Virus record (IMG/VR): IMGVR_UViG_3300010151_000055
Coordinates: 1-35,306 of that record
Source: a virus
Taxonomy: Duplodnaviria; Caudoviricetes
Direction: 5' to 3' (one strand)
Length of the DNA: 35,306 nucleotides
The notes below the pieces were generated by a model. The model was given only the letters and a program-made list of their open reading frames with translations. It was not told where the DNA came from and did not search any database. Position 1 is the stretch's first letter. Each line of letters begins with the position of its first letter. A program made the position numbers and the translations under genes. Shown here piece after piece: positions 1-35,306 of the stretch.

Positions 1-2
1 AG

Positions 3-704
3 TACCAACCTGACCACAGAGCTAGGTCAGATAGACGTAGTAAATCGGTCCCAGGGACCGATGATGTTGGTGATACTTTATTGGTCCCAGGGAACAATAA
101 CAATGTCAAGAGTCACACCAAAGTGTGTCAAGAATCTGAAAACGATTCTTCTGTAACCCGCATAAACACTGAAAAAGAAACGGTCCCTGGGACTGCCCAA
201 CGGTCCCAGGGACTGCCTAACGGTGTTGGTCAACCCGTATACGTATATGTAGATAGTAATACTTCTAGTAGTAGTACAGAGAAGTTAAACGGTCCCAGGG
301 ACCAATACCACCCTGATGCGGTCGTTCTCGATGAGTGTTGGCAGAAGCTCAGTGGTGCTAGACCCAGAGAAGGAACAGAGGCAGAGAGGAAGAGAATGAA
401 GCGTTGGGAACGATACTTGAAAGAGTATAGCCCCTCTGAGCTTAAGTCCCTCGTCACAAGCCTATCGCTAAGCCCTTGGTGGCGCGGCAAGAATGGCGAT
501 GGTACAGATGTCTTTCGTTTGGGACCATCAAAGTTCCTCAATAAGCCAGAGAACGTAGAGGCCTTAATCATGAGGGCTCAACTGGCGAAGAAGCCTAAGC
601 TCATAGAGAGCCCCTACCCAGACCAATACACAGACGAGATATGGACTGGGATGACAGAAGAAGAGAGAAGTGAATATAGCGACATAGCGTCAACTGGCAC
701 CTAG
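3..704 (+). CDS. Phage replication initiator (lambda O/DnaD-like), 5' end outside the window
   Basis: The frame is open from base 3 (YQPDHRARS...), so the start lies upstream. The C-terminal SPWWRGKN...FRLGPSKFLNKPENVE resembles the conserved C-terminus of phage replication proteins. The gene contains iteron-like repeats and lies directly before a DnaB helicase. Confidence 0.7.
   Translation, partial: YQPDHRARSDRRSKSVPGTDDVGDTLLVPGNNNNVKSHTKVCQESENDSSVTRINTEKETVPGTAQRSQGLPNGVGQPVYVYVDSNTSSSSTEKLNGPRDQYHPDAVVLDECWQKLSGARPREGTEAERKRMKRWERYLKEYSPSELKSLVTSLSLSPWWRGKNGDGTDVFRLGPSKFLNKPENVEALIMRAQLAKKPKLIESPYPDQYTDEIWTGMTEEERSEYSDIASTGT
44..303. repeat. Five palindromic GGTCCCWGGGA(C) repeats, putative replication origin iterons
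   Basis: Copies at 46-60 (part of the 19-bp palindrome ATCGGTCCC-A-GGGACCGAT, 44-62), 83-93, 181-193, 201-213 and 290-303. An AT-rich tract lies at about 238-289. Confidence 0.75.
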
Positions 705-729
705 CCAATAGAAGAAGAAGGAAAGACAA

Positions 730-2088
730 ATGATTCCATATGGAAGCGCATCAGTAGTGCTTGGCTTTGCTATGCAAGAGCCCAGCAGCAGATACACAAA
801 AGCATTTCTTAGACCAGAGCATTTCTCCGACCCGGTGCATGGGGTTACATGGAGAATAATCAACGAGATAGCAGATGAGGATGAGCGCAACGAGTTACCC
901 AGAAGGATACTTCCTCACAGGATACTTGAACGAGACAAAGCGCTGAACGACAACCACATATCAAGCATCTTCAACGTTGGGTCTAGTCAACAGGCAGCAG
1001 TTGAGCATGACTCAGCGGCAGACAAGATTTTGGCTACTTGGCAGATTCGTAGATATGCAGACGCTGCAAGAACAGTAATATCAATGTATGAGCAGGGTGT
1101 TAAAGACGACGCAGCCCGAACGTACAGCAACATGATTGAAGAGACTTGGCTGGCAGCAGAGAAAGACGTTTCATCCTCAGAGAGAACAAGAGACGTAAAG
1201 ACTCCAGAGACACAGGAGAAGTCTACAGCCAAGCTGCTTAAAGACAGGATAGAGAACCCAGACTCTGCTTTTGGCGAGCGGAGCGGCTGGGAGGATTGGG
1301 ACACCATTCATCGCGGTGCCCGTCCTGGCAGGCTCAATTTCACCATAGCTCCCACAGGCGTCGGTAAGACGAGCTTCATGCTGAACCTGGGGTCCAAGGT
1401 GTGTGACCGTCGTGGAAGCGCTCAGGAGCCCGTACAGGGCCTCTACATCAACTGTGAGATGATGATGGATGATGTCCTTACCCGGCTTGCCGCGATTCGT
1501 CTGGGTGGGGCTGTTGGCTTAGACGACCTAGAATCGGGGAATGTTACCCCAGCACATGTAGAGACGGCAGCGAAGAAGGCGGCTGCATCTGGGCTGTACG
1601 TGACAGACTCATCTCCAAAGACCATTGGGGCTGTGTGTTCGTTGCTTGCTAGGTATGCAATCAGGCACAACATCAAGTGGGCTTGTGTTGACCACCTGCT
1701 TGAAATCGAAATGACAAGCGAAGAACTTCGTATGAGTAGCGGGTTGCAGTGGAAGCTACACACTGGCTGGATACGTCGGATTCACTCACTGGCTCAGAAG
1801 TATGGGTTCTGTGTTGAGGTCATTGGTCAGTGCGGTGGCGAGGACATGGACTTCAGCGTTGGTAAAGAGCCATCGTTTGCCAGGATGCAGGGAGCCAAGG
1901 CTCTGCTCAACCATGTCGATGTCGCCCGCATCCTGTGGCCTGCCGCTGACGGCAAGCATGTAGTCAGCATCAAGAAGAACCGTGGAGGTAGGGCTGGAGT
2001 TAGACACGCCTTCTACTTCCACAAGCCAAAGGGGATATGGGACGAGAGAGGTTTCTGGAAACCGAAGAAGGATGAAGACGATGAGTAG
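730..2088 (+). CDS. DnaB-family (SF4) replicative helicase
   Basis: Walker A APTGVGKT, H1a INCEM, H2 ACVDHL, H3 IGQ, H4-like QGAKALLNHVD and arginine finger KNRGG; N-terminal LRPEHFSDPVH is typical of DnaB; AAGGA RBS. Confidence 0.92.
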   Translation: MIPYGSASVVLGFAMQEPSSRYTKAFLRPEHFSDPVHGVTWRIINEIADEDERNELPRRILPHRILERDKALNDNHISSIFNVGSSQQAAVEHDSAADKILATWQIRRYADAARTVISMYEQGVKDDAARTYSNMIEETWLAAEKDVSSSERTRDVKTPETQEKSTAKLLKDRIENPDSAFGERSGWEDWDTIHRGARPGRLNFTIAPTGVGKTSFMLNLGSKVCDRRGSAQEPVQGLYINCEMMMDDVLTRLAAIRLGGAVGLDDLESGNVTPAHVETAAKKAAASGLYVTDSSPKTIGAVCSLLARYAIRHNIKWACVDHLLEIEMTSEELRMSSGLQWKLHTGWIRRIHSLAQKYGFCVEVIGQCGGEDMDFSVGKEPSFARMQGAKALLNHVDVARILWPAADGKHVVSIKKNRGGRAGVRHAFYFHKPKGIWDERGFWKPKKDEDDE

Positions 2089-2359
2089 GTTCTCAGCAGA
2101 GGAACGCAGTAGACGCAGACAGGCTGAGGCTGGGTTCTGGAAAGAAATGGAAGAGCTAGGTATCTCTAGGCTTGACGCATTCTTGGATGACGAGAAGTAT
2201 GAAAGACTGAATGAAATCAGACGTGGGCTGATAACAACAGAAGACAAGCGAAGGTCAAACAAGAGAGCTATGGCGTTTATGGCAAACGTCATGGGGGAGC
2301 TAGAGAAGGCTCAGAAGGTGCTGTGGGAGATAGGTGACGAAGAGGATGACCAGCTATGA
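2081..2359 (+). CDS. Hypothetical protein
   Basis: ATG at 2081 overlaps the end of the helicase gene; 92 aa, charged and helical. Confidence 0.65.
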   Translation: MSRFSAEERSRRRQAEAGFWKEMEELGISRLDAFLDDEKYERLNEIRRGLITTEDKRRSNKRAMAFMANVMGELEKAQKVLWEIGDEEDDQL

Positions 2360-2594
2360 CGTGTCTCGTGTTAGCAAGCTAACTGGTCTGCTCAAGGATA
2401 GGCTGTCAGACGACGAGCGCATAAGCGTCGTTCGCAACGAAGACAACTCCATAGAGATATTCAAGCTTGGAAACCGTGTGGTTAGAATCACACCATCTCT
2501 GTGGCTCAGGTTTTACGCTGGCGAATACGTTGATGAGAAGGGCTGGATAAAGTCTAACGATAAGTCTGCTGAGCGAATCGCTAGGTTCGTCTAG
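2346..2594 (+). CDS. Hypothetical protein
   Basis: Overlaps the upstream gene in a coupled arrangement; the start is uncertain (2334 or 2346). Confidence 0.6.
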   Translation: MTSYDVSRVSKLTGLLKDRLSDDERISVVRNEDNSIEIFKLGNRVVRITPSLWLRFYAGEYVDEKGWIKSNDKSAERIARFV

Positions 2595-3097
2595 CGCATG
2601 CGTTGGAATCTCTCTTGTAGCGCCTGCTCTTCAAGCTGATTTTCAAGAGCCTCTCGCATGCGCTGCTTTCGCTCAAACTCCGCTCTCAACATTCTTTGCC
2701 TTGTCATTGCGGCAAGGATTTCGTCCGCCTCTGGGTTCGTTGAGCCTGTGAGGGGGCCAAGGCTTTTCCAGTCAGACTGTGCCTCTACCGGCATCCTTTG
2801 AGGAGGAGGGGCGGCTTGCGGCGCGTTTGCCGTGACGTAGTTCTTGTTCCAAGGCGCGTTTGCTGTGCGGTTTGGGTTTCTTGGGGGGCCTAGCTGTGTG
2901 CCTCCCCTAAGGCTCGCTCCGCTGAGAATCTCTTGCATCCTGAGTTTTCGCGCAGCCTCTTCCTGTGGACTTGGTATGCCACTCGCACCACCAGGGATAA
3001 GCCACCGCGCCATGTCTGCCTCTTGATTCCCAAACTTATACGCAGCGCCCTTCCCCATTCTAAGGGCGTCCATAATTGCTTCTCTGTAGTTCGCCAT
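2591..3097 (-). CDS. Hypothetical protein (Pro/Gln/Arg-rich, C-terminal coiled coil)
   Basis: 168-aa ORF; AGGAG RBS on the minus strand (ctcct at about 3104-3108); fills the gap between + strand genes. Confidence 0.7.
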   Translation of the reverse strand: MANYREAIMDALRMGKGAAYKFGNQEADMARWLIPGGASGIPSPQEEAARKLRMQEILSGASLRGGTQLGPPRNPNRTANAPWNKNYVTANAPQAAPPPQRMPVEAQSDWKSLGPLTGSTNPEADEILAAMTRQRMLRAEFERKQRMREALENQLEEQALQERFQRMR

Positions 3098-3106
3098 TTC
3101 GTGCTC

Positions 3107-3376
3107 CTATATTGCTTTCTTGAGTGCCGCCTGAAACGACGAGTACGGTTTTGTTGGTAGGGCGCTGACCTCTGCTTTAGATGCGTCTCTTCGCAGCTTG
3201 CCCGGTGACTTTCTGTGAACAGGAGCCTTCATAGAGATTAGCTCTTGCACCTGTCCAGGGTCTATCCCTATTGACTTTGCTACTTTTCTGTAAACTCTGT
3301 TCAAGTCGCCCTTTTTGCGTAGTGCGTTAAAGGCGTCTGCAAACTGGCTTGTTTCTCTAGTTGTTGGCATCGGCAT
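3107..3376 (-). CDS. Small basic protein, possible HTH
   Basis: 89 aa; YRKVAKSIGIDPGQVQELI is HTH-like; co-oriented with 2591..3097. Confidence 0.6.
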   Translation of the reverse strand: MPMPTTRETSQFADAFNALRKKGDLNRVYRKVAKSIGIDPGQVQELISMKAPVHRKSPGKLRRDASKAEVSALPTKPYSSFQAALKKAI

Positions 3377-3433
3377 GGTTTTGTTGAAGAATATCTAACA
3401 CTGAGTACAAACGCCACAGAAAGGACCTATAGC

Positions 3434-3769
3434 ATGGCGCTCAACTTTAACCCTAGCGACCTTACAGTGAAAGAGGCATCTAGCCGCATGGGAGACATGC
3501 CGCTTGAAGACCTCAAGGAGGCGCTAGACGCAGAGCTTGCAGGAAAGCATCGAACCTCTCTCTTGTCAGAGATTACAAGGCAGATGGACCTTCGGCTTGA
3601 GGCAGGCGAAGACGAGGCTGCTGTTGTTCAGGAGGCTGCTGTTGAGGAAGAGGGTGGGACCAAGGTTGAGACCATCTCTGCCTACCAGTGGAACCACCTT
3701 CGGGTTGGGGCTCGCAGACTTTGGACGAGAGCGTCAGATGGCTCGGGGTCGTTCTACAAGGAGTCCTAG
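3434..3769 (+). CDS. Small acidic protein with a helix-extension-helix-like N-terminus
   Basis: AAAGGA RBS; FNPSDLTVKE...LDAELAGKHRTSLL matches a pattern that recurs in small phage proteins. Confidence 0.7.
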   Translation: MALNFNPSDLTVKEASSRMGDMPLEDLKEALDAELAGKHRTSLLSEITRQMDLRLEAGEDEAAVVQEAAVEEEGGTKVETISAYQWNHLRVGARRLWTRASDGSGSFYKES

Positions 3770-4293
3770 TGGGCTGGCGGGACGCCTTAGATAGCAGCCC
3801 AAAGGAGGCACCAACACCAGAGGAGCAGAAGGATGAGCCGTTCTCTGGCAGGAAGGTTTGTGATGCCTGTGGAAAGCAGAAGCACACGATACACTTCCAC
3901 ATGTCTCACTCTGGCGACGGGTTTGCCAGGAAGTGTAAGCAGTGCGTTAAGTCGAGGCGGGCGGTTGATAGTAAGCGCATAAGGACAGACTCGGTAGGCA
4001 GGAAGTACAGGTACTGCTCTAGGTGTCCTCGTGTGGGAAGAAAGAGTTATCACCATGTATCGCTGTTCCCAAAGAACAGCAGCAGCGAAGACGGCTACCA
4101 CAAGTGGTGCTTTGTGTGCTGTGACGAGGGAGATAGGCTGTGGAGGATGGAGAAGAATGTCAGGAAAAGGCTCGTGGAGAATCGCGCTCGTCTCGACTCC
4201 AGAATTAAAGAGGAGAAAGAGAAAGCCTCCAGGGGAAAGAAGTCAAAACAGCTATCAAGACTTAGCCAACAAGGACGGGCTGAAGGGCGATGA
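3769..4293 (+). CDS. Double CxxC...CxxC zinc-finger protein
   Basis: GTG at 3769 overlaps the upstream TAG and has an AAGGAG RBS. Two units: CDAC..F...DG...CKQC and CSRC..F...DG...CFVC. Confidence 0.75.
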   Translation: MGWRDALDSSPKEAPTPEEQKDEPFSGRKVCDACGKQKHTIHFHMSHSGDGFARKCKQCVKSRRAVDSKRIRTDSVGRKYRYCSRCPRVGRKSYHHVSLFPKNSSSEDGYHKWCFVCCDEGDRLWRMEKNVRKRLVENRARLDSRIKEEKEKASRGKKSKQLSRLSQQGRAEGR

Positions 4294-4723
4294 AAGATAC
4301 CAGGAAGAGCTTTACCGTTGGTTCTTTCAGAAGAACAGGGCCAAGCGATGGTTCTCTTGTGATGGGTTCTGGGTGTCTGGAGTTCCATACCCACCAGATG
4401 CCCAGGTGTTTTTTGCTGATGGTCCGTACCAGTATCACGAGGTAAATGGTGAGGGCTATTACCCAATAAGCATAGCCTCCAAGAAGACTGGGGTGCCAAT
4501 GGGTAAGCTGAGAAGGATAGTGAGTTGGGTGCCAGACTTAGATAGGGTCTGGTATGTGCATGACCAGAAGTGGCATAAGACAAGGAAGCACGTAATCTGC
4601 ATAAGCGAGAACGACTACCCAAGGATTATGGAAGACATAGACAACCTAGTACAGGTAGCAAAAGAACAGAGGACATGGAATGGCAGGGCAGCGAAGAAAG
4701 CAAAACTACACAGAGTCTCCTGA
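4157..4723 (+). CDS. Hypothetical protein with an HTH-like segment, directly upstream of terL
   Basis: YYPISIASKKTGVPMGKLRRIV is MerR/excisionase-like. The start is uncertain; ATG 4157 follows GGAG but overlaps the previous ORF by 137 nt. Confidence 0.55.
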   Translation: MSGKGSWRIALVSTPELKRRKRKPPGERSQNSYQDLANKDGLKGDERYQEELYRWFFQKNRAKRWFSCDGFWVSGVPYPPDAQVFFADGPYQYHEVNGEGYYPISIASKKTGVPMGKLRRIVSWVPDLDRVWYVHDQKWHKTRKHVICISENDYPRIMEDIDNLVQVAKEQRTWNGRAAKKAKLHRVS

Positions 4724-6614
4724 GATAGAACTCTCGTCAGGCAAATACGACAACTTTGAGAAGTTTGCCGAGAAGTATCTGTATATACAGACAAAGGCTG
4801 GTGAGCTATCAAACTTTGCGTTGAACAAAAGCCAGAAGATCAGGGAGTCGCTAATCACTGAGATGGAGGAGAAGGGTGTTCCTGTTAGGGTGTGGGAGGC
4901 AAAGGCTCGGCAGCTTGGTTGCAGCACACACATCCAAGGCAGGATGTTCTGGCGTTGCGTTACCAACAGAGACGAGACAGCGCTTGTAGCCGCACACGCA
5001 GACCCAGCGGTGCACAGCATCTTTACAAAGTCGAAGGTCTTCTACGACAACCTGCCATCAGAGTTGAAGCCACTCACCAAGTACAACAACAGGGCAGAAC
5101 TAGATTTCAGAGCGCCGTCTGGGCCACTTGGCTTGAGGAGTCGCTTTGTCGTTATGACCGCGAAGTCCACTGAGGACGCTAGGTCAGCAACAGCAAGAAA
5201 TGTCCATTGCTCAGAGGTCGCCTTCTACAAGAGGCCTGAAGAGTTCTTCTTAGCAACTCTTCAGACTGTTCCTGATGAGCCAGGAACGACGGTTTATGTG
5301 GAGTCCACCTGTAGGGGTACGGGAGACTTTCATCACACGATGTATCTGAATGCGAAGCTGTGGTGGGACGACGATCCACCGCCGTGGATGGAGCTAAAGA
5401 AGAAGTACCCAGGAAATCCAGACTCAGAGTGGTATGCGCTGTTCACTCCTTGGTTTCTCATGGATGAATACAAGAGCAAGCTCAAGTGCTCAGAGAAGGA
5501 CTTCATAGCAAGCCTTGATTACGCAGAGACGGAGCTACTGAACAAGTTTGGCGAGTGGGTGACTCTGGAACATCTCCAGTGGCGCAGGCAGTCAATCATG
5601 ACCAAGTGCGGTGGTTCCATAGACAGGTTCCACCAAGAGTATCCGTCAACAGATGAGGAGGCATTCAGCACATCTGGAAGTCCAGTATTTGACCGCACAG
5701 CGCTTGAGTCTATGGAGGTGTCGAGCGTCTGCTGGTGTGACATATGCAAGCCATACGCTGGTGCAGAAAAGCCAGATGGGAACACATGTCCTGAACACAA
5801 GTGGTACGAGATACTTGACGGTACGCCACGCTCAGATAGCAGCTACACAAGGAAGATGTCGTCAATAACCCCAATCCTCACAGAGACAACACCAGGGGCT
5901 GGGAGGATGTCTGTATGGAAGGAGCCAAAGAGGGGCAGTCGGTACATTGTTTCAGCAGACATAAGTAAGGGACCAATCAGTAAGGACTGGGACCACGTTG
6001 TTGTCTGGGACGTTGGCAGGATGGAGCAGGTTGCTGAGTGGCGAGGCAAGATTGAGCTAGACCAGTTCGCAGACATCTGCATCCTGATTGCACTTCACTA
6101 CAACAAGGCTGTGCTTGCTCCAGAGGCTACCGGCATTGGCGCTGGCGTTATTGCAATGATAGAGCGCGCTGGGTATTGGAACCTGTACAGACGGCGCACA
6201 GTAGATAGTTGGCACGGCTCAACCGGCATGCTTGGTTGGGACACAAACCAGAAGACAAAGCCGGTGATGGTTGGTCTCGCTCAGAGAGCCATCAAGGAGT
6301 CGTACTCAATCGTTCGGTCTCGCTCCATATATAACGAGCTTCGTTCATACATGATGACCCTACAGTTTGACGCTGAGGGCAGGGAACTAGAGGCGGCTAA
6401 GTTCACAGCACCGTCAGGCAAGCACGATGACGCATGCGTTGCCTTCATGATTGCAAACGCAGTTGCCCATTACTCTCCTGGGCATGGCACAGGAAAGGGG
6501 CCAATGGTTGGAAGGAACATGCTGTTAAGCCAGCACTGGAATCACAGCGACTGGGACGAGTACGAAAAGATGCATGAAAAGCAGCTTAAGTTTACGCTTG
6601 GGAAGCGACGATAG
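4680..6614 (+). CDS. terL: Terminase large subunit
   Basis: Walker A KARQLGCST, Walker B VHCSEVAF, coupling motif VEST, QEYP, and RNase H-like nuclease motifs SADISKG, APEATG and HDDACVA. Confidence 0.95.
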   Translation: MAGQRRKQNYTESPEIELSSGKYDNFEKFAEKYLYIQTKAGELSNFALNKSQKIRESLITEMEEKGVPVRVWEAKARQLGCSTHIQGRMFWRCVTNRDETALVAAHADPAVHSIFTKSKVFYDNLPSELKPLTKYNNRAELDFRAPSGPLGLRSRFVVMTAKSTEDARSATARNVHCSEVAFYKRPEEFFLATLQTVPDEPGTTVYVESTCRGTGDFHHTMYLNAKLWWDDDPPPWMELKKKYPGNPDSEWYALFTPWFLMDEYKSKLKCSEKDFIASLDYAETELLNKFGEWVTLEHLQWRRQSIMTKCGGSIDRFHQEYPSTDEEAFSTSGSPVFDRTALESMEVSSVCWCDICKPYAGAEKPDGNTCPEHKWYEILDGTPRSDSSYTRKMSSITPILTETTPGAGRMSVWKEPKRGSRYIVSADISKGPISKDWDHVVVWDVGRMEQVAEWRGKIELDQFADICILIALHYNKAVLAPEATGIGAGVIAMIERAGYWNLYRRRTVDSWHGSTGMLGWDTNQKTKPVMVGLAQRAIKESYSIVRSRSIYNELRSYMMTLQFDAEGRELEAAKFTAPSGKHDDACVAFMIANAVAHYSPGHGTGKGPMVGRNMLLSQHWNHSDWDEYEKMHEKQLKFTLGKRR

Positions 6615-7320
6615 AGTAGACACCCCTGCCAACACGTTTGATTTCGTTATTCTTGAGCGAGGCAATCCTGTTGATAGCAGAGGGTGCTATCCCAGTTGAC
6701 GTAGCGATGTCTTTCAGCTTGCTTGGGCCGTTGTTCTTGAGATAGAGCGCAACTGCTGCTGCGTTGGTCTTCTTTGCCTTAACGACCTCAGCGTCTCTTT
6801 CGAGGGCGACCTTCTTTGCAGCGCGCTCGCTACGAAGCTCTTCAACCTCTTTGGCTATGTTGTTTGGTGCCTTCGGGGGGGGAGGCGTTTCATCTCCGAC
6901 TCTCCAGACGATAGGACGGTCTGCCTGTTCCTTGGGCTTGACCTCTTCTATTAGTCCAGTCTCTTCGCTCTTCTTGTAGACCCGCTTCTGGCTAGACTCT
7001 TTGGGTGTACCGCTGTAGTCGGTGTCTCCCTGCACACGACCAACCTCAGAAAGCTGCCTGTCGCGTTCTTGCTTTGTATAGAACTCCTTGCCCTTAAGCC
7101 CTGGGCTTGCATGTCTCCCCCAGGTCCCCTTAACGGTCAGGTTGGCTGGTGCCGAGTCGCTTGGGTAGCAACGAACTATTGTCCCGAAGCTGCCGCAGTA
7201 AACACAGCGAACGTCTCTGAACCCGTCTTCCTTAGACCTCATGTACAGGTCTGGCTTGGTTGCGTACTCAAACTCCATCCCGCATGTGGAGAAGGTGCAT
7301 TGCATTGGATAAAAGGCCAT
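6592..7320 (-). CDS. FmdB-like zinc-ribbon protein with a C-terminal winged helix
   Basis: N-terminal Y..QC....CG..FE...CVYCGS; C-terminal YLKNNGPSKLKDIATSTGI...IKRVGRGVY; coupled to the portal stop codon. Confidence 0.75.
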   Translation of the reverse strand: MAFYPMQCTFSTCGMEFEYATKPDLYMRSKEDGFRDVRCVYCGSFGTIVRCYPSDSAPANLTVKGTWGRHASPGLKGKEFYTKQERDRQLSEVGRVQGDTDYSGTPKESSQKRVYKKSEETGLIEEVKPKEQADRPIVWRVGDETPPPPKAPNNIAKEVEELRSERAAKKVALERDAEVVKAKKTNAAAVALYLKNNGPSKLKDIATSTGIAPSAINRIASLKNNEIKRVGRGVYSIVASQA

Positions 7321-9308
7321 TAGTTACTTCCTTTCGGCATTCCTGCTAAGCCACCAAACATACCCGGTCCTGGGGCTGCTTGTTGTCCAGGCCTTGGCTT
7401 AGGACCAGACCCGGCTAGTGATTCTCCCCCAGGACCCATTCCCTGGTCTTGAACGTTCTCTGGCCCAACAGGGCCACCCTGTCCACCGCCCTGTCCACCC
7501 ATTCCAGGCATTGCCTGAAGCTCACTGAGAGGACCAACAAGGGCCTTCTTGTCTTCAGCCCACACAGAGAATGCCTTGTCCATAAAGTTCTTCAGCGCAT
7601 CTGGTGGTAGCAGTCCGTTTTGAATCATTGGTGCAATGGTTGCGGCTGTCTGTTGAATTGTTGCTAGGAGACCGAGATAGGCTCGTTGTTCAGATGCCGG
7701 GTCAGACGGCATCATCGATCCTATCTCGACCTCAACGTCGAATTGACCTGTAATGTCTTCTCCAGAAACCACAACAAAATCATCTTCACCACCAGCCCCA
7801 GCAACGCGCAGATACCTGGGCTCGTCCCAATACTGTCGCTGTATGGCAACCATGTGCCTTGCTACTGCTTTGATGAACTTGTCGATTGCCCTGACTCTGT
7901 ATGCGGCTCTGCCTTGAGTTGCCCTTGAAGAAATGGCTACCTCAGTTGCTGTGGTGCCCTTCCTGCCGGTGCCGCCCCGCTGGTACACGTCGATACCAGA
8001 CATCTCGTATATGAGCTTCTGAAGCCCGTTGAGGACTAGATGCGTGGTCTGTGGGGGCTCAGCTACCGGGACCGGGAAGATTGCATCACCAGCCCTCTGG
8101 AGAGACGCAGGAACCTCAAAGCATTCCATATCTTGAGATGACTCAAGAACAGCCTGAACCTCGTTAGATTCAAGTAACCCAGAGATGACAGCGTACTTCC
8201 GGTTTCTCGCTCTGCGGTGGTGGGCAAGTATGTGGTCCCACTCTTCGTTAAGTCGTGAAGCAAGGTCCTTTATCATCGCTATGTCAGAAATCTTTGTGCT
8301 GTAAAAAGCGCCGGGAGCCTTCACAAAGCGCATGTCGATGTACGGGTATCCACGAATCATCAGTGGGTCGTCTATGTGACGAACAACTGTCTCCTTCATG
8401 GTTACGCCATCTTGCTGATTCACAAGCCAGAGAATGCGTCTGCGGGTTCCCTTGCGTGACCTGCTCCAATACCTGATTTCATACAGGCTCACATACTCAG
8501 GCTCTACCTTTGGCTTATCTGTCCCGTTCAGACCGTCACCCTCTGGAGTGAGTCTTTCTGGTATCCCGTCCATGAGCCACTCGTTCGGCTTAAGTTTTGA
8601 CGGAACAATGAACCTGTCGTCTGCGCGAAGTTCCTCTAGGCGAACTGTCATGCGTTCTGCAACCCAAGGGCATTTGCGTACCTCGTTGTACCCAGGAGGC
8701 ACTAACAGGTTCCACGGTGCGACACGCTCAAGCGTTGGGTTGTCTACAGGACCATCGTCCATGATGAGCATTTCTTCTGCCAGTGCACGGCTTAGCGCTC
8801 GCTTTGCCTCGTTGTCTAGCAGCCCATCGTCGCTGTCTTCCTCAATCTCAGGCCCAACGTCGTAGTCTTCTTCTGTGTAAAAAGCTCCAGCAGGGTCATA
8901 CCCAACCTTGCCAATACCAACACCAAACATAAGAGCGTCAGTAGCCACCTCTCTCGTAGACTCTGTGCACTCGCCCTCTCTCCAGGCGTATTGCACTGCG
9001 ACCTGACCCTTCTTTGCAGATTCTTTGTCTTGAGACCTGCGTGGCTTTAGCTTTATGAATGGGTCTGCGGACACTATTGCAGGGAGTATCGAGTTTGAAG
9101 TTGATAGCAAGAAGTTGATGTTTATATTTTCATCATCATCGCCATAGCCAAGCCCGTATTCCCCAAAGTCAGAGTTGCCGCTGTACTCGTTGTAGATGGA
9201 TTTCCACTTTGGTAGGTGGTTCTCTTCTATGTATTCCTCAGCATAACGAACTCTGTCATGCCAAGCTTCTACCTCTTGGGGCTTGATTTGTAGTTTTCTT
9301 TTTGACAC
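7320..9308 (-). CDS. Portal protein (P22-like)
   Basis: 662 aa; motifs DALMFGVGIGKVGYD, ERVAPWNLLV, TATEV, YWDEPRYLRVAG and GQFDVEVEIGS; Gly/Pro/Gln-rich tail; lies between terL and scaffold. Confidence 0.9.
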   Translation of the reverse strand: MSKRKLQIKPQEVEAWHDRVRYAEEYIEENHLPKWKSIYNEYSGNSDFGEYGLGYGDDDENININFLLSTSNSILPAIVSADPFIKLKPRRSQDKESAKKGQVAVQYAWREGECTESTREVATDALMFGVGIGKVGYDPAGAFYTEEDYDVGPEIEEDSDDGLLDNEAKRALSRALAEEMLIMDDGPVDNPTLERVAPWNLLVPPGYNEVRKCPWVAERMTVRLEELRADDRFIVPSKLKPNEWLMDGIPERLTPEGDGLNGTDKPKVEPEYVSLYEIRYWSRSRKGTRRRILWLVNQQDGVTMKETVVRHIDDPLMIRGYPYIDMRFVKAPGAFYSTKISDIAMIKDLASRLNEEWDHILAHHRRARNRKYAVISGLLESNEVQAVLESSQDMECFEVPASLQRAGDAIFPVPVAEPPQTTHLVLNGLQKLIYEMSGIDVYQRGGTGRKGTTATEVAISSRATQGRAAYRVRAIDKFIKAVARHMVAIQRQYWDEPRYLRVAGAGGEDDFVVVSGEDITGQFDVEVEIGSMMPSDPASEQRAYLGLLATIQQTAATIAPMIQNGLLPPDALKNFMDKAFSVWAEDKKALVGPLSELQAMPGMGGQGGGQGGPVGPENVQDQGMGPGGESLAGSGPKPRPGQQAAPGPGMFGGLAGMPKGSN

Positions 9309-9399
9309 AGTTGGTTCCTACTTGACAAAGGGGGTTGGTTAACCCCTAGAGTTTGTAATTGCTTGACGATGATTGTTAAGCATTGGAGATGAAAAGCCA
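9301..9399. promoter_or_regulatory. Divergent intergenic control region between portal and scaffold
   Basis: TTGACA at 9302 and 9322, TTGACG at 9363, and the inverted repeat GGGGTT-GGTT-AACCCC at 9331-9346. No canonical -10 box at 17-bp spacing (TAGAGT lies 19 bp from the 9322 box). Confidence 0.5.
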
Positions 9400-10179
9400 A
9401 TGGAAGACAGCGACACACCCATCGAAAACCCTGATGAGGGCACGTTTGATGGGACCGAGGAGCCTGAGGCAGAAGGAGAAGAGTCTGTAGAGAATGACTT
9501 GGACCCGAACTCTTGGATTGCGGAAAACGCACCGGATGCTGTTAGGGAGTACATAACAAAGTCCTCCCTTAGGCATAAGGACTATACACAAAAGACAATG
9601 GCCGTCGCTGACGAGAGAAAGCGACTGCGTGAACTTACGGACGCAGCCAACGCGATACTTCTTCACAGGAAAGAAGAGAGCAAGGCAGCACCTGCGGAGA
9701 GCGAGCCTGAGACTCCACCAGACGTTAGGTCCGGTGCGAAGCCTGAGGAAGTCATTGAATGGTACGCCAAAAAGCACGTTGAAAAGGTGCTTGGAGGAGT
9801 GCTTGGAGGACTTGACCTCAAGGGTAAGATGGACACGCTCCAACCCCTTATTTCAGAGCGTCAGGTCGTTCGTGCATACCGCAGATTCGAGACGGACAAC
9901 CCAGACATGAATCACAAGGCGATTGCTCCCATTGTTGGAAAGCTGCTTGATGAAGACCCTGAGCTTGGTGAACTGGCAACAGTTGACCCGGTTAGAGCCG
10001 TCAGCATTGCAGCGAAGATTGCGGTCTCTCAGGCGAAGCTTGAGAAGGCTAGTACTAAAAATAAACAACGACGTGCTGCTGCCCCTGTATCTGCTCGACA
10101 TGGTTCTGTGGTCAAAGACCGAAGTGAGTCGCCTCTTGAGGCGGCTACTAGAGCCATGAAGGAAGAGGGACTGCTTTAG
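9400..10179 (+). CDS. Capsid scaffolding protein
   Basis: Acidic disordered N-terminus, DYTQKT motif, coiled coil and basic C-terminus; directly upstream of the major capsid gene. Confidence 0.85.
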   Translation: MEDSDTPIENPDEGTFDGTEEPEAEGEESVENDLDPNSWIAENAPDAVREYITKSSLRHKDYTQKTMAVADERKRLRELTDAANAILLHRKEESKAAPAESEPETPPDVRSGAKPEEVIEWYAKKHVEKVLGGVLGGLDLKGKMDTLQPLISERQVVRAYRRFETDNPDMNHKAIAPIVGKLLDEDPELGELATVDPVRAVSIAAKIAVSQAKLEKASTKNKQRRAAAPVSARHGSVVKDRSESPLEAATRAMKEEGLL

Positions 10180-10200
10180 CGTTTTATGGAGTAAATACCA

Positions 10201-11301
10201 ATGGCTGCTAATACAATGCCAGCCTTGGCGCTTAATCGTGTCTACAGTACGACGCTGCACAATCAGCGTTCTGAAGTTGCTATGGAAATCGTCCAGAGCA
10301 ACCCTCTTCTGTGGCACTTTTACCGCCAGGGCGCTGTCCGATATGAAGGTGGAACCGAGGTCCGAACACCTGTGGTTGTCACCGAGTCGCAGAATGTCTC
10401 TGCGATTGCACCCTATGACACCTTTTCTACGACCCCTGAAGATGGGCCTGACACTGCGCGGTATCCCAACTGGTACAAGAATCGCTGCTCTGTGGTCCTC
10501 GACAATACTGAGATTGCTCAGAACAAGGGTCCGCAGCAGATTGTAAACCTGCTTGAGTCTAAGCTCGCTATTGCGAAGATTAGTCTCATCAACGATTTGA
10601 GCCGTCAGATTTGGATTGACAACTCTGCCAATACCAACGAAATCGACGGTATCTATTCGTCAAACAATACTAACGGATTCATTCAGGCGCAGACTGAGGC
10701 AAATCAGACCAATACCACTGGTGGAATTGACCGAGCGGTTTACGCGAACTGGCGCAATCGCTATCAGTCAATCACTGCTTTTGGCACTGATGGTCTTGAC
10801 GCTTGGGAGCAGTGCTACATGGACTGCTCTAGTCGAGGTAGTCACCCCGACCTCATTGTGACTAGCCCAACCGTCTATCGCTTCTACAAGCGATTGGTTG
10901 CCGCTAATCAGGAGGAACGTGACAAGGCGCTTTGGGACCAAGGCTTCCAGAACCTTCTGTTTGAAGGCACTCCGGTTGTTCCTGACCCCGAGCTTGATGG
11001 TACTGGTCGCACATTCTTCCTCACCACCACTGGTAGACGAAGTGTGAATGACTTCAACCTCAAGTCTCAGGATTTCTCCGTTCCCGGTAAGAATCCTATG
11101 GCTAAGGGCAAGGCTACTGGAGTTGGTCTCCAGCTTGCTATTCTCAGCAGTGATGACTTCCGTACTACGGACTTCATGACTCCCCCCAACAGTGATGTGA
11201 TTATCTCTCACACCTATCTCACGTGCATGCTCACAGCGTCGTCTCTTGGCCGTCAGGGTCTGGTAGACTTCAACGCTGGTGCTGGCACCGTTCAGTTTTA
11301 G
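10201..11301 (+). CDS. Major capsid protein (HK97 fold)
   Basis: 366 aa; NPLL, GGTEVRTPV, YDTF, GGIDR...WRN, PDLIVT and GFQNLLFEGTPVVPD; GGAG RBS; expected position after the scaffold. Confidence 0.9.
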   Translation: MAANTMPALALNRVYSTTLHNQRSEVAMEIVQSNPLLWHFYRQGAVRYEGGTEVRTPVVVTESQNVSAIAPYDTFSTTPEDGPDTARYPNWYKNRCSVVLDNTEIAQNKGPQQIVNLLESKLAIAKISLINDLSRQIWIDNSANTNEIDGIYSSNNTNGFIQAQTEANQTNTTGGIDRAVYANWRNRYQSITAFGTDGLDAWEQCYMDCSSRGSHPDLIVTSPTVYRFYKRLVAANQEERDKALWDQGFQNLLFEGTPVVPDPELDGTGRTFFLTTTGRRSVNDFNLKSQDFSVPGKNPMAKGKATGVGLQLAILSSDDFRTTDFMTPPNSDVIISHTYLTCMLTASSLGRQGLVDFNAGAGTVQF

Positions 11302-11314
11302 AAAGGAGTCTGAC

Positions 11315-11788
11315 ATGTCTGGATTTATGTTTGGTGGTTCAGCTCTTACGCTGGATATTGGTGCGGTTAACGGTACTGGTGCTGTTGTCACAAACGGCGA
11401 CATCTTGCAGATTTCACTGCTTAACAGTGACTCTCCTGATGGGAATATCGCTGTTGTGCCTGTGTTGAGTACTGGTGGCGTAAGCCAGTTTGCTCCGATG
11501 GGTGTTGTTATCGCACCTGACGGTCTGTCAATTGCGCCTAACGAGAACATCACCCTTCGTGTGCTTGGTCGCTGCAACGTCCTTGGGCTTGCATCTACCG
11601 GTTATGCTGTGAACGGTGTTGTTTATGGAACTGACAGCTCTAAGGCGCTGATTGACGACACTACGGTCGCTAGCGCTTCCTACGTTCCTGCTGCCTTTGG
11701 TGGTCGTCTTCGTGGTGTTGTGCTTACTGCCGTGACTACTGGCACTGGCGGTGAACTTGTTGACTGCTGGATTTGCGGTCTGCCTTAA
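11315..11788 (+). CDS. Probable capsid decoration/cement protein
   Basis: AAAGGAG RBS then ATG 11315; Gly/Val/Ala-rich beta protein immediately after the capsid gene. Confidence 0.7.
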   Translation: MSGFMFGGSALTLDIGAVNGTGAVVTNGDILQISLLNSDSPDGNIAVVPVLSTGGVSQFAPMGVVIAPDGLSIAPNENITLRVLGRCNVLGLASTGYAVNGVVYGTDSSKALIDDTTVASASYVPAAFGGRLRGVVLTAVTTGTGGELVDCWICGLP

Positions 11789-11800
11789 AACTAACGTGTG

Positions 11801-11828
11801 TGCAGTGGGGGCTTCGGCCCTCACTGCA
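11801..11828 (+). terminator. Stable hairpin with a C(UUCG)G tetraloop after the capsid genes
   Basis: TGCAGTGGGGGC-TTCG-GCCCTCACTGCA, a 12-bp stem with one G-U pair; no U-tract. Confidence 0.65.
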
Positions 11829-11849
11829 ACATGACTAGGAGAATTGAAA

Positions 11850-12323
11850 ATGGCTTCTCTAGCCCCACACGTTAGTCGAGTATCTAAGGAGTACGCTCCT
11901 TACGGGTACTCTATTTATACGGATGTCGTTGTTGACCTGTACGCACCTGACTCTGCCTCGCAAGCGTTCGTTGTAAACGATACTGTCTCTGACTTCACGC
12001 TCATGGCGTCTACGGACTCCGACATCTACATTGAGAGCGTGACGCTGATTTGCGAGAACACCATTGTTGCTGACGGCACTGATAAGTGGTCCTTCATGGT
12101 TGACTACAAGTCTGCCACTGGTGGCGCTGGTGCGAACTTGTTTGCACATGCCGTGGAGACTGAGGACAAGCTAATCACTGGGTACGTTCCTTATGTGATG
12201 ATCCCTGACCAGAACCAGTTGGTTCCTCAGGATCGGTGTGTGACGATTACCTGCACCAGGGGCGGTAGTAGCGTTACCATGAGTCGTCCTAAGATTCAGA
12301 TTCGCTACCGTCGCAAGGCTTAG
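11850..12323 (+). CDS. Probable virion structural protein (beta-sandwich)
   Basis: AGGAG RBS; beta-rich 157 aa inside the structural cluster. Confidence 0.65.
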   Translation: MASLAPHVSRVSKEYAPYGYSIYTDVVVDLYAPDSASQAFVVNDTVSDFTLMASTDSDIYIESVTLICENTIVADGTDKWSFMVDYKSATGGAGANLFAHAVETEDKLITGYVPYVMIPDQNQLVPQDRCVTITCTRGGSSVTMSRPKIQIRYRRKA

Positions 12324-12358
12324 TGCCCGACTAACATCTACTACCCTCTGGAGTGAGT

Positions 12359-13711
12359 ATGAGTACGCTCGCTGAGTTGCGAACCTCACTCCAGAGGCGT
12401 CGTAGTGACTTCAGTCACAGCAACGCTGTGCTGAATGACTTCCTGAACCAAGCTCTGCTGGACATATACAGTCGCAGGTCTTGGGGCTTCCTGAGAAGGA
12501 CGCACAGATTCAGGACATCAGCCAAGACTACAATCACAGCCAACCTTGGGTATCCGAGCTTTGTTAGCGGCTCAAGGGTAGTAATGCTTGGCCTCACCAC
12601 ACCCCTTGGCGCTGTTGCTGCTGGTGCGGCATCTCCACACACGAGCCTTGGTAAGCAGATTGTCGTAGACAGTCGAATATACAGGGTGAAGGTGGTTTCT
12701 AACGACGGCACTAACTGGATACTTGACCAGCCGTTTATTAGTGCAACAGGCACAACGTATGACGTTGATATAATCCATGACGAACTAGCGCTGCCTCTTG
12801 GCGCTGAGTCTGTGATTGAAGCCGCTGTTATAGAGGGAGATGTTTCAAAGTCCTCCCTTAATGCGATAGCACCGTATGCGATGGTTCATCGCAGCCTCAC
12901 CGTTGAGGGCAAGCCAACAGAGTTCTCTGTTGACAGGAAAGAGCCTATCCCGTCCCCGATGTATCCACCTGAGGTGACTGTTAATACGGCAATCACCCTC
13001 AGGCATGGTCCAATAGCTGGAGCCTACACTTACTGGATGTCGTACTATGACGCTCAGAGCGGTGCTGAGTCTGCTCTAAGCCCGTCAGTAACTGTAACGT
13101 CAAGCTTCGACACTACGTTCAACTATCACCCAACCATAACGGTTTCAGCAAACTCTGACCTCCTGACTAGCGCAGCATCAGCAGCGTCCCTTGGCTTGAG
13201 GAACGAGGCTCAGCAGGACCTACTTGTTAAGTTCTACAGGAGCAAAATCGGTGGGTCTGTGCCATACCTGCTTGAGGAGTCAAACCTAGTGACCCCGCAT
13301 AGCGGTAACGGTTCAACGTGGACTGTTGTGGATGGCATGGACGACCAAGAGCTAGGCCCGAGAGCGCCTGAGAGCCCCTCTACGCTGTTTTTGCACCTTC
13401 ACCCTGTCCCGTCCTCCACCTATCAGATTCAAGTCCTTTACCAGCTTGCTCCGGTAACGATGGGTGAAGACCTTGATAAGCCACTGTTTGACTCGACGTT
13501 CCACCCTGTTGTTCTGGATGGAGCGGAAGCGTTGTTGCTTGAGCAGTCAGACGAGCAGGGTAGAGCCACTCAAGCCAGGACTAGGTTTGAGCGAGGCATA
13601 CAGAGAATGGTTTCAAGAGACAGGCTCAACAGGCAGAACACTGTTACTGTTGGCGGGCCAAGGAAGGTCAGGGGTAAGCGGACTTGGTGGTACGGAGCGC
13701 TTGGACCCTAA
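12359..13711 (+). CDS. Head-tail adaptor (P22 gp4/T7 gp11-like) with inserted beta domains
   Basis: N-terminal TLAELR...LNDFLNQALLDI...WGFL and C-terminal LHPVPS..Y...FHPVVLDGA are typical of adaptors; gene position fits. Confidence 0.75.
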   Translation: MSTLAELRTSLQRRRSDFSHSNAVLNDFLNQALLDIYSRRSWGFLRRTHRFRTSAKTTITANLGYPSFVSGSRVVMLGLTTPLGAVAAGAASPHTSLGKQIVVDSRIYRVKVVSNDGTNWILDQPFISATGTTYDVDIIHDELALPLGAESVIEAAVIEGDVSKSSLNAIAPYAMVHRSLTVEGKPTEFSVDRKEPIPSPMYPPEVTVNTAITLRHGPIAGAYTYWMSYYDAQSGAESALSPSVTVTSSFDTTFNYHPTITVSANSDLLTSAASAASLGLRNEAQQDLLVKFYRSKIGGSVPYLLEESNLVTPHSGNGSTWTVVDGMDDQELGPRAPESPSTLFLHLHPVPSSTYQIQVLYQLAPVTMGEDLDKPLFDSTFHPVVLDGAEALLLEQSDEQGRATQARTRFERGIQRMVSRDRLNRQNTVTVGGPRKVRGKRTWWYGALGP

Positions 13712-13728
13712 TCGCCTTGGAGTTGTAG

Positions 13729-15975
13729 ATGTCTGGTGCTAGAGGCAGGAAAACACACAAGCTTCATTTGAACGTTGCTGGCATAGACACCAAGGTATGG
13801 CAGAAGCCTGGGTCTGCCATAGATGCCATTGGCGTGACCTTCTCGATTGAGGGTCACATAGAGAAGGTTGGTGGGATACAGCGCTTTGTCCCTTGGGGGC
13901 CAGAGGGAGACCAGCTACAAAATCCCAAAGAACCATCTTCAGGCGTTACCTTATTCAGCCCGTTTGGCACCACTAGACCACCACAATCACTTGGTGTGTT
14001 CTCGCACCACGGCATGACAGACCTCCTTGTTAACTACGACGACAAGGTGTCTGTGCTTCAGGGAAGCGTTCTTACCGAGCTACTGAGTGGAAGGCGCGTC
14101 CCAAGCAGCCCAAGGGAGGGCCATAGGTTTGTTCAGGCAGGAGACGTTGTTCTCATCTTGAATGGCGTGGACGCGAACATGAAGTGGGACGGCAGGAAGG
14201 TGAGCCCGCTCGGCATACATGGTGTCCCACCTGCCCCCGTTGTGCCTGTTGACGGAAAGGGTACGATTCCGTTTCAAGGCCCTCTGCATGACGATAATGA
14301 CCCAACGCACCTTGAGCATGGAATACCAGCCAACTTTTATGTCGATAAGGCTATACAGACATCAACGGTATCGACCACGTACAGGTATTACCAGACATGG
14401 GTAAGCGACAAGGGGCAAGAGTCTGAGTCTTCAGCGCCATCAAACCCAGTAACAGATGACATAACAAGGGCGGTTCTTGTTTCTAGCGCAGGCGGGACAG
14501 CCGAGCTAGACATGGATTACTACAACATACTTGTGACTGGGCTTGCTGGAGACCCACCATCTGACGACATTGTATATAGGCACCTATACAGGTCTACAGA
14601 CAACGGCATTAGCAAGTTCTTCATAAAGAGGTTGGCTGGGACAGACTTGGATACGTTTTGGGACTTTACGCCACCGGGCAGCGAGTCTCCTGATGTTATA
14701 GCGAATCCAGGGATTAACTTGCCCCCTCCTGTTGCGACGTGGGCGTTTAGCTACCGTGGGAGGGTTTATTACGGAGGAGTGAAGTCAGCGCCGTCACACT
14801 TGTTTTACTCAAGGCCAAATGGGCTTCAGGGCGCAGTATCGTTTGACAACATCATAGACGTAGCAAGCTCAGACGGAGACGCACTTACTGGGTTCTCTGT
14901 TACCGAAGACTATGTAGCCATCTTCAAGCGAAGGTCCATATACCTGCTCACGTCTTCTAGGGACGGAACCCCAATAATGACCCCAGCAGTTAAGGGTGTT
15001 GGGGCTGTATCAGACCTGTCGATAACAAGCTTTGGCGGCAAGACATACTTCCTGTCTGATGCTGGTTACTTTGTTTTTAACGGTTCAGCCGCAGTGCCTC
15101 TGTCTAACGAGATAACCGTGTTAGTACGCCGGTTGCCAGAGGCATACCTTGAGGACGCCTTCTCCTGGGTAGACAGGAAGCGACGAAGGATATGCTTGTG
15201 TGTTTCTACTCAGGGAAACACCGGAACCGCTATGGGCGATGAGATTTGGATGATACATCCAGACACTGGCGGCATTACGAGGACAACAGGGGCAACGATG
15301 TCATCTGCTGTTGAGTGGGCTAATAAGGACGAGGTTGTTGTTGGCTTTCATTCATACGTTGCAGACCCGGTTATATATGACGGAGGGTTTGATGGGCATG
15401 TGCCAGCCGTCTATACACCTACGTGGGACCTTGGGCTGTGGGATTATCAGGGCCTGTTTGGCAAGGGCAAGGGGAGCCAGTACCCAGGTATATTTGAAAC
15501 AAGTTGGCTTGAGTTCAACAGTCCAGACTCAGACAAAACGTTCTATAGGATAGATGTTATCTATTCACAGACGAGCAGCCTGTCTATGGATGTTAGTTGG
15601 GCTGTTGATTGGGACGACAGGAGGGAGAGTGGTTCAGATGCGACCAGCCTTGTGTTGCAAGACCCAGATGCTGTTATGTGGGATGTCTACGACTGGGGAG
15701 AGACATCTGCTACCGCACCAGCTACAGCGGATAGGACATGGGACAAAGAGCGAACAAGAACAAAGAGGATAAACCTGAACAAGGTAACGGCGAAGAGCAT
15801 TAGGTTTAAGTTCGGCGTAGACCACACCAATACGTACTTAAGCAATATGAAGGACAAGGGCGGCAAGCTTGGGAATGCAATGCAGTACTCAGACAGCCAC
15901 TTCAAGATTGTTGGGTTTACAGTGCATTACGAAGACCACGGCATAAGGGCCGAGGGTGTTGACTTGGAGACTTAG
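13729..15975 (+). CDS. Tail hub/nozzle (P22 gp10/T7 gp12-like beta-propeller)
   Basis: 748 aa; YRGRVYYGG, LFYS, DGDALTG, IFKRRSIY and GVGAVS...YFLS; C-terminal ETSWL...DKTFYR. Confidence 0.8.
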   Translation: MSGARGRKTHKLHLNVAGIDTKVWQKPGSAIDAIGVTFSIEGHIEKVGGIQRFVPWGPEGDQLQNPKEPSSGVTLFSPFGTTRPPQSLGVFSHHGMTDLLVNYDDKVSVLQGSVLTELLSGRRVPSSPREGHRFVQAGDVVLILNGVDANMKWDGRKVSPLGIHGVPPAPVVPVDGKGTIPFQGPLHDDNDPTHLEHGIPANFYVDKAIQTSTVSTTYRYYQTWVSDKGQESESSAPSNPVTDDITRAVLVSSAGGTAELDMDYYNILVTGLAGDPPSDDIVYRHLYRSTDNGISKFFIKRLAGTDLDTFWDFTPPGSESPDVIANPGINLPPPVATWAFSYRGRVYYGGVKSAPSHLFYSRPNGLQGAVSFDNIIDVASSDGDALTGFSVTEDYVAIFKRRSIYLLTSSRDGTPIMTPAVKGVGAVSDLSITSFGGKTYFLSDAGYFVFNGSAAVPLSNEITVLVRRLPEAYLEDAFSWVDRKRRRICLCVSTQGNTGTAMGDEIWMIHPDTGGITRTTGATMSSAVEWANKDEVVVGFHSYVADPVIYDGGFDGHVPAVYTPTWDLGLWDYQGLFGKGKGSQYPGIFETSWLEFNSPDSDKTFYRIDVIYSQTSSLSMDVSWAVDWDDRRESGSDATSLVLQDPDAVMWDVYDWGETSATAPATADRTWDKERTRTKRINLNKVTAKSIRFKFGVDHTNTYLSNMKDKGGKLGNAMQYSDSHFKIVGFTVHYEDHGIRAEGVDLET

Positions 15976-15980
15976 GCTCG

Positions 15981-16187
15981 ATGTCTGCCAAGAGAAATCT
16001 GAAAAGGGTGGAAGATGCGTTGTTTGAGCTTGAAGAGCTTCAGTCGAGAGCGATGTTCCGAGACTTTCCGATTAGGACAATAAGGAGGGCGTCCGCTAGG
16101 CTTGGTCTGGGTATAGTTGTTGGGGAAGACCCAGGCGAGTCAAAGCTGTCAAGGATAGCCACATCACTAGAGTCGATGATTGAATGA
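15981..16187 (+). CDS. Small hypothetical protein
   Basis: 68-aa ORF that fills the gap between tail genes. Confidence 0.5.
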   Translation: MSAKRNLKRVEDALFELEELQSRAMFRDFPIRTIRRASARLGLGIVVGEDPGESKLSRIATSLESMIE

Positions 16188-16188
16188 A

Positions 16189-16884
16189 ATGTACTACATA
16201 AGAAAAGAAGAGTTTCATCCAAATATGGTCGCAGATGCCGACTCACTTATGAGTGAGTTTAACCGCGCTGATGCTCACCTGACGACGGTAGACCAGAACA
16301 ACTTCATAGATATGTCTATAACAACAAACTCTGTTGTTATGCCGAAGGCAAGCCCTCGTGGCGTTACGTTCACACATGACCCAAACAGTCCAGCGCTGAC
16401 TGGTGGGTTTCTTGGTAACGACAACGACTACTCATCACTCGCAAACAACAGGCTTGACGTATACAACTACGGAGCAGATTCCTATGCGGACTGGATAGCA
16501 GACCAGGGGAAGTGGTTTGACTTGGATATAAACATTGAGTTTACGTCACACGAATACATGCCAATCATAGTCATGCTTGTTGTGCAGCACTCAAGCACAG
16601 TTGCTAGTGACGCTGGTAGAGCGCTCGTGATTGACACAAGGGTGTTGTTAGATGGAGACCCGCAGGGGTGCACATATACTGCAACTGCCTGCGGAGATGG
16701 GGGCACCTCTACGCCTGTGCGCGTCAACAGTGGGTTTATGACGACCTTAATGTCAGCGCCCGGTCCTCATGTACTGAGCGCACAGGTTAGAGACAGGTCT
16801 GGCGTCACCCCAGGCTCTTCCCTTTCTAATCATTACACTGCCGCTGACCACAGCTTTATGAAGGCGTTTGGGATAGCGAGATGA
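16189..16884 (+). CDS. Small tail/fibre-like protein, paralog 1
   Basis: N-terminal FHPNMVADADSLMSEFN anchor-like motif followed by a beta-rich domain. Confidence 0.65.
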   Translation: MYYIRKEEFHPNMVADADSLMSEFNRADAHLTTVDQNNFIDMSITTNSVVMPKASPRGVTFTHDPNSPALTGGFLGNDNDYSSLANNRLDVYNYGADSYADWIADQGKWFDLDINIEFTSHEYMPIIVMLVVQHSSTVASDAGRALVIDTRVLLDGDPQGCTYTATACGDGGTSTPVRVNSGFMTTLMSAPGPHVLSAQVRDRSGVTPGSSLSNHYTAADHSFMKAFGIAR

Positions 16885-17483
16885 CACTACTTCACAAGAT
16901 ACGACCGGGAGACCCGCTTAGGGCTATTGAGGTTAACCAGAACTTTCGCACTAGCCTTAGAGACAAGTCTAAATCGTTAGAGAACAGAGACATCGTTGAG
17001 GGTTCTTTAGACACAAGGCACCTATCGGCTCAGCCATACCCATTTAGAGAGCCGTCGCACCACTTCACGAGCGACCTAGTTCCCCCAGGCACCGTGTCAC
17101 CATCTCCCCTCTACCCGCTTGGTGGGTATGGGCCGTCAAACATCACGTGGCTAAACGCACAGTTCAACCTGTATAACGGAGGTGCGTTTTACATGGTTGG
17201 GAGTGCGCGTGTTGTTGGACACGCTAGTAACTCTGGGGTAGCCCACCTGAAGATAATATCTGCTGGTTCTCAGATAGGGTACGACATCATAACAACCGTT
17301 AGCGCTGGTGAAGTGGCGACAATACCAATCATGTGGGCTGGTGAGTGGTATGACCCATCAAACTCAACCTCTCTTCCAGGCAAATTTTCAGTAGAGATAC
17401 AGGCAACGTCTGGTGGCTCTCCAGGCTCAAGCGAGGTTATGTTCTCTCACTGTGCAGTAGATATGTTTGTGATACACGTATAG
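16881..17483 (+). CDS. Small tail/fibre-like protein, paralog 2
   Basis: IRPGDPLRAIEVNQNF; ATGA overlap with the upstream gene. Confidence 0.65.
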   Translation: MTLLHKIRPGDPLRAIEVNQNFRTSLRDKSKSLENRDIVEGSLDTRHLSAQPYPFREPSHHFTSDLVPPGTVSPSPLYPLGGYGPSNITWLNAQFNLYNGGAFYMVGSARVVGHASNSGVAHLKIISAGSQIGYDIITTVSAGEVATIPIMWAGEWYDPSNSTSLPGKFSVEIQATSGGSPGSSEVMFSHCAVDMFVIHV

Positions 17484-18230
17484 ATGGCTGCTTATCACCC
17501 AACACCCATAAACGACGGCGACCCATTCGACCCATTGGTTGTTAGGGACAACTTCGACAGGTTGTCCAGCGCAATAAACTGCGACTTAAATGAGAACAAC
17601 CTGTTGAGTGGAAGACGGCTGGAGCACAGGTCTTTCCATAAGAACTCTGTTAGCAGTGTGTTCACGAACTCAAGTTCAGACACTGCCGTATTCATGCTGT
17701 TCCCAAGGGGAGAGACCTTATACGGCGAGAGCACAAATGAGTACGACGTGGATGATTGTGCCCTTAGGTTTTATCTGCACGAGCAGTCAGACCTGTTCTT
17801 CTTTGCAAATATCCAAATCAACTCTGGTATGCACAACTGGAAGTCGTTGAGCAGTATTGGGTATTCTGCTTCAGACTTGCAGGTGCGACTGTGGGCTGCG
17901 ATGTACTTTGACGGTGCAAAGCAGCACCATCAGAACACCACTCCAGTGGTAGACCAAACGTCGCTTAGGGTGCTTAACGACATCAACGTACATGCAGATG
18001 TCTCTCCTATGAGTAATGACGACCGTGGTTCAGGGTTCTTTATTCATGGAACAAGGCTCTCTGTTCCAGCAGGAGCGCACACCATCAAGGCAAAGCTTAT
18101 TTTTGATTGTACTGGAGGCACAGGAAGTTTGTACAATCCGACTCCACACGTCACAAATGACGGGTGTGCATCTCAGTATTACAGCAAATACAGGTCAATA
18201 ACTGTTATAGCTAATCACGTCCTGTCTTAG
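17484..18230 (+). CDS. Small tail/fibre-like protein, paralog 3
   Basis: INDGDPFDPLVVRDNF; abuts the upstream stop codon. Confidence 0.65.
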   Translation: MAAYHPTPINDGDPFDPLVVRDNFDRLSSAINCDLNENNLLSGRRLEHRSFHKNSVSSVFTNSSSDTAVFMLFPRGETLYGESTNEYDVDDCALRFYLHEQSDLFFFANIQINSGMHNWKSLSSIGYSASDLQVRLWAAMYFDGAKQHHQNTTPVVDQTSLRVLNDINVHADVSPMSNDDRGSGFFIHGTRLSVPAGAHTIKAKLIFDCTGGTGSLYNPTPHVTNDGCASQYYSKYRSITVIANHVLS

Positions 18231-18240
18231 GAGGAACTCA

Positions 18241-18813
18241 ATGGCAAGCTACGCTAGTGCAATAGACGGCAGAGACGACTTCTACAATAGGCCAAACGAG
18301 TGGCGTGCTGTTGTAGACCCAGAAGTTACGTCCTTCGCTAGGGCAAGGACTAACCTAGATAGGGCTCCCCTGGTCTCTGGAGAGAGTGGAGTTTTTGACT
18401 CTCCTAACTTTGACTCAGACGTGTACAGCCTTAGTCAGGTACTTAATCCAGTTAATAGGGCGAGGGAGGCTGGGGCCGCATCTGCGGGCATTGTTGGCAA
18501 CAACCAGTTGCAGATGTATGCGGATAGAGAGCGAGGCATGAGGCAGATACGGGATGCTGATAGAAGGCGACGTATGGCTGAGGCCAATGCCAAGAGAGAG
18601 GCAGCGTCTAGTTGGCTTAACCTTGGGGCAAAGCTTGGTGGAGACCTGTGGCAAAACTTAGAAATGGATGAGGACCTTGAGTTCACTCCTGAGGACGGTC
18701 CTTATGAAGATAAGCAGCGTTACGGGATGGCTGGAATTGTGCAGTCGTTAGAGGAAACTGGTGGCCCCAAAGACCAGGCGTTTGCCCAGGTCCTTAGAGA
18801 CTTGTTTGGCTAG
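18241..18813 (+). CDS. Probable internal virion (ejection) protein
   Basis: AGGAGG RBS; helical and Ala/Arg/Asp-rich; follows the tail genes as ejection genes do in podoviruses. Confidence 0.6.
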   Translation: MASYASAIDGRDDFYNRPNEWRAVVDPEVTSFARARTNLDRAPLVSGESGVFDSPNFDSDVYSLSQVLNPVNRAREAGAASAGIVGNNQLQMYADRERGMRQIRDADRRRRMAEANAKREAASSWLNLGAKLGGDLWQNLEMDEDLEFTPEDGPYEDKQRYGMAGIVQSLEETGGPKDQAFAQVLRDLFG

Positions 18814-18822
18814 GAGGAAGAT

Positions 18823-19596
18823 ATGACAGACAATTATCTTGAAACGGGGTTAGAGGCGCTAGTCGATACAGACCTATGGGGCTTTGGCAGTTCCTCTGGC
18901 GATGAGGCCCAGGACAGGGCTCTTTCAGAGGCTGGCGAGCCCATTGGCATCACTCCAGGCCAGGAAATGATGCAACTAGGTGAGTCTGGCGTTGGTCCTG
19001 CGTATGCTATTGGCTGGCCTGACAGCCTGGGCAACACTTGGTACGAAAGAGCCCTCATGGCTGTGAACGACCCAGGGAAATATAAAAGGCTCTATCAAGA
19101 CCCAGAGATGGATCGCTTTGCTAGTGAGATGCGGGGCAGGCAAAACATTCACAGGGAGTCGAGTGGTCGCGCAGCGGGGGCTAGGGGGAAACAGCTTTCA
19201 GCAGCGTCTGGTGGTGGTCCTGTAGCCGAAAACGCCCTTAGGTATACCTTTAGTGGGTCAACTCCTGGGGATAGGCAAAGGCGGGCCGAGTTTGATGCTG
19301 GTCTTACCCAACAGATAGACTACCGAAGAAACCAAGATTTCATGGATAAGGTTGGCACTGCACGAAGCCTCGATGAGGAAGGGCAATGGGCTGATAGCCT
19401 TATGACTGGTGTTCTTCAGGATGCTCTTACAGCAGGCGTTACTCAAAACCCATCAGCACTACTTGGGACACTTGGTCGTTTGGGTGGTCCAAGCTACAGC
19501 CAACAGGCATACGGTGGTTCGCAATACGACCCGTATGGTGGTGGTACAGGTGGCTACCAGGGAGCGCTAAGCAATCAGCAGGGAGTGGTTGTATAG
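18823..19596 (+). CDS. Probable internal virion (ejection) protein
   Basis: AGGAGG RBS; Gly/Gln/Tyr-rich C-terminus; no Cys. Confidence 0.6.
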   Translation: MTDNYLETGLEALVDTDLWGFGSSSGDEAQDRALSEAGEPIGITPGQEMMQLGESGVGPAYAIGWPDSLGNTWYERALMAVNDPGKYKRLYQDPEMDRFASEMRGRQNIHRESSGRAAGARGKQLSAASGGGPVAENALRYTFSGSTPGDRQRRAEFDAGLTQQIDYRRNQDFMDKVGTARSLDEEGQWADSLMTGVLQDALTAGVTQNPSALLGTLGRLGGPSYSQQAYGGSQYDPYGGGTGGYQGALSNQQGVVV

Positions 19597-22152
19597 ATGC
19601 CACTCACATACAACCCTTGGGCTGGTCTATATACCAGACCCACTCAAGAGCAGCGCCGTGCAGAGGGGGCGACCAACTTTGCTGACGCACTTTCCGACTC
19701 GTGGAAAGCGGGTGAGGATGCATATAACCGTCGATTAGAAAGACAGTTGGCTAGGGAGAAGCTTGCTGCATTCAAGTTCGCTCAAGCGCAGAAAGAGGCC
19801 AGCGAAGTTGAAAGCAACCTAGACCCAGGTACAGCGAGTGTCTTGGCCGAGTATGGTCTCACTGGTGGCGCAACACCTAGTCGCAAGGGCAGTCGTGGTG
19901 GCAGTCGTGGTGGCGGTGCAGGTGGTGGAGGAGTAGACCCAATAGCCTTTTCAGAGGCCCAGGAAGAGCTTCATCGCCGTGCGCGGGAGCGTGAAGATGC
20001 CCTTAGACGCGCTGGTGAGTTGAAGCAGAGGGCTTACGATGAGCATGAACAGAACATATTGTTCAACGACCCTGTGGCAGCGATTGAGGCACAGAAACTA
20101 GCCGATCAAAAGCAAGAAATATATGAGCGCAACCGCGATATAGAGTGGGCAGTTCGGGGTATAGGTAGGGGCGGCGAGTATTGGAACCCAGAGGGGATGG
20201 CACCTGGGGTAAAGCAGCGTGTTGATGAAATACTTAGCGCAAAGCGTCGAGGCGCTAATGTCGGACCTGAGGCAGAGGAGTTTCTTAGGAGGAGCTTAGC
20301 TGGTAAGGGTCGAGTTCAGCGAACCCCTGTATATAGGCAGCAGGGGCTTGTGCCGGGTGCAGGACCCGCTGTGGGCACTCCTGGGGTGCCTACAGAGCGA
20401 GAGCTAGCTGAGGCAGTCAGGGCGCTCAGAGCGCCCCCAGCCGAGGCGTCTTCTGAGTACGTTCGACCAACTGGCCTTGGTAGGGAGGAGTTCCCGGGAA
20501 GTAGGGGACGTAAGGCAGCAGACTATGCTCCTACAATGACGGTTGGTGGCGTTGAGTCTCCGCTAACCCGCGCCCTTAGAGAGCCGGTGCAAGACATAGG
20601 GGTCGGCTCTGAAGACATGACCGCTGTTCGTTCTGTACAGAACTTCCTCAAGGGCGCTGGGCACAAGGGAAAGAACAACAGAGACATCGTTGTGGACGGA
20701 GACTTTGGCGGCAACACAGTTCATGCACTTAAGCAGTTCCAGAAGAGCGAAGGCATAAGCGAAACAGGTGTTGTTGACGCGGCTACACGGTCTGCTATGG
20801 CTGGTGCTGAGACACCATCTCGGCTGAAGAAAGAAGCCCTTCCCTATCTCACAGATAGGCAGCGAATGAAGGTTGACCTGCATCCAGGCGTTGACTACCC
20901 AGCATCTGACTTCAGGGCTAAGAAGCCCGAGCCAGTTAGGGTTGAGATGAGGCCTAGCGACAAGGGTGCCGCAGAACGCAGAGCAACAGCAGCAACGAGT
21001 CGTGCTCTATCCATGCCTGAGGGCAGAAGGAACCCACTCACAGAAGCCCTTGGTCTTGACCCAGGTGTTGTGTACAGCCCGAAGAAGATTGGCCGAATGA
21101 TAACTATGGCTAAGAGGGGGCATAAGGATTCTCTTAACCAGCTTGCTCAGATGGGTGTTGACCCGAACGACCTAGACAGTCTGAGCGGCGATATGATGGA
21201 GTTCCAGCTTGAAGCAGCAAAGCTAACTCAAGAGGCGCAGTCAGCGGGAGACCTTGACACTGCCGAGTGGGGCGCGCTTGTGACTGGGTATGCCTCCTCA
21301 TTGAGCGACCTTGGCATACCACAGGCGCAACTGGAGAAGCTTTCTGAGGATATGGCTACAGTCGCGCTAACGAACCCAGAGAGAGCCAAGGAAATTATGC
21401 GCTCACTCGACCAAGCAATGCGGCGTGGCGGGGCTAGAGAGCAAGCTGCTGCGAGAATGGAACTACAGGAAGAAATACGAAGGACAGCGGCAACAGTTCG
21501 TAGGAAGGTCACGCACTCAACATCTGGGACTGACGAAGAGAAGAAGTACGAAATCGCAAGCGACGAAGTTGACAGCTTTCAAGACAACCTCACCAATGCT
21601 GAGAAGAGGTTTGACGCTTGGAAGAACTCTAGGAGAGACAAAACCGCCAGGAGACACAGGGATATACTGGATGCTCTTGCTGGTGGCATGGTTGGTGGTC
21701 CACTGGATAAGAACTCTGAAGAGTACAAGGCCCTTACGAAGGAACTTGCAAGGCTTGAAGAGCCGTTCAGGAGAGAAATAATATCTATAAGAGAGGACCT
21801 TAACAAAGCTAGGCATACACTCAGATACTACAGAGACCGACTTCCAGGCCAGATAACCCAAACTGATAAGCAGAAAGAGGCGGCAAGGAAGAAGGCTGAG
21901 GCAGAGAAGAAAGAGAAGGGAGCAGTTGCTGCCAAGGTAGTTAGTGGTGCTTTAAGCGATGATGAAGCCGAAGACAAAGCTGATGAGGTCTCTCTGAACG
22001 ACCTTATAAGGGCGATGAAAAAGAAGAAGAGACCACAAAGGGTTGGTCCGCCTGCCCCGCCGTCCAGCGAAGAGATTGCTGACTTCTTGAGTGCCCCGCC
22101 GTTCTACCGCGACAGGCAAGAGGTTTTAGAAGCCCTCGCCAGACTTGAGTAG
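19597..22152 (+). CDS. Probable ejection protein with a PG_binding_1-type peptidoglycan-binding domain
   Basis: VRSVQNFL...VDGDFGGNTVHALKQFQKSEGISETGVVDAAT at about 20596-20799; the rest is coiled-coil or low-complexity sequence. Confidence 0.75.
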   Translation: MPLTYNPWAGLYTRPTQEQRRAEGATNFADALSDSWKAGEDAYNRRLERQLAREKLAAFKFAQAQKEASEVESNLDPGTASVLAEYGLTGGATPSRKGSRGGSRGGGAGGGGVDPIAFSEAQEELHRRAREREDALRRAGELKQRAYDEHEQNILFNDPVAAIEAQKLADQKQEIYERNRDIEWAVRGIGRGGEYWNPEGMAPGVKQRVDEILSAKRRGANVGPEAEEFLRRSLAGKGRVQRTPVYRQQGLVPGAGPAVGTPGVPTERELAEAVRALRAPPAEASSEYVRPTGLGREEFPGSRGRKAADYAPTMTVGGVESPLTRALREPVQDIGVGSEDMTAVRSVQNFLKGAGHKGKNNRDIVVDGDFGGNTVHALKQFQKSEGISETGVVDAATRSAMAGAETPSRLKKEALPYLTDRQRMKVDLHPGVDYPASDFRAKKPEPVRVEMRPSDKGAAERRATAATSRALSMPEGRRNPLTEALGLDPGVVYSPKKIGRMITMAKRGHKDSLNQLAQMGVDPNDLDSLSGDMMEFQLEAAKLTQEAQSAGDLDTAEWGALVTGYASSLSDLGIPQAQLEKLSEDMATVALTNPERAKEIMRSLDQAMRRGGAREQAAARMELQEEIRRTAATVRRKVTHSTSGTDEEKKYEIASDEVDSFQDNLTNAEKRFDAWKNSRRDKTARRHRDILDALAGGMVGGPLDKNSEEYKALTKELARLEEPFRREIISIREDLNKARHTLRYYRDRLPGQITQTDKQKEAARKKAEAEKKEKGAVAAKVVSGALSDDEAEDKADEVSLNDLIRAMKKKKRPQRVGPPAPPSSEEIADFLSAPPFYRDRQEVLEALARLE

Positions 22153-22160
22153 GTGCCGCG

Positions 22161-25100
22161 TTGCCTACTGAAGAAACGGGTCTTGATTACATAGACACTG
22201 GTGAGCAGCCTCTGCCTGTTGAGGGTGGTGCGCCGCTTATTCCAGAAGACTTAGATGCGTACATAGATAGCAAGCTTGACTCTTTCTACGCTCAGAGGGA
22301 GATGGAGCCCGTTGATGTAGAGCCCGTTGATGTAGAGCCTCAGCCGCTACCAGAAGAGCCAGCCACTATTTCTCTTGAAGACCTTGATTCGCTATTTCAG
22401 CAGTTCATTACTGACAGAGAAAACGAAGCTGCTGGAGAAGGGGAAGAGGAAGAGGAAGAGGAAGCCTGGAAACAGGACATCTACATACCTGACCTCTCTG
22501 TTGAGTTCCCAGAGCACATGCTTGCGGGCACTGGTTATCAGAGCGATGCAGCAGTTCGTAACGCTTGGTACGAGACAGTAGACAACGTTAACGGCACAGA
22601 CGACATGAAGGAGAGGGCTGAGTACCTCAAGGAGTTCGTCACCAACTGGCAAGAGGATTTAGCCCAGGAGGCAATGGCAGCGGCTGGGGCAGAAGAAGAC
22701 TCAACTGGCTTCATGTGGTTGATGAAGTGGGTTGATATATTCTTCCAAGACCCGACCCTGAAGTCTGGCATTGCTGCAAGCAAAGATTTCGGCGAGCGGG
22801 CGCTTAAGCAGGTTGGCGACCAGGGGTTGTTTGCTGCCGCCCTTGACCATGCAACTGACCCTCGTGGGCACGCAACCCAGTTTGCTGCTGACATGGTTCG
22901 ACACTATGACCAAAAACATCATGGCTTCATGGGTCCGACAGGCGCACAGACCATGGAGGACCTTAATTGGCTTCTTGGTACAGGACCATCTGTTCTTTGG
23001 GACGATGCCTATAGAAAGCAGAGGCTTGATGCAGCAGAGGCAGTAGATGCCGGGGCTACGCCACTGCGAGATGCGTGGAACGAGATAACGTGGGCTGGGG
23101 CTGAGGCAGCATCAGGCCTTGGCTCTTTCACGCTTACTCCGACCGGCATGGGTTCTGTTGACATAGGTTACTCAGGTGGCGGGCTAAAGCCCCAAGACGA
23201 TGGAATAGACCTAAACCCAGCCCTTACAAGAGAGCGCGATTACGACAAAGCCATAGAACATACGTGGGAGGCAGCGGCAGGTATTGGTATCGGCGTAGTC
23301 AACCCATTCAACCTTGTTCCTCTTGGCGCAATGGTACGGGGTGGTCGTCTCTTAAAGCATGCTGGGGTGTCCCTGACCGATACAGGGAATGCGTTTAGGA
23401 GCACCCTTGTAGAGAGGTTGTTCAAAGAGCTTGAACTCTCTTCAGATATGACAGGCATGTCTGACGACCTTGCTAAGGAGACCAGTCAAGAGCTTCGTGC
23501 GATGGCTGAAGACATCGCTGATAGACAGCTTGTTGATGCAGTAGACACTGCTGGTCGTCACAACATCGTGCTTCGCGGAACAGACGAAACCATAAGCAGT
23601 CTTGATGCCCTTAGGAGACTGCTTGGTCATCAAGATGGGGAGAACGTGTGGGCTGCTGCGCTTAGGTCAGCAGAGAAGGAGGGCAAGGCACTTGATGACA
23701 TTGTGGTCAGGCCTAACCAGATTAGGTACGCAGATGACGGAACAATAAGAATTGCTGGCTACTCTGATTCGGCAGTAAAGAAGAACAAGGTTTCGCAGTT
23801 GTTTGGCGAGGATGGGCCATTTGTTCTTAGGTACGGAGATGACATCAAGCCAAGCAATCTAGACCCAGGCAAGGGCAGAATAACTAGGTGGAACGACGCT
23901 TCAATGACGCGTTGGGCTGCTAAGGCAATACATAAGCAGCCTTGGCTTGAGGCAGTACGCAGACGACTACCTGTTGTTGCCAGGGGTTCTCAGCCACTTG
24001 CGACAAAGCTTGGCACAAGGAAGTTTGCCTACAGGGCACACGTTGGAACCAACCCAGAGACCAATGAGGAGTTCGCCAGATACCTACATCCTGCTAGATG
24101 GGCGAAGTTACCAGAAGAGCAGCGAGAGTTCATGCATCAGCTTTCTCTGTCTGGTCAGAGGGGCAGAGAGCTTGAGTCAAAGATGAAGAACGTAACCAAC
24201 GACCCAGAGGAACTGGTGTTGGTTAGTGACTATCTGGAGATGGGTTGGGCTGATGAGCTTTCTACTGACCAGATTGAGCGTGTTGTTGGCATCAGGACTG
24301 CTGGTAAGGCAGTAGAAAAGCTTGAGGCTGGCGAGAAAATCCCAGGCTCTGTAGCTAGTAAGCAGTCGTTTGAGTCTCTTGAGAAGGCGCACACGCTCCT
24401 TAAGGAGAAGGGCGTTGAGCTAGAGACACTGAACAAGTTGCGAGAGGACTACATAGCGAACAGACCGATGCGCTCAGAGTTGCTAAAGCAGGCTGGTGCA
24501 GAGCTTAAAATCCTCAAAGGGCTAGAGGAAGAGCGTTTCAGAGACACGCTCACTAGGACGTATGAGCTTGGCGCTATAGCTGAGGCAGAAGCGTCTGGGA
24601 TGATAGAGAAGCTCAGCGACCTAAGGTCAGCGCGAGATGAGATAGACAAGTTGCTGAAGGCTGAGGTTCAGCCTGGGACACCCCTTGGGAGGGCGCTGGA
24701 CAACTTAATAGCAGAGGCCAAGGGACGTGGTTTCGATGTTGATGTCCTGAGAGAGGGTGTTGGTCCTACCGTCATGACCGACGAGGCTTTGAAGTCTTGG
24801 AGGCAGACAATACAAGATCAGGCTAAGGAGTCGGCAGAGGCCTCAGGCATAGGGCCGAAGGAGGTCAAGGATATTAGTGAGCTTCTTGATAGGCGCTCAG
24901 TTGTCTGGGGGGCTCTAAACAACAGTCGTCCAAACGAGTGGTACTGGCTAAAGTTTAAGGGGATAAGGTACGCAAAGCTTGCAGACACAGAGCTTCATGA
25001 GGCGATGCTTACTCATGCTACCGAGTACGCACCTGTGTTCTTCTCAGAGCTTATGCGTGTTGTTAAGCAACAGTACGAAGGCGTTGAGTGGGTAGATACA

Positions 25101-28100
25101 GAGCGCTTGTACAACACGCTTAAGAGGCACGGTGTTAAGGCAGACGAGATTGAGTACGGCGGTAGCCTTAGTGACTTGAAGGCTTGGCTGGACGGTGATG
25201 GAGTATCTGCCAAGTCTGCGGACTCTGCGTGGGGCAGAGAGAACAGCCGTCTGTTGTCGGAGCAGAGAGACGCAGACGCTGCCCTTTCAAGGGTCACTGT
25301 TGACGGCACTACGGAAGAGATTGAAACCGCAACAAGAAACCTTCGTGTCGTAAGAGACAGGCTCTCTAAGCACTCCAGGCGAGTTCACAAAGACGACTTG
25401 ATTAAGTTCTTTGACGAGCATGCTGTTGAGGTTGATTTCAAGGTGTCTGGTGAGGGGCGCACTTCTTGGGGTCTTAGTGAATACGACGAGGGCGGTGGCC
25501 TTGAGGTGTATGGGGGCACCGACTACAAAGAGGCGAAGATAGTCATAAAGAGGCCTGATGGCTTTACTGGCGGCACCTATCAGTCATCACACTTCCCAGA
25601 AGCAGACATACTTCTTCACATCAGGTTCAACACAAGAACCAGCGAAGATGGAAAGAAGGTTCTCTTCATAGAGGAGATGCAGTCCGACTGGCATCAGGAG
25701 GGGCGGGAGTATGGATACCGAGGCGCTGTTGATTTTGAGACAACGCCCCTGACCGAGCTTGAGGATGTTGTTTTTGCTGCAAACAAAGAATACGCAGATG
25801 CAGCGACTGGTTTGCTGCCTTTCGCTGATGAGTGGCCTGAGGTTTCTGTTGGTTCATGGTATGAAGACCCTGCTACTGCTGCCCATGTAGCCGACCTCTG
25901 GGGCGACTTAGGCTATCTGGGGGCGCGTCTCGCTGAATATGCTGGTCATCAACTCAAGGTGTTAAAGATAAGGCCCTATTGGTCGCCTAACAACCTTAGT
26001 CAGGTGCAGGTTGAGTCGTTGTTTGACAGCGGCTTCAGAGACCTGTGGCGAGCCATGTCTGTGGAAGGCAGGCGAGAGCTACTGAATAAAAACCTGATGT
26101 CTTTCGGCATCATAGACCAGGCTGGTGCAGCTAGGCCATACAGCGCATCAGAGCAGATGTCTGACGCTGGTATGAGGGCCATGTCTTCCAAGACGGCATA
26201 CGAAGATATGTACCAAGTCTTAGACGCCTTAGAACCTAGTCAAGTCGCCTCTGCAAGCCCTGTCTTCAATAGCGTGCTTGGAAGGGCAAAGAGAGCCATG
26301 CAGGGCCATGCTGTTGAGACTAGGAGGATAATAGACGACACAAACTGGGGTGATTATATAGACACCGGAGAGGGGGCTATTGAGATAGGTGGTGTTGGCG
26401 TCCCAGACGCACCATTCAAGGAGTCATGGCATCAGCTTGGGATGAAGCAGATGGTTCGCTATGCGGCAGAGAATGGGTTTGACCGCATAGGCTGGACAAC
26501 AGGGCATGAGCAGGCTGCTGTCAGGTATGGAACAAGAAAGACATACAAAGACAGCGTAGAGGCCTGGGGAACGTTCGTAGACGAAGACGGTGTAGAGAGG
26601 GCTCTCCTTGTTGGGAGAGAACACAAGGGTGGCGTGCCTATTGACGACATCCCTGGAGACCTTCCCGGCGACCTTAGGCACTACGAAAACAAGAAACACC
26701 TAGAGGCTGGCATTAGAAGGGCAGAGCGTAGTGCAGTATCAATGGGGCCTGAGCCAGGACGCCTGGGCGTTACTGAGGCTGTCAGGACACACATAAAGCT
26801 CCGCAAGCCACTAACCCTTGGCGGCAAGGGACACATAGAGTTCTATGACAACAAGCTGAAGAACTTCACCAACAAGAGATACAAGAGGTTCGGCGTTAAG
26901 GTTGGCGAGGACTCTATAGACCTGTCGGTGTACGCTAATAAGCTATCTGATGCTACGCAGTCTGCTCAGAGAGCGTCTGACATCCTCATTAGGGCGAGGG
27001 ATTCAATTCGCCCTCCCGGCCCTCATCCCAAGAGGTCTGGTCAGTCACAGGTAGACGCTGGCATTGAGGCGCTGCACCAGATGACTTCACCGCGATCTAA
27101 ATACGTATTGACGGAGCGGAGCATAGACGACTCTTATGTGCAAGAGCTAATAGAGCTTGTTGATACTTTCGACGTAAAGCCGTGGTTCATAAAGAACGGT
27201 CGCTTTGACACTAGCGACTCCTTAAATCACATAAATAGACTGGGACAACGACAAAGCGTAGGTATGCGTACTGCTGCTGGCGATGAGGTTCCGTTAGTTG
27301 TTACAGATAACGCGCAAAAGATGAAGATGCTGTGGGACGCAGTTGATGTAGAGTCTCGCATATCCTCTAGAGCCGAACTCGGGTTTGACAAAGCTCTTCG
27401 CAAAAGAGCCTACAAAAACATTCACGCAGACCCAGAGGACGCGGCAGTCATGCCAATGAAGTACGGCGGCACTGTCCCGTACCACGCTATTGACGTAACC
27501 CCTGAGCTTAAGGCTCATGTTCTTCGTAACGGTGAGGCACTGTTCCAGGGACCGAAGCGCTCTGCACCAGGGCAAGCGGGCGCACCAAAAGGCTGGCTAG
27601 AGAATGAGTTGGTAGAGCTAAAGTCTGTCGGCAAATCTCTTGGTGTTAGCGGAAGGATTTACACTGGCTCTGCTGCGCCTGAATACAGGTTCCACGTAGG
27701 CCCTTCAAAGATGACCATGAGCGGGGAGCTTGACACCCGCACAAAGGCATACCGGAGTGCCGAGGATGTGTCTGCTGAGCTTAGGTCTCTTGGGTTTGAG
27801 CCAGAGATTACGACGACATCTACGCTGACAAGACCACCGGGTTCAACGTCTAGCGTGACTCCGCGACTTGTTGTCTCTGTTCGTCCGAGAAGGCCAGAGC
27901 GCCTTGGAGTGCTGTCAGAAGAGGACTATAGAGAAGCCGCAAAGTGGAACAGGGACATACAGGTACGCCCAGACGCTGACGAGCTTTCAAGGCAAGCAAG
28001 GCTTAAAGAGCTTGAAGATGAGGACGTGTTCGACAGCCCAGAGTTCCAGCGTTGGTTTGGCGACTCAAAGGTTGTCGATGAGGCTGGCAAGCCGTTGAGG

Positions 28101-31100
28101 GTTTATCACGGCACTCCAGAGGGCCGGTTTGATGAGGCTGCTAGGGGTTCAAACCTTGAGCGGGAGAGAGTTCTTTCTGAAAGAGAACGTGTTCAGGGCG
28201 ACATTGATGCTGGGCACGAGCTTTTGCGAGAAACCCCAAGAGAAGCGCCGCACTGGTCTGATAGGGATGCGTTTCTCAGAGAGGACATGCAGGCCCTTTA
28301 CAGAGAGAAGGAAGGCCTTGTTGCGCCAGCGAAGAGGGCCGAGGAAGAGATATTCAGAACACGCTCCACTGGTCAGACCGACTGGGGCTACAAGGCTAGC
28401 GGAGCTTACTTCACCGATAGCCGAAAGGTGGCAGAGGGGTATGCAGGCAGCAGGGCTACTAAAACCCCATATGTTTATGAGACATATCTATCAATAAAGA
28501 AGCCATACATTGATGGCGTTACAAAAGACGCAGCGTTTAGCAAGGAGTTGGCTGAGAGAATTGATCGCGCCCAGAGAAATCAAAGGCCAGAAAAATGGTT
28601 GGAGTCTCGTGAAAGGGAAACTGCCCTGATTCGCCGTCAGGTTCTGCAAAAGCATGGATACGACGGAGAGATATGGAAGCAGGCTGACGGAAGCTCAGAG
28701 TATGTTGTATTCAACCCAAGGCAGATTAAGTCCACACAGAACGTAGGGACCTTCGACCCAGAAGACCCACGCATCCTTTATCAGACAGGACCAACGGCAG
28801 GTCCTCCCGGTGGAGGGTCTGGGTGGAGAGGCCCAAGAGGCGCTGTTGAGTTTGAAGAAGGCAGGGCAATAATCACCCTGTTTGAAAGCGCAGACTTCTC
28901 CACTCTGGTGCATGAGATAGGGCACATCTTCCGCAGAGACATGAGCGTTAAGCAGTTCAAGCAAGCTGTTGCCTGGGTTCGCTCAGAAGGCTTTGAAGTA
29001 TCTAAGTCTGGTGTCTGGTCGAGAGAGGCAGAGGAACACTTTGCTGAGCACTTTGAGCGCTACATAGCAAGTGGCTTCGCCCCAACACCGGACATGAAGA
29101 ACCTGTTCCAGCGATTCAAGACTTGGATGAAAGAGCTATACAGGGAGATTGCTGCTCCATCACCAGAGATAGCCAGGGTCTTTGACGACATGCTTGGCGA
29201 GTCAAAGATGGTAACGCCAGAGAGCCTGAAGAAGCTTCGTGGTCGCGTTAGACAACTGCAAAAAGCAGCTAAGAATCTCCCTGACAAGGAAGAGGTTAAC
29301 AGGCGTGTCACAGAGCTAGGCAGGCTTAATGAAGAGATTGCTGACCTTGCTTTGTCACGAATACATGACTTCACAGACGAGAAGACAGCGGGAGTGATAA
29401 GGAGCGTAGAGGACATAGCTAATCAGCTAGCAGACCTTGGCATTGACGTTAGTGGTGTGTCTCACGCTTGGGCTGAAGACTTGGAGCGAATGGTTAGTGG
29501 CGGTAAGGCAGACCTTCACGAGGCGAAGCTCTGGGAGAAGCAGCAGAACCTCAAAGAAACGCAAGCAAAGATAGCCACGCTTATTGATGACATTGATAAG
29601 CAGTTGGATGAGGTCATTGAGAGTGCTGAGCTTGGCGTGAGAGTGTATCGAAGCGACCTGGAGCGCGAACTCGTCCACGGCACCGCTGGAGGGGTGGCCT
29701 CAGCAAGGAAGCTATTAAAGACAGCAGAGGATGAGTTGGTTGTTGCAAAGGCTACAAAAGAGACTGGCATAAAAGACTCTGCCCTTCTCAAGTCATTCCA
29801 CGATGCGGCACCTAACCGAGCCGTTCCGTATGATCTAAGGAGATGGACTCACAATCTAGCAAAGCTACAGGCTGAGGAGATTCAAGCGTTTGCCCCGTAC
29901 CAACGACCTCTGGGGGACATAAGGTATCCAGCCCCAGGCTCAAAGGTTAAGTACGACCAAGAGACCAACTCTCTAGTGCCAGACACAGTTCACCCACAGG
30001 AGGCTCAGAAGCTCAGAGAGTGGCGGGAGCGAATTGAGACTCAGGTCAGGACTGGGTTTGTTACCGACAAGTACGCTGATGCCGTCATTGCCGTAATGGA
30101 TGCAAGGGCTAGGTCATGGGCATCTTCGTTTGATACACCCAAGAACCCAGACGCTTGGTATTACGGACGCATATCTAACATTAACTTTGGCAAGCCTAGA
30201 ACTGGCATGTTCGGGTTCTCTCAAGTCCTTGGCACTCGTGGTTGGGACTTACAGAACCTTGGCATTCGTGGGAGGACCATCAATCCCATTGAGGCCCTTG
30301 CAAGGGGCGCTCAAGCAACCATTGACGTACTTACTGGTGGAAAGAGGATTAAGACAGCATCGCAAAGAAAGAGGGGCGCAGATGTTTTGATTCACGAGCT
30401 TGGTCACATATTCCAGTTCGACACAAGCCCAGCGCAGCGCGAGGTGGTTAACCAGTGGTTGAGAAGGCACGTTGGCGACAAGGCATTTGTTAAAGAAACA
30501 GGGCTGTGGTCAACAACTGGCGAGGAGTTGTGGGCTCGTGCATTTGAGAGGTATTTCTACGATGGGATTGCCCCCACAAAGGCACTTGAGAAGGTATTTA
30601 AGAAGTTCAGAGACTGGATATTTGATGTATACGCGGCAGTCACTGGTACTGCCATAAACGTAGACATCTCTGATGATATTAGGCGTGTCTTTGACGAGCT
30701 TCTGACCGCATCTGACGACTTGCCAGCAAAGAAGATCGTCTATGAAGAGGGGCCTATTCGTTGGACACCACTTCATGGGAGAAGGGCACTTAAAGAGACA
30801 GTCAGGAAAATCGGGCTTCAGGTAGTGGACGAGATAGGTCGTCTGTCTTCGATGAACCTTGGGGACGACGCTGCCCGCATACAGACATATATTGAGCAGG
30901 CCAAGGCACACGTTGCTGAGGCTGAGCCACTTCTTAACAAGCCCATTAGGGTCAGGACAAAGCGTGGCGATAAGTCGGTGAAGCCCTATCACGAGGTCAT
31001 TGGCGACCTGCCCTACAGGAAGTCGATGCAGTACAAGTACCGACAGGGCACCGACGTAGAGCGAATAACGTCAATACTGATTGAAGACGCAACAAAGCGG

Positions 31101-34100
31101 TACGGGTTCCGCTTCCCCAAGAAGCAGAAGTACTCGCCAGTAAAGGCGGGCTTGTCTGGTAACGAGGTAGACGCTGTTGTCTTGAGACCAGAGGCTGGAT
31201 GGAAGCTTAAGCTGGTTCCAATAAAGTCTGCCGCGAACATATCTGTTGACACTGTGGAGCAGTTGGTCATCGACGCTATGGACGTATACAGCAAGGCTAA
31301 TGGCCCATTCTCCATAGAGGTTGTTGGTGAGAAACTGGCAAAGGGTGCTGCAAAGCGCCTTGGCATGACCGCTCGTAAGATAAAGGGGAAGGGGGACCGC
31401 TGGTACGTTAAGCCAGGGCGCGGTGTTGATGTAGAAGAAATCTTCGGTCGTATAGAGCGAGCCAGGGCAGAGGAAGGAATAATTAAGCCTGATGTTGTCC
31501 CTGTCATTAAGAGAAACACAGATGAGTACAAGCTCGCTCGTGCAATGGCGAAGATGTATGACGATGAGATACGTTCAGTTCGCAACACACTAGACTCGTC
31601 TATGGCTAGCGCCAGGAGGAAGGCTAGGGAGGTAGCAAAGATAAAGGCAAAGGAGTCGCTCCAGACTCTTGTAGAGGCAAGCAAGAACAAGCCAGCCCTC
31701 GATGCTGCCATTGATGCCCTGACAGACGAGCAGATTGCGTGGGTTTCTGGCAGGGCCGCTGACCCCCCCTCTAAGGAAGCTGTGTCCTCCATGAAGGAGG
31801 TTGGCGAGCGTGTGCCAACAGACCTGCCATCAGCGCGCCTAGCAGCCGCTGAGATGGATGTCCGCGCACTTGAACTGAAGCGCTTGGCTAAGGAACTTGA
31901 TTATGACCTGAGAGACCCAGGTGATGTCTGGCGTGAAATTGAAGAGCCAAGAAGGTCGTCTAAGGCACAGGCTGCTGTGCTTGAAGCGCAGTACAAGCTA
32001 GCAAAAGGTGCGTTCCTTGATGACGAGTTAGCAAAGTGGCTCGACCGTCTATCGAAGGACGACAGGGGCAAGGTGCTGAGGGCTGTTAAGAAGAAGGAGT
32101 TCCACACACTTCCAGACGACATAAACGAGAACGCACTTAAGGTAGCGCGGCTTCTCAAAGAGTTCTTTGACGAACAGCTTAAGAGGCTTCAGGAGGCTGG
32201 GTTCCTCAAAGACTTCGACAAGAACGAGTTCTTTGCTCGTGTTGATGTCGCTGGGTACATTCCTCACATCCTGAACTGGGCTGCAAAGAAGAAGCTTGAT
32301 GCAATAAAGGGGCGCTTCCCGTCGTTAAGTAAGCCAGGAAACCTCAAAGAGAGAAAGATTAGCAGGCTACTAACACAGACGAACGACTGGAAACGAAGGG
32401 AGGTTGCTGAGGCAATCATCCACCACAAGGCATCTGCTGGTGAGTTTGGCGACCAAGCTGTGAATGCCGGGAGGTCTGGAACCCTCAAGAATTATGTCAA
32501 CAACTCAGACATGTTCCGCAGGGGACAGTCTGCGTCTGCGTGGGACGAGCTTGTTGAGCAGACCCTGAAAGATGCGGGGCTTGAAGAGGTGTACGACTTC
32601 TTCAATATGGACCCAGTGTTAACTGCCACTCAGTATTTGCAGTCAACAGACAAGGCAATAGCCAAGACCATGCTCATAGACAACATCCTAGAGATGTTCC
32701 CTATGGGCAGAGAGTTTGCAGAAAGGTTTGATGCTCATCAGGCAGACCTGATAGCTGCTGAGCTTGGGTTTGCGAAGCTGTCTAAGGTGGACTTCCTTGA
32801 GTCTGTGATGAGGGTGAGGCTACCGACTGGCCTCAGAAAGTTTGAGTCATACATAAGCACAAGGCTGGCTAATGGAGACCCTGTTGGAGAGATACTTACT
32901 GGTCTTCGTGAGCAGGGTGTTGGCATAGACAGGGAGATACCGAAAGAGGTCATACAGGCGTTTAAGAAGAATCAGGTGTATGTGCCAGAGCAGGTTGTTG
33001 AATACCTTCGTTGGATGAACTCTGCTGATACGTTTGGAGCGTCCTGGCCTGGACAGGCACTCGATGGTCTGCATGCCTTGGCTAAGGCAATGGTCACAAT
33101 CGCAGCACACGCACACATAGGCATGAACTGGTCTGGCAATGTCTTCTCCATGTCTCAGCAGATTGGCCTTCGTGCAATCAATTTCATGAACTGGATTGAT
33201 GCCATGAAAATATCTATGGCTGGTGCTGATGCTGGCAAGTGGGCTGATGACGTGCTTGACCTTGGCGACGAGAGCATGACCTACAGGGAGTGGAACAGGT
33301 ACACGAACGAGAGGCATGTTGCTGATGTTCATGGAGGTTCTCCCTTTGCTTCAGAGCAGCTAGGCGCAATAGAGGGCTACCAGCAATACGGCAAAAGGAC
33401 TGGCGCTGGGCTTGTTGGTCAAGTCGCAGGCGCTGGGGTTGGCTACGCGGCTGGTGCCGCTACCGGGATTCCGTTTGCTGGCGCTGCCGGTAGCTTTCTT
33501 GGTGCTCAAGTTGGGAGTGCCTTGGGTGAGCTTGGGATAATGGGTTGGAAGGCGTTTAGTAACGAGGCAGTCAGTGAGTTTTTTAACGCAGTAGAGGCGC
33601 TGTCTTCGTCCCCTAAGAATACAATCTTATACGGAGGCAAGCGGATAGTTGGTACTGCTGTTGGCGCAACTGTTGGCTCTACACTTGGTCCGCTTGGTAC
33701 GGCTATGGGTGCCGTTCTTGGCGGCATGAGTTTCCCCTCATACGTCAGGGTCTTGACTGGTCTTAACCAGGGTGTTGAGGCAACCAGTAGATTGACCCTC
33801 ATGGTTGGCTCAATGAAGAGTGGGCTAAACATGGACGAGGCAGTCAAGTCAGTTAATGCTGCACTTAGGGATTACGGAGACCTGACACCGTTTGAGAGGG
33901 ATGTGCTTAGAAGGTTCTTCTTCTTCTACACATGGGATGCCGGTAACGTTGCGTTCCAACTCAAGTGGATGGTCAAGAATCCAATGCAACTGCACATTGC
34001 AAACAACTTCATGGCTGGGATGTACAAGGGCGCGTTCACTGAGCAGGAGGCTGCGCTACTGCCAGAGCATATGCGCTGGAAGATACTCCTTAGACTGGCT

Positions 34101-34754
34101 GCTGCTAAGGTCATAACGATACCTGGGCTACCAATAGACGCATTCATTTCAAACATAAGGATGGATGAGAAGTTTAGGCCAGTGGGTCTCCTATCAAGGG
34201 TAAGGCCAGACCTAGCCATGCTGTTTGAGTGGTCGTTTGGCGACCAGTACAGCATGCATTACGGCAAGGGCTGGTCTCAGCTAACCAACGCAAGGCATAT
34301 AAAGAACACGCCTCCGCTGCTTAGGCGAGCCGTTGGGTTGCAATACTCAATGGTTCCTGTCCACGATAGGTACGGAGAAGAGACTGGCCTTATGAAGGAA
34401 GAAGTTAGGGCAGAGAGGCCAGAACTGTGGTACTTGATGCAGAGACTTCCTGGATACAGGGTGTTGATGGAATACAACAAGATTGTTACCGACTCGTTTA
34501 TGTCTCGCGCCTTGGACAGCGGCGACCCAACAGCAGAAGCGAGCGAGATTGAAAGAGCGCTGGCATTTGGTTTTGGCGCACGTCCTTATCACATTGACTT
34601 TGATGGTCAGGCAGAGTGGGTTGCAAGTAGACTTACAGAGGCCTTGTTGGATGCCATAAACAGCCAACAGCCATATGCAGTGACTAGGTTTGGAACCTTG
34701 AGAGAAGAAGGCTTTGAGGACTATACTAGCGAGGACAGGCGCGAGCGCCATTAA
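22161..34754 (+). CDS. Giant (4197 aa) polyvalent internal virion/ejection protein with two HExxH zincin modules, an ADP-ribosyltransferase-like domain, an EEMQSDW domain and glycine zippers
   Basis: Uninterrupted 12.6-kb ORF with a TTG start after AGGTG; HEIGH at 28911, HELGH at 30393, YHGT/GAYF/EYVVF at 28104-28712, EEMQSDW at 25671; C-terminal DYGDLTPFER...FFYTW. Confidence 0.85.
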   Translation: MPTEETGLDYIDTGEQPLPVEGGAPLIPEDLDAYIDSKLDSFYAQREMEPVDVEPVDVEPQPLPEEPATISLEDLDSLFQQFITDRENEAAGEGEEEEEEEAWKQDIYIPDLSVEFPEHMLAGTGYQSDAAVRNAWYETVDNVNGTDDMKERAEYLKEFVTNWQEDLAQEAMAAAGAEEDSTGFMWLMKWVDIFFQDPTLKSGIAASKDFGERALKQVGDQGLFAAALDHATDPRGHATQFAADMVRHYDQKHHGFMGPTGAQTMEDLNWLLGTGPSVLWDDAYRKQRLDAAEAVDAGATPLRDAWNEITWAGAEAASGLGSFTLTPTGMGSVDIGYSGGGLKPQDDGIDLNPALTRERDYDKAIEHTWEAAAGIGIGVVNPFNLVPLGAMVRGGRLLKHAGVSLTDTGNAFRSTLVERLFKELELSSDMTGMSDDLAKETSQELRAMAEDIADRQLVDAVDTAGRHNIVLRGTDETISSLDALRRLLGHQDGENVWAAALRSAEKEGKALDDIVVRPNQIRYADDGTIRIAGYSDSAVKKNKVSQLFGEDGPFVLRYGDDIKPSNLDPGKGRITRWNDASMTRWAAKAIHKQPWLEAVRRRLPVVARGSQPLATKLGTRKFAYRAHVGTNPETNEEFARYLHPARWAKLPEEQREFMHQLSLSGQRGRELESKMKNVTNDPEELVLVSDYLEMGWADELSTDQIERVVGIRTAGKAVEKLEAGEKIPGSVASKQSFESLEKAHTLLKEKGVELETLNKLREDYIANRPMRSELLKQAGAELKILKGLEEERFRDTLTRTYELGAIAEAEASGMIEKLSDLRSARDEIDKLLKAEVQPGTPLGRALDNLIAEAKGRGFDVDVLREGVGPTVMTDEALKSWRQTIQDQAKESAEASGIGPKEVKDISELLDRRSVVWGALNNSRPNEWYWLKFKGIRYAKLADTELHEAMLTHATEYAPVFFSELMRVVKQQYEGVEWVDTERLYNTLKRHGVKADEIEYGGSLSDLKAWLDGDGVSAKSADSAWGRENSRLLSEQRDADAALSRVTVDGTTEEIETATRNLRVVRDRLSKHSRRVHKDDLIKFFDEHAVEVDFKVSGEGRTSWGLSEYDEGGGLEVYGGTDYKEAKIVIKRPDGFTGGTYQSSHFPEADILLHIRFNTRTSEDGKKVLFIEEMQSDWHQEGREYGYRGAVDFETTPLTELEDVVFAANKEYADAATGLLPFADEWPEVSVGSWYEDPATAAHVADLWGDLGYLGARLAEYAGHQLKVLKIRPYWSPNNLSQVQVESLFDSGFRDLWRAMSVEGRRELLNKNLMSFGIIDQAGAARPYSASEQMSDAGMRAMSSKTAYEDMYQVLDALEPSQVASASPVFNSVLGRAKRAMQGHAVETRRIIDDTNWGDYIDTGEGAIEIGGVGVPDAPFKESWHQLGMKQMVRYAAENGFDRIGWTTGHEQAAVRYGTRKTYKDSVEAWGTFVDEDGVERALLVGREHKGGVPIDDIPGDLPGDLRHYENKKHLEAGIRRAERSAVSMGPEPGRLGVTEAVRTHIKLRKPLTLGGKGHIEFYDNKLKNFTNKRYKRFGVKVGEDSIDLSVYANKLSDATQSAQRASDILIRARDSIRPPGPHPKRSGQSQVDAGIEALHQMTSPRSKYVLTERSIDDSYVQELIELVDTFDVKPWFIKNGRFDTSDSLNHINRLGQRQSVGMRTAAGDEVPLVVTDNAQKMKMLWDAVDVESRISSRAELGFDKALRKRAYKNIHADPEDAAVMPMKYGGTVPYHAIDVTPELKAHVLRNGEALFQGPKRSAPGQAGAPKGWLENELVELKSVGKSLGVSGRIYTGSAAPEYRFHVGPSKMTMSGELDTRTKAYRSAEDVSAELRSLGFEPEITTTSTLTRPPGSTSSVTPRLVVSVRPRRPERLGVLSEEDYREAAKWNRDIQVRPDADELSRQARLKELEDEDVFDSPEFQRWFGDSKVVDEAGKPLRVYHGTPEGRFDEAARGSNLERERVLSERERVQGDIDAGHELLRETPREAPHWSDRDAFLREDMQALYREKEGLVAPAKRAEEEIFRTRSTGQTDWGYKASGAYFTDSRKVAEGYAGSRATKTPYVYETYLSIKKPYIDGVTKDAAFSKELAERIDRAQRNQRPEKWLESRERETALIRRQVLQKHGYDGEIWKQADGSSEYVVFNPRQIKSTQNVGTFDPEDPRILYQTGPTAGPPGGGSGWRGPRGAVEFEEGRAIITLFESADFSTLVHEIGHIFRRDMSVKQFKQAVAWVRSEGFEVSKSGVWSREAEEHFAEHFERYIASGFAPTPDMKNLFQRFKTWMKELYREIAAPSPEIARVFDDMLGESKMVTPESLKKLRGRVRQLQKAAKNLPDKEEVNRRVTELGRLNEEIADLALSRIHDFTDEKTAGVIRSVEDIANQLADLGIDVSGVSHAWAEDLERMVSGGKADLHEAKLWEKQQNLKETQAKIATLIDDIDKQLDEVIESAELGVRVYRSDLERELVHGTAGGVASARKLLKTAEDELVVAKATKETGIKDSALLKSFHDAAPNRAVPYDLRRWTHNLAKLQAEEIQAFAPYQRPLGDIRYPAPGSKVKYDQETNSLVPDTVHPQEAQKLREWRERIETQVRTGFVTDKYADAVIAVMDARARSWASSFDTPKNPDAWYYGRISNINFGKPRTGMFGFSQVLGTRGWDLQNLGIRGRTINPIEALARGAQATIDVLTGGKRIKTASQRKRGADVLIHELGHIFQFDTSPAQREVVNQWLRRHVGDKAFVKETGLWSTTGEELWARAFERYFYDGIAPTKALEKVFKKFRDWIFDVYAAVTGTAINVDISDDIRRVFDELLTASDDLPAKKIVYEEGPIRWTPLHGRRALKETVRKIGLQVVDEIGRLSSMNLGDDAARIQTYIEQAKAHVAEAEPLLNKPIRVRTKRGDKSVKPYHEVIGDLPYRKSMQYKYRQGTDVERITSILIEDATKRYGFRFPKKQKYSPVKAGLSGNEVDAVVLRPEAGWKLKLVPIKSAANISVDTVEQLVIDAMDVYSKANGPFSIEVVGEKLAKGAAKRLGMTARKIKGKGDRWYVKPGRGVDVEEIFGRIERARAEEGIIKPDVVPVIKRNTDEYKLARAMAKMYDDEIRSVRNTLDSSMASARRKAREVAKIKAKESLQTLVEASKNKPALDAAIDALTDEQIAWVSGRAADPPSKEAVSSMKEVGERVPTDLPSARLAAAEMDVRALELKRLAKELDYDLRDPGDVWREIEEPRRSSKAQAAVLEAQYKLAKGAFLDDELAKWLDRLSKDDRGKVLRAVKKKEFHTLPDDINENALKVARLLKEFFDEQLKRLQEAGFLKDFDKNEFFARVDVAGYIPHILNWAAKKKLDAIKGRFPSLSKPGNLKERKISRLLTQTNDWKRREVAEAIIHHKASAGEFGDQAVNAGRSGTLKNYVNNSDMFRRGQSASAWDELVEQTLKDAGLEEVYDFFNMDPVLTATQYLQSTDKAIAKTMLIDNILEMFPMGREFAERFDAHQADLIAAELGFAKLSKVDFLESVMRVRLPTGLRKFESYISTRLANGDPVGEILTGLREQGVGIDREIPKEVIQAFKKNQVYVPEQVVEYLRWMNSADTFGASWPGQALDGLHALAKAMVTIAAHAHIGMNWSGNVFSMSQQIGLRAINFMNWIDAMKISMAGADAGKWADDVLDLGDESMTYREWNRYTNERHVADVHGGSPFASEQLGAIEGYQQYGKRTGAGLVGQVAGAGVGYAAGAATGIPFAGAAGSFLGAQVGSALGELGIMGWKAFSNEAVSEFFNAVEALSSSPKNTILYGGKRIVGTAVGATVGSTLGPLGTAMGAVLGGMSFPSYVRVLTGLNQGVEATSRLTLMVGSMKSGLNMDEAVKSVNAALRDYGDLTPFERDVLRRFFFFYTWDAGNVAFQLKWMVKNPMQLHIANNFMAGMYKGAFTEQEAALLPEHMRWKILLRLAAAKVITIPGLPIDAFISNIRMDEKFRPVGLLSRVRPDLAMLFEWSFGDQYSMHYGKGWSQLTNARHIKNTPPLLRRAVGLQYSMVPVHDRYGEETGLMKEEVRAERPELWYLMQRLPGYRVLMEYNKIVTDSFMSRALDSGDPTAEASEIERALAFGFGARPYHIDFDGQAEWVASRLTEALLDAINSQQPYAVTRFGTLREEGFEDYTSEDRRERH
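22305..22339 (+). repeat. 15-bp in-frame tandem repeat (EPVDV x2.3)
   Basis: GAGCCCGTTGATGTA x2 followed by GAGCC. Confidence 0.9.
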
Positions 34755-34761
34755 CAACACT

Positions 34762-34781
34762 GCCCCCTAACGAGCGGGGGC
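34762..34781 (+). terminator. Short GC hairpin after the giant gene
   Basis: GCCCCC-TAACGAGC-GGGGGC; no U-tract. Confidence 0.4.
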
Positions 34782-34800
34782 TGAAAGCCAGGAGACTCGA

Positions 34801-35223
34801 ATGGCAATTATCTTCCCCGTCTACCAAAGGGTCCGAAACGTGACCCTGGAAGACTACGGTTTCGACTCAGGCGACAACCCAACGGACCTGATTGGTTTGG
34901 ACCTTGGCTCGGCGGCATCCCCGCTTACCTCTGGCCTGTTGTGGGGTGTGAGTGTAACGCTCCAAGACAACGCAGGACCCGCTGCATCCGACTACTCGAT
35001 TGAGCTTTTCTCCGAGAACTCAGGCGACCTTGATCGTGGCACAAGCTCTGTGCTGTATTCGGCTACCTTCAGCTTTGCTGCTGTAGAGAGGACAATTTCG
35101 GACATGCTCTCGCAGCCAGTCCCTATCTTGGAACAGCCATTCGTTCGGGTTAGACAGACAACGACTGAAACAGATGAGCATGACATTCTTATTAAGTTCT
35201 ACATCCAAGCTATCGCTAACTAG
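34801..35223 (+). CDS. Acidic beta-rich protein, probably virion-associated
   Basis: AGGAG RBS; 140 aa. Confidence 0.7.
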   Translation: MAIIFPVYQRVRNVTLEDYGFDSGDNPTDLIGLDLGSAASPLTSGLLWGVSVTLQDNAGPAASDYSIELFSENSGDLDRGTSSVLYSATFSFAAVERTISDMLSQPVPILEQPFVRVRQTTTETDEHDILIKFYIQAIAN

Positions 35224-35231
35224 GGGGCGTT

Positions 35232-35306
35232 ATGAGCGTTCAACGCTCCAATCCTAGAGTAGAGTCGCCCACTAACGCCAACGGTGTCCTTCGGAGCAAC
35301 CCAAGG
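35232..35306 (+). CDS. Start of an ORF truncated by the window edge
   Basis: AGGGGG RBS then ATG; MSVQRSNPRVESPTNANGVLRSNPR is open to the end of the window. Confidence 0.55.
   Translation, partial: MSVQRSNPRVESPTNANGVLRSNPR

Follow-up and report, generated by a model that had tools for sequence, protein, structure and literature searches.

Two zincin modules in a giant phage polyvalent protein, one predicted to carry its cargo within the peptidase core

The giant gene and its zincin modules

The last large gene of the window (the whole analysed stretch of 35,306 nucleotides) is a stop-free and cysteine-free ORF for a protein of 4197 aa. It lies downstream of the tail and internal-protein genes, with terminase, portal, capsid, adaptor and tail genes upstream, and is thus encoded among virion genes. 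As is characteristic of polyvalent proteins, several unlike predicted activities are joined in one chain, namely two zincins, an ADP-ribosyltransferase (ART) and a GNAT-fold cassette. The ORF was recovered full length in four further database entries with one to five differences each; an assembly chimera is therefore not supported and was set aside. The protein is likely an ejection protein, and its gene position and relatives suggest that it is packaged and injected.

22161..34754, + strand: ORF of the giant polyvalent protein, 4197 aa
24759..24977, + strand: zincin copy 1, N-half (aa 867-939), helices and the predicted strand β1 (aa 931-937)
24975..28832, + strand: cargo slot 1, 1286 aa, the predicted β1-β2 loop
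28833..29210, + strand: zincin copy 1, C-half, with β2, β3, HEIGH (28911-28925) and E2292 (29034-29036)
29976..30194, + strand: zincin copy 2, N-half (aa 2606-2678)
30192..30308, + strand: slot 2, nearly empty, 39 aa, a low-confidence loop in the model
30309..30719, + strand: zincin copy 2, C-half, with HELGH (30393-30407) and E2789 (30525-30527)

A preliminary description of this DNA had aligned two copies of a zincin module by eye (24789-24947 with 30012-30164, and about 28830-29198 with about 30375-30704), and this alignment is borne out for both halves. The N-halves (aa 867-939 and 2606-2678) align with a score of 65, reached by none of 2000 shuffles (maximum 52), and the C-halves (aa 2249-2330 and 2743-2827) with a score of 162, again reached by none of 2000. 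When the second N-half was scanned against aa 1-2600, its best match was the first (0 of 300 shuffles). HMMs of the half modules, trained solely on 46 compact homologous modules with the window left out, gave 16.3 and 34.4 bits for the N-halves of copies 1 and 2, compared with 4.7 for the best reversed decoy, and 114 and 103 bits for their C-halves. The self-alignment proposed as a check accordingly finds the N-halves significantly similar, by chunked comparison and by these HMMs; self-BLAST of the whole protein returned the diagonal only. Both copies have, as had been claimed, the HExxH helix of zincins (HEIGH at aa 2251, HELGH at aa 2745) and a downstream glutamate in the second C-terminal helix (E2292 and E2789). 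E2292 is invariant across 35 aligned rows, and the column of E2789 is at least 90% conserved across 46 rows. Weak similarity between the copies reaches about 90 aa further upstream (score 53; 1 of 1000 shuffles).

Two copies are present, but to call the module 'duplicated', as was done at first, is too specific. Identity between the copies is only 30% over aligned columns, and in a ranking of either copy's relatives the other comes 144th or 117th of 166, so that by sequence comparison they are not each other's nearest relatives. Among the 20 largest of 34 repeat families, no DNA repeat joins them. Two copies are therefore shown and within-gene duplication is not; a recent tandem event in particular is not supported by the mutual ranks. 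A locus search using copy 1 alone returned nothing, and a PDB sequence search gave nothing below E 0.015, hence no solved relative by sequence. Elsewhere in the protein, aa 1142-1218 and 2915-2998 match weakly (score 65, 0 of 1000 shuffles), a pair chosen after an all-against-all scan and without support from any homolog.

The cargo slot and its contents

The halves had been placed about 1270 aa apart in copy 1 and about 70 aa apart in copy 2. The contrast of a split and a nearly empty module stands, whereas the core-element gaps are 1286 and 39 aa, the ends drawn earlier having been looser. The AlphaFold2 model of copy 2 (pLDDT 77, pTM 0.75) shows, in model numbering, a strand at 72-78, a disordered stretch at 81-118, strands at 119-135 and then the HExxH helix; the slot is accordingly predicted to sit within the zincin core, in the loop joining strands 1 and 2. 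Modelled as two chains, the halves of copy 1 paired with a score of 0.91 (best of three controls 0.01), a value to be read with the caveat that two halves cut from a single domain often score well through likeness to solved folds. Of 157 solved complexes, 116 attain the pairing mark, as do 2 of 215 mismatched pairs, a calibration that is rough here because our own alignments were used. The pairing runs had at least 91% of contacts in common, a partner pLDDT of at least 85 and strand-to-strand contact, and the models thus predict that the halves of copy 1 reassemble around the cargo. An N-terminal helix and a three-stranded sheet are predicted both in the copy 2 model and in the copy 1 halves. 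Structural comparison was weak: the top VIA rows are zincins spanning both halves (best Z 4.7, rmsd 5.1, 149 aligned), and Foldseek against PDB found nothing at E <= 0.001 for the zincin model or the cassette model.

The cargo of slot 1 consists of three segments.

25005..27548, + strand: cassette A (aa ~949-1796), EEMQSDW-motif family, with its own inserts and an ALFQ end; predicted GNAT fold in a homolog
27549..27992, + strand: segment X (aa 1797-1944), no usable match
27993..28784, + strand: ART-PolyVal ADP-ribosyltransferase cassette (aa ~1945-2208), with an insert of ~70 aa and an ILYQ end

The earlier view of this cargo as enzyme-like suits two of the three. The ART cassette matches PF18760 with 77.7 bits (cut-off 31.2), and its H-Y-D residues, read from the alignment by eye, are H1983, Y2083 or Y2094, and D2168. 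Cassette A matches its family profile in four pieces; it has no Pfam model and no ESM Atlas match of 0.9. The model of its homolog from locus L016 resembles 8g8k (Z 10.4, rmsd 3.5, 149 aligned; GNAT fold) and also NatD, Elp3, AtaT and TacT (Z 8.6-9.2). The top two fold matches of that model are domains of M. tuberculosis ICL2 and indicate the fold only. Segment X, by contrast, has no assignable family and nothing usable in the ESM Atlas.

The slot is a family-wide trait, with 11,442 clusters matched. Among 189 proteins chosen by a two-half profile, a set that contains the 46 training modules, the order of halves was NC in 146, C in 26, NCNC in 7, NCC in 5, CC in 2, and NNCC, NNC and none in one each. 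These gave 167 N-to-C pairs, 60 near-empty and 107 filled with 77-1584 aa. The 80 IMG/VR loci collected through C-half motifs (a few of them duplicates) comprised 45 NC, 33 C, one NNCC and one CN. In the pooled material, 257 of 258 N matches lie upstream of a C-half.

That the N-half forms a small helical domain of its own while the C-half folds by itself, so that nothing is nested, we regard as exceedingly improbable. Of 319 C-half proteins, 74, some of them truncated, gave no N-half, and in the model of the natural N-cassette A-C stretch of L016 the cassette folded while the zincin sheet did not form and the halves were left unjoined (the alignment had 54 rows, few containing both halves). 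Against this, the gap falls to 0-5 aa in the most compact homologs, the N-half provides β1 of a three-stranded core that PMC5512222 describes, and in the model the halves of copy 1 pair strand to strand. Considered alone, the slot architecture is highly probable.

The carrier with a defined slot that had been proposed is thus upheld by the models, with one refinement: cassettes are found outside the slot too, so it is the favoured and not the sole site. Comparison of homologs likewise favours exchangeable cargo, as the domains at this one position differ in kind, number and order. ART, the GNAT-fold cassette, PBECR nucleases, topoisomerase IB and LPD23 all occur there, and 38 of the 107 filled slots hold none of the five tracked cassette types. 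Bordetella phage BPP-1 and Caulobacter phage JessA, two cultured relatives, have similar N-halves with PBECR1 and ART, respectively, as cargo; JessA and Cobetia phage Carin1, both cultured and both infecting harmless hosts, share the layout of the window. On the zincin tree, cassette A requires 29 changes (31.2 when shuffled), of which starred branches force 11, and ART 26 (28.8 when shuffled), 10 of them forced, and cargo type, as far as the tree can tell, is scattered.

Q-ending tags at cassette borders

A short tag, L/F/Y-x-Q, marks the cassette borders in step with the zincin clade; it was absent from the preliminary description. Two occur in the window.

27540..27548, + strand: LFQ tag (aa 1794-1796), end of cassette A; candidate cut site
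28776..28784, + strand: LYQ tag (aa 2206-2208), 17 residues before strand β2; candidate cut site

Only two of the four seams of slot 1 have a tag, which is missing at the slot start and at the X/ART seam; slot 2 has no clear tag. With β1 predicted to run parallel to β3, β2 would be an edge strand and the last tag would stand directly before it. Across filled slots, LxQ is found at the start in 80 of 107 (background 11%) and at the end in 73 of 107 (background 9%), and only 18 of 60 empty slots retain it. In ORFs with this zincin, Q is the last residue of cassette A in 20 of 20 and of ART in 23 of 24; in ORFs without it, the counts are 13 of 102 and 3 of 63 (4 unparsed for cassette A, 6 dropped for ART). 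On the other side of the cassettes, a Q motif stands before cassette A in 20 of 21 and before ART in 19 of 25 with this zincin, against 17 of 108 and 5 of 60 without. Controlled for the cassette-A tree, the association is marginal: six supported independent pairs gave 5.3 in the same direction and 0 opposite (median p 0.031, range 0.031-0.25). The ART tree has only two supported pairs.

The tags might be recombination scars or microhomologies for cassette swapping, with no role in the protein, which we consider very unlikely. Where the zincin is a different one, cassettes are flanked at both ends by longer repeats specific to the protein (FRLPGV, IRKSEDR, FEKKS), which use the same codon for 104 of 188 shared residues (82.5 expected), and in locus L028 only the tail of cassette A is left between two tags. 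However, tag codons of the present clade agree at 23 of 41 residues (23.0 expected), with every one of the six Leu codons and both Gln codons in use; silent changes occur in even the best of the longer repeats; and a three-residue scar would not last among proteins less than 50% identical without selection. A scar role and a protein role of the tags can coexist.

Alternatively, the zincin would attack a host protein or the cell wall, its β1-β2 loop would merely tolerate insertions, and another protease would serve the tags. This is a quite improbable reading. An effector role is given as an alternative in PMC5512222, and peptidoglycan degradation is proposed for the different metallopeptidase of phi24B (bioRxiv 10.64898/2026.04.10.717836); moreover, 13 cassette-A ORFs have the Q end although the locus retrieved (8 complete, 5 open) shows no such zincin. 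Yet the tag residue switches along with the zincin clade of the same ORF, and no prohead protease was recognised within the window, the record being 64% complete.

An unlikely but weightier alternative accepts the slot and takes the tags as signals for docking, latching or threading that the zincin or some other virion part binds without cutting, the protein being delivered whole. Covariation with the zincin clade suits binding equally well, and the end tag of cassette A in the L016 model lies in a well-ordered block (pLDDT 90), so that cutting there may require local unfolding. Against uncut tags, 103 of 107 filled modules retain the catalytic HExxH, and tags occur at seams of all kinds, within the slot and beyond it, as cut sites do in polyproteins. 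Two of three clearly dead filled modules are without a tag; the third, P0134, keeps both. No zincin column was found to explain tag presence or absence, the flagged columns reflecting divergent sequences. Packaging of the N4 virion RNA polymerase unprocessed, despite such a domain, and full-length transfer of ArdC and TraC1 (PMC5512222) again suit delivery without cutting.

Proposed mechanism and known systems

As the cargo is bordered by a short recurring tag, the likely injected protein would free its own cargo there, and we lean towards a mechanism of this kind. The giant protein, its zincin split by exchangeable cargo, would be packed in the head and injected into the host. The halves are predicted to fold together around the cargo, and the zincin would cut at or beside x-[F/Y]-Q. 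This would free the ADP-ribosyltransferase and the GNAT-fold enzyme to act on host or phage molecules, and the cut halves may stay associated as a two-chain protease. More tentatively, and at somewhat less than an even chance, this podovirus ejection-protein class as a whole, a widespread one, may be a hydrolytic cassette carrier, in which effector arrays sit in a loop of the protease fold, their terminal tags are matched to the protease clade, the protease excises them and survives in two chains, and incoming cassettes adopt the tag of the carrier. The clade-specific cleavage code would then read x-F/Y-Q here, and R-F/Y-S, T-R/K-S and others elsewhere.

If true, this would show how phages exchange injected anti-host enzymes with the ejection scaffold undisturbed. 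The slot borders also mark out candidate effector domains, among them those of the slots outside the tracked types, and cassette A represents a common GNAT-fold family.

The window protein is a form of the known polyvalent proteins. Iyer, Burroughs, Anand, de Souza and Aravind (2017; PMC5512222) described phage polyvalent proteins with one to five copies of a zincin-like MPTase and predicted autoproteolytic release, without cut sites. The present protein is likewise a giant late-gene product joining MPTase, ART and GNAT-type domains, whereas cargo arrays inside the β1-β2 loop and a cut-site motif are not named in the main account of PMC5512222. That prediction becomes directly testable once the slot and a tag matched to the protease are defined. 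A literature search, with most subscription papers and the supplementary alignments of PMC5512222 outside its scope, found no description of slot or tag.

The podovirus order of genes, with the last large internal-protein gene encoding the giant, and the link to Bbp10 of phage BPP-1 liken it to T7 gp16 and IVP-D-type ejection proteins. The CLCA_X family, reportedly described by Lenart et al. in 2013, is related: Bbp10 bears the same C-half, phrog_9880 matches both window copies, and related CLCA proteins self-cleave. The family (PHROG 9880) was seeded with Bbp10 residues 700-1000 (PMC3650047), which span the C-half side only; the N-half at 542-591 and the intervening PBECR1 cargo go unmentioned in the relevant part of that paper. 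Bbp10 is listed as an IVP-D homolog (Table 2 of PMC4819975), and the polyvalent giant gp47 of phi24B was detected in virions (bioRxiv 10.64898/2026.04.10.717836). For none of these, in the sections of the two reports that treat them, is a swappable cassette slot or processing tag reported.

Self-processing carriers with a boundary motif include Rhs (DPxG), CdiA (VENN) and viral 3C polyproteins, which are cut after Q.

In all of them, as in the window protein, variable effectors and a short boundary motif are combined with a conserved carrier; their cargo is terminal or in line, whereas here the array lies inside the protease fold. Gelatinases have fibronectin repeats inserted in a zincin, and these are fixed and not exchangeable.

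The giant protein and its two zincin modules

The giant protein of the window carries zincins that are split into an N-half and a C-half, with exchangeable cargo in the slot between the halves and with a short tag at the cassette borders (L/F/Y-x-Q) that is matched to the zincin clade. The window (35.3 kb, 64% completeness by CheckV) also encodes a DnaB helicase, terminase, SU10/P22-type portal, scaffold, capsid, adaptor, tail and peptidoglycan-binding protein, as identified with Pfam and PHROG. The features discussed here are:

22161-34754, plus strand: ORF of 4197 aa
aa ~949-1796 of this ORF: cassette A, first cargo in slot 1 (copy 1)
aa 1797-1944: unassigned segment (X), following cassette A
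after X: ART, last cargo in slot 1

ART-PolyVal is the sole Pfam match inside the ORF, PHROG 9880 matches two stretches of it, and the full ORF is present in four other database entries with 1-5 differences each. The protein belongs to the polyvalent proteins described in PMC5512222, and its zincins to the CLCA_X/PHROG 9880 zincins. The passages of that paper compared here mention neither a slot between β1 and β2 nor cut-site motifs, and the literature searched for slot or tags yielded nothing; the comparison also took in passages of PMC7824862, PMC9503650, PMC4819975, PMC3650047, bioRxiv 10.1101/2021.05.28.446129 and the phi24B preprint.

The preliminary description had proposed a duplicated zincin module, one copy with nested, exchangeable cargo and the other nearly empty. 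The N-halves of the two copies are indeed similar (score 65, reached by 0 of 2000 shuffles), as are the C-halves (score 162, 0 of 2000), and each copy has its HExxH motif and the downstream glutamate of the zincin signature. Two modules in one protein are thus confirmed; duplication inside the gene is not, because identity between the copies is just 30% and neither is the other's nearest relative among 167 modules. The same NCNC order of halves occurs in six further proteins of 189, five of which combine one filled and one empty module.

Several minor features were noted. The protein lacks cysteine (22161-34754), and a weak internal similarity links 25584-25814 with 30903-31154 (aa 1142-1218 and 2915-2998; score 65, 0 of 1000 shuffles). 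Its C-terminal carrier region (aa 3328-4164, window 32142-34652) is common to four loci (L061, L077, L079, L081) with zincins of the same clade. Elsewhere, a minus-strand segment (6592-9308) with the portal gene and a 242-aa ORF separates terminase from scaffold and diverges from the capsid genes; inverted repeats that would convincingly flank it were not found, and TTGACA-like boxes are seen in the gap 9308-9373.

Predicted place of the slot in the zincin fold

In an AF2 model of copy 2 (46 rows; pLDDT 77, pTM 0.75), three helices and a first strand precede a disordered stretch, after which come two further strands and the HExxH helix. The model fits the three-stranded MPTase core described in PMC5512222, in which the slot would separate strand 1 from strand 2. 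The top structural neighbours of the module model are zincins, aligned, if weakly, across both halves (Z 4.7, rmsd 5.1, 149 aligned).

Modelled as two chains, the halves of copy 1 scored 0.91, against 0.01 for the best control, in a test that halves split from one domain tend to pass; 116 of 157 solved complexes attain its mark, which is roughly applicable here, as do 2 of 215 mismatched pairs. The runs had at least 91% of contacts in common, with partner pLDDT of at least 85 and residues 931-937 predicted in register with 2236-2240, i.e., β1 parallel to β3. The halves are accordingly predicted by modelling to reassemble around the cargo. Counting against this, the AF2 model of a natural N-cassette A-C stretch (L016), for which few alignment rows had both halves, shows a well-folded cassette but no zincin sheet.

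A both-halves profile matched 11,442 clusters at E ≤ 0.001, from which the best 150 were taken; separate N and C profiles came from 46 compact modules, with the window left out (decoy maxima 4.7 and 5.0 bits). The patterns over 189 proteins, a set biased toward carriers of both halves, were NC 146, C 26, NCNC 7, NCC 5, CC 2, NNCC 1, NNC 1 and none 1; among 167 N-to-C pairs, the gap was below 40 aa in 60 and 77-1584 aa in 107. Eighty IMG/VR loci picked by C-half motifs gave NC 45, NNCC 1, CN 1 and C 33; of the pairs in these loci, 38 were filled and 8 near-empty. In the pooled and iterated survey, an N-half accompanied the C-half in 245 of 319 proteins, and the N hit lay upstream of a C-half in 257 of 258 cases. 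We regard it as very improbable that there is no true nesting of cargo in the zincin. In one homologue (P0035, aa 2209-3084, NNCC) the slot of an intact module contains a further module, catalytically dead and with cargo of its own.

Cargo and its exchange

The model of a cassette A homologue is of the GNAT fold and bears large inserts (Z 10.4, rmsd 3.5, 149 aligned), and several acetyltransferases match it at Z 8-9. As the preliminary description had anticipated, different domains occupy the same slot, both in the 40 proteins scanned (ART, PBECR3, PBECR5, topoisomerase IB, LPD23, LPD1 and RadC-like domains, in varying number and order) and in cultured phages. Individual homologues carry ART then A (P0051), PBECR3 then A (P0159) or three ART-like units then A (P0068). 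The slot holds PBECR1 in BPP-1 Bbp10, PBECR5 in Carin1 gp32, GNAT in Lbo-JY46 and ART in Caulobacter JessA gp39, the N-half of which is closely similar to that of Bbp10. Five of 11 named phages (these four and vir555) have an N-half above threshold, the other six none.

On the zincin tree, the filled or empty state requires 39 changes, cassette A 29 and ART 26, of which starred branches force 10, 11 and 10, respectively; the values for cassette A and ART are near their shuffled ones. This scatter indicates that slot cargo has been exchanged repeatedly.

Cassettes are also found outside the slot. Cassette A occurs in stand-alone proteins of 500-900 aa (L097, L123, L130, L141, L144, L177 and others), in which a short hydrophobic stretch rich in Ala/Gly/Pro comes after the GNAT-fold domain. 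The cassettes of the window carry inserts of their own (25005-28784), two of ~200 aa in cassette A and one of ~70 aa in ART, without a match among the collected proteins. In a near-empty slot (L028:7521-8225), all that remains of cassette A is its tail, flanked by two Q tags, an arrangement resembling a deletion scar.

Tags at cassette borders and their putative cleavage

In columns outside the search profiles, the LxQ form of the tag marks the beginning of the slot in 80 of 107 filled modules (background 11%) and its end in 73 (background 9%), and occurs in 18 of 60 empty modules (background 7%). It is also found at many seams between cassettes and at the ends of cassettes outside the slot. 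In slot 1 of the window's protein, tags lie at aa 1794-1796 and 2206-2208, and none at the slot start or at the X/ART seam.

Among loci picked by cargo, Q is the last residue of cassette A in all 20 ORFs that have this zincin and in 13 of the 102 that lack it (4 unparsed). For ART the corresponding counts are 23 of 24 and 3 of 63 (6 dropped), the single exception being an ORF with an additional second zincin. Start sides agree (cassette A, 20/21 versus 17/108; ART, 19/25 versus 5/60), and tails in ORFs without this zincin read IRFS, IRYS, ITRS or PLFS/A. On the cassette-A tree, the label for this zincin is scattered, with 13 changes, and of six supported independent pairs 5.3 run in the same direction and none in the opposite one (median p 0.031, extending to 0.25); the ART tree provides just two such pairs. 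Beside this match of tag to zincin, a host-directed role of the protease seems improbable. We give marginally less credence still to tags being recombination scars: their codons are not conserved in this zincin clade (same in 23/41 versus 23.0 expected), with a modest excess in the pooled set (104/188 versus 82.5).

In zincins, the substrate cleft is lined by the edge strand, just before which the last tag would sit. We lean, by somewhat better than even chances, towards an ejection protein whose own zincin would cut at the tags, either in the head or once entry has taken place, and release the cargo enzymes while the zincin halves stay paired. Tags that are read without being cut would equally be matched to the zincin, and we hold this to be unlikely, if the most serious of the alternatives.

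In one subgroup (P0131, P0013, P0043, P0007), LFK, LFA or LYM replaces the Q tag at slot ends, possibly a specificity shift. Polyvalent proteins with other zincins (L101, L252, L261, L266, L292, L294) have longer tags of their own repeated at both cassette ends, among them FRLPGV, FEKKS, LTAAPP, IRKSEDR and QESSSL.
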